Assembly (NCBI GenBank): GCA_951406725.2
Contig: OX597832.1
Coordinates: 36,518,001 to 36,582,000, forward strand
Length of the DNA: 64,000 nucleotides
Source: Octopus vulgaris
Lineage: Eukaryota
Direction: 5' to 3'
Under the pieces are notes generated by a model. That model was not told the origin of the DNA and made no database searches. It worked only from the letters and a program-made list of their open reading frames with translations. Both the position numbers and the translations under genes were made by a program. Numbering within the stretch: position 1 is the first letter of the stretch; each line of letters starts with the position of its first letter. This document shows positions 1 through 64,000 of this stretch, in pieces.

Positions 1-566
1 TTTTGCTGGTGCAAACAAGTAAACAAATCATGTGATTGAATTCCCTATAGCTTTGAGATAATGTGAGATAAAGCCTTTCAAGTGAAAATACCATGAAATT
101 TTCGAGTCTTTTTTGGTTTTATCAATGTTTGAAGAGAAGTGCACATCTTAGTTTATAACGATATGGCGTCAGCAAGTAGCAATTCCAATTTTGAAGGTTT
201 TATTCTTGATGATGTACAAAATGTAAGCGAAAACTAACAGTGATTTGTCTTTGGACGAATCTGCATATAAGTATACAAGAATCCCTTTTTTTAAATTTTT
301 GATTCTTGTATACTTATTTTATTTATGATTCTTTGCAAGTAGGCTTATTGCCTATAAGAGAGCTGTTCTTCATTCGAATTCATGCTTTCTCCTGCATGCC
401 ACTAACTACAGGCAAATACGAAAATGTATTCTCGTCAAAATAAGTGAACGCGGTACCTGACAAGACACATCTGCAAGGAATGATGCACCACAAATATTTG
501 TACAGAATCTCCCCCCAACCTATGAGGAACTGATGCATGTGAATTCCATTTTCTTTCTCTCATATC

Positions 567-597
<31 letters not shown>

Positions 598-777
598 GTT
601 GGCAAATTAAGCAGAAACAGTGCAAAGTTTGAGGGACTCTTTAAGTCTTGTAAGGTCGAGACAACCTCTTATATTGCTGGAACCATAATTTACAAACCAT
701 TACATGAGAGAAAAATACAAACTCACTCACTCAAACACATGCACGCATTTATGTGTATGAGCACACACGTGCACACG

Positions 778-810
<33 letters not shown>

Positions 811-814
<4 letters not shown>

Positions 815-1035
815 TTAGGATTCAGATTACTCTGTCCAACGTCCTGTTTATTTTTCACTGTTTTGAATTACTCCTGCATTGTCTCATAGCTTTGAGATTT
901 CACAAGTGTAATTGATTGCTCATTTTTAGAATGACATTGTTGGTTTAAGTTTGAAAAGTTGGGTTTGGCCAGTTTGAATATAAAACAGGAAGAATATTTG
1001 AGTTGCTCGATGTTTCCTGTTTAAATGCTGAAGGG
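811..1035. mobile_element. piggyBac-like MITE, copy 1
   Basis: Ends are TCCTTTAGGATTCAGA / TTTAAATGCTGAAGGG-TTTAA. Same family as 12839-13191 and 43058-43518, in the opposite orientation. Confidence 0.6.
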
Positions 1036-1184
1036 TTTAAAGTGAATTGAACTGTTGGTGTTTAATGCAGTTCACTGCCTTGTAGGATTCTGTCCAACTG
1101 TCCAACCCATGACAGCATGGAAGAGAGAGATGTTAAAATGACAATGATGATGATACACATATAATCTATATAGACATGTCTGGG

Positions 1185-1220
<36 letters not shown>

Positions 1221-3763
1221 GATATACATGCATGCATGTATATGTGTTAAAGTGTATATGTGTGTATAAAGTACATGTATGTGTATATGTGTATGTATGT
1301 ATGTGTGTTTGTATATACATGCATGTATATGTGTGTGTATGCATGTTTTATATATGTGTGTGTGTTTGTTTATTTTCAGTCAGCAAGGCAACTTGCAGTC
1401 AGCATCACTATGTACCTTGGAAAAGGACAAAATGATGGCAGTAGTAAAATCTGAAATTATGACCAGATGGTCAATATGTCACCCACATTGACCGCCATTA
1501 GTGATTCTGTTTCTAATAGTTGTGGACATGTAATGGCTGGAATATATTGTTCGCATAGTGTCGTTTCGAAGCTTTCTGCTCAGCTAATTACTGACATGGT
1601 CACTTTAGATAACTGCTAACAGAACGAATGTCCCAGGTAATACGGCTACTTTGTTAAGTACTTCAAAAGAACCATTTACTATAGATAAAAGTTACATGAA
1701 TGGACCAGTTCTCGATAATAAGGTTTATTAGCTAGGTACTTTCATAGTATACCTAGTTACTATAGATAAGTGTTAGTTGAATGAACCATGTCTTGATAAA
1801 CATTTAGATGCTAGTATGTTACCGTATTATGGAATGGGTAATGTTAACTGTTGAATGGGGCCATTGTGGCTTTGGTATTGGTAGTTGTAAATGAAGTTAA
1901 TTTACCATTCCTATAACTCCAATTACCTCACTAACCAGAAACTTAACTACAAGATTATGGTTTTTCTCATTATAAAGTTAGAAATTCTCACAAATATTCT
2001 ACTCTTTATTTTACATTGATAGACGTGTGTGTGTGATATAATTGAGTCTTATCTCACATAGTTATTTGTGTGTGTGTGATATAATAGATCCTTTATCCTC
2101 TTCCTTCACCCTCTTCTTACTCCATCTCTTATCTTCAAGTTGTTCCTTTGATGTGGTCTATATCTATGCTGTCTGAACTCTGATTCGCTAATTAATGTGC
2201 TGTCTATCAGTGCTATCTGCATTCTGATTGGATAATTGATATGCTCCGTATCTGTATCATCTGAACTTTAATTGGATAATGTACCCACTTCTCCTCCTCC
2301 TCCTGTCTCTTCTCTACAGGGGAAATGAGCTGAGTCATGGATGAGTCAGGCAAAAACAAAGAGGAAAACTAAATTATATACAAACAGTGAAAACACTTCA
2401 AATCATATCACACACACACACACACACACACACCAGTGTAATGGCATGTGGCATTATTGCTGCATCATAACTGCTACTGTGCACAGCAAATGATGCAACA
2501 CTGGACCATAACAAGTTTGCTAGATCATAACTATTGCACATCACAACTGTAGCTTCAGTCCACAACTGCTGATGCATATAACAACTTCTGCACATCATGC
2601 CAAAAGGCGCGATGTGCAACAGTTACAGGCTACTGCAGGTGCATGACCCAGTGATTATGGTGTTACACTCATGACTGCAAAATTATCCTTTTGAAGTAGC
2701 ATCTGCTGAACTAGACTATAACTGTTGCACACCACAACTGCAGCTGCATACCATGAGTTTTGGTGCACATGGCAACTTTTCTGAACTAGAATATAATTTG
2801 CTGCACACAATGGCAAGTGCACACTAAATTGCTGCTGCTGTAGACTATAACTGTTGCACACCTGACTGCTATTGCACCTCAATTAATGCTGCACCTCTAC
2901 TGTTTCTGCATCAGTTACTACTAACCTAGACAGGCCTGCTATAAACCAAAACGCCTGTATGCAACCGGTTGTGTCACATCTGCAGCATTAGACAAACTAT
3001 AACTTCTTGTTTACTTATGCATCTGTTATAATGCAATAGTCTGCACTACAACCACTGTAGGGAACTGATTCAGGACCCTCAAAGGTGCATGGCTTAGTGG
3101 TTGCAGTGTTGCACTCATGTTTGCAAGATTATTGTCATGCGTTTGATGTCCATGCTTCATGCTGGCATGGGTTGGATGGTTTGATAAGATCCAATATGTC
3201 CAAGACTTGCATCAAGCTCCAGTGTCTGCTTTGTCCTGGTTTTATAGTTGGCTGTCCTTCCTAGTGCCAACCAGAGTGTAGTGGGTACACTTTTCATGCC
3301 ACGTGCACAAACGAGGTTGCCATGCAGTTCACAGGACTATGAGCCCTGGGGTCAGTTTCATGTTATGAGAGGCGAGAGAGAGATCTGAATGGCTACTCAC
3401 GTCTAGCAGGGGAAAAGCAAGAGAGAGAATGATTGGTAGGAGATGCATGACATAATTGCAATAAGATGCCAGGTGGCCCTACAAGGCACCCACCGTGTAG
3501 AAGTGGGTGAGTGGGTTGTTTTGCAAGATTGTATGGGAAAGGGGATGAGGGATGGGGAGGCAGACTGACAGAATGAGTAGGTTTTAAAGAGTGGCGGAAA
3601 TGAAATGTTGCGTTGGGGAAGATGGACGGATGCAAAAGAGTGGTGGGGAGAACAACAGAGATATGGTGTGATTGGGTAGTTTGTGAAACCAGGGCAGAGG
3701 TGTAAGTAGCAGGCATAATGATATCATCATTCAGTGGTCTCGTTGAAACAGTGATATATCTAC

Positions 3764-3803
<40 letters not shown>

Positions 3804-3899
3804 CTATCTATATATATATATATATATATCATCATCATTGTTATTGAATTTCTGTTTTCCATGCAGGCATAGGTTGGACTACATGCGTCTGTGTCTGTG

Positions 3900-4133
3900 T
3901 GATGCTTTTTATGTGCTACTGGCATGGGAGCCAGTCAGGTGGGACTCGAGCATGATCGTTGCCTGACCAGCTCCTGTGCTGGTGGCACGTAAAAAGCACC
4001 CACTACACTGTTGGAGTGGTTGGTGTTAGGAAGGGCATCCAGCTGTAGATACTTTGCTAGATCGGATTGTAGCCTGGTGCAGCCTTCTGGCTTGCTAGCC
4101 CTCAGTCGAACTGTCCAACCCTTGACAATGATG
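3900..4133 (+). mobile_element. RTE 3'UTR-derived repeat; further copies at about 1085-1152(+), 3145-3310(-), 9168-9280(-), 26830-27027(+), 29050-29302(+) and 45650-45707(+)
   Basis: Shared GGAGTGGTTGGYGTTAGGAAGGGCATCCAGCTGTAGA ... GTCCAACCCATGCYAGCATGGA...(GAT)n, same layout as 5640-5808. Confidence 0.8.
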
Positions 4134-4138
4134 ATATA

Positions 4139-4178
<40 letters not shown>

Positions 4179-4998
4179 CAGTATTAAGTTAGGAGAAAGA
4201 GTACTTGAAACATTTAATAGAGAGTAATATAATTATTGAAAGTCGAGGTTTTATTCCAGTTTTACTCCCAAGTTTTACACTTTTTTGTTTGTTTATTCAT
4301 GTGATTGAGAAGTATCTAGTTGTTGGCTGAATGGAAGAAGAAAGACTGAGAGGCTCCCAAAAAGTGATGGAGTGATGTATCTGCTTTGCTTATTACTCTC
4401 ACTCACAAAACATAAACACAATACAAAACACACATACACAAAAAAAAAGCAGAAATCAATAGATATTAAGCAAAAACATCATTTTGTCTGACAAATCCTG
4501 TTCCGAAAAACATATTACTCATTGCAGTATACAATGAAGACGATAATAATAAAAATAACAACAGCAATAACAATAATAATATTTATATATGTCTTATGTA
4601 TGGTACATAGAGTGTTATATTGAAGTTTAGCATGCAACGAGTGCTGCACCCATGAATCAAGTGAGGTCGATATTAAGATAAATATATTATGTCAGACACA
4701 ATATCTTACTGAGGCCCACGTTTTGGCAAGGAGTTATCTGCCTTGGAACAGAGGTCAGGAGGAAGAGGTTCAATTTATTTTGTAAACTGCAGGCTTTTAT
4801 TTGTTAAAATATTAATTTATGAAAATGATTTCTGCTACATTTATGTCCTGTGTTGCAAGACACTGCCCAAATCATCTGATGTGGGATGGTTGCCAAGTTA
4901 TGAGGAAATATTCTGTTCTTTGAATGAATTTTGGTTGTTCATTTGCAATTGTATCGTTTGTATAATGAGATAACTATCAGTTTGTCTGTCTGTCTAAT

Positions 4999-5056
<58 letters not shown>

Positions 5057-5808
5057 GTAGTGCATACATGACAGAGTGTAGCACCCTGAGAGATAAGTTG
5101 GACATAAGAAGCATGAGGCGTTGTGTGCAAGAGAGACGGCTGTACTGGTTTGGTCATGTGTTGCGAATGGACGAGGACAGCTGCATGGAAAAGTGTCACA
5201 CCCTGGCAGTAGAGGGAACTTGGGGAAGAGGTAGACCCAGGATGACCTGGGATGAGGTGATGAAGTATGACTCTCCAACGTTGGGCTTCACCAAGGTGAT
5301 GACATGTGACCAAGACCTTTGAAAGTATCCTGTGCTTGAGAAGACTCAGCAAGCCAAGTGAGACCACAACCATGACCTATACCAGTGCAGCATAACCAGC
5401 CCATTTAAGAGTACTCTTCAATCATTGGGCAGTAAACTGTTGAGGCAAGTGAAGTCGTTGTCATGGCCGATGACAGTACTGCCTGATTGGCACCCATGCT
5501 GGTGGCATATAAGAAGCACCATTCGAGTGTGGTCGATGCCAGTGCAGCCTGACTGGTCCTTTGCCGGTGGCACATAAAAAGCACCATTCAAGCATGGCTG
5601 ATGGCAGTACCAACTGACTGGCCCTCGTGCCAGTGGCACGTAAAAATCACCCACTACACTCTGAGTAGTTGGTTTCAGGAAGGGCATCCAGCTATAGAAA
5701 CATTGCCAGATTAGATTGGAGCCTGGTGCAGACTTCTGGCTTGCCAGACCCCGGTCGAACCGTCCAATCCATGCCAGCATGGAAAGCGGACATGAAACGA
5801 TGATGATG
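5057..5808 (+). mobile_element. RTE-clade LINE 3' end (ORF C-terminus, 3'UTR and (GAT)n tail)
   Basis: RRLYWFGHVLRMDEDSC...GRGRPRMTWDEV is the RTE C-terminal signature. The UTR has repeated GGCACRTAAAAAGCACC units and ends in GATGATGATG. Confidence 0.88.
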
Positions 5809-7677
5809 GTGAGTAGACTGCAGTCATTCTGGGATACCACCTTGGAGGATTTAGTTGAACAAATCAACCCCAGTGCTTTGTTTGTTTTAAGTCTTGTACT
5901 TATTCTGTTGGTCACTTTTGCCAAACTGCTAAGTTACAGGGAAATAACCAGTAGTACTGGAGGACAGGCACAGATGCACTGTCTACCAAATCCACTCACA
6001 AGGCTATAGTCAGTCCGAGGCTATGGTAGAAAACACTTCCCCAAGGTATCACTTCCTCAACCTGGAACTTATTTTAGCAACCCTGAGAGGATGAAAGGGA
6101 AAATCAATCTCGACAATAATAATGATTCAAAATTTTGGCACAAGGCCAGCAGTTTCAGCGTGTTGGGGAAGTGTAAGTCAATTATATTGGCTCCAGTATC
6201 CAATTGGTACTTATTTTATTGACTCTGGAAGGATGAAAGGCAATGTTGATGTTGGTGGTATTTGAACTCAAAATGCAAAGACGGATGAAATTCCACTAAG
6301 CATTTTGCCTGGCACGCGAACGATTCTGCCAGCTCCCCACCTTATTATAATGATAAGTGCAGGGGTGTAGGCATGGCTGTGAAATTAAGAAGCTTGTTTC
6401 CCAAATATGTGGTCTTGGTTCAGTCCTTCAGCATTGTACTTAGGGCAAGTGTCTTCCTCTCAAGTGCTGAGTTGACCAAAACATTGTAAATGGACTTGAT
6501 AGACAGAAACTAAAAGACTCCCATTGTGTGTGTGTGTGTGTGTGTGTGTGTAGGTGCTTGTCTTGACGTGCTTGTCATACAATCTATTTTGTTTGTTTCC
6601 AGTTCTCTGTGAAAAATTTATCAGGCTATGGGGAAAATATCTCCTTGCTTGGAAACAGGTAAAGGTTGGTGATAGGAAGGGTATCTGACTGTAGAAAATC
6701 TGCCTCAACAGATTACACCTAGCACAACATACAAGCTTGGAAAAATGGACATTACATTTAAGTCTTTCTGCTTTTAGTTCTAAATAATCATGTGTACTTA
6801 TTCTATAGACTCATGTAAATGCCTGTCCACCTAATTCTGACACACAACAACCCTACACACTTGCATCTTCTGTTCAAATGTACATCATTCCCATTTTATC
6901 CAGCTCTCACCTGCCAATAGTTATCAAATGAAGCTATTTATTTTTATCACATCCTCCAACAATTGTCATTAATTCTTGATAGTATATCTATCTCTATATC
7001 TCTATATCTATTATATCACTTATCACACTATTTCTTACACAATATATCTCACTTGACTATAGCTAAGAGATACACGGAAAGAAGAAATTGGTCAATGATT
7101 GATTCTATCCTTAAAATGACCCAGAGATTCATACATCAAATATATCCCAGCTCTTTTGACTGTCAAAAGCAGCTTCGCCGCCCGTCACTGATTTGCTTCT
7201 ATTCATCCATCGTCTCTTCTAGCCATTTTCTCTTTCGTTCACATGGCTTCTCTTTCTGCCAACCCACCTTTCTCTCTCTCTCGTTCTTTCATTTGTTTGC
7301 TTCTCTTTTTATTCTTCTTTCTTTCCATTTTCATTCAAAGATGAATGTCTTTGACACTAATTCAATAATGTTCGTTATTTTCCTATTTCCTCCATCCTCT
7401 GCGCATCTGTCACCATCGCCACCGCTGTTGCCATCATTCCTGGTAATTCCTGTTGTGTGAAGGATTACTGCAAAGAATCTACCAAAACATTTGTATAAAC
7501 AGGCCACAAGAGGCTTGAGCATGGCCATGCAGTTAAGATGCTCACTTTACAACCGCTTAGTCGCAGGTTCAATTCTAAGGTGTAGTGCCTTGGGCAAGTG
7601 TCTTCTATTAAAACCCCCATTTGACTAATGCCTTGTTAGTGAGGTTTGTTAGATAGACATTGTGATGTAGCCAATTG

Positions 7678-7716
<39 letters not shown>

Positions 7717-8399
7717 ATGTATGTGTTTGTATGTGTGTGTGTGCATTGATGCTACTTAGGCAGCAATGATGTCTCTCTCTCATCCACTGGAATCTCGGGA
7801 GTGGTTTGACTGAATGCTCTCTTATTGCCAACCCTCGCCTGTTTCCAAATAAGCTTAATAATTACCTCATGGCCAGATATTGTTTCTACAGAATATTGGA
7901 AATGAATGCATGACAAACAGTGTTATTCATTTACAACTATCATGCAATATAAAGACAAGAAGATATAAACAGACTCGTTTTCACATACACATTTATTCAC
8001 TCACACACACACTTGCTTACAGTTTCTGTCCACCTACAAGGCTAGTGTTTTCTATTCATCCAGGGGCTAAAGTAGAAAATACTTGTCTGTGGGAAAAATC
8101 ATTTCTTTCTCAACGTCAATGTTTGCAACTAAATGCAAGAAATATTCAAATATACAATGAAAAGAAATGGTCGAACCTGTTAAGACCATTGCCGAGTATT
8201 TAATACCCGAGCAATGCCGGGTACTCCTGCCACTCATAAATAATCTCCCTATTCACTAAGTTCTTTAGTTGCTCTCCTCACATTGCTCTTCCTCGTCATT
8301 GTAGCATATTTCCAAAGATGTCCTGGTCATAAGAGAAAAATGTTGCTCTGTGTCCCATTCTGCAAAATTTGCAACTGCCCTGATTCTGCCAATTACTGT

Positions 8400-10000
8400 T
8401 TCATCATGCTTCCATCATCTCAAAGGTGATGGAAACAGTCATTAACTGTAACAACAACACCTTTCTCTTGATGTGGCTCAAGAACCTTACACTATCATAG
8501 AGAATGCCATGTTCATAAATGGTGTCTTAATTGTAAGTTGATGGGACACAGTGCGAAAATGTCATATCATCAGTGTCGTGCCCCTTGACTACTTGAGTGG
8601 AAATTTCTTTTTGGCACTATAATTAGGTACAGTCAGTTGTGGCATTGAATTGTCTTTGATTCACAAAAACATTGGGAATCATAATTCCAATCATCTCATT
8701 AAGGTGCAATCTATTGATAAAAGCAAATTTAACTTAAATGGTCAAAACAATTGTAGACATTAAACTATATGGTTACTTTCTAATAAACAGAAATTTTGGT
8801 TGTTTGTAGAATATCTGATTTGGCCATCGAAAGGAGTTCCTGCACGTTGTGATTTTGTTTATTTCAGAATAAATATAGAGGTAAACTTCCCTAGTTGGCT
8901 CAAATACCTTCAATTAAAGTCTACTGTATATGTAGACCTGAAATTTAATATTTGACAAACCTTCAAAATGTCCAGTAACTGTCATTCCATATTGCGGAAC
9001 CAAAACCAATTCTCAAAATGGACAACTCTTAAATTTTGATAATACTAACTGAATTTACACTTTACACTTTTGTGTTTAGGAAGTAACTCTTCTACCTGTC
9101 ATTCAATGCCTTTATTTGTTATTCCCCTTGTTTTGTGCTCCCTGTTCTATTCATAATAATTGTGGCACCCATCATCATCATCATCATCATCATCATCGTC
9201 ATAACGTCCGCTTTCCATGCTGGCATGGGTTGGACGGTTTCATTGAGGTCTGGAGAGCCAGCAGTTGCACCAGGCTCCAATTTCTTTCAATTTTCTGGAT
9301 TTTGTTTTTTGTTTTTTTTGTATTTATTGAATATTCCTCTGAACGTAAGTTTTCTTTAATTGGATATAAATTTGAAGATTCTGTTGACCTTTGCAACAAT
9401 CACTTTTTCAAGCTTTTGATGAATTTCTTGCCATATACTTTGCTCTACTAACAAAAATAATATCTATTAGTGGTCTTAACCAAGATCTCCAGATAGGATA
9501 TACTGTCTTTGATGCCCTGATGTGATGTATGGAATTAATATCCTTTTAAAGATATCCAGCCCCAAGCTGTCATCATCTCACTTAACTATTGGATTCTGGT
9601 ACTTTATAAAATTCTATACATTGCTAGATTTGCACTTCGCCTTAAGAACTGAACAAATTTGAGTCATTCGATTACAGTATTTTTGACCAGTTAGACTATG
9701 TACAGTTTTTATCTTCCTTAATAAACTTGAATGCATGGACATTGGTTTCTAGTTTTTATGTGCAACATTTCCCCCAAATTCAACTTGCATTTGTCAAGTT
9801 TTTATAGCGGTGACACCAATATACATGTGATATTTCTGTCAGATATCATTGAGAATGTCAACAATAGTCATTTTCCTCTGATTGAGGACAGTCTAACTAC
9901 CAGTTCCACCGAAGATGTCCACACTATGGTGAGCAGTAATTTATCAAGAATTCAATTCCGTTAGGTATGACTAGAGAAAGTCCATTTCAGTTTATGCAGT
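8400..10000 (-). mobile_element. Possible very old LINE (APE/RT) remnant
   Basis: Short minus-strand peptide echoes (SVDIFGGT, GVTAI, FYKVPESN, LIDIIFVS) occur in APE order but are heavily frameshifted. Confidence 0.3.
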
Positions 10001-11289
10001 TGGAAATCTCTTGAGTTCATCTCTGATGAGACGCATTTCTATTTACTCGTCACTCAGAACCTTCATCAGATATTATCAAATTGTTATTAATAGTTTGTCA
10101 TACACAAAGTATTATCCAAAATTAAAATACATTTTTTCTCCTATAATGTTCTTAAACTGATGTTCATTTTTGTGGCTTCGTTAATACTCTCAGTAATTGT
10201 AATATGCAGATTAAAATTGTCGTGTTTACACCTACGGCATTTAAAAGAGTAAAAAATTTTCTTTTAATCATATATAATTTCAATTGTATTTGATTAAGTA
10301 AATAGAAATAATTAACAGTTAATTACCAGTATATTCTTGTGTTCATTTTATACTAAGTGACACCTCTGCGTATGCCAGCCAGTGCAGAGAAACACGCACA
10401 TACACTCTCACTTTGTATATATTGACAGGTCTGTCTGCACACACATACACACCTTGCTAAATATGTCATTCAATGCATCTTCACTTAATATCCACAGAAC
10501 TTTTTGTGTCAACTGGTTCGTTTACATAGTCTCACTACATGTTTAAATACACATTAACCTGTCAATTGACGGATACATACTGTTAAAATATGTCAACTAA
10601 AACATCTATATGCACACACACACACACACTCACACACCATATGCAAGTACATACACTCTTCCCCCCTCTCTCTGTTTATATATAGTCTATTTCATTTAAT
10701 TGCATAGTGTCAGTGAATGAAATATCTCTGTAATTAATCAAACTCACATTATAGGTGATAAATTACGAGGCTTCACTTATGTTGTGTATGTAGTAAGCTA
10801 TTATGGCTACGTTACATACGTGTGTATGTATTATATAATAAAACATGACTAAAATATATATTTCATGTTGGCATATTTCTATGCATCCATGTCTGTGTGT
10901 TGTTTGATGAATTTTAAGAGTATTCAATTCTTTGTTTGTATTGTTCACCAGCCCAACTTGAAGGGTGAATGCAGTGAATGGTGGGTTCGGGTGACCAATG
11001 AGGTGAAGGATGAAAGAGAGAGAGAAAGAGACGATGTATAGTGGAGTAGGTTGCAAGAGTGTGGGGTTGGGTGTGGAGAGAGACTGGCAGAGTGCATGGG
11101 AAGAAATATGAGAAGGATAAAGGGTTTGGTGGATGGAAAGGACAGTATTAAAGATGAACGATGGACATCAAGTGAAATGATTTCATGGTCAAGATAAGTG
11201 GTATTAAGGAAAAGCTGCAGTTAAGAGATGATGGGTGGTGAGGGAGGAAATTGGGTGAATGACCCAGTTGTGTACACACACACACACAC

Positions 11290-12200
11290 CAGTTCCAAAA
11301 CTTAGTTTCGTTGAGGTAGGCAAGTCTTCAAGTCTTCTCGGGAACTGCATGTTGCCAATCATCTCAGTCCTTTGTCATTTGTGAGGTTCAAGGTTCTGAG
11401 ATCAGCCTCCACCTCTTTGTCCCATGTCTCCTTGGGTCTCCTGCTTCCTCAGGATCTGCCCACATTAATTGCTGATCAGATTTTGTTTTACTATACTGCT
11501 CTCCTCATCCATATGCAACCCCTGTCCATACCAACACAGTCCTCTTGCACCTGATTCCTCTTATACCCAGTTTTTCTCTTAAAATCATTTGTACTTTGTT
11601 GTTTATGCAGACAAACATTGTACATTGAACAGAGCATGTTTACTTCATTTCTTTCTAGTTTCCTTGAGTCCTCTACATGGAAGGCCCATGCCTTAATCCC
11701 ATACAGTATCACAGTTCTAATGCAAGTGTCGTACACACAATCTGTCTTTCACTCTGAGAGAAAAAAACCTTTCTTACCAGCAGTGATAGTAACTTCCTGA
11801 ATCTTCTCCGTCCTGTTCTTTCCTTGGTTCCTATACTTTCAGAACCACCGCTTCCCCTGTCATCGGCTACTTCTAGTGAGTGACCTGGGCACTTAAGTGA
11901 CCCTGTGTCCACATACCTACTGCTCCTGTGTATCTATTACATATGAAACTTACGTTCTGTTTTAGTCTGTTTCTGTCTCCATTGTGTATCCGGCATATCT
12001 ATTGCTTATGCTGGGTTCTGCATATGGAGTTTATACCTATTGCTTGCCTACACATTGAGTAAGGCCATTTCCCTGAAGATACCAGGTGCTCCTGTTTTCT
12101 TTTCTATTTACTAAATCCTTGCTAAGTTTACCTCTAGACATCTCAATTCTGCATTTAGAACTAAACTCCATTAGATTCTATTCCCTAAATGATAAAACAA
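11290..12200 (-). mobile_element. Decayed RTE-clade LINE fragment
   Basis: Minus-strand remnants are GGSESI..R...RRFRKLL.LL, YDTCIRTVILYG..AWA....RKLERNE.NML and GRS*GSRRPKETWDKEV. Confidence 0.8.
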
Positions 12201-12838
12201 ACCCAAATACATTTGATTTTGTTGACTAAAGTTGTTTGTAAGCATGAAGTACTGACTACTGTCATTTTAAGAGGATTCACAGCAAAAGTGATCCCATTCT
12301 GACTCCAATTAGAAATTCTCAGGGAACTGTGTTAATGCTTTTTACTCTTAGAATATTTTCTAGTCTCACAGCTTAAAATCTCAGAATCCCAGCCTCTGTG
12401 TTTGGATGATCTGAGAAATAATGGCAGCATCTGATATAGATACAAAATAATAATGGTTATACAAATGGAATCTTTCTAGAATCATTTTATGCATACTTAA
12501 TCAAATGAACGAATTTATGGTATATTTCACCAATTTTGCTTTATAAGAAATAGAATCACACACATTTAACCAAAATTAATGATTTGTATATGCATTAAAC
12601 GAACTGGTTTTACATAGATTTGATGTAAATGTGCTGAATTTTGAAAAGTTATGCAATTGAGTGGAATACATTTGAGTTAACTATATGTCAATTAATCTTT
12701 GTATACACAAGATATACACACAGATTAAATACATCAAATACTTCCTCTATATCTTCCTCTATACCCCCCTATTCAAATACATCAATTTGTTCTTTCTCTC
12801 TCTCAACTTGTTCATCTACACGTGCACACATTATTCAA

Positions 12839-13191
12839 CCCTTTAGCATTTAAACTGGCCACATCTAGCCTCTCACACTTACTCTACATTGTCATTCCAA
12901 AAATAAACTATCCCATCATCAAAATCTCGAAACTATGAGGTGTTGTATGTTTAATTGAAAACAATGTGAATGAAATGAGGGGAACTTTCTAGGTGCAATC
13001 CCATGGTCATTCATGACCGAAGGGAGTCCTTCTTATGTTCAAACTGGTCTCACACCTATCCCAAGAAGTCAATCTTACAAATAATCAGTCACGTCATTGA
13101 AATCTCAAAGCTACAAGGTAATGAATGAATAATTCAAAACAAAGTGAATAAACAAACATAACAGTTGACAGAGTAATCTGAATGCTGGAGG
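12839..13191. mobile_element. piggyBac-like MITE, copy 2, with internal partial duplication and a SINE tail fragment
   Basis: Reads TCAA-CCCTTTAGCATTTAAAC ... GAGTAATCTGAATGCTGGAGG-TTA. Confidence 0.6.
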
Positions 13192-13864
13192 TTATATATG
13201 CCAACTGGTCCACCTATACTCGCATACTATTTAAATGTATATCGTCTGATCTATGGACTCAAACACAAAGTTTCTGTTTTGTTATGTCAGTGCAGTTTTA
13301 ATGTTTATTTGAAGTTGACTTTCATGAAAAGAATCAATATTTTATATTCAAACTCATAAATTTTAACTCAATTAATTTTATATCTCCACCTGTCATTTAA
13401 TATATCTTGGGATGTGTGTTTTATTTAAAAATATGTCTTGGGAGCAGCGGTGTCTCATGTGAAGCTGTGTCCTAGGTTGAGTGTAACAAGTTGAGGAATG
13501 TTTTGTTGGTATAACAGATTAAAAGATAAACCTCAGGTATTTTTATTGTGCTATAATTTAACTGGAAGACATTGTTTTATTGTGCCATTAAAATCAAGTT
13601 CTGTCTGTCTGTCCTTCACTTGTTCGGGTAGGTTTCTGATATAACGTCAGACATTGAAACAGTAGAGAAGTAGCTGTTGTGGCATGCTGATATGAAATAT
13701 TGATCTGTAGGGTCATTAGAACTGGTCGGCTAAGAACTATTAGCACTGGAAGGTCGGAGAGCTATTAGAACAAATTGGCTGGAGAACACAGATTGGTTTC
13801 CATTCTTTTTAAGATAAATGAACTTTTATTGATTGAGTCTTCTTTCTTGGTTGCCGTCTTTTAT

Positions 13865-14279
13865 CTGTTATTTGTTTCAGTCATTAGACTGTGGCCATGC
13901 TGGGATACTCCCCTCAAGAATTTCCAGTCAAATGAATCAACCCCAGTACTTCTCTTTTCTCTCTCTCTCTTTTTTTTTAAAGCCTAGTACTTATTTTATC
14001 AGCCTTTATTGCTGAACCACTAAGTTACAAGAATGTAAACACACCAACACTGGTTAAACGGTGAGGTGGGGGCCAAACACAGACACAAAGACTCTCTTTC
14101 TCACACGTGCACACACACACACACACACACATTTATGACAGGCTTCTTTCAGTTTCCATCTACCAAATCCACTTAGAAGGCTTTAGTTGGCTTGAGGCTT
14201 TTCCAAGGTGTCATGCAGTGAGACTGAACCTGGAACCTTGTGCTTGGGAAGCAAGTTTCTTACCACACATCCATGCCTT
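13865..14279 (-). mobile_element. tRNA-derived SINE family A
   Basis: Same head, body and tail as 47638-48215. Confidence 0.8.
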
Positions 14280-16279
14280 GTTGCTATTGTGATGGTCACT
14301 TCCGCTTATGGTCATCTTGTTTTTCCTTGTTCTGTAGCCCTACACTAATCCTGACCCTGTAGACCTATAGTCAAAGATGTTCCAACTATGACCATCCTGT
14401 CTCATTAAGATATAGTGTATCTAGAACAACATGAACTACTGTATAATCCTTTTTTTTTTTAATAGTAATGTGAGATAGTAGCTATTGTTTAGCTTCTGGT
14501 TATCCTTAAGCCAGCGGGCATTTGGTCAAGAACATCCCCCACCATAACTATTCTATCATTTTTCATATTGCAGACAGTGTATCTAGGACTATATTATTCA
14601 ATGTCTGCTTCGTCTTTTAAGATAAGATGTGGTTTAAGGGAGATCTGACTGCTGTTTCTAGCAGCTTAGGAGAGTACCTAGAAACCAGTTTGTTGGCTCC
14701 AACTGGGGCCCTTATTGTTGGTGTAGTTATTGTTGTTTTAAGGTGTTTCTCTTTTATTTCTTCTGGAATATTCTCCCAAAGTTCTCCAGCAATCAAAGGC
14801 TGGTGTTGCTTGTTTTAAAGATTTAACTTAAATAACGTGCAGCGTATGTAAAGCGGCAACGATTAAGCTGCAACAGTCCCACCTCGGTCATTATCTAATG
14901 TCCTCAGTTTAGAAAGAACACACAAAAGAATTTAAAATGTCGATTTAATTACAGTCATCTTGTGAAGAAATTGTGGTTGTCGTTAATTACATACATTTTG
15001 CTGAGAACCTACCAATTGTAGTCATTATCGATGACCACTGTAGATATTAATCTTGCTATTTAAGGCCTGCTTTGGCCGTTGTTGCACCTGTTGATGTGTT
15101 ATACACTATGGGTGCATGTGTGTGTGTGTGTGAGAAAGAGAAATAAAGGTAGGGAGGGAGGGAAAGAGAGAGAGAGAGAGAGTTTCCGTGTGCAACGGAC
15201 TGATACACTTTAACCGTCGCATGCAGTGTTTATTTGCAGTAGGGACTCAATCACGTGCAACATTTATTTGTCGTAGGACCTCAACAATTCCAGCAGGACA
15301 CTTTTGATTTTTAATTTTATATTTACTCTATGTAATTAAAAACTATTAACAAACAATTTGGTTCTGTGGAATTGCAGAAGAACAAACCGGAGGATTTAGT
15401 GTTCCGGTGATTATTACGTATCCAAACTACACTTCAACAGAATGGTTTCTAATTAGTTGCCATGTAGAAATCTTGCTAACACCTTTGTATCCTTCCTGCT
15501 TTCTATTGTTAATCTGTTTGAGTCATTTTTCCATATCACCTCCCCTTCCACATACACTCCAATAATGGTGAAGTTTTAAGTATAATGTCCTTATTCTTTC
15601 ATTTGTTTCAGAAGTAATATTCTCATAGTTCAAAGCCGAAATTCTTTGATCTCTTGAAATGCCAAAATTGGCCTTTTGTTTGTATTTCCAGTAAGAATAT
15701 TCCACAAGAAAACATTTAGATATATTTAGACATTTTATTTATTTATTTATTTATTTTACCCAACTCAAGAACTACATTATTTTATCCTGCTCCATGTTGT
15801 TGAAAATGCCAAACCAACTTAATGCTGGTATTCTTTCAGATTCATTCTCTTAGGCTTAAATTTTTCTGTTCTTTCATAACTGAAAATACAACCGCTAATA
15901 CATTATCTATGACTAGCAACAACGCTTGGCTTCATTAACCTAAGATAACAGAGTGGAACAGCCAGTTATGTCATTGCTTAAATCTTAGAAAAACACCTTA
16001 AAACATTTTGATGTACCATTTGATGAGCAGAAAGATTTATTCTGGGAAAACTGGTGATGGTGTGTGTTGGCAGTTAATGTCATTTGCAAACCTAGAATAA
16101 CACTATAGCACTAATTAGACATGTCATTAATTAACCTAGTGTAATGCTATAGAACATTTGGATAGGTCATTAGTTAACATAAATTAACTCCAGAGAGCAG
16201 TTTGACATGTTAGTTAAACCTAGGTTAAAGCTATAAAGCAGGTAGACATTTTTTAATCTCTGATAACACTAGAGCAGCT

Positions 16280-16569
16280 TATTCTCCAGACCTTTCTCCT
16301 ACCGATAACCACTTTTTCAAGCACTTTGAAGGTTTCTTGCCAGGGAAGGAGTTCAAAAATCAAACCAATGCTGAAAGTGCATTCAAAGAGTTCATCAGCT
16401 CCAGAACTCCAGATTTTTATATAACCAGAACAAACAAACTTGTAACTCATTGGCAAAAATGTGTTGATTGTAATGGTACTTACTTTGGTGAATAAAATAT
16501 CCACATTGTTGAAAGATATTGTGATGAATTTCATGCTTCAAAATGTTGGTTACTTTTTACTCAGCCTGA
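16280..16569 (+). mobile_element. Mariner transposon 3' fragment (transposase C-terminus and right TIR)
   Basis: Open frame 16280-16495 reads YSPDLSPTDNHFFKHFEGFL...FISSRTPDFY...KLVTHWQKCVDCNGTYFGE*, with the mariner YSPDL and WQKCV..NG.YF motifs. TIR-like TTACTTTTTACTCAGCCTGA ends at about 16569. Confidence 0.9.
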
Positions 16570-19098
16570 TGTGTATATTAATATGTTTTGGCCAGATGCA
16601 TCTGCTGTCATCTGGTTAGCAAAGAGCGAGAGAAAAATAAGGAGAGATAAGTGTTAATAATGTGAGGTAAAAAGAAAGTTATTATGCTAAGATGCTGTCA
16701 AGTGGTTAGTTCAAAAGGGAAACAGAGAGAGAGAGAGAGAGAGAGATTGTGTGTGTGTGTGTGTGTGTGTGCTAGTACTGAGAGGCAAAGGAAAAGGTAT
16801 TGCTGTTACATTGTGTGGTTACTTAGTTGGAGAAAGAACTAGAAAGTAGAGAGAGATATAAACATGTTAAATGCAGGGGCGTGTGGTATAGTTGAAGTGA
16901 GAGGTAAAGAGAGAGAGTGTCAACTGAAAGGAGCCCGGGAATGGAGAGCAGTTTCATGAATTTATATGTAGTATAACAGAATATTGTGACAGGCAATAAG
17001 AATAAAAGTTTAGTTGTTTTTTACAGGTTTTAATGTTCAACCATTTCTATACGTTGTAGATATTTTGTAAGTAAAAGACAGGTTGGTGGTAACTAAGCTT
17101 TCATATAGGTTTATGGTAATAACCTTGAAGGTAAAAGATAGGAAAATAAAAAAAGGGCAAAGAACAAAGAAGTAAAGAGAAAGTAAAAGAAAGGAAAATG
17201 GAAACTATAGGAATCCAACAGTTGTTGTTTCAAGTTAAATCAAAGTGAAATAACCTTAGTAAATAGCTGTTATTGTTACTTTTACCTTTTTTACGTGTAG
17301 CAGCCCAAAGGCTGAGTCCATGCTGGGGCACCGCAATTATTTAGGTTTTTTTTAAAAGTATAATATGATAGATAAGAAGGTACATATAGGAAGAGATTGA
17401 GTGACGGCCCCTTCAATATTGCCTGGGTGAATTTTTACATCTTTTAGAATCAAAGGTTTCAGAAAAATATACAGTTTCATCATACTATTTTCAAAATAAT
17501 CGTAGAATTTCCACGGGTCCTATTAGTAATCAAATATTATAATTTGCTACTAATTCACTGGTGAAGATGCGTGGCTCAGTGGTTAGAGTGTCACTCACAA
17601 TCATGAGGTAGTGACTTAGATTCCTGGACCTGACTCTGTGTTGTGGTCTTGAGTAACGTCACTGGTGCCAAGCTGTATGCATGGGCATCTGCTGGTCTTC
17701 CACAAACAACCTACCCAGACTTGTGCCTCAGAGGGTAACTTTCTAGGTGCAATCCCATGGTCATTCATGACCAAAACAGTTCTTTACCCTTTTTACTAAT
17801 TCACCAATATAGAATGTTTGAAGCATCTCTCATATTTGGTAAACTCCTTGCTACAATTCTCCACAAAGCCATTTTTTAAAAATTAATCTTCTACTGCACT
17901 TTCACTCTCTTTTTTTTTTTTAGCTGACAATTTTAATTATCAGAATGTAATTAAAATTTATATTTATAAATATTTTCATCTTTTTCAAAATGGTAATATT
18001 AATTATAATTCTTTACGTTTCTTTATTTTCATTTCTGGTTGCTATTTTTCTTGCTCCTGTACTTATGTATACATATGTATGCACACGCATACATACATAC
18101 ATACAGTATATATATGTATATATGCATACATATCTATAGATACAGGTACACATATATACATATATCTGTACACACACATATCTATATACATGTACATAGA
18201 TATATATATAACAATAAATTAAATATATATGTAGTGAAAGTGCATGGCTTAGTGGTTAGGGTGTTGCATTCATGATTGCAAGATAGTGGGTTCGATTCCC
18301 AAATTTTATGGGTGAGTGTATTAAATTATATAAGGCACTAAAAGAGAATGATTCTCCCCAGATACAACAGTATATATATATATGCGGGAGTGTGAATGTG
18401 TGTATATATATATACACACACACACATATGTATACATGTATAGTTATATAAGTGTCTAAATATATATGTATTATATTACGTGTATGCATATAAACACCTA
18501 TGTCTATATGAGGATGAAGTTACGTACATACACATATTTGTGTGTGTGTATGTGCATGTATGTATACATGTTTGTGTGTGTATGTATGTAGACATGAACG
18601 CAGGAGGTTTATGTCTATGTATTGTGAGAATATGGTTGTGTGTATTTTTTATCTTTTCTTTTTTTTCTTTTCCTATCTATTAGAGTAACTTCCCTTTTAT
18701 TCACCGGTCTTTCATAGCATCTGTTGCCATTAATAGCCGGCAAAAATGCATCGTAGCTCTTCGCTCTGACATTCGAAACTCCGAGTACTATAATGACAAC
18801 TTTTTACTGTTTGTTATAAATTATAATATATATAAATATCATCTATTTATCTAATATCAAAGTCTCATTTTTTTGTTGTTACTTTTTATTATCAAATTAC
18901 CTCCTGTACGCCTGGAGCATTCTCTCTAAGAGGCTAGTACAGACTGTATTGAATAGTTGCTATTAATCGGTTGAGGACTTTCTCCCACAGAAGAATCTAA
19001 TATAGATCCTTACATAATACTGTTCTATATTCAAGAGATGAGGAATTATGTACATTATTTACAATTGACAGATATTTGTCCTCATCTTGTTTGTTGTT

Positions 19099-19144
19099 AA
19101 CACAACGTTTTGGCTGATATACCCTCCAGCCTTCATCGGGTGTC
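19099..19144 (-). ncRNA. Minimal type I hammerhead ribozyme motif, family 1 (mutated: U4C, G12A)
   Basis: Reads GACAC-CCGAUGA-A-GGCUG(GAGGGUAUAU)CAGCC-AAAA-CG-U-U-GUGUU. Stems I and II pair, and stem III is the palindromic ACGU. Confidence 0.78.
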
Positions 19145-19425
19145 TTGGGGAAATTTCGAACCTGGGTTCTCATTCCTAAGGTATTTTTTGATGTTATTAT
19201 TCAGGTCACTGCCTGGAATCGAACTCGAAATCTTGGGGTTAGTAGTCTGCACTCTTAACCACTACGTCATATTCCCATGGGCATATGACCTAGTGATTAA
19301 GAGCGCGGGCTACTAATTCCAAGATTCCGAGTTCAATTCCAGGCAGTGACCTGAACAACAACAACAACAGCAACAACATCGAAAAATACCTTAAGAATGA
19401 GAATCCAGGTTCAAAATTTTCTCAA

Positions 19426-19471
19426 GACACCTGTTGAAGGGTGGAGGGTATATCGGCCGAAACGTAGTGTA
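19426..19471 (+). ncRNA. Minimal type I hammerhead ribozyme motif, family 1 (mutated: A6U)
   Basis: Reads GACAC-CUGUUGA-A-GGGUG(GAGGGUAUAU)CGGCC-GAAA-CG-U-A-GUGUA. Confidence 0.75.
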
Positions 19472-19530
19472 TAACAACAAGCAAGATGAGGACAAATATT
19501 TGTCACTTGTAAATAATGTAGATCCTTACA

Positions 19531-20805
19531 ATATTGATTACTTAATGAAAAACATACCATCCAAGGAACTATAGTCTAAAAAACTACTGGAGAAAATTAC
19601 AGATCTTATTAAACATATGAGATAAAAGGCCTTCCATTACAACACTGAAGAGACTATCACAGAGAAGATACACCATGAAATTAAATCAAAGAGATTTCCT
19701 CCCAAAATCAAGGACTCAGAAGACTTCGAAACAGATCTACTGAAGCTTATAAACAAAACCAAATTTCATAAGTCCTTTAACACTTTACAACAGAAACTGA
19801 AAAAAGACATTAAAAACTAAAAAAAAAAACAGCACTTTTTTCTGATAAAACCAAGAACTTATAACTTGTAGACAACAGCACATACTCACAACTCCTACAT
19901 AACAATGTTATTAGTAATTTGACTAAAGCTAGACTGCAAGTTTATAACGACATTAATAAAAAAGCTAGTATCATTGCCACTAGGTTTAAATAAAAAAAAA
20001 AAATAGAAATCCCCCCCAAAAAAGAAGGCCTTTATAACTATTAAGGACCGTAAAAAGTTCCTAACTAATCCTCAATGCAGACTAATGAACCCTGCAAAAT
20101 CAGAAATTGGTATAATTTGTAAGGAAATTTTAATAAAAATCAATGTTAAAGTTAGAAGGGCAACTGATTTAGTAGAATGGTTCAATAGTACAGAAGTTAA
20201 CTGATTTAAAGCAATTAGAAATAAGAATAAAGCAAGATTTACAGAATTTGATATTGTAGATTTCTGTGCATCTATTTCTAGAAAACTGCTAGATAAAGCC
20301 CTCACTTTTGCAAGCGATTTCACAGAGATTAGTGAACAAGATAAGGATATAATCCTCCATGCTAGAAAGACCTTACTCTTCAACGAGAACACAGAGTGGG
20401 TCAAGACAGCAGACTCAGTGGGTTCTTTCGATGTGAGCATGGGGTCATATGGAGCAGGCATATATGATCTCATTGGGCTGTTCCTGCTTGACACGTTAGG
20501 AAAAGCTTTTCCTGGTGTATATTTCACTATTTATAGGAACGATGCTCTAGCTTCAGCTAAGAAGACCAATGGACCAGTGCAAGATCACTTAAGGAAGGAT
20601 ATTATCCATCTTTTGAAAACGTTTGATCTTAGCATAATGATACCAATCTGATGGTTGTCAATTTCCTTGACATATTTCTAGATTTACAAAAGAAAATTTA
20701 CAAATCCTATGGAAAGCCCAACAATAGACTTAATTATATTAATGTAGGTTCCTGCCAACCCACCCCCGTAGTGTTTAAGAATTTAGTTAAGAATATTAGT
20801 AAGGA
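19531..20805 (+). pseudogene. Decayed Penelope-like element reverse transcriptase ORF; its first codons lie at 19002-19014, before the nested insertion
   Basis: Frameshifted translation gives DPYNIDYLMKNIP...LLEKITDLIKHMR*KAF, FITIKDRK.F..NPQCRLMNPAKSEIG, FTEFDIVDFCASISRKLLDKALTFA, FDVSMGSYGA, IYRNDAL (YRDD decayed), VNFLDIFLDL and KPNNRLNYINVGS. These are motifs of PLE RTs common in marine invertebrates. The ORF is 3'-truncated. Confidence 0.85.
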
Positions 20806-21107
20806 TATATATTTGCAGAGGAAGGCCTACTTTTTAGTGACAGCCATGATTGTCACATGCTGATGACGGGTCCGTGTGTATCATAGGTTGAAGACGGGAA
20901 GGATGGCTTCCCTTTGCAAATACTGATAGGGCACAGAAAGTGTGTCTATAGCCTGCTGGAGGAGGTGTCCTCCTGGGGCTACAAGCTACAGTAGCATCCA
21001 CCCTTAGGGGTTAGCCATATTTAAATGGCAAATATACCTCACGATGTGTTGCAGCTACTGTTTATTCCTCACTCAGAGATTTGTTTTTGCTTATATATTT
21101 ATATCTA

Positions 21108-21351
21108 TACTTTTTACTCTTTTACTTGTTTCAGTCATGTGACTGTAGCCATGCTGGAGCACCACCTTTAGTAGAGCAAATTGACCCCAGGTCTTATTGT
21201 TTGTAAGCCAAGTACTTATTCTATCAGTCTCTTTTGCCGAACCGCTAAGTTACAGGGATGTAAACACACCAGCATCGGTTGTCAACTGATGTTGGGGGGA
21301 CAAACACAGACACACAGACATATACACACACACATACATACATACATATAT

Positions 21352-21386
<35 letters not shown>

Positions 21387-21530
21387 CGACAGGCTTCTTT
21401 CAGTTTCCATCTACCAAATCCACTCACAAGGCTTTGTTCAGCCCGAGGCTATAATAGAAGACACTTGCTGAAGGTGAACCTGGAACCATGTGGTTGGTAA
21501 GCAAGCTACTTACCACACAGCCACTCCTAT
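21108..21530 (-). mobile_element. tRNA-derived SINE family A
   Basis: Reads ACTCTTTTACTTGTTTCAGTCA ... TACCACACAGCCACTCCT. Confidence 0.85.
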
Positions 21531-21532
21531 GC

Positions 21533-21596
<64 letters not shown>

Positions 21597-22711
21597 AGAT
21601 GTTAAGTACCCATCAAAGGGATATTGAATATCCAATATACTACTGGGTGTATACCTACATATATAGTTCTAAATATATGTTTACACACCAGCATTGAAAT
21701 GAAATACACAGTCAGCCCCTCCCTGCAATTGTAGTCTAGAAGTCTAGAAATATTTTAACTGGGACATTTTCACCTTTGCCTTTTTGTTTGGACACTTTCT
21801 CGTAAGCTTGAAATTATGACTCAGACCTCCCCGTAATGTAATAACACTTCCTAAATACTAATTTAGTGTATAATTTATCTCTGCATTTTAATATGATAAT
21901 ATACTAACCAGCTACTTTCCCCTGATAGAGCCTCGTAGCTTTTATTTATAGCTTGTTTACTTTTCCAGTAATTGTTTTGTCCATTACTTGTCTCATTTAG
22001 AAAATTACTTGCTAATTTGATATATATCTCAGATATATTCATATAAAACACTATATCCATATCTATAAGTGCTTTTCATCGTCCATTCATTAGTAACGAC
22101 CCCTAGAATATCCATTTCTGAATTAAAAATTTATTTTTTTGTTTTTACTTGTAATTTATTGATAGTTTTAACGGACCTGAACAATACCATTGTTTTCAAA
22201 TATTAGTTGACCAATTAAGTTGTTGGCTTCATTTTCACCTCACCCTACCACACTTAGGGGTATTGGGATTAGGTTTCTGTTAATAAGTAACAAATAATAA
22301 CATCACACTAAGGTTTTACTCATTGTTTTCTTTCATTGATATACTTATGGATTGAATTGCTCCAAGTTAATTTAATTCTCCCAGTTCCTTTTATAATGCT
22401 GTATCTATTAAATAGCAATTAGCCTCTGACTTCTGACCCCTGTGACATGGACCTTACCATTTAACTCACTACACATCATTTTACTCTCGCTATTTCCCTC
22501 AGTATCGTTGAAACATGATGGAACCCACAGCCTGCAGGAATTTCTCCTGAATGTGACTTTATTTACCTTAAGATGTAATACCATGGATTATAATAGCACC
22601 TTAAAATGAAGTTCTTAACATTCCTTACTAATTCTGTTATATTATTTTTATTTTTATTTTACTGCTTTATTTTAACTTAGTTTTCAACATGTTAGTTTCC
22701 TAACATTTGGT

Positions 22712-22834
22712 CTCTCTGATGAAGCCTTGGGGCTCAACCATTGTCCCATCCCTGTCCAATGTGTGTTCTATTACTGGCGTGATGAGGATAACTTGGACGT
22801 TTTGGCAGCCCCATGGTAGAAGCGACTGCAAGAG
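22712..22834 (+). ncRNA. Type I hammerhead-like motif, family 2, with a long stem II
   Basis: Reads CUCU-CUGAUGA-A-GCCUUGGGGCU...GUCCAA...UUGGAC...AGCCCCAUGGU-A-GAAG-C(GACU)G-C-A-AGAG. The 15.1/16.1 pair is G-C instead of A-U. Confidence 0.6.
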
Positions 22835-23017
22835 TTTAGTATTTGTACACTCATCTATTCTTATTCGTCTCTATTTATATATTTATTTACGTATTTATTG
22901 GCTTATTTCAGTTGTTTCCTTGGATCACTTACACATGATTGTAATCAATTAATAAATAGAAAGATTACAGTCTGATGTTTGTCGATTATTTATCCTCTCC
23001 ATTCTCTTATTTGGCTT

Positions 23018-23111
23018 ATACATGTATGTATGTATATATATATATATTTTATGTTTCTATATGTATATATATATATAGAGAGAGAGATAGATAGATAGAT
23101 ATATAATTATG

Positions 23112-23150
<39 letters not shown>

Positions 23151-23430
23151 GTTTCTATATGTATATATATATAGAGAGAGAGATAGATAGATAGATATAT
23201 AATTATATATGTATATATATATAGATAGATATATAATTATATATGTATATATATATAGATATATATAATTATATATCTATATCTATAATTATATATATAG
23301 ATATATAATTATATATGTATATATATATAGATATATATAATTATATATCTATATCTATAATTATATATATAGATATATAATTATATATGTATATATATAG
23401 CTAGATAGATAGATATATAATTATATAATA
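23018..23430. repeat. Complex (TA)n/(TAGA)n minisatellite with repeated palindromic ATATATAATTATATAT units
   Basis: Directly visible, including a duplicated block TTTATGTTTCTATATGTATATAT...GAGAGATAGATAGATAG. Confidence 0.9.
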
Positions 23431-23522
23431 TTATTTTACATTTAGATATAACTGGGGTATTTATGTGTACTCATGACTCTTGCTTCTGCTTTTTTCCATG
23501 GGTGCTTGTAAGTATTTCATTT

Positions 23523-23600
23523 ATTCATCGTATTCTCTACTGAAGGGGGAAAAATCCGTGGAATTAATCCTGAAATTGATTCAATATAGAGATAATGAAT
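23523..23600 (+). ncRNA. Type I hammerhead motif, family 3 (A9G)
   Basis: Reads AUUCAU..UCUCUA-CUGAAGG-GGGA(loop)UCCU-GAAA-UUG(AUU)CAA-U-A-UAGAGA..AUGAAU. All three stems pair. Confidence 0.72.
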
Positions 23601-23882
23601 TAAAAAAAAAATTCTGTTGCCTTGCCTTCCTCGATTCCAACATGACATGTATTCATGGTGAATATATGTTGTAATGTGTTGATTAACGATTTAAAGTCTA
23701 TTCTCAGCATATTGGCATAGAAATCTTTTTTCTTTTGCCATTGTTTATAATTGTTTATGATTTTCACCTTTAAAGGTATTTTAATATGCTGCCACTTGGA
23801 TGAAATTTTTTTTGAAAAAAAATTTATCCTATATTAGAAGTAAATATATATATATATATATATATGTATATACACACACACA

Positions 23883-24566
23883 AAAATTATATAATTATAA
23901 TCAGAATTATAATTAGGGTTCAGCAAATATTGCTTCACCACATACCGAAATTTAGAAATAGCAGTTAAATACTATTCCACAACCATAAGATATCTCCCAG
24001 ACAGTAATACTCTCAACTAACGCAGATAAAGAGAAAAATAACGAATCCACCCAGCTTTGATTAACTATATACACGTTTCTGGGTTAAAGAGATGTAAAAT
24101 CCTATTTCTACTCACTTATTCCTGTCGTCAATATAGTATTTCAGTTTTAAATTTGAGAGCACTGATAATTAATATACGTAGTTGACCAAGTGCCATTGAA
24201 CAGCCTATATCCAAAAACCAGTTCTTCTGAATTCGAACAGATGAATGAGATCTTGCATTCTTCCTCAACCACCCACGTGTGCCACGTGTTATTCTGCAGA
24301 ATCTGCAGTTTACTATCAAGGAGTGAATTATATTATCAATAATGGTAAAGGGTAAAATTAATTAATCAATTAATAATTTTACCAAGTTCATTAACCTTAT
24401 ACAAAAATTCTATAATTATAAGCATAATTATAATTGGGGTTCAGCAAAAATTGCTTCACCACATACCGAAATTTTGAAATAGCAGTGAAATACTATTCCA
24501 CTACCATAAGATATCTCCCAGACAGTAACTCTCAACTGATGCAGGTAAAGAGAAAAATAATGAATG
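23883..24566 (-). mobile_element. Partial-tandem (pLTR-like) repeat unit containing the family 4 hammerhead
   Basis: About 160 bp at 23883-24045 (ATAATTAGGGTTCAGCAAA...AAAGAGAAAAATAACGAAT) recurs at about 24405-24566, a period of about 520 bp. It is flanked by TA/CA microsatellites. Confidence 0.65.
24064..24137 (-). ncRNA. Minimal type I hammerhead motif, family 4 (CpG-decayed)
   Basis: Reads ACUAUA-UUGACGA-CAGG...CCCA-GAAA-CGUG-U-A-UAUAGU. Reversing CpG decay gives stem II CGGG/CCCG and palindromic stem III ACGCGU. Confidence 0.62.
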
Positions 24567-25031
24567 CATACATATACATATATACTTTCACATATATTCC
24601 TTTACATATATACTTTTACATATATACTTTCACATATATACCTTTACATATATACTTTTACATATATACTTTTACATATATAGTTTCACATATATACTTT
24701 TACATATATAATTTTACATATATACTTGTACATAGATACATGTACATATGTGTGTGTATGTACATGTGTGCACGTGTATATATGTATAAATATATATAAA
24801 TATGAATATATACAAATATAAATACATGTAAATATATAAATATATATAGTATTGACAACCGATGGTGGTGTGTTTACATCCCCGTAACTTAGCGGTTTGT
24901 TGAAAATGACCGATAGAATAAGTACTGGGCTTACAAAGAATAAATGCTGAGGTCAATTTGTTTCAACTAAAACATTGTGCTCCAGCATGGCCGCACTCAA
25001 ATGACTAAAATAAAAGAATAAAAGAACATGA

Positions 25032-25069
<38 letters not shown>

Positions 25070-25239
25070 TTATACCGTTTATCATTGAAATCCCAGAAAC
25101 ATTCACAATCCAGATATATTTTCATTTCAGTTTGTCTAACGAACCGTTTCTCTTTTGGTAATCAGTGAACCTGGCATCAATTAGGTTTGTGGCAGGATAT
25201 TTCTTGTAAGTTGTTATTGTTGGTCCAGCTTGACTCTTA

Positions 25240-25724
25240 ACGTTTGTGATAAAAAGGAAGAGGAACAGGGTAAGGAAAATGATGAACTGGTGATGGTGAA
25301 GAGGATGGGGATAGAGATAACGATGAAGAGGAATGGTAATGGTCTTAAAGATAAGTGATAATGAAGACAATGATGACAATGACGTTGATAATAGTGATGA
25401 TGATGATTGTAATGGTCATAACATTTGATGATGATGATCATGATGGTGATGGAGATGACTTAAAGGTAGTAATGTTTTCTTTGGATCAAGTCATAGAGAA
25501 ACCATAGAAGTATTGGAGGGTGGGCGGGTGGGGGGTTAAGACTTAATGGAAACAAAGCCAGAACAATTTTAATAACTGATATTGTTTATGCAATTGATTA
25601 TGAATTTAGTGATGATGATGATGGTGGTGATGATGATAGTGGTGAAATGGTGGTAGTGATAATGGTGATGATGATGATGACGGTGATGGTAGTTATGGTG
25701 ATGCTGATAGTGGTGGTGGTTGTA

Positions 25725-25773
<49 letters not shown>

Positions 25774-25960
25774 GATCAAAGAGTTTCAGAATGTCTGGTT
25801 CTATTCTTGTCTGATTTCATTATTTCTTTTGTTTTTGGTAATATCACGAGATGTTTATGTTGATAATGCTAATGGTGGTGTAGTTGTCCTCTGATTGTTG
25901 CGGTGGTAGTGGAGTTGGGGGTACTAGCAGTGGTGGTAGTAGTAGTAGTAGTAGTAGTAA
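25240..25960. repeat. Low-complexity GAT/GGT tract with (ATT)n and (GTA)n microsatellites
   Basis: Directly visible trinucleotide repeats. Confidence 0.9.
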
Positions 25961-28900
25961 CAAGCAGGTTTACATTCAGTGTGTAGTGACTTCATTTAGG
26001 TATAGAGTAGATTCGAACCTGAATCGGCTGATTTCCCATAATATTTCAACAGCACTTTTCTGACAGAGGAACAATGGTTGACAGCAAGTCACATTTAACA
26101 TATGGCTTTGCCAATCTGATTTATGTCTTTGCCACTTGACCCTTCTAATCTCTTCTATGCAGTGGAGAATGGAATTGAGATAACAGTGGACCCCCAAAGT
26201 ATATCCATTGTCTTTGCAGTATATCTACTTTTCTATCTAGTTTTGCAAAGTTATAAATACAAGAACTCCATAAGCCAAAGTCAGTTAGTGAGAACCGAGT
26301 CTGGCTGACCGGCTAAATGAAACTCTGTCTCTGAATGAAAAAGCACAGAGAGACAACTATGGTAACTCACCAACAAAGCAGTTGTTTCGTTCCACCACTC
26401 TCGCTCTCACTCGCTCACTTTCTTTTCTCTACAACGTTACCCTGTCTCTGTCTGTGGTTTACTACTGCACTATGTCGAGAACACAAACACACCTATACAA
26501 GAAAAATCTATGATATCTCTCTTTACCTCGCTTGCTTTACAAATTATACTTACCAACCCATCATGGTTTTGGCTACAACAATATGTAATGGTAAATAAAT
26601 GTTTGTTTGCAACTTCGATCACTGTTCTTCTTTCACCTTACACATCTGCAACATCAACACCCGTTACAATTGGTAACTGCCGACTCCAGCATATACCATT
26701 ACACATACTGTTACAGGTGTATCTCAGTCTGAAGAAGGGCCATGCCTATTGTTTTTCAAATTTTTCTTTTGACTTGATCAAGAAATAATTAACCATATAG
26801 GAAGGGTATCTAGCTTTAAAAACCATGCCAAAACAGGCCTTGCTGGTGCTGTGTAAAAAATACTCAGTCCACTTTGTAAAGTAATTGACATTTTGAAGGG
26901 CATCTAGCCACAAAAACCATACCAAGGTGGACAGTGAAGCCTGGTGCAATCTTTTGGTTTGCCAGCTCCTGTCAAACTATCCAACCCATACCAGCATGAA
27001 AAATGGGCATTAAATAATGATGATGATATAAGATCGTTATAGAAGTGATTACATTTGGAGTGGTTATATAGTTACATATAAGGACCTAATGATAGAGTGG
27101 TTACCTAACCATATATAAGGTCCATGTTATAGTGGAGTGGTTACTTGGATATATCCATAATAAAGTCCTATGATAAAGTAGTTGCATAGCTAAATTTATA
27201 GTCTTAAATCTTACCATAGGGCAGGCTCTGTTGTATGCAACTCTCTGGTAATTGGAGGGTTTTTTTTTCTCACATTAGATTCTAGACATGATTATGTATG
27301 CTGTATTTTGACATGGCATATAGTTTGTCAACATGTGGAGACAGGTATCGGTCCTGCAGTCGGACAAATTGAGTAATGACCACTGCAGACATGTGACAGG
27401 AAGAATAAGTTTGGCAGTCATTTCTAGAGAGTGAGTGAAAGAGAGAGAGAGAGGGGGAAGGGAGAGAGAGAGAATTTGTCCTCAGGTGTTTGAAGAGGGA
27501 GAATTGGCTTTCACTCTGACTTTGACATCATAAGGAAGCATCGAGGATGATGCTGCATGATAGCTCAAAGAAATCCCAAAGCCAGAGGCCTAATTTGGAT
27601 ACTTGCAACAGTGTAAACTCTTCTAAAGACACTCAAGAAGGTGGTATTAAAGTAGGTGCATGTGCAATGCATGTATGTGTGTAAATGTGTGTGTATGTAT
27701 GTGTTTGTGTGTAATGAAGAGGATTTGAAGTGCATCACAAAAAGGGTTTAACTTAGAGATGAAATCTTTGATAAAATTGTCTGAGCAGACAACACAGCAA
27801 TCAGGCTTCTCGTTGTTGATTTTATATGAATTCTTAGAATTTAGAATTGGTAAGAATGTTATCAAAGATAAAATTTAAATTACTTGCATTTAAAAGGATG
27901 TAAATTTGGAGCTAATCTGATAATATTCTCAAGGATTTCTAAAACCCCTGGGTTGTTATGGCAAAATCATTGTCTGAGATTGCTATTCTTAAATTCCCTT
28001 TGGGTGGCTCTGATTAAACCTAGATTATTTAGATATCTTTATCAGAGATTCCTGGAAGGGGATGATTTTCAGGGGGAGGGTGGGAATTGTAAACTGTTTT
28101 AATATATTTGATAGACTAGTCTAGCATTTGTTTCCATCTTGTTGCAAACTCACTTTTGTGTGTTTACATTTTCTTAACTCTTTAGTTACTATATTTCTGT
28201 TAAAATACACTGCCTTTGTTTGAATTAATTTTCAAAATAATGAGAATTTAGGAAAATAACTTTACCATTATTAAGCTGGTTTTTGAAACCTATCATGGAG
28301 TTTTGAAGAAAGACTTCAAGTTAGACCATTTTAAAAACCAGATGTTTGTCAGAAAATCAGGTGGACTGGAATCAAAAGAGGTTAGAGTTTACTTGTAGAG
28401 CTCTGTAAAATACTTTGCTGGTATATCGGTTATGCGTATGGAAGCATAGCCATATGCTTAAGAAGTTCACCTCACAGTCCTTAGGTTCTGGGTTCAAGGT
28501 CAATGTGTAGAAAGCTTGAGTAAGAGTCTTTACTGCTATCTTGGGTTGACCAGTGCTTTGTGAGTGAAATTTGGTTCACGGGAAATCCTAGAAACCAATT
28601 GCCTGTGTGTGCATGTTGTGTATATTGTAATTATATTTTGCCAACATAAAGGCGGTGCTCCAGCATGGCTGCAATTAAATTCAAATAAGTAAAAAAATAT
28701 AAAGAATATGTTAATGGCAAGGTGGTGAACTAACAGAATCGTTACCTTGTCAGACTTGGTGACATTTCTTCTGCATTTACATTCTGAGTTCAAATTCCGC
28801 CAACTTTGCCTTTCATCCTTTTGAGGTCAATAAAAGAAGTACCAGTTGAGTATTGGGGGCAATGTAATTAACTTATCCCCTCCCCCAAATTGTTGGAATT

Positions 28901-29516
28901 GTGCCAAAATTTTAAACCAGTTCATATTAATGGCAAAAATGGTACTTTCAAACAAGAATATCCTGTTGTATTTATTCTGTACAAATTTCAAAGATGTTCT
29001 ATTGTCACTTTTACTCAGAGGCAATAATAAGCGATCAAGACCTTTAGTGATATACTGTACTTGAGAAGACCCGTGAAGCCAAGTGAAGTTTTAGTTGTGG
29101 CTGATGCCAGTGTCACGTAACGGGCACGTAGAAAGCACCCATTGCACTCTTGGAGTGGTTGGCATTATGAAGGGCATCCAGCTGTAGAAATCGTGCCAAA
29201 TCAGACTGGAACCTGGTGCAGCCCTCCAGCATACCAACCTTGTTCAGACCATGCAACCCATGCCTGCATGGAAAGCAGATGCTAAATGATGATGATGATG
29301 ATCAAGTGTAATTTGAAAGAAATGTACCAAGTATTTTAAGAGAATCCCGTAACTATGTACAGGCTCTCAAAAGGTCATCATGGTTTGGTTAGTAATGATA
29401 TCCAGCCCAAGCTCAGCATGGGGCGGAGAACACACACCGAGACTTTAATTTATTTTGCTTTCTTACATATTCTCTTTATATGACACATATAAGGACCTTT
29501 ATAGAAATATGTATAT

Positions 29517-29654
29517 CAGGCATGGGCAACCCTTTTTTCGAGAAGTGGGTTGCACTCATCAGCTGGGACACACTGTTAAAAAACGAATTGAAGGTAATTT
29601 TTCATTAGGTGTGCCATTCAGAGAGCCCCATAGGACACAGGTTGCCTATGCCCG
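29517..29654. mobile_element. Short hAT-like MITE
   Basis: TIRs CAGGCATGGGCAACC / GGTTGCCTATGCCCG. The TSD is not clear. Confidence 0.65.
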
Positions 29655-30154
29655 ATATCTTACATCTAATAAAACGCAAAGTGTGACCCGTTGATCACAC
29701 AAGAGGGAAAGAAGAGTAAAACAACAAATGGAGTGGGAGTGAGTGACAGTGAGAGAGAGGTGCTGAAAAGTAGTTGAACAGCTTTCAAAGGTTTTGCTTT
29801 GAAAATGCTGATATTTAGAAATAAAACTGCAAATTTTTATTGTAAATTGTATTTACTTTATCAGTTTCCAACACACACAGAAGCACACAAATATATGTGT
29901 GTGTGTATACACGCACACACACACATGACGTTAAACACTTTTGTTTTCAAAATATGTTTTTGTCCATTTCTCTATACTTGCCCTTTCTGATCCAAACCCT
30001 AGTTTCCTTTTCCAAGTAAAAGATAGCATATTTTACTGATTTCATCAATCTAAAATTATGTAAACAAACATACACAGGTGCACTCACATTCACATGCATA
30101 CAACATGCATATGTATGCATATGCAATAAGTGCAAATAAAAATGTATGTATGAA

Positions 30155-30196
<42 letters not shown>

Positions 30197-30329
30197 AGAG
30201 AGGGTGGAGAGATATATCTACAAATAAATGTATATATATATGTGTGTGTGTATATACATATATGTGCACACATATATCTATAAAAGTATATATATCTATC
30301 TACCTATATATTTATCTCTCTATATATAA

Positions 30330-30371
<42 letters not shown>

Positions 30372-31277
30372 GTATCTGTAGCGACTCCAGCACTTGTGCT
30401 GTTTGTTCTTAGCCTGAGTATAAATTTAGTAAAGTGACCGTGCATTTGCAAACTGATTTAATTTCTGTCAACACTGACTTCAAGAATATAACTGCAACCA
30501 GTAACTTGGGTTCCTTTTATTGAGCCTGGTCACAATTCATTTATTTTCGTTCAGCTTCTGGTAGTCATCTTAGGGGTGCCCTGTGTCAAAAAATATCATT
30601 CGTAGCGACGTTCTCTCGACATCGTTCACACGTGACTGACTCAGGCTCAGAAGTTACAGCCCACGTTGTTACCTATAAACATAAAAATTAAAAGTAATTC
30701 AAATTCAGTGTTTTCTTGAAACCATAAATTTCTATAGAGATCAAGATTTAAATGCCAATCGATGAAAAGTTTCCGTTCTACAATATTCTTAAAGGGACGA
30801 AAAATTATCCCAGCAACTCAGGCTAATACGAACGAGCCTGGCAGGTGTAAAAGTTAACTGGCATCTCTTGTCAAGAGTACAGGTAACAGTCAGATCGCTG
30901 ATGTTTGCTGCACACTCCGATGTCGTTATTTGATCGCTGTTACTCTGTGTGACTGTGTGTAAAGGGTAGTTGTGTTTTGCAGGGTTGCTTTATTTTTACC
31001 TTAACTTAGAAATGGAGAAAGACATAGCACTAGGTAGAAATAAAACCCAAGCCATTTGGGGTTAGAAATAAAACAGGAAAACATGAAATTCTTTGAGCAG
31101 GCATGTCTCTTATGTGAAATCTGTGATGATCCTGAGCGACACTGATGACCTGGAGTTGCCTCTGATACTTATGTATGTGTGTGTGTGTGTATGTGCATGT
31201 ATGTGTGTGTGTCTGCATGTATGTGTGTGTCTGTATGTATGTATATATGTGTGTGTGTGTGTGTAAGCATGTATATA

Positions 31278-31323
<46 letters not shown>

Positions 31324-32364
31324 CATGTGTGTGTTTGTGTGTATATACATACACATACATTATGTGGACGCTATTTTCAACCAAGATGTTCCCCTTGTAT
31401 CTGATTCTTCAAGTGCTTTAATTTTGTATGTTGCAAATCTATTTATTAGATGGATGATATTTATTAATGGTTTTTGCCATTGTGTTAAAGTACCATTTTC
31501 TATCATTAATGATGCTGTCAGCATTTTTAGCGAAATGGGCAAGCTGGTATATTATAGTAGTAATACTGATAGAAATATGTATTATAGTAAGGACCTCGAT
31601 AAGAATATAGTAGGGACTTTGATAAGAATATATAGTAGGGGGTCTTGATAGAAATACAGATTAAATTAGTGACTTTGACAGAAATATATTTAAAGAAGGG
31701 ATCTTTGTGGAAATATATATTGTAGTAGAGTTCTTTGAAAGTTGTTTTCATCAATGAACATTTACTAATTATACATTATTGATCTAAATCAATCAATCAA
31801 GTTTATCTCTTGATATACAGCATCTTCAGTGGGAATTAAACAAAAATGTTTGCAGTAAAAGTTCAACTTTATAAATAATTTAGAGAGACAGAAATATGAA
31901 GTGAATTGGAGGTGTGTGTGTGTCTATGAACTGAGAGGTTATAGGTTTCTATCAGCTAATGGTTGTGTATTGTTAACTCATTGTGTGTATGTTTGTGTGT
32001 GTGTGTGTAGATGAGTGAAACAATTCTAATTTTGTGTATGTCAGACAGTTTGATATGTGTGTGTGTGTGTATGAATGTGTGTGAATTGTTTTGATTTTCA
32101 TTCTTGTGGGATTGAATGTTTACATATGATGTTGGTGTTGGATATGATAATTGCCATGATAATGAGGATTTCTGTGCCGTAAATCTCATTATTTCTTTGG
32201 TAATAACATATAATTTCTTTACATAAACACTAGCATTACATCACATCATCTAACATTTTTAGACATGAATTTTGTGTTTTCCTAATTTCACTGACATTTT
32301 TTCCATATTACTATAAATACTCCCACTTTTTTTTATTACATAAAATTATACAATCTTCAGATTT

Positions 32365-32748
32365 ATCTTTTACTTGTTTCAGTCATTGGACTGTGGCCAT
32401 GAGGGGGCACCATCTTGAAGGGTTTAGTCAAATAAATTGCCCCCAGGATAGAGTTTTATAAATCTGGCACTTAATCTATTGGTTTGTTTTACCAAACTGC
32501 TAAGTTATGGAGGCATAAACAAACCAACACCGGTTAAACAGTGAGGTGGGAGTGAACACAGGCATAGACACACACACATGCACACACACACACACACATG
32601 AGGGGATTCCGCTGATTCTGGCAATCAACTTCACTCACAAATCATTGATTGGTCCAGGGTTATAGTAGAAGACACTTGCCCTAAGTGGCATGCAGTGGGA
32701 TTGAACCCAGAGCCACATGGTTGCATAGTGTGTTTCTTAACTACATGG
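32365..32748 (-). mobile_element. tRNA-derived SINE family A (diverged)
   Basis: Same motif order as the other family A copies. Confidence 0.75.
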
Positions 32749-33976
32749 TAACTGAAACTCTAAGTTTCAATGGCTTTTCGAATCCAGTGGTGGGGCAGCC
32801 TCAATTGTAACATGGCAGGAGGCATTGAAGCAGTTGTTTCATTGTTTTCTGAGTGTGTAGAGACAGCTGTAGTGAAGGCAATGGTTTCTAGTGAGATAAT
32901 GGAGTAGAAACTTAAAACTATTTCAGTTCTAAAATCTTCAGATGTTGGACTCACTCAGTCATTAAACCCGTTGAGTATTTACTTTTGCTTATTTCAATCT
33001 GGTTGTTCAATATTGGCAGAAACTAATTGCTATCCAAAATGTAAATAAATGAAAATTGAAGATAAAATAAATGAAATTTGGGTATTTTTGCCATAAATGT
33101 GTTAGTGAGCCTTTAATAAGTTCATCATCATCTCACCATTTTTATGCCCACTTTTCTATGTTGGCATAAATTGGATGACACTTTTTGAGGGAGTTTTTTT
33201 ATTAATCAGATATTCCCCTGCTTCCTGGTGTCAATCCTTTCACATCTTACAGCTTGCAGAGATAATTTGAAAATATTCTAAAAACCAAGATACATACAGA
33301 AAGCTAATTAAATATATTAGCTAATGGCTTCTGTTCTGTATTTGTACAACATTTAAATAAGTTTATATTTCAGATTTTATTTGTACTTTCATTAGGAGTG
33401 GTTTTGAAACAAATTTCATTATACATTTCTCTCAGAACTCTTGTTAAGCATGAAACATGACTTTAACATTTTGGTTTCAAATTTTGGCACAAGGCCAGCA
33501 ATTCTGATGTACAGGATAAGTCAAGTACATTGACCCGGTGCTCAACTGGTACTTATTTTATCAACCCTGAAAGGATGAAAAGGAAAATCAACCCCAGCAG
33601 AATTTGAACTCAGGACATAAAGACGGATGAAATACTTTTTCCCAGCATGCATCACTTCCCACCTTACATGACTTTAACTTATTAATAAATAAAATATACG
33701 TGGCTGTGTGGTAAGAAGTTTGCTTCCCAACCACATGGTTCCAGGTTCAGTCCCTCTGTGTGGCAACATGGGCAAATGTCTTCTATAGCCTCAGTCTAAC
33801 CAATGCCTCGGAGTGAGTGGATTTGGTAGATGGGAACTGAATGAAACATATATATATATATATGTTTCATTTCAAGCTCAACAAGAGTTCTGAAAGAAAT
33901 GTAGAATGGAATTTGTCTCATAACCACTCCTAATGAAAGTACAAATAGAATCTGAAATATAAACTTATTTAAATGT

Positions 33977-34021
<45 letters not shown>

Positions 34022-34736
34022 GTAAATGGATATTGTGTTTAGACTCCGCCAAGCTGTCCCATTTTACAGTTGCAAATATAAAAATATTCCAAAATTAATA
34101 TTTAAAAAAAAAAAAAAAAAAAAAATCCCTTCTCCAAACTCTGCATTAATTTCACTTCCAGGAATTTCATATAAGAGATTCTCAACTGCAGTTGTTTGAT
34201 TAAACAAGGATTATTAATTTATTATTACTGTTTTTCTTTAAGAATTTTATTGAAATGTAGAGTAAAGTGTATTTTAGTTAGGAATTTAAAACAAAAGGGT
34301 TAAATACTTTTTACTTTGAAATAGCATTCCAAAACTTTCAAATTGATCCCATGGTACCATCTTGAAACTGTATTTCTCTTACTTCCTGATATCATAACTA
34401 TTTTCCCTTTCCCCCTAGGTCTGGCATCAACAGGTTTACAGTTTGATCTTGAAGAGAGGTTCTCTTTGGATTGGCCAGCCACCATCCCTTGATTAAACCA
34501 TTCATCTTTCTCAATACCACCAATAGTATAATTGCTTTAACGGTGTTTCTCATGCTGGTAAAAGACACCCTTTGGTTATGAATGACCATGGAATTGCACC
34601 TAGAAGGTTCCTCTCCAAGGCACAAGTCTGGGCAAAGTTGTTTTTATAGAAGACCAGAAGTCGCCCATGCATACCAGCGTCACTGGCAGAATTGTTAGCA
34701 TGCTGGACAAAATGCCTCACAACATTTTGTACAATT

Positions 34737-34990
34737 GTGAAGGCGCATAGCTCAGTAGTTAGTGTTGGGCTCATAATCATATGTTAGTGAGTTCAATTCC
34801 TGGACTAGGCTGTTTGTTGTGTTCTTGAGCAATGCACTTTATTTCATGTTGCTCCAGTTCCCTCAGCTGTAGAAATGAGTTGCGACATCACTGGTGCCAA
34901 GCTGTATCAGCCTTTGCCTGGGTTCATATCAGTGACATGGAGAGGGGATGCTGGTATGCATGGGCGATTGCTCATCTTCCATAAACAATC
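34737..34990 (+). mobile_element. SINE family D (GTGAAGGCGCRTGGCTYAGTGGTTAG head); other copies at about 17561-17793(+), 18233-18300(+), 34550-34680(-), 55352-55618(-) and 60420-60665(-)
   Basis: A-box TAGCTCAGTAG, B-box GAGTTCAATTCC, then GTGTTCTTGAGCAA.GCACTTTATTTCA.GTTGCTCCAGT shared among copies. Confidence 0.78.
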
Positions 34991-36980
34991 TCATATTGGT
35001 ATGGTTTGGATATATCTGCAACATTAAATATCTCCATTCTTCTTCGACTAAACAATCAATACTGCCTTGTATCAACAGTGAACCCCAATATTCTCAGGCA
35101 TAATCTCATTGCTTTCAGCAACCCTTTTCATACTTTTCTTGATTGATGGTCATGTCTGGAATGCCTCTGATCATAAGTTTGTCTATCAAGACTGGCTTGG
35201 AGGCTAAACTGTAACAGTACTCTATAACCCAATAATATGTCACTCCCATCTTTCTCCCACTTTCTAGTCCCTCTCTCTCTCTCTCTCATGTTGCCTCTTT
35301 CTTCCATAGTTAACTCTTCCTCTCTTTGTCTCTTCTTCTGCTCTTTCCACCGTGCTCTATCTCTTCCCCATTTCCCCCCTATATTCAGTTTGCCTCTCTC
35401 TCACTGTTTCTCCCCCATGCTCTGTTCCCTTCTCCTTCACCATCTCTCCACCATGCTCTATTTCCCTCCCTTCCTTCCTCCTCTCTGCCCATCTCTCTCT
35501 CTCTCTCTCTCACCCTCCTCCAGTACTCAACAACTGTCTTCCATTCCCCTCTGTTCAATATTTTATGTAAATTAATTGTTACACATTTAATGGATCCTAC
35601 AGAAATCATTCCGTTGTTTCAACCTCACCACGCATCTCCCCACACGTCGCTCGCTCTGCATCACCACCATACACTGTCACGGCTCCTCCACCACTCTTTA
35701 CACATATCTAGAGAAAGAGAAAGAGCCTTAATAATAGAGAACCAATATATACAAGTGTGTAAGTATACACACACACACACACGTATATATGCAGTAGATT
35801 GTAGGTTTTACCATGATCGAATAAAGGTAGGGGTGTGGAAGAAGCTCGGATAATAATCTGCCCTAGTTGTAGAATTCATTGAAATGTAGAAATACCGAAT
35901 ATTATTATTATTATTATTATTGTTATTATTGTTATTATTGTTATTCTTGTTATTGTTTATGTTGTTTTAGTTGTTGTTGCAAATCAACAATGGTTTGCTC
36001 TGGTTTGTTCTTCAGTTGCTAACACATTATTTCTGATTCTTTCAAGTCTTTGTAGTTAAAAAACATTTATTTTACTATTTTTATGGTCTTTGGTTCACCT
36101 CATCCTTTTCCTCTCCCCCTAACTCTCTCTTTCTCTATGTAGGCATACACCACCCTATTACATCTGGTATTGCAGTTGTTGTTGCTGTTCTATGTCCACA
36201 TTGCCTATTGGTTTAATCAATGTGTCATATACAGTTTATTGAATTGCCAATCAGACTGTAATCTTTTATTAATATTGATTTTATATCCATAATGATGTAA
36301 AAACTAATTTAGAGCTTTAGAAAAATATAAATTCTCCACACATGCGCACACACACTCACTCAGCCACCATACTCTCCCATCAAACACCTCCACCACCACT
36401 ACTACTAATGCAACAAGCACCCCCCCCCCCACCATTATACTTCATTGCCAACCCATTTTCCCACCTCTGCCAACAACCTATCCTCTCACCAAACACTGAA
36501 CAACCACCACACATGCACCCATTTCACTGCCACTCCCCCCAACCCCCATCTTCCACCACTCCCCCCCCTACAATTCCACCTCACTTTCACTCCTCCACCA
36601 CAGAAGGCAAAAGAAAAACTAACCTGAGATTAAAATGGTGTTACTGCTACTACTATAACCATTTCTACCACCACCACCAGATTTGTGAATACACAATACA
36701 GTATTTGTCAAGAGCAGACATTATTAAATCATTCGTCTTTTTATGAGTGGTGTGTATGTGTGAAGAGAGGTAGTAAGATAGTGACCACCACCAAGGAGAT
36801 ATGTGTGTGAAGAGGTGAGGAGATAGTAACCGCCATAAAGAGATGTGCGTGTGTGAGAAAAATTGGTGAAGTGGTGCTTTATGAAGTATGGGTCATCACT
36901 TGAACAAAAGTTGATGAAAACTTCTCCAAGGAATTGGTAAATTATTGTGTCTGATTCTTTGTGATTATCCTGCACCACTG

Positions 36981-39240
36981 CAGTAGTGTTCCCCAACTGT
37001 TTTTCACAAATGTTTCCCTAAAAAGCATTTGGATGCATACTACTACTTCTGCGTCAAATGCTTTCCTTTTGTAATAAATTTAGTGTTTTTGATTGAATTT
37101 AAAATAAATCTAAACAATTTTATTACACATAAATGTACATTTTTATCAATGAAAAATAGAAATGAAGTATTATTAATTATGTATTAATGTGATTAGTATA
37201 GGAATAATTAAAACAACACACATTCTTCATGTGATCCCTGTGATTGATGGCCATCAGCAATTTTTGTGATATTTGGTTTTCAAATTTGATGAGTCGTTAA
37301 GTTACTCTACTATTCATGGTCAAAATTTGATTTACTGCACTAAAACCTTTTTCCACCACATCAGAGGATCAAAAAGCATTTAAAATATCTTGACTGCATT
37401 CCACAATATAGACTACGTTGCAATCACATTTTACATAAGCTTTGATTTTCAAAAATTGTTATTCTAGTTTGTAGATAATGTTTTTGTTCTTCTATTTTGT
37501 ATGCAAATAAGTTTTTTACCCAGTCGGGAATTCTTTCTTTAATCAAGTTATTAAGTCTTGCCTCAGTATCTTCCATCGGTTCTTTTAAAGGTCTTTTAAA
37601 GGATCTTTGTCTGTAAATAATTGTGAAAGGCTTTCCATTGATGGCAACTAACAGATTGCCATCCTACCAAGGTTTCGCTTGTAAAATTCAATTTTACTTA
37701 TAAAATGTTTGACAGCATTCTTTGTGTGAATCAGATTAAAATTGTTTCCTTGCATTTGCAAATTGAGGTTGTTCATCTTGTCTTAAATATCACCTAAATA
37801 ACTCAATATCTCCATAAATAAAGTCAGTGTCTTTTTTTTTTTTTGCTAGTTTCATTGTGATTTATAAGTAAGAATTCAACTATTGTGTCATAAAGGTAAA
37901 AAAAAGACGTATTTCAAACAGGTTCCTTTTGAGGCTCCATCAAACTTCACTGTCAAGAAATTGTTTTAAAATTTCCACTATTCTCTTCACTTAATTGACA
38001 AAACAGCTTACCATTTAAGGTCCAAACTTTGGTTTTGTTAAGAGTAACTATTACTAAGGCCAGGATTGAAGGCAGTTGCTTACCAAGCTTTTTAATCACA
38101 GGATGTTGCCATTAAATTACACAGTGAACTGCAAATAAACTAGGCTCTTCCTTTCACTTCCTTTCTCATATGACACCAGATCAGCTTGGCGACCTGTCAG
38201 TATTTGGTGCACCATCAATTGCATGATATCCTTCTGCTTCAAAAGGGTTTACATTTATCTTCAAAGTAACTGTTAAAAGTCTGAAACTTATTTCTCCCTT
38301 TGTATCCGTTTTCAACGATTTGCAGAAAAGTATTTTTCCATAATTTTCTTTTTTAACAAAACACACGTAAGGCACCAATGAAGCTTTGTTCCACCGTACT
38401 TTTGATTGGTCAGGTTGTCTTCCAAATTCTGTCCTCTTAAGTTTCAATATCCTTATCTATTTCATCAATCCGTTGAGAACCAGAATTATTGCAGAAAGAA
38501 AACAGTTTTAAGATATGTGTATCCTGATAAAAATTTCAGAAGCTGAAAGTGTTATTAGTAAATATATATTAGTGACAGAGGCTGTATTAATACCGAGAAA
38601 TAATATTTATCCCCACTTAAATGTGGATGTTCTATTAGAACAAAATATACTGCAGGAGATACCATGAGAGAAATTCACATAATTGGCTTTTGGGGCAAAA
38701 TGCACTCATTTATATTGCTAGCAATATAACCAAGAGTGCATTTGGCACCAAAAACCAATATGAGGGGTTTTCTCAGGGTATCTACTGCAGTATCGTTTGT
38801 TCTAACAGAGCATTCATGTTTACGTGGGGATAAATATTACTTCCTAGTGTTGTTAATGTCTCACCAACTATGTTTAGTTTTCCACATTTAGCTATTAGTT
38901 GTGATATCTTGTATGAAGCAATATGACAGTTGTCAAGTTTTGGGGCCTCTTTCAAATGTCTCCTTTATCTTTTTTGTGGCTGTAAAACATCATATTGAAC
39001 ATCTTTCTGGATGTTTTCTCTAAAAGTGCTCTTTTAGAGCTTAATTTGAGAAAACAATTTTTGGAAATAAAGGCACATAGGTTATCTGAAAGATAGAGCA
39101 GCAAATCCGTATTTGCAGGCAGTTTACATAATATTGGTAAACCTTGGTTTTATTCTTTTTCTCTTTTTTGTTATTGGCAGAGCTACTTGAATGATTTTCA
39201 TCGTATATTTCTACTTGCTTATAATGATAGGAAAGATCTA
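36981..39240 (-). mobile_element. Decayed hAT (Charlie/Buster-type) transposon with transposase pseudogene
   Basis: Minus-strand remnants are ASYKISQLIAKCGK, FGRQPDQSKVR..KILFCKSLKTDTKGE, DGAP, AVHCVI, SKGTCL, YLGDI*DKMNNLNLQMQG and terminal HQSQGSH. TIR-like CAGTAGTGTTCCCCAAC lies at 36981. The right boundary is uncertain. Confidence 0.8.
38570..38870. mobile_element. About 300-bp fold-back MITE inserted in the hAT transposase
   Basis: The whole segment is an imperfect palindrome centred on TATATTGC|TA|GCAATATA at 38711-38728, for example AATATTTATCCCCAC / GTGGGGATAAATATT. TA is present at both ends. Confidence 0.8.
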
Positions 39241-41362
39241 AAATGTAAAAGCAAAAGCGTTTTGCATTATCAGTATCATGAAAAATAAAATATGTAATTA
39301 ATAGTACTTAATGTGGCAGAATTTTAATTGAATTACACTATGTAATGGGCTGTAACCTTTTTTTTATATATGTTTTTTTTTCTCTGTTCTTGATACTTTG
39401 TTTAAATGGTTGATCAAATAAGATGAGGTAACTAAGTAGCTTTAACTATTTGTACAAAAAGCAAAAAAATTAATTAAATGCATAGTTTAAAATGATTTGT
39501 TTGTTGAAAGAACAACAAGAAAACAATGTATTTTAACAGAAACAGGATATTTTTATCAGCATGTTCTTCTCTGGCAAAAATCATCAACTATCAAAAATTA
39601 TTCAAAATGTGCAAATGCAGGTTCTTTATTGAAAAAAAATTTCCCTCTTTTTATTTTTCATTCCCACCAAAATGAAAAATTAAATGAAATGGCAGTTTTC
39701 CATATTTTAATTATCATTTTTTAAAAATATTCTTTGTAAGAGAAATAAAAAGGGAGTGCATTGCTATCTAAACTTAAAGTTAAAAAACAACTCAAGCACG
39801 TTTTAATGAGCAAGAGTGAACATCAATTTAAGTAGGCTTAAAATGAAGTTATTTTCTTCAAAAGCCTGACAGCTGTGCTAAGGTTTTTGAAGATTCCATG
39901 GGAGAAAATTTGCAATTAAATACTTTACTTACCTTGTTTGTGATGAATTTTTGTGTGTGTTGTTTAGTAGCTATCTTCCACACACACACACAGGTGCAAA
40001 GCTTGAGTGACTAACAGCAAACACTCCATATGAATTGCACCCACTAGAAGTTCTGATATAGGGTTGCTATTTGTAGAAATTCAGGTTTTGAAAGGCTTGT
40101 TTCTACAGCTGGATTTTTCTGAAAATTTGTCAGTTTGAGTCATGTGGTGGTTTACTATCCAGTTACTGCAAGGACTATCCACTCTTTTGAAGACCAAGTT
40201 TAATATTTTTTAACTAGTGTTGCCAAGCTGCCTGTGATTGAACGAAACAATAATAGGCTGAAACTAATTGGGTGGTGTAGCAAGTTCCCTGAAAACCTGT
40301 CAACTGATAAAGATCAAAATGACATCAGGCTAGGCTACTGCTTGTACACACCCTACACCGGTGCACAAAAAGACTATTTGTACATCAGTGATTTTTGGGT
40401 GTTAGTGCAAAGAAAGGACTCTGATTTTAACTGAAGCATATATTTTTGAACCAAACTGTTTTAAAGTACAAAAGAAAAACATTTAATCTATTAAAATATA
40501 ATCGAATTTGATGGCATAGTTTATTTTTCTTCCCTTATCCATACTTCAAAGATGACTAAAATGATATGCAAATTTGATCACCTTTTCCCTCAAGCTTCTG
40601 AACACTGTGCTTAATATAATTTTAGTCACTTGTCTTTTCTTAACTCCAAACTCTCCTCTCCTAAGGGCCAAGAGGGTGGCAAATGGACTTCATTAATGAA
40701 CAAGCAAGAAATAGCAACCAAAGCTCCCTCAACTTACACCTTGGTACATTTTAAAAGATATGCCACATTTTATAACATAATACTAGCTGCACTATCTAAT
40801 TAAAAGACAGGCTGCTACTGTCTTTGATGATAGGTGCATTCAATGTGGACTAACCTGGGGTTAAGTAACACAAATTACAATTCTATTGTATATCAGGTTC
40901 CATGTAGAATTCTATCTATGACCAGGTTACACTTCATAATATTACAGTAGTATTTGAAAAAAAAAAGTGAAAATACCAGTTTTTATGTGTCCTGAAATAA
41001 CCAAAATAAATCTTACACTGTGTTGCTATTTCAGTTACAACACACAGACTAATTTAGCAAACATTTACAACTCCAAAATTTCTAGTACCCTTAAATAAGT
41101 TAATAAGTCAACTGAATGAAAGATCTTTTCTCTCTGCAAAGATATCAAGCAATCATCCCAGTGCTGAAAATACTCATTCCATTTTTCAAAAAGGAACCAA
41201 ATTTTGCATTTATTTTCCCTGAAGTTTGAGGAAATTTCAGTTGAGCATTGGAATATCGAAAGACTTGTATCTGTGGATGAATGAGTGAATTATTGAGGAT
41301 CTTGCATCATTGGCCGAGTTAATTATCATGAATTAAAACTAGGAGAATATTTTGGCTAATAT

Positions 41363-41720
41363 TTACTCTTTTACTTGTTTCAGTCATTTGACTGTGTCCA
41401 TGCTGGAACACCACCTTTAATTGAGCAAATCGACCCCAGTACTTATTCTATCGGTCTCTTTTGCCGAACCGTTAAGTTATGGGGACGTAAACACACCAGC
41501 ATCGGTTGTCAAGCGATGTTGGGGAGACAAACATATATATATATATACATATATACGATGGGCTTCTTTCAGTTTCTGTCTACCAAATCCATTCACAAAG
41601 CTTTGGTCGGCTCGAGGCTATAGTAGAAGACACTTGCCCAAGGTGCCACGCAGTGGGACTGAACCTGGAACCATGTGGTTCGTAAGCAAGCTACTTACGA
41701 CACAGCCACTCCTGCACCTA
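41363..41720 (-). mobile_element. tRNA-derived SINE family A, directly downstream of the 5S pseudogene
   Basis: Reads ACTCTTTTACTTGTTTCAGTC ... CACAGCCACTCCTGCACCTA. Confidence 0.85.
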
Positions 41721-41733
41721 TAAAAATGTGTGA

Positions 41734-41864
41734 CACTTACAGCACCTAGGTTTCCCAAGCAGTCACCCATCTAAGTACTAACTAGGCTCAACATTGCTTA
41801 ACTTCGGTGATTGGATGAGAACCGGTGCTTTCAACGTGATTTTCAACGTGATATGGCCGTAAGC
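41734..41864 (-). pseudogene. RNA5S: 5S rRNA pseudogene, full length, with a 12-bp internal duplication
   Basis: The reverse complement reads GCTTACGGCCATATCACGTTGAAA...GCACCGGTTCTCATCCAATCACCGAAGTTAAGCAATGTTGAGCCTAGTTAGTACTTAGATGGGTGACTGCTTGGGAAACCTAGGTGCTGTAAG, the metazoan 5S pattern with many CpG-type transitions. TTTCAACGTGAT is duplicated at 41829-41852. Confidence 0.92.
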
Positions 41865-43057
41865 CATATCCTGTTGTGGATAATCTCAATTAAGCAGTGT
41901 TGATCATTTGACAATATTAAATATGTGAAACCTTACAATATATGTATTTAGTGTGTGGAATGCTCTGTGCTGTATTTTCTTCTCAGCCATCTTTTTGCAA
42001 AGTATTTTATTTTGTTTTATTTTCTGAAAGAAAAACAAAAAAAAAATTTTCAAAGAAATGTCACAGGTTTTGAAGGGGATGTTTTGTTTTTATATTTGTC
42101 CAAGAATTCAGGCTATTCTATTTCTTTTTATAGGTCAGTCTGTTAAGTTTGTTCTCAGAATATAATTTACGAGGTCACACATTGATATATGTTCATACAT
42201 GCATATGCACACATACACACATGTGCATATGCACACACATACACACATGTGACTAGGCAGAGGCATGGCTGTGTATTAATGAGTTTACTTATCAACCATA
42301 TAGTTCTGGGTTCAGTCCCACCATGCAGCATCTTGAGTTGACCAGGAGCTTGTGAGTAAATCTGATTGATGGAAATTGAAAAGAAGCCAGTTGTATGTGT
42401 GTGTGTTTGAATTGGCATTGCATGCTAATTCTGAACAAAATTTGCTTCTTCACACGGGTTTGTTTGCAGTTTTCTATGCCTGGACCAAGAAAAAATATAT
42501 TACCTTGCTTGGGAGGTTGGTGACAGTAAGAGCATCCTGCTGTAGAAATTCTACCTCAGTGAATCTTGTCTGACCCCTACAAGCATGAAAAATAAATATT
42601 AAAAAGATTATAACACACGCACAGTCGTTCACAGACTCTATAACCCAAACTTAGAAATAATAAATTTCCATCAGTTTTGATAACGAGTATTCATTTATTC
42701 AGTTAACTGAATATCCAGCTCATTGAGCTGGTGACTGAGTATTCCATAGACATATGTACTGTTAATGCAACTTTTGGACAGAATCGGTATAATACAATAA
42801 ATGACAAAGCTGTACTTTTGAATTATATACACCATCCATTCAGCAGGCTTCCTTATTGATTCCATCTTGCTAATTTCAGTCACAAGGCTTGGGTTGACCT
42901 GAAGACATGGAAGTTGAAGGGAACACGAGAGCTCATAATTGGGAAGTTTAAATCATTTGGCCATTCACTGTGCAAATGAATAATCTTACCCCCCTCTCTC
43001 TCTCTCGCACACACACACACACACAGCAATATAGTATCTACATAAAGTTTAAATTGA

Positions 43058-43518
43058 CCCTTTAGCATTTAAACTATCCATATCCAGTCCAAATGTTCTG
43101 TTCATCATCATCATCATCATCGTTTAACGTCCGTTCTCCATGCTAGCATGGGTTGGACAATTCGACCGGGGATCTGGGAAGCCAGAAGGCTGCACCAGGC
43201 TCCAGTCTGATCTGGCAGAGTTCCTACAGCTGGATGCCCTTCCTAACGCCAACCACTCCGTGAGTGTAGTGGGTGCTTTTTACGTGCCACCAGCACAGGT
43301 GCCAGACGAGGCTGGCAACGGCCACGGTCGGATTGGTGCATTTTACGTGCCGTTCAAACTGCCCATATCTGGTATATCACGCCTACCCTGTAATGTCATT
43401 CTAAAAATAGGCAATCACATCATGGAAATCTGGAAGCTATGAGATAATGCATGATTAGCTCAAAAAGATGTGTACAAATAAGCATTACATTTGATAGACT
43501 AATCTGAATGCTAAAGCG
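43058..43518. mobile_element. piggyBac-like MITE, copy 3, interrupted by an RTE 3'-tail insertion (43102-43352, minus)
   Basis: Reads TTGA-CCCTTTAGCATTTAAAC ... AATCTGAATGCTAAAG. The nested (CAT)n-tailed element is flanked by GTTCA on both sides. Confidence 0.65.
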
Positions 43519-44747
43519 TCTCTGGAATTCTCAACCACTTCCTTAATAATCCGTGCACTGAGCAGGTAGTTCCAATGACTGAACAAACGGCATAGTCATT
43601 TATCAAAACTGATGCAACATTCACTTGAACATTATTCTATCCCTTGATGTAATCACATTTAATAGAAATGTTTTTCAGAGCATACCACCATTTCCATTCA
43701 GGTTACTGGTTTATGCAACTCTACTTTCCACCGAGCAGGCAAGTCTCAACAGAGCTTTGGTGACCAATTGTTGCATTTCACCTGTTTCTATGCTTAAATG
43801 CGACATGGTCATGCAAGGCTAGTGATAGGCGTATAAAATATTCATGAATAAAGCAGCCTTGAGGATAGTGGTTTGTTTTAACAGTGCGGAATCTATAACC
43901 ATATATAACAACTATATATGAATAGCTGGTGACGTTTAGTTGGTTGTTTAGTTGGCTTAGTGCCAGTCTTGTTACAATTGAAGTGTTGCTGCTTCAGATT
44001 CTGCTACCAGTTGTACTTGTGTTCTTGATATTTCTCATTGACTCAGTCCAGCTAACAGCAAATCGGTCCCATGGTGTGGTGCAATTACTGCTGCAAATAG
44101 TGTACAAAGTGTATTGAGGGAAACATCTGTATCATCCACAAATGCAATAAGTGCACTACTGTGATATGTGTATGTGTGCATGTATGTGTACATATTGACG
44201 TGTCTCTGTGTGTGTATATATGTATATATATATATGATTAGCAGACGTTACAGTGACTCAAGTGCTGAAAGTTTCATGTGTTAGTACTTATCAAACTAGC
44301 TTCCAATTAGGTGGGTTTTCCATTTTTAAGGACCCTATTCCATTTTCCTGCTTATATTACCAAACCCATGTGTGTGTCATTGACTGGTATAGTAAAACTG
44401 CTACAAATATAAACACAAACACCAGCAATCAATACTGTTGTGAATCTATGCATCTTTGTGTGCCTCTGCTGTCGATAATGTCAAATGTATTTGTCTTACT
44501 TCAATGTATTGGAAACGATAATGAAATGAAATGAAAGTATCAACATTGTCATTGCATCATCGTCGTCATCTCTTAAATACTTTGTATCTTGAAAACTTGT
44601 CATTCCTTAGTTTAGCTCCTTTTCAGTTTCACTCCCTGGGCATTGTACAGCCTGGGGCTCAGAGCACAATACCAGTGGGATTGAAATGAAAACCGAAAAA
44701 CATGCCGTCCCCTCAAAATATGGGTAGACAAACATGGCAAATCTGTG

Positions 44748-45143
44748 ATACGAGGAGGTTTTGATAAATCGAGTATAGCTGATCATGTATGGGAAAATGG
44801 AGACCAGCTCCCCGATGAGGGATGAAGTTAAAATAATAGACAGAGAACACCACTGGAAATTACGAAACCTAAAAGAAGCAGCACATATGCTAGGACACAA
44901 CAACCTCCTAAGCAGACCGAGTGCAGATGTGAGCAGCATATGGGAACCGGTATTAAGGAAGAATAGGAAAATATTAGATTTATAAGCCCTAAAATTCACT
45001 CCATAATTGCCCACGGGTATATGGCGCAGTTCGAAATTTCGCCCAAGACACCTGATGAAGGCTGGAGGGTATATCAGCCGAAACATGTTAACAACAAATA
45101 AGATGAGGATAAATATCCGTCAAGTGTGAATAATGTAAATAAT
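44748..45143 (+). mobile_element. 5'-truncated Penelope/Poseidon-type PLE: GIY-YIG endonuclease C-terminus plus internally deleted pLTR with hammerhead
   Basis: Reads RGGFDKSSIADHVWENGD..(frameshift)..DEVKIIDREHHWKLRNLKEAAHMLGHNNLLSR with stop at 44985. This is followed by CCCACGGGTATATGGCGCAG|TTCGAAATTT and the same hammerhead and tail as the 19-kb and 62-kb elements. Confidence 0.82.
45047..45089 (+). ncRNA. Hammerhead motif, family 1 (intact CUGAUGA and GAAA; short deletion at the cleavage site and stem I)
   Basis: Reads GACAC-CUGAUGA-A-GGCUG(GAGGGUAUAU)CAGCC-GAAA-CAUGUU. Confidence 0.75.
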
Positions 45144-46368
45144 GAATATCTGTCTGTGTTTGGACTGACCTTGCGCGGAGGTGACTCAGACTCCTGCTTC
45201 CATCGCTCTTCATACACATGCATTTCAACACATACACACCATTCTACACACACATGTACTTGTTTACTCACACACATACACATGCATACTCCCCTAAATA
45301 TACACACATTCACGTAATCTTCGATGCTTTCCCACCCATGCCACATGATCTCACCCATACAACTTCAGTCATGTTACTGATGTCTCCCTTTCCACCAACC
45401 ATTTCCTTCTGATCAATTCAACATGTGAAACCATTAATCCAGGCGTTTTTTTCTTTCTTTTCTCTGTTGTCTTCTTCCCTCATTCCTTTCTGTAGAAAAG
45501 CCTAGGCTCAAAAACATCAAAGACTCTTTCAATTTCCCTGAGCATCCAGCTAACAGACCTGCTTGGTGTTTCCTTACCTGTCCTTGTCTTCTGTTCTTTT
45601 GTTCTTTTTGCATAAGTTTGAACCATACACACTGACACACACACACACATCTCGTCCAACCCATGCTAGCATAGGAGACGGATGTTAAACGATGATGATG
45701 ATGATGATATATATTTAAATTTAAGAAGGGATGGTATTATTAAAATACCATCACATGTGGCAAGCGAGTTATCAGCCATACAGGCAAATTAATTAAATAT
45801 ATTCATACAATATAAAATAATGTATGTATGTGTGTGTGTGTGTGTGTGTATACATGAGCACCTGCATTGCTAAAAATAAAAGTCAAAAATACTTCTGTAT
45901 CACAGAATAGTCACAAATCTACTACAGGTATGGTTGTAAAAAATCCCAGTGAACATAAAAGAACCGTCTTCCCTCTGCTATTCCTGGTCAACTTGGATCT
46001 GGTTTCGAACTTGGCATCAAATAGTTACCTGTTTCTCTTCAGCCAAAGTCTGCCAGCTTCCCTTCTACTGAAATTTCCCCACACCATGCCTGCAAAAGTT
46101 TGTTTGAAGAAGTCACCAAATACAAGTGAAATGCATGGAATTATTTATAAATAATTATGAGAAGGAAAATATTATTAGGAAAATACCGCCACGTGTGGCA
46201 AGAGAGTTTATCAGCCGTACAGGCAAATTAATGGAATATATGTACTTTATATATATATACTTTATAAAAATATTTCAATTATACCGTAAATGGTCGTTTT
46301 ACATAGTGAACACTACTTGGTAAAATTAATTAATTAATTTTACCCTTTATTATTGACAATATATATAT

Positions 46369-46536
46369 ATTTCTTTACTACCCACAAGGGGCTAAACACA
46401 GAGGAGACAAACGGATTAAGTCGATTATATCGACCCCAATGCGTAACTAGTACTTAATTTATCGACCCCCGAAAGGATGAAAGGCAAAGTCGACCTCGGG
46501 GGAATATGAACTCAGAACGTAACGGCAGACGAGATA
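46369..46536 (-). mobile_element. SINE family C (GACTTTGCCTTTCATCCTTTCGGGGTCGATAAA central domain); other copies at about 6124-6342(-), 28716-28915(+), 33470-33665(-), 54945-55080(+) and 63700-63755(-)
   Basis: A conserved central block recurs in all copies. A tRNA-like head GGTGGGGAGCTGGCAGAATCGTT...GAGTTCAAAT is visible in the longer copies. Confidence 0.75.
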
Positions 46537-46563
46537 CACACACACACACACACACATATATCT

Positions 46564-46595
<32 letters not shown>

Positions 46596-46597
46596 TT

Positions 46598-46629
<32 letters not shown>

Positions 46630-47267
46630 CTACACACACAAACACACGAAGGCACCACATGAGCACCTACATCGCTAAAAATAGTAGTCAAAAATACTTC
46701 TGTGCCACAGAATAGTCACACACACACACATTCGAATATAACTCTTCTTCATATAAAAATTATCTAAATTATCATGACATGATGTCATCATCTGTGCTAC
46801 TTATCTTTGATAAATCTTCTGGCAAGAAGAATTAATTTTCAGAAAAAATATCAAAGGATTTCCTCACTCTACACATTTCACACTGATAGTTACACACGTA
46901 CACACACACAGCCTCTCTCTCCCTCTCTCGCGCTCTCTCTATCTATCTATCTATCTATCTCTCGCTCTCTTTCCTTCTGTCTCTCACTCTCTCTGCTTGT
47001 CTCTCTCTGTCTTGCCTCTCTCCCCCCTCTCTCTCTCTGTCACTCTCTATCTCGCTGTCTCTCTGTCTATCTCTCTCTCTCTCTCTCCTCTCTCTGTCTC
47101 TCTCTCTTATCGGTCGTGTTATTCTTTGCTGCGCCGTGAAAGATCGTTTTTGTGCTGAAAATCGTGAAAATTTGCTGTTTTGGTCGTCGAGACGACTTCT
47201 TTTCTGCTCTTGCAGCAGAGTTTTGCTGTTCTTTCCCCCATGTTTCAAGGGGGAAGCGACGAAAAAC

Positions 47268-48016
47268 ATGAATTTGCCACCAATTTCTTCCGAGTCGGAG
47301 GAAAACTTTGAAAATTTGTTTCAAGGCGAAAATGTGGGAGGAGGAAGGTAAAAGTAAAGAGACGAATATGTAGGAGGAGGAAGGTAGAAGTAAAGAGGCG
47401 TCTCACGCGCGCGTTACAAAAGCAGACGACAAGATGTCTGTCGAGGCTAAACAAGAGGAAAAATGGAAAATTTTGCGATTGCAGCAACTCGCCCCTGCGA
47501 AAATATAATTATTAACCAGGAAGATTTGAAGAAATACCAAAGTTTACTAAAAAACGAAGGTGATAATGTGAAGTTGCTCCCTTCCAGTGAATTAATTTAC
47601 GCTTCGGAGAGAAAGACGGTAATATGTAAAACATATACTCTTTTTACTCTTTACTCTTTTACTTGTTTCAGTCATTTGACTGCGGCCATGCTGGAGCACC
47701 GCCTTTAGTCGAGCAAATCGACCCCGGAACTTATTCTTTGTAAGCCCAGTACTTATTCTATCGGTCTCTTTTGCCGAACCGCTAAGTGACGGGGACGTAA
47801 ACACACCAGCATCTGTTGTGAAGCAATGCTAGGGGGACAAACACAGACACACAAACATACACACAAATACACACATATATATATTAATCAGCCGAAATTA
47901 CTACGATGATCCGGTTCTTGACTGAAGACTGAGGGTTTCGAATGTCCTGTCCGTGTTTATTGTGTCGTCTTCTAAGAGTTATACGTTCTTGTCCATGTTG
48001 TATTTTTCTACATACC

Positions 48017-48053
<37 letters not shown>

Positions 48054-49440
48054 GACAGGCTTCTTTCAGTTTCCGTCTACCAAATCCACTCACAAGGCAT
48101 TGGTTGGCCCGAGGCTATAGTAGAAGACACTTGCCTAAGATGCCACGCAGTGGGACTGAACCTGGAACCATGCGGTTGGTAAGCAAGCTACTTACCACAC
48201 AGCCACTCCTGCTCCTATAATGTCAAAAATAAAAAAATCGATTTCGTACCGAGGGAAGCCATAAAAAAATGCTTGAGGCCGATATGGCAACAAACAAGCT
48301 ACATAACGAGGGGTAGTCGCTTCGGCACTGTAGAGGTGCGTCTCCCTAGCGAAGAAAAAGCTAGGGAACATTGAACAAGGACATTGAAGTCGGAAGAAGT
48401 AGTTCCCCTGCCGACTTAGGAAAGAGAACTTCAAAAATCACAGTCATGGATATACGACCCGAAATAGATGTGGCCTTTGTCATAGCCGCTATTTTCATAG
48501 GCAAAGAAGTTTCAATTCTTCAATCTAAGAGATACCACCACATGAACTGGTTTGGACAAGATTTAGAGCTTGTCATTCAAGCAAACCCTTCAGACTTAGA
48601 AAAATTGCCCAGTTCCCTTACAATTGGAGAAAATACCAGCATGATGGTGGTAGTCGAGGGAGAAAGCCCAGGTGTTACAAATGTGGCGAGAAAGGCCACA
48701 TAAGGTCGAGCTGTAAGAAGAAGACAGCCAAAGGAAACGCAGCAGAAGAGGCAAGCACGATGCCAAAGACAACGACCACACCGCTAGAAATAGCAGCCAC
48801 GTCGTGCACCCCAATTGCCGAAGTACAGTCGACAGCAGGAGAAAACAACATCCAGGAGTGGGTCAACATGGAACCTTCAAAAAGAAGATGGAAACGGAAA
48901 AATCCACCTTCTTTGGATACACAGGACTAGGCTCCGAGACAGAAAAGCACACCCACACCCACAGTCGCAAACACACACGTGGCCAAAAAAACACACACAC
49001 TGGAAAAAGGACACACACATACCTACCACATGCACACACACCTACAAACACACACGCTTCTACAAGCACACACACACACACACACCCACAAGCACCTCTC
49101 CACAATCGCCTAATATAACAAAGAGAAACACCTTCACAGCGATAAACAAAAATAATAAACTATTAAGAGACAAAATTGTTTTAATGAAATCGGCGAAAAA
49201 ATATATCGCAACAGATGTAAATAATACTATTCTTGAAAGTGTCGAATTTTATACTATAGATAACTCTGACTATTTTGAACTAAAATAATCTTTTGCGGAG
49301 GACGTTGGCCTGTTACAGGTGAACTTTTTGAGCCATCTGTACAGGCAATTCGCAAAAAAAATGACCTCGCAGGCCACAACACTCACAGACAGAAAAGAGG
49401 AGGGTGAAACTACACCCTCTCTCCCGTTAAAACAGTAAGT
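47268..49440 (+). pseudogene. Disrupted LINE ORF1 (gag-like, CCHC zinc knuckle), interrupted by a SINE
   Basis: The frame reads ...SERKTVICKTY|NVKNKKIDFVPREAIKKCLRPIW... across the SINE at 47638-48215. CYKCGEKGHIRSSC (CX2CX4HX4C) lies at 48673-48714. Several frameshifts and stops are present, and the ends are approximate. Confidence 0.75.
47638..48215 (-). mobile_element. tRNA-derived SINE family A, full length, inserted in LINE ORF1
   Basis: On the minus strand: head GGAGTGGCTGTGTGGTAAG...GGTTCAGTCCC (A/B-box-like), CCTTAGGCAAGT, internal (TA)/(TG) tract and (AAAAGAGT)n tail. TATA is duplicated at 47634-47637 and 48216-48219, and removing the SINE restores the ORF1 frame. Confidence 0.9.
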
Positions 49441-49449
49441 TTTAAACAT

Positions 49450-52400
49450 TCGACTAATTTTTCACATTCTCGTTTAAACTCGGTTGTGTAAATATTTGCG
49501 GCCTGGGGTTGTATTGGAAGCAAGGCTACCTCCTTTAAAGACCTTGGGTCACATCGTTTGGATGTAGTTGTAATTACTGAATCCAAACTGAGTGGGCTGC
49601 AGGCTTTTTCGCCCCTTCTAAATGGCTACGAGAAATACGTTTTTCCCTGTCGACCTGGAGGGGCTGGAGGAGTGGCAGTGCTGGTCAGAAAAAACCTGGA
49701 TTTAGAGATTAGAACTGTCTTTATAGATCCGGAAGGCAGGTTGGTCGTTTTGGATGTGACGCACAGCAGTGGTAAAGTGTTCAGGCTGGTCGTTGTCTAT
49801 GCTCCCTGCGAAGGAAAAGCCGGGCAGAAAGATTACTTCAAAAGCCTAGTGAATTTTCTTGGCACATCGAACACGTTAGTATTGCTAGTTGACTTCAACA
49901 TAATTTGCGATGCACGCGTAGATTATGTTGGCTCGAGAAAGAATAGGAGGGGATTACCTCACCTCAACGATCTGCTAAGTTGTTTCAAGTTGGCAGATCG
50001 ATTCAGACTGGACCACCCAGACACTCCAGTGTGGACCTGGGCAAGAAACGATGGGTCGTCCAGATGTTACATAGATAGAATCATAACTAGAAGGAAAGAT
50101 AAGAAAATACTTAGCTATCCACAACACCATATCATCAGCTACAGCGATCACAAATTAGTGACCTGTACACTCAACATAGATAACGTGTAGACGAGGTATC
50201 GGTTACTGGAAGCTAAACAAGTCACTATTGGACTGTGAAGCCTACAGGAATTGGATTAAACAATTAGTGATGAGGGCGTTAACCGGATCCATTATCAACA
50301 ACAAATGGTGGTACGCCCTGTAAAGAGCCATCAAATTTGAGTCAATTAGGTTTAGCAAAGAATTAGCTAGTGCTAGAAACAAAGTAGAAAAGGAACTAGT
50401 TAAGGCAATAGATGAGGCAATGAGGTCAGGCAGTACATTGAAAGTGTTAGCAGCGAGGTTGGCACTCGACCAACATCTCAAAGCTAAAGATGAAGGGTGC
50501 ATTGTCAGGGCTAAGATCCATGCAATGAGACAGGAAGGGATCAACACAGCCGGATGGGCCCGGGTGGTAGAAGGCCAGCGTGGCAACAACTCAACCATTC
50601 GATCTTTGACGGACCCAAATGGTCGATCAGTAAACGAACCCATGGAGATGTGCAAGGTGTTTCACGATCATTTCGCCCAGCTATTTGGGAGGAGCGGTGG
50701 ACTGGAGCGTGGGGAGAAGCTCGCAGACTTCCTAGCCGGTTTGCCGCGTCTATCGAGGCCGGATGCGGAATCTTGTGAGGCGCCGATCACAGCCAAGGAA
50801 GTCGAGGATGTGTTGGCAGACTGCGGCGGGGACAAATCGCCAGGACTCGATGGTCTGCCTTACGAACCCTATAGTAGCATGCCAGATTTGTTTGGGCACC
50901 TACTTGAATGCGTGTACACCAACTGGCAGCAGAACAGGAGAATTCCTAAGTCTGTGAGCTGAGGGGTGGTAGCGCTGTTAAGAAAGGACCCAAACAAGGG
51001 GGATTTAATTGATAATTTTCGGCCCATCACTCTGCTTAACTCAGAGTTGAAGATTTTGGCCAAGGTCTTAGCAAAAAGGTTGGTGCGGGTCGTGGGTGAA
51101 CTTGTTGGCGAGGCGCAAACTTGCGCCATCCCTGGAAGGACCATCCACGACAATCTCCACTTTCTACGCTATGCCTTAGAAAGGGTAAATAGGATTCCTG
51201 GCAAGGGTGGGGCTATGGTCCACTTGGACCAATCGAAAGCGTTCGATAGGGTGGACCATCAGTATCTGGCGGCGGTACTCGCGGCGGCTGGCTTCGGCCT
51301 GACCTTCCACGGATGGATCAATGCTTTATACAGCAACATCGAATCCGTAGTTCAGGTGAACGGTTTCTTTTCGGAGCCGTTCCGCATTGAACGTTCAGTA
51401 CGTTAAGGGTGTCCTCTCTCCCCGCTTCTCTACGTTTTGGCCCTCGAGCTGTTGCTGAGGAGGTTGGAAACTATGAGGGGCACTCCGCAAGATCTATGGT
51501 GCGGAAAGTCAGCTACGGTGTATGCAGACGACATCACCGTCATTGTATCCCGAGTCGAGCACCTACAGTGGGTGAGTGAGGCCTCAAGGGACTACGAAGT
51601 GGTGGCAGGAGCGAAAGTCAACCGGGATAAGTCGATGTCTTCCGACAGCATCGTAGGACGTTGGATGGAAGGGCCAGTGAAAATGCTTGGAATCTGGTTA
51701 AGTCCAGATCTCCAGATAGAGAAGAATTGGAGCGAGGTGGCGAGAAAGGTGGCTCTCCTAACTCAGACCTGGTCTGAGCGGAAGCTGTCCTTGAAAGGGA
51801 GGGCGGAGGTTGCAGAGGTGTTTATCGCCTCTGTAATCACTTACCGCCTGACCGTCGTGCCTTGCCCCGATTCGTGGCTGAACAAACTGGAACGCATGCT
51901 CTTTCGCATTTTGTGGAGGGGCAGCAGACCTCTTGTAAGGCGCTCTATTTGCTGCCAAAACCCGCTGAAGGGTGGGTTAGGGATGCCGTGGCTAAAAATG
52001 CGTAGACATGCGCTCAGGCTTAGGCACCTCTGACTTTACCTGGACGGTGAGCAGGTGTGGTCTCCGTTCGTCAGGCTGTTATTTCCACAGTTCACATCGT
52101 TTACCAAACTGAACCCATGGATCAAGTGTAGACCGAGGTTGGGCGTGTGACATGTAGAGTGCCATCAGGCACTCATGCTTCTCTCCAAGTTGGGCAACGC
52201 CGGTGGCGGGGGTACTACCTCGTTCTTCTATAGAGGGTTAGTAGAGTTTAAGTGTGACGACGTCCTGGGAGAAACCCTGGGCTTCGACGAAAATCAACTG
52301 GCCAGCCTGTTCCAAAGAACATTCGGTCCGGGGCCTATGGATAATTACCAAAAGTCCCTGGCTTGGCAATGTTACAGAGGAGCTTTACTGGTTCGACATG

Positions 52401-52823
52401 GGTGTGCACCTTCGCCGGTTTGTGCAAGATGTGAGAGGGACAGTGAAACTGTCCTGCACGTGATTGTGCAATGCCCCAAGGTGACTGAACTCTGGGCTTA
52501 TGTCGAATAACCTGCTGTCGCATTCGAGAAAAGTACCACTGTTGAGCGAATCTATAATTAATATAGTTCCGCCAACCTCCCTGAATAGGGAGGAGCAAGC
52601 CTGTTTTCTCTCGGTTGTTGCTGTGGCAAAAGAAGTAGTGTGGAAGACGAGAGTGAAAGGAATTGCAACAGGCATGTTTATCTCCAGTCTCGAGCTAATC
52701 AACTTTTTCATTTTCCACATGAAACGGAAAATAAGGCTGGAGAAGAAATGCCTGTCGCAAAGTGTGTTTCGTAAAAGATGGAAGTCTATAGCAAGTATGT
52801 TGCGAGTGAAAGAACCTGTTTAA
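49450..52823 (+). pseudogene. Disrupted LINE ORF2: AP endonuclease, reverse transcriptase and C-terminal CCHC
   Basis: APE motifs GCVNICGL, VITESK, GGVAVL, VVVYAP, VDFN, YIDRI, SDHKLV and YWKLN. RT motifs KSPGLDGL, NFRPITLLNSELKILAK, LDQSKAFDRVDH, R*GCPLSPLLY, VYADD and GGLGMP. Zn motif CARCERDSETVLHVIVQC. Multiple in-frame stops and frameshifts. Confidence 0.93.
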
Positions 52824-53584
52824 ACGAGAATGTAAAAAAGGAGAAAGCAAAGTCTTCAGTGTGAGTTTGTGGGGTCAACTACGTCCTCCGCTTCATTTTT
52901 GTTAATCACTCATTCTCATTTAATTGTATATATTTTAATTGTTTGTTTATTCATACGTTTTGTCTCATTCGATACCCTGGCCCCAATGTTTGTTTTGTCT
53001 GTCCTTGTATCATCCCCTCTTTTTCTCAACCTTATGGTGAATAAGGAAATTCTCTCTCTCTCTCTCTCCCCTTCCCTGATTTATGAACTATATTCTGAAT
53101 TTATTCCATTGTAATACCAAATACATAATTAAATATGACATATTTTCCCTACAAGAAAAAACAAGAGAAAGGAAAATTGTGATAATAAACAAATTTAAAG
53201 AATGTTTACTGATGTATTTACTTTGCAGATAAAACACATTGTTATGAATTTATTGACGATGTATTTGCTCATGATGTAATTAGCTTATAATGAAATTATC
53301 AAACAATATATTTACTGCAATGCAATTACCCATGATGAATTTAACAGCCAACATTCTTTGTGCATAAATGTTGTATGGATGTATGATTTATGTGCTGGAG
53401 TTAATGTAGAGAAGGATAAGAAGTGATTTCATCTTGTAATCTTGTCTCTAATGTGGCGCTACCTGGTTTTATTTCTCTGCATGCTCTGTACCACTTTCAT
53501 GGTGGAAACCAAACCAACTAGCGCTTAATAAGAGGTAACTCTTATAATAATGGTACCATAGATGAGTATATAAGTACACTATTG

Positions 53585-53879
53585 TCGTTTCCCAACCACT
53601 TAGTTCCAGGTTCCATCCTACTGCAAGCACCCCACAACAACTAGTATTGGTGTTTACATCTGTGTAACTCAGCAGTTTGGCAAAAGAGATTGATAGAATA
53701 AGTGCCTAGCTTTAAAAAATAAGGACTGGAATAAATTCATTTGACTAAAACTTCTTCAAGGCACTGCCTCTGTCTAATGATTGAAACAAGTTCTGGGTTC
53801 AGTCACACTGCGTGGCACCTTGGGCAAGTGTCTTCCACTATAGCTTTGGGCCGACCAAAGCTTTGTGAGTGGATTTAGT

Positions 53880-53914
<35 letters not shown>

Positions 53915-54125
53915 ATATTCGTGTGTCTGTGTTTGTCCCCCCCACCATTGCTTGACAACCAATGTTGGTGTGTTTACATCCCCATAACTTAGCGGTTCAG
54001 CAAAAGAGACTGATAGACTAATAGGCTCACAAGCAATAATTTCTGGGGTCAATTTGTTTGACTAAAGGTGGTGCTCCAGCATGGCCACAGTCAAATGACT
54101 GAAACAAGTAAAAGAATAAAAGAAT
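53585..54125 (+). mobile_element. Two tandem SINE family A copies, the first internally deleted; other partial or related copies at about 5815-6050(-), 6365-6755(+), 7520-7640(+), 24850-25025(+), 28440-28690(+), 33698-33845(+) and 42255-42600(+)
   Basis: Reads GGTTCAGTCACACTGCGTGGCACCTTGGGCAAGTGTCTT ... GACTGAAACAAGTAAAAGAATAAAAGAAT. Confidence 0.8.
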
Positions 54126-54502
54126 ATGTATATACACACACAAGTTATATATATATACATACACACACATACATACATACAGAGAGAGAGAGATAAGGAA
54201 GAGCTCTAGCATGGCCACAGCCTTAGAGCTGAAATGTATAAAAGAATACATACACATGTATATTTGTGAAATTTTGAACTTGCATAATGTTACATGTTAA
54301 GTTACATAATTGAACTTGTTTTCTGAGCATGCTATGGAAACATGTAGTAGTCCTCTGGAATAACCATTAATTTTATTTGGGCTTAGTGTGTGTGTGTGTG
54401 TGTGTGTGTATAATGAGAATAGGAATTCATTAAATCCATCAGAATTATTTTCATCATTCCTTCATACCACAACTGATTGCTCTCTTTTCTCTGTCTGTGT
54501 AG

Positions 54503-54636
54503 ATATCCAGGAATTTTACGAAGTAACACTTTTAGATGATTCCAAGTCAACACAACAGAAGACTTTGGAAACTTTACAGATTGCCAGTAAATGGGAAAAG
54601 GAGCCACCAATCACAAATAGCCAACCCAAGTTCGAC
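54503..54636 (+). CDS. DLG1: Internal coding exon of Discs large 1 (DLG1/SAP97-like MAGUK), end of the L27 domain: (D)IQEFYEVTLLDDSKSTQQKTLETLQIASKWEKEPPITNSQPKFD
   Basis: Polypyrimidine acceptor ctcttttctctgtctgtgtAG ends at 54502 and donor GTGAGT starts at 54637. The 134-nt open exon starts in phase 1 and ends in phase 0. DIQEFYEVTLLD is the DLG1 L27 C-terminal signature, and the continuation DDSKS.QQKT.ETLQIA.KWEK resembles invertebrate Dlg as I recall it. Neighbouring exons were not found in the window. Confidence 0.93.
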
Positions 54637-56255
54637 GTGAGTCAACTCTCATTTTGTTTTTCTGTTTTTTTCTTCTTGTTATGAGTTTTCTCCCCTATTT
54701 TTGTCTCCAAAAAGGAAAAAAGGGAAAAAAATGAAAAATAGACTTTATGAATTTTCAGCTTTTCTTTCTAAATTCCTTCCCTTGTTAACAAGCTAAAATT
54801 TCTGATTGGTTGGATTTTATTTCTACTGAAAGACATAGCAATAAGATTAATCCGAAATTGAAATCACATTGTTTTTATAAATAACTTAAATATATTTCCT
54901 TCTCCACAACACATTTCTGACATTTTATCTGTATCAGAAATGACTATTAATTCTGCTGAGATCAATTCTACTTTCCACCCTGCCAACATTGATTTAAAAA
55001 AAGAAAAAAAAGAAGTTACTAGTCAAGTGCTGGGGTCATTTTAATCAATTACTCTCCACCCAAATCTCTGGCCTTGTGCCTGTTGCAGAGTTTGTGAAGA
55101 AGTATTGGAACTGTGTGGAGTGGATGGAACTAGTCTAAGCATGTACCTGTGGATCAGAGAACAATATTTGGGAGAGTGCACATGCCCTTGATGATGCAGG
55201 TGGTCTTGGATTAGTGTGGTTCTTTCATTAGCTCTAGTTGGAGGCCCCTTAGTGTCAGGAGGATTGTACATAATGGTTTACTTGCCACAGGGGCATCAGA
55301 TAAAGGAGACATTTCAAAGACAATTTACAATTTGTATGAAGTTTTGCAATGGAAGAATATGCTCATGAAATTAATGTGCAAGTGGCTGAGTACTCCACAG
55401 ACATGTGTACCCTTAATGTAGTTCTGAGGCAGATTCAGCATGGCACAAAATGTGACTAGGCTGACCCTTAAGTACTACTCATTTTTTGTCAGCTGAGTGG
55501 ACTGGAGCAATGTGAAATAAAGTGTCTTGCTCAAGGACACAATGTTCCACTGGGAATTGATCCCACTGCATTATGATTGTGATCTAAATACCCTTACCAC
55601 TAAGCCATGTGCCTTCACAGAGATAAGCAAGCAGCAAGCTTAACAACACCACCACAACCACCACCACCATCACCACCACCACCATTATCATCACTACTAC
55701 ACCACAACCACCACTATTGTACCAGCATCACCACCTTAAGAGTACACTATTACATCAGTACCTCATCCCCACTACTATATCAGCCCCAGATCATTTCTAC
55801 TATACTGCTACCACCACCTCCATACCACTACTACCACATCACAAATACTATACCACCACCAAATCACCATTACACAACCACCTCCAGCACCACCCTGTCA
55901 TCACATTCCCCTGTTGCCACACTGCAAATATATAATATACAATATATATCCCCCTCGTAAAATTATGTCAGTAATAAAGTGGACAGCTGGAAATTGGATC
56001 TTTTTATTGGTTTCAGTTTTATTACTGAATAATAGATGTGGTGGTGGACGTGGTGATGGCAGTGGTGTCAGGTCACCTTGGTTAAGGTGTTAGATCACCT
56101 TGGTGGTGGTGGTGGTGGTGGATGTAGAGGTTAGGTCATGTTGACAGTGGAAGTTTTTATATAGTTGTAAAACAAGGGACAGTGGCATTGACCATTACAA
56201 TACTTTCCATGCTGGTCAGTTTGATGTGGTTGATGCCTTTAGTGAGATATTTTGG

Positions 56256-56290
<35 letters not shown>

Positions 56291-56399
56291 AGAAAGAATT
56301 CCAGATGACTGTAATTGGTGATGGTCAACTGTTTAATGGGCATTTCATGAGATGCAATGAATAAGGGTTTGCTGTGAGTAAATCCTGGTGAGGGTGATA

Positions 56400-57400
56400 T
56401 CCAGTATTTGCTGGTTCAGACGAGCAGAGGCTGTTGTAGTAGTTGTAGATGTGTGAGTGAGAGGAAACAGTCTTTGCAAATTAACTTTCCAGTTAATTGG
56501 CTTCCTTATAGTCTAGGATATTCATGTGTGTATGTTTGTGTGGGAACCCCTGAATCCCTTATGTATCAGTACTCCTGTATGTGTCCCTCTTTAGCATTGT
56601 GGAGGGCCAGCAAAATATCTTTACTCAAGTATCCTCCTTCTCTGAACAGACAGATTCGTATCTGTCAAACTTTTGGCATTGTATGTGGTAGTGACCATGG
56701 AAGATCAAACATTGAGGGCTAAGTATTTATAGTAACTTTCAGTGTTTTAGTTGCATGTTGGATATATATAGAGAGACCATGAAGTGCAAGACAACTAGAT
56801 TTAGTGGTTGAGAGTTTCTTGAAAAGTATTTGTTTGTGATGGCCTCATTACAAGACATTTTTGATGTTTCTTGTTAAAGAAGCTGTTTGTTTAGATATCT
56901 AAGTTTGTATGTGTACAGAAGATGAAGGAGGTGTAATGGTTGGTCTTGTATTGGAATGAATGTGGGAATCATTAATGTAGAAAATATTGAAGACATAAGT
57001 AACCCCTAACTTACACCTGAGTTGATTGAATGTAACATAAAAAAACTCCCATGAGTGTGGTGATGGTTTGAGTGAAAATCTCTCATCCAAGAGGTGTTAG
57101 ATAGTTGGGTCAGTAGTTTGGTAACCATGGTACAGTGGTTCACATGTTGTGACTCATTTAATTGTTTTGATAATGTTCTCTTGAGGTGTTGAAGCGATAA
57201 TGACTTTGTTCTGGCATTCTGTGCCTGTGTACTTGTAGCTGTGTATTGAACCACTTGATCTTTAGTTGTATAAACGATATGAAGAATATACCTGAGAGGG
57301 TGGGGCCAGTCACTCACTTAACTTGATCAAGGGGTAGTTGTAATTACTTTGAAGAGTTGTTAGTTTAGAACTGATGGAGATCCAAATGCTTAGTTGTAGA
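56400..57400 (-). mobile_element. Possible very old RTE-like RT remnant
   Basis: Degenerate echoes of GVRQGCILSPILF (SGV..G..LSSIF) and RRILRKIFGP on the minus strand. Confidence 0.3.
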
Positions 57401-60009
57401 GTGTATGGTGGGTAGGTTACAGTATGATGTATGGTCTGTTTTGTGGTTGTGTGTTATGAGGTCTGTTTTGTGATGCTATGGTGTGAAGTTTGATAGAGAT
57501 ATTATGCGAAGTAGTTGTGTGGTTGTTGTATGGTGTTTGTGTAGTGATAATGACTGATGTAGCTGTCATGTGTTACAATGTATGCTACTTTGATCAGTCA
57601 GTGATCAGACAATATGGTGGGGTTGGGCTGTTTGGTAAAAACTGGATTTAGAGGTGAAAAGAGAGGTTAAAAGTAATTGCAAAGTTAGCTCATTTGATTA
57701 TGCTTGTGGTGGTGGTGCTGCGGCTGATTGGTGTGTGGTTGCACAGGGTTGTGGTGCAGTGAATGTCGGAGGTGGTAAAGGCCCATTACTTGCTCCAGTT
57801 TGCTGAACTGAAAATAACAGGTTTCACTCCTCCTTCATGGTTGACTGGTGATCAGAATGAAGGGCATCCACCTATAAAAAAAAAACTATTATTTTAGCTG
57901 CAAAAAAAAAGAAAAAAGCAAAAAATGGCTGCATGAAAAACTACAGTAGCACATACACATGCACACACACACAGAGGCCCACATACACACACCTACACAT
58001 ACATGCACACACACACATTTATGAGCGTGTTTGTGTGTTCACCTGTTTATTCTGAGAAAGCAAGTTTGTAAGACGAATCAGTCTGGTTTCTTCAGATTGA
58101 ATGTTATCAAAAGACATAACACTGTTTACATGATAAGTCACCTTGTACTTACAAGTTCTATATATATGTATGTGTGCACGGGTGATATGTTGAAGAGCGT
58201 TTGAAGTTTCAAATATAGCCGATCACCTGTAAGCCCAGATCAATTTGTGTGTCAATCAGTACTTTCCTTGCTCTCTCTCTCTTCCCTTACTTCTCTCTCT
58301 CTCTCAACATTCGCTTGTTTTCAGTTGCACTTTCTTTCTCATCTTTGCCCACACATGCTCCTTACATGAACCAAGAATAAGTAAGAGACTGCAAGTAGAG
58401 TGTAGAGGTAGTTTTAAATAGTGTTTTGCCAAAAAATTTCTAAGACAAAATCATGTTAAGGGTTTTTGTTTTGATTGTTATTCTGGTCTTATGGGAGGTC
58501 AAGGCCTTTAGTTTTCATAATCAACAATAAGTATGTCGGGAGGAAAAAAAAAACATTATTAGTTAATAGATATTATTACTATTTTGAAATTCCTGGCAAA
58601 TATCAGAGATAATGATAGATCTGTTGCAGTCTTATGACTTCATTAGCAAAGATGTAAGGAAAAAGATTTGATTAGAAATTGAGCAATTTAGAGACACCTT
58701 TTATAAAGAATGGTGTTTAAAATCGTGTTGACTTATTTAATACACAGAACACTGTGGTGTTGAAGGTGTCTATACCTATGATTAACAACCAAAAAGAGAC
58801 ACACTGTGACCAACCTGATATATTTCACACTCTGTTACATGTGCTGTCTGTTTTATCTTCAGTATTTGATTTTTGCTTGCAACAAGGTCTGTTTTCACTT
58901 GTGTAGCATGCCATAATGTATTTGATATCAAAAGAATCTCAGCTTGTTTTCTCTCTCTATGTCAGTAAGTAAATGATACCAGATCTACAGATTTAGGTAA
59001 ACTGTGAATGATTTAAAGACTTAAGGATAAGAATTCACAACAGAAGAGAGATGTGCAATGTTCATTCTTTATGCTCCAAGGAACTGGTGTTTGATTTATG
59101 ACAAGTAGTGGCTCAGTCATGTTGCCCAAGGATTGAGGTTTTGAATTCCCTTGTATTACATTCTTAGTAAAGAAGCTTAATTCTACTTCGAGCCTACTGG
59201 GAGGTTCGTTGCATAAAAACAAAGTGCTTTTCATTTCTATCAGAATTCAAAACTTATTGCAATTGAAAGGTGTCAGCCATTGTATTGTTATAAAATTGGA
59301 AAATATTCTGACCAAGATTAAAACTGGTTTGCCAACATTATGATGAAAATATTACATCTTGTAATTTTGCTATCACACGAAAGCTTATCTCCAAATTGGA
59401 AGCTCACCAAAGTTTGCAGGAGGATGGTGCTACAGTGAGAGATAAAGAAGATAATTGGTAAATGACTGAATGAGTGAAGATTTGAATCCTGGATTGAAAT
59501 CTCTTTAAGAAAAGTGAAATAATGCTGCACCTCTTCTCGTTAATGTTCTTTTTATGGAGATTTTGTGATGGTGGCTTATAATTTAATTGAGCTAGGATTC
59601 AAGAGGATAGAATCAATATTGGACTTTTTCACCCAGTTCTTTTAAAGACTAAACTGCTTTAGTATGGAGTAATTATAGAGTTGATTCCTAGTTTGGTTTA
59701 TTCATGCCCCATTGACTTGTCTTCAGTTTGTTTAGTTTTTCTTTTCTAGAAATTCTTGCTAGTTTTCGTTATTTTGGAGAAATTGTTTAATGAAATAAAT
59801 TGAGCTGTCAGTAACTAATGGTTATATTTTAAACCTAAAATCAATTTAATTAAATCTAAATGCCTCTCTTCAACTCAATGCTACCTTCTTCATCATTAAA
59901 TAAATGGTTACATTGTATATTTCAGTTGTTTTGCTTCAGATTTATTCTTTATTACATGACACCATTTTTCAGAGCAATGAATGTTTTGGCTGTCTGTGCG
60001 TGGGCATGC

Positions 60010-60011
<2 letters not shown>

Positions 60012-60090
<79 letters not shown>
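60012..60090. repeat. Long (TG)n microsatellite, representative of dozens of CA/TG, TA and GA arrays across the window
   Basis: Directly visible. Confidence 0.95.
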
Positions 60091-61011
60091 CATGCAAGAT
60101 TTTCACAAAAGATTTTAGTCTATTTCTATAGCAGTGTGTGGAGGTGTGATAATGTAGTGTACCTGTGTGTGTGTGTTGGTTTCAGTCACTGGACAGTGGC
60201 CATGTTAGAGTATTACTTTCTAGATTATTTCACATCCATACCAGTCTTGCTTCTGTCTGGTACTTACTTTATTGATCTTTATTTATTGAATGGCTAAATT
60301 ACATTTTGATGTAAAGGAATGCAGTTTGACATACCATTTCACATGCGTGTTTGTGTATGCACACACACACACACACACACACATAATTGATATACTTTGT
60401 ATATTACACATATAATAAAACTAAATGCACCCTTTTAAAGCCTAGCCAGGCTCATGGGCCTGGTTTCCCAGTTTCCATGGCGTATGTGTTCCCCAGCTGG
60501 ATGGGACACCAGTCCATCGCAGCGTTACTCATTTTTGCCAGCTGTGTGGACTGGAGCAACGTGAAATGAAGTGTTTTGCTCAAGAACACAACGCATCGCC
60601 TGGTCCAGGAATTGAAACCACAACCTTACAATCATGGTGCTGACACCCAAGCCACGTGCCTCCACATATTACACATATACTGAATGTTATATACCTGATG
60701 TCACTGTTACATATACTATTTTATTCTAATCCTCCTCTTCTATATCTGCTACTGACATTCTTTGTTGCAAATCTGCTGCAGAGTATCATCTCTACTCCCT
60801 GCTATTGACTCTGCATACTCTTTCATTCTTAGAATTGCTACACATTCTCTATACTCCTACTGTGCTGAATCTGCTCCTCTCTTTGCCTTAATTCTTCTAA
60901 TCTCTGCCATACTCTCTCTCTCTCCTAGTTGTGCCAACTCTGAGTTTTAGATCTTCTGTTGATTGCTTTTACCCACTCTCTCTCTCCTAGATCAGACACT
61001 AACTTTCTATA

Positions 61012-61052
<41 letters not shown>

Positions 61053-61082
61053 TCTCTCAGATCTGTTACTAATAGTCTCTAC

Positions 61083-61394
61083 CAGGCCTGGCCAACTCGA
61101 ATTACATTGCAGGACGCTTTAATCATGAAGTTTTTGAGGGCCACTTGTATACTTTATGCACTAATAGTCGAATTACAGAATCAAGAATTTTTCATGCTTT
61201 TCATTTGTTTAAAATTATAAGATTGTGGGCTATTGCTTTATTGCTACTTTTAAATTTTCAATGATTGTTGCAAAAACAAGCTTTAATTAAAATGTTTGTT
61301 TAAATAAATACATTTCAAGAAAGTATCAAGCGGGCTGCAAGATAAAAGTCTGCAGGCCACATGTGGCTTACAGGCCTCAGGTTGGCCAGCCCTG
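61083..61394. mobile_element. hAT (Charlie-like) MITE
   Basis: TIRs CAGGCCTGGCCAAC / GTTGGCCAGCCCTG, with 8-bp TSD GTCTCTAC / GTCTATAC (one mismatch). Confidence 0.85.
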
Positions 61395-61724
61395 GTCTAT
61401 ACTTTCTGTGGCTTAGATCTGCTACAGGTTGTGTATAATGGCTTTGTCCTAGACCTGCAACTGACTCTGTCTAGCTGTATTTAAGTAACAATATCCAGTT
61501 ACATGCATGCTGTGTCTATCAAGCCAGAATAACTCTCTCCACTCCTTTCTCTCAACCCATTTCTTCCTACACATCTGCTTCCCCTAACTACCTACACCTC
61601 ACCTAAATCTCATTCACATTTTTCCATCAACCAAAAGAACAACCTGCAAGAATACAATATAAAGACAGAAAGAACCATATGCGCACACACAAACACACAT
61701 TTAATGTAGGTATTACATATATGC

Positions 61725-61778
<54 letters not shown>

Positions 61779-61905
61779 GGAGCGTAAAAGGGATGTTATC
61801 CTGGCAGATACTGTATTATCTCCCAGATTGGTTTTGATGCCAGCTAATCACTGCGGTCCAATATATAGTACTCAAGCTTAGAGTTACTGGTACTGGTAAA
61901 CTTCA

Positions 61906-62325
61906 TTATTTGCAATGGACAGATAGTGTCCTCACTTTGTTATTAGCACAACTTTTTGGTTGATGTACTTTCCAGCTTTCATCTGGTGTTCTGATAGAAT
62001 TCCAAACCCAACCCTTTTTTTGACTAATGGAGTACTCTGTTCTCATTCCTAAGGTATTCTGTTTTGCAGTTGTTTTTTTTTTTCTGTTGATATTAAGTCC
62101 CAGGCAGGGACTTGGGAAATAATATCAACAGAAAAAAATAATGTCAGCAAAAAAAAAAACCTTAGGAATGAGAACAGAGTACCCCCATTATTCAAAGGCG
62201 TCCGAAATTACACCAGAACACCTGATGAATGCTGGAGAGCACATTAGCCAAAACATTGTGGTAACAACAAACAAGGTGAGGACATTGTAAATAATGTAAT
62301 AATTCCTCATCTCAAAAATATAGAT
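61906..62325. mobile_element. Second fold-back PLE-derived element (related subfamily) with a hammerhead motif in each arm, 12-bp TSD
   Basis: Arms are inverted around AAGTCCC-AGGCA-GGGACTT (62095-62113). TGGTAAACTTCA is repeated at 61894-61905 and 62326-62337. It shares CCTTAGGAATGAGAAC, the hammerhead and the AATTCCTCATCTC tail with 19015-19518. Confidence 0.85.
62217..62262 (+). ncRNA. Hammerhead motif, family 1 (CpG-decayed); a more degenerate inverted copy lies at 61945-61990
   Basis: Reads AACAC-CUGAUGA-A-UGCUG(GAGAGCACAU)UAGCC-AAAA-CA-U-U-GUGGU. Confidence 0.65.
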
Positions 62326-62788
62326 TGGTAAACTTCACTCATTGGGTACATGTATCTATAGTTAGTATATATATATATATATATATATATAGATATAATC
62401 GTCATCATTTAACACCCATGCTAGCATATATATGTATATATATATTGTGTGTTTTTGATATTTTGTAAGAGTCATAGAGGTTGGTGGGAAAAGTTGAAGT
62501 TATATTTGTAGGATGTAAACATTTATAATGTTTATAAAACTACAGATTGTATGGTTCATAGAATGGCCAGTTAAGGGCTGGAGATAAATAGCCAGACGTA
62601 TTATATAGATGACTTATCTTTGCTCTGTGTGTGTGTTAATCTATGACATAATCTGGCTACAGATGTGTTAGATGTCATTACCCATGTCACTATAGACTGC
62701 TATGCTCCATGAACTTGACCACTACATTATACAAAGTGCTGCTAGAACTATTGATATATACAACTATTGCTATATATGTGTGTATGTA

Positions 62789-62826
<38 letters not shown>

Positions 62827-64000
62827 CTTCTTTCAGTTCTGAATGTGGGTGTGAAATTCAGATTAAGTGATCTTCTGAGAGCAAGAGATCACTTAGTAAC
62901 CGAGATGTCACCAAGGTCTCATAGCTGTCTGTAAATACCATTCCTCTTTGTGGCAGCTGCCAACCTGTATGAATTCATGTTAATTCTAAACTGGCAATAT
63001 AGTTGTCGTGCGTATGTCAGCGTTAAATTTCTGGTGTATTATTTTGAAGTTGACAAATGGTTGCAAATATTTTTGGTAAAAGCTTTTAGCTTTAATAATC
63101 CAATGAGCTGTGTGCCATTATTTTCATGATGTGCTGAGCACTTTTTGCAGTTACTTTACTTAAGCTGTCTTCTGTATTCTTCACTGTCTTAAACCAGAAT
63201 GGATTGTTTTTCATATTTTGTTCTTTGAATATTATGTAAAATACTGATTATGCAAGCATGTGTGTATTTGTGCTTGTGAGTGTGTATAATATCAGCTGTA
63301 CAGCTGCCGTTGTGCATGTATACAGCAATATATACAGTCATACAACTCAGTTTGGTAATTGTGTCTTATACAGATTTCTATAGGTGCAAGAATTGAGGTT
63401 TTGTGACAATAATGCCTTTCTTGAGTAAGATGGTTGGAATAAATATGAACTCCCTGCTGGGAGATTACTTTTTATTCCTCCTCTTCCCCCCATTATGACA
63501 GGGGCCACCAGTTATGGAATGGTGTGAAGTTCATTAGCTAAAATCATCATGTTACTGAGAATGAGGTGGAGTAATTCATTATGCAACTGGCATGTTGTTA
63601 TGCACCCCCCTCCATCCTCCAATACATGGTTTGTACTTTATTTTATCAGATCCAGTATTTGATCAGTATTTCTATTTTTATCAACCTCCATTTTGGTTGG
63701 GACTTATGAACCTCAGTATTTGACTGGTACCTTATTTTATGATCCCCGAAAAGTATTGACACTAACAAATGAAATCCTGCTCTCTCCCAGACATCAAATT
63801 GTGAAAATGTCTCAATCATTTCTATTTGAATATTCCTGCTGCTCAAAGACCCTCCCTGTGGTTGCTTGAGGTGTTAGAAATAACTGCTAAATCTTCCTCA
63901 AATCATACCATCGTAAATAAAAGAAACTGGACAGTGTAATCGTAGATATACAAACATTCAGGATGGTCATGGCTAGAACAAATTTAATGAATAAGCCTGC

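Follow-up and report, generated by a model that had tools for sequence, protein, structure and literature searches.

The window, i.e. the whole 64,000-nt stretch of Octopus vulgaris DNA that was analysed, harbours at 19003–19530 an insertion consisting of two arms in head-to-head orientation (19015–19277 on the minus strand and 19278–19518 on the plus strand) that are 82% identical across 246 columns. It is enclosed by two copies of the 12-mer TAGATCCTTACA (19003–19014 and 19519–19530, plus strand), found in the window at these two places only; 1–2 nt at each edge are ambiguous because of microhomology with the element ends. The target was a decayed reverse transcriptase (RT)-coding repeat (18600–20800, plus strand, edges approximate) which is unrelated to the inserted family and shows no similarity to its alignment. 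The left 12-mer covers the start codon of this host repeat, and 11 of 14 other host copies read through the same site with a single TAGATCCTTACA. These represent the empty site, which means that the duplication was made on insertion. The two copies of about 250 nt, the exact 12-bp target site duplication (TSD) and the single tail of about 35 nt reported in the preliminary description are thus all present. The host repeat has 127 candidates genome-wide and possesses inverted 5′ copies of its own.

The left arm corresponds to the full terminal repeat with the long 3′ end. Its tRNA-derived module (19201–19276, minus strand) contains an A-box-like TGACGTAGTGG at 19269–19259 and the B box GAGTTCGATTCC at 19226–19215. 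An open stretch of 53 codons beginning with MRTQVRNFPKTPDEGW (19015–19173, minus strand) includes a minimal type I hammerhead with a mutated core (19099–19144, minus strand; CCGAUGA and AAAA) and ends with the tail (19015–19047, minus strand), which consists of coding triplets, is situated between the family's two preferred 3′ ends (cf. PMC11167929; papers are cited here for their accessible parts) and is found in this arm only. The right arm has the short 3′ end and comprises, on the plus strand, the head (19279–19354), (AAC)n at about 19355–19380, an ATG at 19397 and a hammerhead at 19426–19471 that reads CUGUUGA. Its A and B boxes are mutated. The fold-back axis between 19277 and 19278 lies in a short palindrome (19272–19283) that coincides with the 5′ edge of the module and with the end point of most family copies.

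Further repeats were seen in the same window. At 44950–45145 there is another family copy with the 3′ end of the ORF attached and an internal deletion in its pLTR, and 61895–62330 is an older, diverged fold-back of like architecture with the 12-nt direct repeat TGGTAAACTTCA at both ends, which may be a sister subfamily and of use for dating the tRNA module. At 41734–41864 (minus strand) a sequence resembling 5S rRNA (84 bits) contains a short internal duplication, and at 17561–17591 and 18234–18300 another tRNA-derived repeat is represented by its heads, which have A and B boxes.

The repeat unit and its autonomous element

Among the first 30 loci of the family, six share upstream DNA that translates as the end of a GIY-YIG endonuclease. 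A search with this endonuclease DNA yielded 30 loci (one being the query's own), and all of them run directly into the tRNA-like head, which starts about 28 nt past the stop codon within a gap of ~145 nt between ORF stop and ATG. In the near-full copies L206 and L216 the unit continues in frame into the ORF, and 46 exact matches to this junction exist genome-wide. Walking upstream leads to an RT (Pfam RVT_1, E 2e-10); the GIY-YIG motif, recognised in the translation and by comparison with homologues, is C-terminal in the same single ORF, and a DKG motif is also present. The nearest protein, P0001 from an element with RT and GIY-YIG, is 55% identical over the RT region, and its N-terminus shares the hammerhead-encoded peptide TPDDG..PKRCVNN. 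A multicopy Anolis protein of 836 aa with RT and GIY-YIG, taken to be Poseidon-like, is 35% identical. By similarity the element would be placed among the Penelope/Poseidon-type Penelope-like elements (PLEs); no other Poseidon-type family of the same genome was found among the loci collected.

The ORF begins inside the unit, and hammerhead and tail together encode approximately its first 53 codons. The body is coding and not protein-free as had been proposed: the left arm can still be read, with no stop codon, as the N-terminal part of the PLE protein. The overall layout is pLTR–ORF(RT, GIY-YIG)–pLTR, with each pLTR composed of the tRNA-like module, (AAY)n, the ORF start with the hammerhead, and the tail. 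Features of endonuclease-bearing (EN+) PLEs are found throughout: a single ORF with RT and C-terminal GIY-YIG, a pLTR that holds the ORF start and a minimal hammerhead, an inverted 5′ pLTR, a one-sided tail of 30–40 nt and a TSD. Almost certainly we are dealing with the pLTR of an autonomous element of the Penelope/Poseidon type and not with a separate protein-free one. Mobilisation by a PLE RT/GIY-YIG, as suggested earlier, agrees with the position of the unit behind the endonuclease end in every locus of that search and with the PLE-type hammerhead, tail and TSD. Many of the pLTR–ORF junction loci (L345–L374) show the order pLTR piece, 5′ piece of the ORF, pLTR with tail, an arrangement suggestive of template jumping in the course of reverse transcription.

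The family is abundant. In the 2.8-Gb genome two 30-mers of the tail have 3357 and 1042 exact matches and a 30-mer of the head has 879, with 0 for reversed controls. Five loci in forty 10-kb stretches taken at round coordinates (four microsatellite-only matches were left out) correspond to roughly 35,000 genome-wide (Poisson about 11,000–82,000). Arms diverge on average by 5–6% from the majority sequence, the two window arms by 6.0% and 9.6%.

The preliminary description had assumed a Pol III-transcribed SINE- or retrozyme-like unit without protein that is mobilised by a PLE. As an independent lineage it would have its own master copies and be mobilised in trans. Such a lineage has precedents in Sm-alpha (PMC2770079) and in PLE-derived retrozymes (bioRxiv 10.64898/2026.07.22.740005). 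Copies that start at the head outnumber ORF-bearing ones by about 3:1 among insertions that reach the head, and some short copies could re-transpose because they carry the promoter boxes. We nevertheless regard it as improbable, since the identical unit, head included, sits inside the autonomous element. Among 96 arms no alignment column (at least 20% frequency) separates the 60 head-start from the 35 ORF-attached ones, two subfamilies (positions 65/155/221) occur in both classes, and divergence is 5.2% versus 6.1%; some of the head-start arms had been retrieved with an arm of the window itself. Short copies thus have no private bases, so that within this sample the argument for an independent lineage of SINEs falls away. 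Moreover, no tandem array of whole units of the retrozyme type occurs among tail-anchored loci, and Anolis Poseidon RNA needs 172 nt of the ORF to be used (PMC11167929), approximately the maximum that a short copy contains. Of the SINE2 hallmarks, the tRNA-derived head with A and B boxes is present; a non-coding lineage of its own that shares merely the tail with its partner is not found.

Fold-back copies and the hammerhead

Inverted copies make up 34 of 55 tail-anchored insertions. Among 31 complete fold-backs, 29 have one short (~230–245) and one long (~264–271) end, the two 3′ ends being ~35 nt apart. Flanking direct repeats of at least 10 nt, with a mode of 12, are seen in 21 of these 31 and in 3.5% of 930 mismatched pairs. 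Such a tabulation had been proposed in the preliminary description. Fold-back, one-sided tail, TSD of ~12 nt and minimal hammerhead are known PLE traits. Inverted 5′-truncated copies and a one-sided tail of 30–40 bp are reported in PMC8557442. For Adineta, pLTRs including the first codons, TSDs of 8–10 bp and solo pLTRs are described in PMC3846280, where palindromic pLTR junctions were interpreted as self-priming. Two internal RT start sites explain the tail in vitro for Anolis Poseidon (PMC11167929).

The following route would account for these copies. The endonuclease of the element would nick AT-rich DNA, and the RT would prime within the RNA at one of two sites ~140–170 nt into the ORF (cf. 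PMC11167929). Priming near the RNA 5′ end would give a cDNA comprising the pLTR only, which terminates by run-off at the RNA start. Its end may then snap back on the short TGCCC/GGGCA palindrome, or switch template, to give the mirror arm. This second arm would begin at the other priming site, so that one end becomes long and the other short. Priming at the downstream pLTR would yield the rarer ORF-bearing, randomly truncated copies.

The proposed hammerhead consensus proved right for the family but not for the window. The consensus 46-mer is exact in 19 of 374 family loci, and a minimal type I descriptor accepts 20 of 60 copies of the family but neither of the window arms, both of which have changed cores (CCGAUGA and AAAA on the left, CUGUUGA on the right). 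Folded as monomers, the two hammerhead regions of the window give uninformative z-scores of –1.3 and 0.1. Rfam, another of the suggested checks, returned neither a hammerhead nor a tRNA match in the window, in 18990–19545, in the better copy L163 or in seven control loci. Of 79 related PLE loci taken from metagenomes, 20 have the same motif; in 14 it lies 94–327 nt past the ORF end. There was no antisense match in these 79 loci and none in five shuffles. As to stem covariation, also asked for, 88% of the cells of the stems pair, with 41 double changes (reached in 0 of 500 shuffles). The count was made on 10 of those 20 matches, a single intact copy of the family and both arms of the window, and is partly circular because the matches had been selected by a pairing descriptor.

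In its details the family motif matches the minimal PLE-type hammerhead (PMC4209133). Both have the extra base between 9 and 10.1, the G10.1–C11.1 pair, a palindromic CG in place of helix III and a short helix I; there is no difference in kind apart from the mutated cores of both window copies. Cleavage would be expected as a dimer or with the help of protein. The layout does not need the hammerhead, and in Anolis Poseidon a protein-assisted hammerhead is likewise not needed for insertion (PMC11167929).

The tRNA-derived module and the probable start of the RNA

The unusual feature of this family, judged from sequence comparison, is that a tRNA-derived module with A and B boxes opens the pLTR of a protein-coding PLE. 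Eight heads aligned with the tRNAs of the genome score 58–64, the best of 200 shuffles of each reaching 47–51; best matches are mostly tRNA-Arg in a reference set of only 35 tRNA sequences with few isotypes. By comparison the 3′ UTRs of 37 related PLEs (two of 39 were dropped as too short) score 33–46 and six own copies 51–66, with one control 3′ UTR (L294) just above the maximum of its own 15 shuffles. A descriptor of the two boxes finds 12 of 30 own loci and 0 of 79 other PLE loci. ARAGORN reported no tRNA in the window and none in the 60 scanned of the 79 control loci. As neither it nor Rfam calls the module a tRNA, the term tRNA-like rests on the boxes and on the alignment to genomic tRNAs. 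The tRNA-derived head with Pol III-type boxes, as noted before, is supported; in the right arm the boxes are mutated. As to a free-standing donor SINE composed of head and AAY tail, six of 30 head-anchored loci lack a PLE body after the microsatellite (one of these is ORF-attached) and may be deletions or inverted arms.

Most copies end where the module begins. The tail-anchored insertions were chosen irrespective of their 5′ side (five of 60 were dropped as second arms or for duplicated flanks), and 26 of the 55 reach the module start, where 19 stop, 16 of them within –5 to +5. The number of 19 is conservative, since two insertions scored as ending at the microsatellite have dropped partner records that reach the head. 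Only six of 32 insertions stop inside the 72-nt module, and the seven that pass its edge extend for 24–650 nt. Correspondingly, 22 of 30 head-anchored loci end at –7 to +6 of the edge, and non-inverted copies likewise end there. The edge lies about 7–14 nt upstream of the A box, the distance at which Pol III starts transcripts of tRNAs and SINEs. In one pLTR–ORF junction locus (L354) the sequence extends from the start of the head into the ORF, as expected of a transcript beginning at the module; five of 30 such loci contain sequence from upstream of it, so that read-through or tandem templates have also served.

In three RNA runs (one study of a related species) the depth rises 3.1–4.5-fold at the very base of the edge, about 280–350 loose ends per run read there as inverted head, and the same two 3′ ends as in genomic copies are found. 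These runs are unstranded and their signal follows genomic copy number; it is that of genomic copies within host transcripts and not of a promoter of the element. Reads show no pile-up of beginnings or ends on the pLTR stretch, an absence that carries no information in unstranded, fragmented libraries, from which neither a start nor a cleavage site can be read.

The module probably sets the RNA start through Pol III, as the boxes and their distance from the edge suggest. The pile-up alone does not point to this polymerase, because Adineta Penelopes with TATA/Inr-like motifs also have fixed palindromic 5′ ends (PMC3846280). Alternatively, the element would be the same but its module a passive relic, left by an ancient SINE or a tRNA pseudogene that was caught in the pLTR together with an (AAY)n tail, and the pile-up would then result from a chance Pol II start or from fold-back driven by the hairpin of the palindrome. 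We rate this as possible rather than probable. It gains from the Inr/DPE-type promoter of the D. virilis Penelope (PMC2377424), from the self-priming assumed in Adineta (PMC3846280) and from the short inverted head at the edge of many family copies. On the other hand, the edge and the tRNA 5′ end are only a few bases apart in the ~145-nt stop–ATG gap, and copies without inversion terminate there as well. About ten other short palindromes of L206 (14 overlapping rows) show no pile-up, as seen in only seven edge-passing copies, and the palindrome may itself be the frozen snap-back of an RNA 5′ end.

Pol III might even make the entire coding RNA of ~2.7 kb. The ORF would then have shed T-run terminators and the element would be its own SINE, a speculative and rather doubtful extension. 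The sense strand of the ORF speaks for a role of Pol III in general. Over ~2.3 kb there is no run of TTTT or longer common to the copies (0.27 per kb, at most two copies per place), and 63.8 kb in 60 copy segments contain 17 T runs versus 128 in base shuffles and 71 in a Markov null. Control ORFs of like T content (n = 32, after 17 of 79 loci with fewer than 1500 coding bases had been dropped) have 3.0 per kb, and one of them has none. The signal is modest, since synonymous shuffling predicts 3.6 runs versus one seen (P 0.06; P 0.009 for none) and G runs are also below the Markov null (19 versus 72). Furthermore L277 (2501–4406), a 48%-identical PLE without the tRNA module, also has an ORF free of TTTT (P 0.01, codon shuffling), which fits a passive module. 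Its 3′ UTR is T-rich, and against that reading the 3′ UTRs of L277, L266 and L268 are rich in T runs and that of the own family has none. For comparison, 23 of 30 tRNA loci of the genome have at least four T within 30 nt downstream. RNA made by Pol III is uncapped and serves poorly as a messenger, and this counts against the Pol III reading.

Taken together, we consider the following reading reasonably probable: an abundant retrotransposon of the Penelope/Poseidon type, itself protein-coding, has left here an old and decayed copy of its pLTR in fold-back form, and the tRNA-derived module of this pLTR likely marks the start of the RNA, with Pol III as the predicted polymerase.

Comparison with known systems

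The combination of tRNA head, hammerhead and PLE tail had been put forward as possibly undescribed. This holds in part only: tRNA head and hammerhead together are known from Sm-alpha (PMC2770079), but a pLTR headed by a tRNA was not found in the published literature searched (Repbase, Dfam, supplements and most subscription papers were outside this search) and does not appear in the accessible parts of PMC13282606, PMC8967140, PMC4758252, PMC4494074 and PMC5786205. The family may already be catalogued, e.g. in Repbase or Dfam. A likely annotation trap is corrected: what would pass for tRNA-derived SINEs at tens of thousands of loci are terminal repeats of a PLE. The large number of copies provides an in vivo map of the two RT priming sites and of the apparent RNA 5′ end, which bears on the way in which inverted pLTRs and tails of PLEs arise. 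Should Pol III drive the element, this would break the usual split in which autonomous retroelements are transcribed by Pol II and SINEs by Pol III (PMC10886601, PMC5786205), and it would show how a PLE can give rise directly to an element of the SINE or Sm-alpha kind. If it also makes the coding RNA, tens of thousands of short run-off copies would be by-products.

With the Penelope/Poseidon PLEs (PMC11167929, PMC3846280, PMC2377424) the element shares an ORF of ~810–850 aa with RT and C-terminal GIY-YIG, a pLTR that overlaps the ORF start and contains the hammerhead, 3′ ends 30–40 nt apart, an inverted 5′ pLTR with a palindrome at the inverted junction, and solo pLTRs. The TSD has a mode of 12 nt here in contrast with 8–10 nt in Adineta Penelope (PMC3846280). 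The pLTR opens with the tRNA-derived module and (AAY)n instead of the TATA/Inr/DPE-type motifs of described members, and compared with these the sense strand is short of T runs.

Sm-alpha and Sj-alpha of schistosomes (PMC2770079) also combine a hammerhead with sequence derived from a tRNA within a single short repeat of high copy number. They are SINE-like, and the accessible part of that paper names no autonomous parent of the same sequence, whereas here the unit is the pLTR of such an element. Short hammerhead sequences related to pLTRs are further shared with non-LTR retrozymes (reviewed in PMC7761336; their origin from PLEs is argued in bioRxiv 10.64898/2026.07.22.740005) and with non-autonomous Chlamys PLEs (PMC8557442). 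Retrozymes form head-to-tail tandem arrays with two active ribozymes; the family copies are solo or head-to-head without a separate lineage, and in the window both cores are mutated.

The TRIMp3 elements Cassandra, Helenus and Ajax (PMC10886601) likewise have a terminal repeat with a Pol III promoter derived from a small RNA, which is thought to stem from the insertion of a SINE. These are non-autonomous LTR elements, in contrast with the repeat described here, which belongs to a protein-coding PLE.

Follow-up and report, generated by a model that had tools for sequence, protein, structure and literature searches.

A tRNA-like head as a candidate Pol III promoter in the terminal repeat of an abundant Octopus vulgaris retrotransposon of the Penelope/Poseidon type

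The DNA between positions 44698 and about 45155 of the window (the whole analysed stretch of 64,000 nucleotides from Octopus vulgaris contig OX597832.1) is what decay has left of the 3' end of a Penelope/Poseidon-type retrotransposon present in many copies, and its junction between the end of an endonuclease (EN) and a tRNA-like head is a trait of the whole family. Judged from sequence, the head in the terminal repeat (pLTR) is probably an internal Pol III promoter for the short copies of the repeat. We regard it as rather unlikely that the further conditions also hold together, namely that an autonomous coding element would be expressed as a ~2.9-kb Pol III mRNA from a captured tRNA promoter, on a strand purged of terminators and with its repeat as its SINE, and that this design would have arisen more than once (as locus L351 might indicate).

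The window copy begins on the forward strand with a 5'-truncated, frameshifted C-terminal end of the GIY-YIG endonuclease of a Penelope-like element (PLE; 44698..44985), which ends at the TAA at 44983-44985 and matches residues 756-846 of protein P0008 in two frames (tblastn, E 7e-21), with the frameshift near 44812. The sequence-only reading had identified the endonuclease C-terminus, and rightly so; the fragment starts at 44698 and not at 44748, however, and the GIY-YIG core itself is absent. Downstream on the same strand the alignment places a 29-nt spacer (44986..45014), the first 16 nt of the head with the start of the A box (45015..45030) and, after a hammerhead-like motif, the 3' part of the pLTR (45090..45155). 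Position +1 of the tRNA-like head falls on the G at 45015, which corresponds to 19279 in the palindrome at 19 kb, and the preceding CCCAC is leader; the last ~12 nt of the spacer are an imperfect mirror of the head start and make the leader hairpin-forming, according to the alignment and the fold of copy L444. The spacer as a whole (44986-45014) looks like a mirror image, since decayed, of about the first 20 bases of the head, and may be a fossil of the head-to-head junction by which the coding family gained its head. Compared with the family majority, to which it is 94% identical over 333 nt of nucleotide alignment, the window copy lacks 128 nt, which held the remainder of the head together with the (AAT)n tract and the ATG, and this deletion is private to it; its sixteen head bases abut the hammerhead-bearing segment. 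This agrees with what had been read from the letters, that CCCACGGGTATATGGCGCAG (at 45010, 24 nt after the TAA, where about 25 nt had been given) is joined directly to TCGAAATTT..CCAAGACACCTGATGAAGGCTG, the same unit with its middle deleted. The likeness of CCCACGGG at 45010 to the palindrome head was also borne out, at 15/20 positions to the right arm (19274-19293) and 16/20 to the left arm at 19 kb; positions 45029-45143 are 89% identical to the left and 82% to the right of these arms, and 79% to the arm at 62 kb. No convincing target duplication was seen around the window copy (best 6 bp).

The junction is found throughout the family. After 10 loci without an EN end and 2 duplicates had been removed from the 59 examined, the head followed the EN stop in 46 of the 47 distinct copies (31 full, 15 partial, 1 none). 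The first 29 loci had been picked with a query holding 16 head bases; among the copies chosen by protein alone, all 18 distinct ones have the head (13 full, 5 partial). Contigs from four other species labels contain pieces bridging the same junction. The idea that the junction at 45010 arose once only, when an independent SINE inserted or recombined beside a PLE fragment, has nothing beyond the deletion in the window copy in its favour and is refuted by these counts; its probability is practically negligible. The head thus belongs to the family's own pLTR, as had been supposed, yet it is not merely a 3'UTR part, as in tandem copies it stands upstream of the ORF start codon. As to whether an intact head always lies between stop and hammerhead, the head is complete in 31 of the 47 EN-end copies, and 22 of the 47 have a match to a strict pattern for the hammerhead core in the 520 nt downstream.

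The order of the unit is EN stop, 29-nt spacer, 73-nt head, (AAT)n, ATG, hammerhead-like core, tail and ORF body. The tandem junctions of L156 and L159 carry the parts from EN end to ORF body in a single run, the tail of L091 runs on into the ORF body, and the reading frame that passes through the hammerhead matches P0008 at its N-terminus (39%, E 8e-36). Promoters of PLEs have been located between the ORF stop and the next ORF start (PMC2377424; PMC8557442), and the head occupies this promoter position, because in tandems it lies between the stop of one ORF and the start of the next. It is identical to genomic tRNA-Thr(AGT) and tRNA-Arg(TCG) at 45-46 of 75 positions (about 61%), a comparison in which about six isotypes were sampled and the parent tRNA is thus not fixed. 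The score of 57.5 compares with 28 +/- 4.8 for shuffled sequences (maximum 53.5 of 300 shuffles). The A- and B-box consensus, called with strings that we take to represent these boxes, is retained in the heads of both subfamilies. The acceptor stem is broken, a cloverleaf is not predicted and the fold is no better than that of shuffles (z +1.6). Stalling on a stable tRNA fold was also weighed and given little or no credit. The box positions are conserved no better than the remaining head in 122 copies, which is expected after insertion and uninformative. Rfam detected neither a tRNA nor a hammerhead in the window or in 6 loci, and ARAGORN at its default found no tRNA in them; with a relaxed threshold it detected the head in 4 of 30 loci. 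As a separate observation, three of 15 tail-less heads (L450, L476, L488) are followed after the (AAT)n tract by one and the same other repeat, which may be another element with the tract as its target or a chimeric family that makes use of the head.

In the family, the hammerhead motif reads GACAC-CTGATGA-stem II-GAAACGTT-GTGTT, with GTT present as AACGTTGTGTTA in 44 of 86 pattern-anchored copies. The minimal PLE hammerhead has been described as a CUGANGA and GAAA core with helix II, a short helix I and a palindromic 15.2-16.2 part, and no helix III (PMC4209133). The family motif is hammerhead-like and fits such a minimal type I candidate ribozyme, whereas the window copy does not. As the stretch also encodes the ORF N-terminus in tandem copies, conservation of the hammerhead is confounded. 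A hammerhead had been proposed downstream of the head start, and the motif pattern and the tandem copies do place one at 45047..45089 (forward strand), with the 5' strand of stem I (GACAC), CTGATGA at 45052-58, stem II and GAAA at 45080-83. It continues as GAAAC-ATGTT, without GTT, so the cleavage triplet has been lost. The private deletion together with the broken hammerhead makes the window copy a dead one.

Two palindromes in the window were suggested to be pLTR-only products of this element. The one at 19003..19530 is a head-to-head pLTR-only insertion of the same subfamily as the window copy; its centre is at the head start (19274-19281), 12 bp of target DNA are duplicated at its ends (19003-19014 and 19519-19530), and the left arm alone has an extra tail. 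The suggestion stands for this palindrome and not for that at 61894..62337, likewise a head-to-head pLTR-only insertion with a 12-bp target duplication (61894-61905 and 62326-62337), which is centred in the 3' end of the head and belongs to a sister subfamily, B, that has a different linker and EN-linked copies of its own (e.g. L236, L243, L259). The 19-kb palindrome is inserted into or beside a decayed, A-rich, coding-looking stretch (19530-20500, forward strand) to which none of five proteins tried gave a match. The window also holds a 5S rRNA-like copy with a 12-nt internal duplication (41734-41864, reverse strand, 84 bits) and a decayed LINE-type reverse transcriptase fragment (50618-51424, forward strand).

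The first look at the 2.8-Gb genome gave 5,746 candidates for the window region. Exact matches to a 43-nt hammerhead stretch number 1,170 in the genome (0 for the reversed control), and 5 of 134 independently picked arms contain it unchanged, which gives a rough estimate of 31,000 arms. Repeat-only copies outnumber ORF-bearing ones by about 8 to 1, and the median divergence from the ORF majority is 6% (range 3-15%, n=128 copies). Pieces of a single ORF, with the reverse transcriptase (RT) followed by a C-terminal GIY-YIG endonuclease, are found in natural copies, and the open frame of the alignment majority has 816 codons. No intact ORF was found among 58 protein hits, which were top candidates only, and since the longest stop-free match among them is 569 aa, the family is probably no longer active. 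The window element had been proposed as the probable autonomous partner; it is instead a dead fragment of a family in which no intact ORF was found.

The family protein was scored by Pfam as RVT_1 only, and PDB gave no close relative, with two weak hits to group II intron-like RTs. YKG replaces YIG in the endonuclease, as it does in P0008, and the translations of L011, L017 and L027 have CSC between the half-motifs, downstream histidines and PADKG; a CX2-5CxxC linker motif is absent from the last 188 aa of L263. Penelope/Poseidon elements are characterised by CCHH in EN, DKG and no CX2-5CxxC linker (PMC8557442), and the C-terminal EN, the CCHH, the DKG and the absence of the zinc-finger linker fit that clade. 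In a quick RT tree of two copies and 38 of the 120 homologues listed (40 rows), built without labelled Neptune, Nematis, Naiad or Hydra references, the copies group with P0001, P0003, P0004 and P0006 (SH-aLRT 100). Over 569 aa, L263 and the Anolis protein P0043 share 37% identity; we infer P0043 to be the PAc protein, for which a search of the supplement gave no confirmation. Tandem and inverted pLTRs, 5' truncation and a one-sided tail are all present in family copies. A genome search for other PLE families returned the family of the window copy at 30 of 30 loci, and L286 is a decayed member of it.

The positions at which copies begin bear on the promoter reading. In a head-anchored sample of 70 of 888 exact matches (2 listed places were left out because they overlapped loci already sampled; two loci overlap the hammerhead-anchored sample and two are arms of one insertion), 61 of the 5' ends fall within -8 to +15 of the head start, the rest being 6 EN-linked copies, 2 that stop in the spacer and 1 linked to EN via a short inversion. 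Sorted by junction, 6 are EN-linked, 15 meet a mirror (among them the one with the short inversion) and 49 meet other sequence; 47 of these 49 start between -8 and +15, and 12 at -7, the modal end. One to eight leader bases are kept in 27 of the 49, as expected of a start just before +1. The hammerhead tail lies within 766 nt in 55 of the 70 copies. The hammerhead-anchored sample (86 of the first 100 exact matches listed, all on contig 1) consists mostly of single or inverted arms. Of its 81 head-bearing arms, 19 end within the head. The other 62 extend at least to +13; 10 of them continue into EN and 52 stop there, 21 meeting a head mirror (both palindrome arms counted) and 31 other sequence. 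Among 30 loci of subfamily B, 13 reach the head start, where 10 stop and 3 are EN-linked. Seven ORF-linked copies reach the head; three continue into an upstream EN and four stop (L199 and L192 at -2, L209 at -7, L167 at +4). L199 is preceded by unrelated DNA and spans the ORF to the next head.

The same boundary coincides with a hairpin of leader and head start, so fold-back could also create the pile-up of 5' ends. The core of the hairpin has -8.8 kcal/mol; in L444, where private pairs add to it, the value is -15, and no other 34-nt window between -450 and +60 is stronger. The modal end at -7, past the hairpin, and the mostly non-mirror junctions favour the end of a template, as an argument and not as proof. 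A second fold-back hotspot was observed inside the head, at about +15 joined to +32 via a short inverted repeat (L100, L142, L144, L148, L150).

The ORF was also searched for Pol III terminators in a test planned in advance. In the ORF majority of 20 aligned loci, no sense TTTT was found against 3.7 expected from synonymous shuffles (2,448 nt, P 0.0105); the deficit is modest, ranking 5th of 256 4-mers, and GGGG is likewise absent (1.0 expected). A TTTT near position 51 of the ORF majority was rejected as an alignment artefact. In 65 natural open stretches, which are mutually non-independent, TTTT occurs 21 times against 62 expected. The controls gave 25 against 23.6 for four LINE-type families and 152 against 149 for 30 other PLE families from metagenome contigs, and spacers of other PLEs hold up to 11 TTTT. 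RNA reads (three runs of one study under another species label, with equal depth on both strands) have no pile-up of starts and are uninformative about Pol III transcription.

An A/B-box layout was found in one other PLE. Of 79 metagenome loci, 41 had the EN end with downstream DNA, and the boxes are absent from 40 of these ends. In the remaining locus, L351 (2821-2990), A and B boxes and then AAT repeats stand between stop and hammerhead, a pattern that arose in 0 of 12,300 shuffles. L351 is an intact perfect tandem with a 2,791-bp unit, 38% identical to P0008 and unrelated at the DNA level, and is possibly an independent case of the layout. Its head is borderline against the sampled tRNAs (43.5, shuffled maximum 44.5); TTTT occurs twice per unit against 4.2 expected (P 0.16), both just past the hammerhead.

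If the head is a Pol III promoter, each intact repeat would be a template on which transcription starts a few bases before the head. The element protein would nick both strands and copy repeat RNAs from the tail, and the two cDNAs would run out at the 5' end of the RNA and be joined head-to-head, often by snap-back on the leader hairpin. Repeat-only copies would then behave as SINEs of their own parent, which would explain their excess over ORF-bearing copies. We take the retention of both boxes in two subfamilies, despite the broken acceptor stem, as favouring the promoter. A more speculative step is that the same promoter would also yield the coding RNA of ~2.9 kb. How an uncapped Pol III RNA would be translated is unexplained and counts against this step, and for the small-RNA-promoter elements TRIMp3 it has been argued that autonomous partners must use Pol II (PMC10886601).

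Only at this last step does a division of labour depart from the proposed mechanism: Pol III would make the short repeat RNAs alone, and the coding RNA would be a Pol II read-through or promoter product. We see this as a real possibility that stays short of probable. It resolves the problem of cap and translation, the EN-linked arms need long templates of any origin, and the TTTT signal is weak; on the other hand, L199 starts 2 nt before the head and extends to the next one, and the ORF majority is free of the TTTT that other PLE spacers hold in numbers. The head could also be a passenger, an old tRNA-type SINE fixed in the pLTR of an element transcribed by Pol II, with the leader hairpin arresting RT or triggering fold-back, which we consider unlikely. 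That the strongest local hairpin coincides with the 5' boundary is what it would predict, and mirror junctions (15 of 70 head-anchored copies, 21 of 62 hammerhead-anchored arms), mirror-type bases further up in 11 of 25 copies with a 7-nt leader and other fold-backs centred near +15 inside the head are in line with it, as are the resemblance of head and (AAT)n to a simple SINE and the LINE-like, TATA-less internal promoter of Drosophila virilis Penelope (PMC2377424). The hairpin, however, would block at its 3' side, at about +10, whereas at the modal end of -7 it has already been read, and 49 of 70 junctions are not long mirrors. The passenger reading also does not predict the TTTT deficit, two subfamilies that differ in their linkers both retain the head, and inspection of the alignments by eye found no target duplication flanking it. 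It is very improbable that RNase P sets the 5' boundary by cutting a longer Pol II transcript at head +1, as might be suggested by the identity to tRNA-Arg(TCG) and tRNA-Thr(AGT): leader bases upstream of +1 are kept in 27 of 49 non-mirror junctions, and the head has neither an intact acceptor stem nor a predicted cloverleaf.

In the usual view, SINEs are elements apart that parasitise LINEs, and autonomous retrotransposons are transcribed by Pol II; the promoter has been mapped for very few PLEs. If the promoter reading is true, a single sequence would serve a coding Penelope-like element as its promoter and would at the same time be a SINE with roughly 30,000 copies. PLEs could then give rise to SINEs directly, some of the SINEs annotated in such genomes would be PLE ends, and the element would offer a testable case of a coding RNA made by Pol III. 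Ohshima and Okada reportedly described tRNA-derived SINEs or retroposons of octopus in 1994, and the short copies may correspond to one of these. The SINE OR2 has been described as a CORE SINE (PMC4758252), and the available text of an octopus repeat annotation from 2026 lists numerous Penelope families and unclassified SINEs but no details of this kind (PMC13282606). No description of a tRNA-headed coding PLE was found in the paper searches; Repbase, Dfam or SINEBase may already hold the family.

Poseidon of Anolis carolinensis is similar in its single RT-EN ORF, with the hammerhead overlapping the ORF start inside the pLTR, in its tandem and inverted pLTRs and one-sided tail, and in junctions that often lie in ATT tracts; unlike in the octopus family, a tRNA-like head or Pol III promoter is unmentioned in the available text on it (PMC11167929; PMC8557442). 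The schistosome repeats Sm-alpha and Sj-alpha are also short repeats in which a hammerhead follows a Pol III-type promoter, but they are non-coding, carry an active canonical ribozyme and propagate in tandem (PMC6765202), whereas the octopus unit inserts head-to-head and forms the terminal repeat of an element with an ORF. Metazoan non-LTR retrozymes are likewise non-coding, pLTR-derived hammerhead units moved by PLEs; they differ in forming head-to-tail arrays and are said to be promoterless (bioRxiv 10.64898/2026.07.22.740005; PMC7761336). The main text of the retrozyme preprint mentions neither tRNA nor promoter (bioRxiv 10.64898/2026.07.22.740005), and in place of the head-to-tail tandem hammerhead units by which retrozymes are recognised, the 86 hammerhead-anchored loci have mostly single or inverted arms. 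In TRIMp3 elements (Cassandra, Helenus, Ajax) a Pol III promoter derived from a small RNA also lies within the terminal repeat; these are non-autonomous LTR elements whose autonomous partner is expected not to share the repeat (PMC10886601), whereas in the octopus PLE the autonomous family itself bears the head. A tRNA-derived SINE resembles the octopus unit in its tRNA-related head with A and B boxes; in contrast to a SINE that shares only the 3' tail with its LINE partner, the octopus unit is the entire pLTR of a coding family and inserts head-to-head.

Follow-up and report, generated by a model that had tools for sequence, protein, structure and literature searches.

A probable old, 5'-truncated Penelope-like element with inverted pseudo-LTRs and a one-sided tail in Octopus vulgaris

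Anatomy of the palindrome

Consider a stretch of 64,000 nucleotides of the Octopus vulgaris genome (contig OX597832.1), here called the window, in which the 444 bases at 61894-62337 consist of two exact 12-mers with an imperfect palindrome of 420 bp between them. The direct repeat TGGTAAACTTCA stands at 61894-61905 and again at 62326-62337, and it cannot be extended at either flank, just as the original prediction of an exact 12-bp duplication had it. The features of the locus are the following.

61776..61893, no strand: host sequence, a low-copy repeat that took the insertion and resumes at 62338 (62338-62365); from several paralogous contigs in three runs
61894..61905, forward strand: left copy of the target-site duplication, 12 nt, the last 2 nt of which also match the element end; from the exact repeat and paralogous empty sites
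61906..62097, reverse strand: short, tailless inverted arm, i.e., the 3' module of the element, with the end AAATAA(TG); from arm alignment
61944..61989, reverse strand: hammerhead motif of the left arm, strongly decayed; from alignment, missed by the descriptor
62095..62113, no strand: turning point with a 7-bp stem and a 5-nt loop, the inner 4-bp stem being 62098-62110; from loose ends before 62098
62098..62325, forward strand: long arm, a pseudo-LTR-like 3' module with tail; from alignment
62176..62199, forward strand: extra segment specific to the subfamily, 24 nt, with a left-arm counterpart of about 36 nt at 62002-62037; from alignment and loose-end consensus
62217..62262, forward strand: minimal type I hammerhead motif, decayed, with core G12 mutated; from descriptor, alignment and paralogue majority letters
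62297..62325, forward strand: one-sided tail, 29 nt; from alignment
62326..62337, forward strand: right copy of the target-site duplication; from the exact repeat

When pairs of 30-nt windows with the same spacing were compared as a control, a 12-mer in common was found in 6 of 8166 pairs, three of these being the 62-kb site itself and the other three belonging to a tandem repeat or a TA run. The fold energy of the palindrome corresponds to z = -15.9, and none of 100 shuffled sequences was equally stable. Its two arms differ at 29 of 178 aligned bases (16%) and by 6 gaps. The left arm ends without a tail, and on the right arm the tail begins after AAATAATG, so that a tail on the right arm only, as originally described, is indeed what is present. 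In this palindrome and in a second one at 19 kb alike, 2 nt of the 12-mer are also element sequence at the end of the short arm.

The turn lies just behind the B box of a tRNA-like head, of which only about 13 nt behind that box remain in the 62-kb insertion, and this agrees with the earlier placing of the fold-back at the end of such a head. Close to the turn, in the area 62113-62119, there are 7 unpaired nt on the right side only. The extra segment, which had been taken to mark a diverged subfamily, is present as claimed, with the qualification that it occurs on both arms; it is also the loose-end consensus in 14 contigs of run X11 and 19 of run X2, and is a trait of the family.

Target-site duplication and the empty host repeat

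There is no second copy of the host repeat within the 64-kb window, and the comparison was made with paralogous contigs, runs X6-X10 and X12-X17 being excluded from use for their small word share. In one contig from X2 and one from X11, position 61882 is joined to 62331 without the element and with the target present once, one A shorter than either copy in the window. In two further X11 contigs the match runs up to 61905, where the left 12-mer ends. Since the two joined contigs may come from two species and yet represent a single locus, they count as one or two independent empty sites. Organism B carries the filled site, with 4 differences over 260 nt, and raw reads of X22 yielded no more than 15 weak matches. 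No empty orthologous site turned up, organisms C and E being covered by the 24 of 3880 pieces listed. From the single target in the paralogous empty host repeats it follows that the 62-kb duplication is real and, judged on these sites, the 12-mer pair appears to be a true target duplication. A site that already held both 12-mers before insertion, which the original prediction had named as the case that would speak against it, is not what the paralogous empty host repeats display.

The empty sites bear at the same time on the possibility that a single copy was inserted and only later folded back into a palindrome by host repair or replication. The turn at a short native inverted repeat is compatible with this, as with any fold-back, but the direct duplication brackets both outer ends with no inverted flank, the short arm ends at the usual short end of the family in both palindromes, and the empty host repeat is restored when exactly the insert and one 12-mer are removed. 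A late fold-back is for these reasons most improbable.

The length of the stagger is a different matter. A fixed 12-nt cut, as originally proposed, is not established, since there are two cases only, each of which has 2 nt of microhomology and is fitted by 10-12 nt, and since the target duplications of rotifer PLEs (Penelope-like elements) are given as 8, 9 and 10 bp, with one copy that has none, in the part of the rotifer report that deals with them (PMC3846280).

A sister palindrome and an unpaired copy behind an endonuclease remnant

Two other loci in the window carry the same module, one of them behind the remnant of an endonuclease gene.

19003..19530, no strand: sister palindrome with a 12-nt duplication, a left-arm tail, a full tRNA-like head on both arms and a turn at the 5' palindrome of the head; from alignment
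44697..44985, forward strand: remnant of a GIY-YIG endonuclease, the C-terminal, frameshifted part of a Penelope/Poseidon-type ORF; from protein comparison
45002..45140, forward strand: unpaired, tailless copy of the module, with a short 5' palindrome, the start of the head, an internal deletion and the hammerhead; from alignment

The 19-kb element has its exact 12-mer at 19003-19014 and 19519-19530, its tail of 38 nt is on the left arm, and its short arm terminates in AAATAATG(TA). The palindrome at which it turns is also present in the unpaired 45-kb copy. In one arm, a 53-codon open frame spans the hammerhead and the tail. Since the 19-kb site is the start of a host ORF, the modelled pre-insertion frame, which is open, constitutes no test of the duplication. 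That ORF, at 19530-20815, is decayed and belongs to another PLE-like family with 35-46% identity to proteins P0005-P0011, the palindrome having been inserted approximately at its start codon; the RT remnant at 20.2 kb was given no name by Pfam.

The unpaired copy is homologous at 45029-45140, with 79-89% identity over 84-118 nt, and this part starts about 45 nt past the stop of the GIY-YIG remnant. Translated with X at the frameshift, the remnant aligns over 94-96% of its length with 3 of 15 candidate proteins, at 59-64% identity; two of the three have an RT domain and the third is named GIY-YIG endonuclease. A Pfam search with the remnant itself gave no match. Because the module lies directly behind an endonuclease remnant akin to RT+EN proteins, it is taken to be the 3' terminal repeat of an RT+EN PLE, a link that comes from one locus of the 19-kb-type (sister) subfamily with the RT part truncated away. 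The order RT, then EN, in P0002-P0003 points to an autonomous partner of Penelope/Poseidon type. At 45002-45030 the head begins about 20 nt past the endonuclease stop with a short imperfect palindrome, after which a deletion extends up to the hammerhead region, and this layout suggests that the tRNA-like head is part of the terminal repeat of the autonomous element. The endonuclease alignment gave no confirmed locus among 188 stretches of metagenome sequence, and a DNA pattern search of metagenome and viral contigs returned nothing.

Elsewhere in the window there is a 247-bp palindrome at 38597-38843, which is 82% self-complementary and has no match to the PLE-stub family, as well as a decayed LINE at 49492-52800 with AP endonuclease (PF03372) and RT (PF00078).

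The hammerhead motif

Five copies in the window have a common layout, in which a stem I of 4-5 bp is followed by the core, A9 has an extra base behind it, stem II begins with a G-C pair and stem III is a palindromic stub. Their consensus is a hammerhead core with all four marks that the relevant part of PMC4209133 gives for the minimal hammerheads of metazoan PLEs, i.e., a short stem I, the extra base after A9, G10.1-C11.1 and a palindromic 15.2-16.2 pair; the difference is that every one of the five window copies is damaged and that they are known from sequence alone. Across the copies, 39 of 48 stem cells are paired, compared with 20-64% in slid controls, and there is no compensatory change in the stems of the five copies. 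The paralogous contigs of three runs provide the stronger evidence for a hammerhead, in that their majority letters restore both G12 (62250, with 62-80% of the summed depth) and stem II (62230 and 62245, with 86-97%).

General searches did not recover the motif. An Rfam scan of the window and two family loci found no hammerhead and no tRNA. The hammerhead descriptor gave no perfect match, missed the left-arm motif and had three matches with one mismatch (two of them within the family) at a background of 0-6 per shuffle, and the fold energies of all five hammerhead copies and of two heads did not surpass those of shuffles (z from -1.3 to +0.8). With the five-copy consensus and the paralogue majority letters taken together, the pseudo-LTR appears to contain a minimal type I hammerhead that has decayed in the single copies. 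The element is identified by this motif and by its link to the endonuclease remnant at 44.7 kb, neither of which was part of the original prediction.

A non-LTR retrozyme was also considered and set aside: the tandem type I hammerhead units of such elements were not found, all three loci in the window being single or inverted.

Turning points and short ends

In unfolded copies of the family, the tRNA-like head passes directly into position 62098, as seen from loose ends in 22 contigs of X2, 16 of X20 and 28 of X11. From this it follows that the inner 4-bp stem of the turn is native, whereas the outer 3 bp arose with the inversion. Among the 27 joints listed (15 of 61 and 12 of 17), at least 9 distinct joints run from left to right on the same strand, with offsets from symmetry of -48 to +107 nt, and correspond to other head-to-head copies, each joint being weak evidence with a short side of 21-30 nt where given. 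Eight listed joints between opposite strands were left out of this count, four of the eight lying within 6 nt of the mirror position, as plain copies do. Two joints, 62059-62107 and 62064-62113, may lie near the centre of the 62-kb element. The variable turning point that had been postulated is thus borne out, both by these joints and by the two different centres in the window.

The 3' ends were surveyed in a crude manner from 72 short predicted proteins over repeat copies, 43 of which were set aside as belonging to the sister family. Twelve of the remaining 29 proteins (about 5 of them misassigned) end at query residues 41-44, where the tail starts, and nine at residues 51-52, where it ends. 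AAATAAT is present as two tandem units, and many short ends are found at the second of these, 6-9 nt past the ends in both palindromes. The proposed fixed second end is roughly borne out, in the form of a clustering of short ends within about 10 nt, not at one base but at either of two AAATAAT units. In the sister family itself (P0016-P0086, 43 of the 72 matches), 16 of the 43 contain a related module 2-3 times in tandem, each unit being about 43 codons long, in a manner resembling a retrozyme array.

The tRNA-like head

Ahead of the hammerhead module there is a pair of Pol III A and B boxes with 1+1 mismatches and a spacing of 33, for which 15 shuffles gave no such match. The boxes in the two 19-kb arms have the same spacing with 1+1 and 2+2 mismatches, and ARAGORN reported no tRNA gene. 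Six further A/B-box pairs in the window, at 18245+, 33701+, 34748+, 41708-, 48205- and 55607-, are heads of other SINE-like repeats, and on the reverse strand at 41734-41864 there is a 5S rRNA-like copy that scores 84 bits, has a short duplication inside it and adjoins a dispersed repeat.

A family with such a box pair could be a tRNA-derived SINE moved by an ordinary LINE, the palindrome then being due either to twin priming or to two copies inserted separately, head to head. In twin priming, the 5' part is inverted and the 3' end is not duplicated. Here, on the contrary, the 3' end is in both arms, and it lacks poly(A) or a simple repeat. Separate insertions, for their part, fit badly with a single duplication pair around the whole and with arms that are both of the same rare subfamily. 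In addition, the 3' module, with its hammerhead and tail, is of PLE type. The probability of this origin is accordingly judged to be very small.

Three tRNA-derived retroposons of octopus are said to have been described by Ohshima and Okada in 1994, and one of them could be the present family. A search of the literature gave no report of a cephalopod PLE derivative with a tRNA head. The supplement of PMC8557442 lists cephalopod PLE families, which may bear on the cataloguing of the present one.

Discussion

The 62-kb insertion is very probably an old, heavily 5'-truncated EN+ Penelope-like element of Penelope/Poseidon type, whose pseudo-LTR is inverted and which has a tail at one side only. 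The PLE traits described in the cited parts of the literature are an inverted pseudo-LTR, a tail of 30-40 bp at one side, a target-site duplication and junction palindromes (PMC3846280, PMC8557442). The window holds two elements with an inverted, 5'-truncated copy placed head to head and a junction palindrome, the tail at one end being 29 nt at 62 kb and 38 nt at 19 kb, and absent at 45 kb. In accordance with the published pattern, a short target duplication surrounds the whole insert. No long ORF was found behind the tail, and the 72 + 2 protein matches are either short frames lying on repeats or the first exons of unrelated gene models. The 62-kb copy is dead. The arrangement is a known PLE signature and not a new mechanism, with an architecture that is already in print: the reproducible integration mechanism of the original prediction is supported, but it is the one already known for PLEs.

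The closest counterparts are Pen2a_Av and Pen3a_Av of Adineta vaga, which, according to the sections of the two reports that describe them, have head-to-head inverted 3' modules, a one-sided tail and a short duplication around the whole (PMC3846280, PMC8557442), as well as a junction palindrome and a short palindrome at the 5' end of the pseudo-LTR (PMC3846280). The octopus insertion differs from them by having no ORF between the arms, i.e., by its extreme truncation, by a duplication of 12 nt (10-12 with microhomology) instead of the rotifer 8, 9 and 10 bp, by tails of 29 and 38 nt compared with 31 and 30-40, and by the tRNA-like head before the hammerhead. Poseidon PAc of Anolis carolinensis, as presented in the relevant portion of PMC11167929, is similar in its two preferred 3' ends bracketing the tail, its AT-rich targets and a hammerhead about 60-100 nt upstream of the 3' ends. 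The tail of PAc is within the start of an ORF, whereas the octopus 19-kb arm has its 53-codon frame only, with no long ORF found beyond it. The schistosome SINE-like elements and animal non-LTR retrozymes (PMC6765202; bioRxiv 10.64898/2026.07.22.740005) are also non-coding units with a type I hammerhead akin to those of PLE pseudo-LTRs. In the parts of these reports that concern their arrangement they are mainly tandem, whereas the octopus module forms an inverted pair with target-site duplication and tail, and has one copy beside a PLE endonuclease ORF. The Pol III box pair before the hammerhead is the one less ordinary trait of the octopus family, but a Pol III promoter is placed ahead of the hammerhead in the schistosome elements too, by the account in PMC6765202, and this counts against the novelty of the octopus head.

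The divergence of 16% between the arms implies that the insertion is old. Both arms depart from the family majority at positions of their own, about equally often, and the right arm is nearer to the 19-kb left arm (11% apart) than to its own partner (15%), a pattern that fits two once near-identical arms decaying independently. It is not the pattern of a foldback or MITE-type DNA transposon (Mutator- or Galileo-like), which would move as a ready palindrome with arms already diverged in the master. Such an element would account for long inverted arms with a 12-bp duplication, for exact duplications beside diverged arms, and for one X11 contig, 86% alike, that covers the same centre as the 62-kb element; a palindromic master copy would also explain this contig, and the two joints near the centre may reflect similar copies. 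Nevertheless, the outer ends are not inverted, the tail is one-sided, the centre varies between copies (19 kb versus 62 kb, and at least 9 joints among those listed), and an unpaired module is found behind an endonuclease ORF. We consider a foldback transposon very unlikely and retain the truncated PLE.

With a PLE of this age, the exact duplications call for comment. The chance that a 12-mer stays exact beside arms that are 9-16% apart (non-CpG) is about 0.12-0.14 at 62 kb and 0.33 at 19 kb, and with about 0.04 for both together there is a mild tension with the age of the insertion. The tension is partly explained by the selection of exact repeats, and would also be eased if the arms came from two RNA molecules.

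A mechanism by which the palindrome could have arisen starts from the observed anatomy, duplication, native hairpin, endonuclease link and decayed hammerhead. In a first step, the GIY-YIG endonuclease would cut AT-rich DNA in both strands, at positions about 10-12 nt apart. In the available in vitro account, the Poseidon protein of a lizard cleaves and extends either strand, with two start sites of reverse transcription on the two sides of the tail (PMC11167929). By analogy, reverse transcription from the outer initiation site would then produce the tailed arm, and would stop at the native 4-bp micro-hairpin behind the B box. What follows could be one of two things. Either the end of the cDNA folds back and copies itself, which we favour by a small margin of belief, or the other end of the DNA primes a second cDNA at the inner site, which then anneals at the hairpin, a course that is possible though we would sooner doubt it. 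In the single case available, the unpaired centre is on the tailed arm, which fits snap-back. Finally, the second arm would end at the tail start and join the target through the 2-nt microhomology, whereupon repair would fill in the duplication.

For the inverted ends of PLEs, the proposals in print are self-priming, endonuclease resolution and two internal start sites; junction palindromes are taken as self-priming in the pertinent passage of PMC3846280, and the tail is attributed to endonuclease resolution in that of PMC8557442. The 62-kb locus is one more example that fits all of these models and decides none of them.

The identification has a value for annotation, in that the family is abundant in the runs examined and resembles a SINE or a foldback element. 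The open frame of the repeat forms the annotated N-terminus (first exon) of two unrelated Octopus gene models, P0013 and P0014, and these N-termini are probably gene-prediction artefacts or exonised repeats. From the match of the peptide to the start of two named Octopus gene models it also follows that the family is present in Octopus.

The tRNA-like head before a PLE hammerhead is the only part that is perhaps worth description at the level of the family. One may speculate, while regarding it as rather unlikely, that the family is a SINE of PLEs, i.e., either a tRNA-headed, Pol III-driven non-autonomous element or an autonomous PLE whose pseudo-LTR has captured a tRNA promoter, moved by Penelope machinery and abundant in octopus genomes, with inversions that prefer the native micro-hairpins of the head and an unpaired centre on the tailed arm. 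If this were true, thousands of stubs would make it possible to count how often cDNA snap-back and how often second priming had occurred, from sequence alone.
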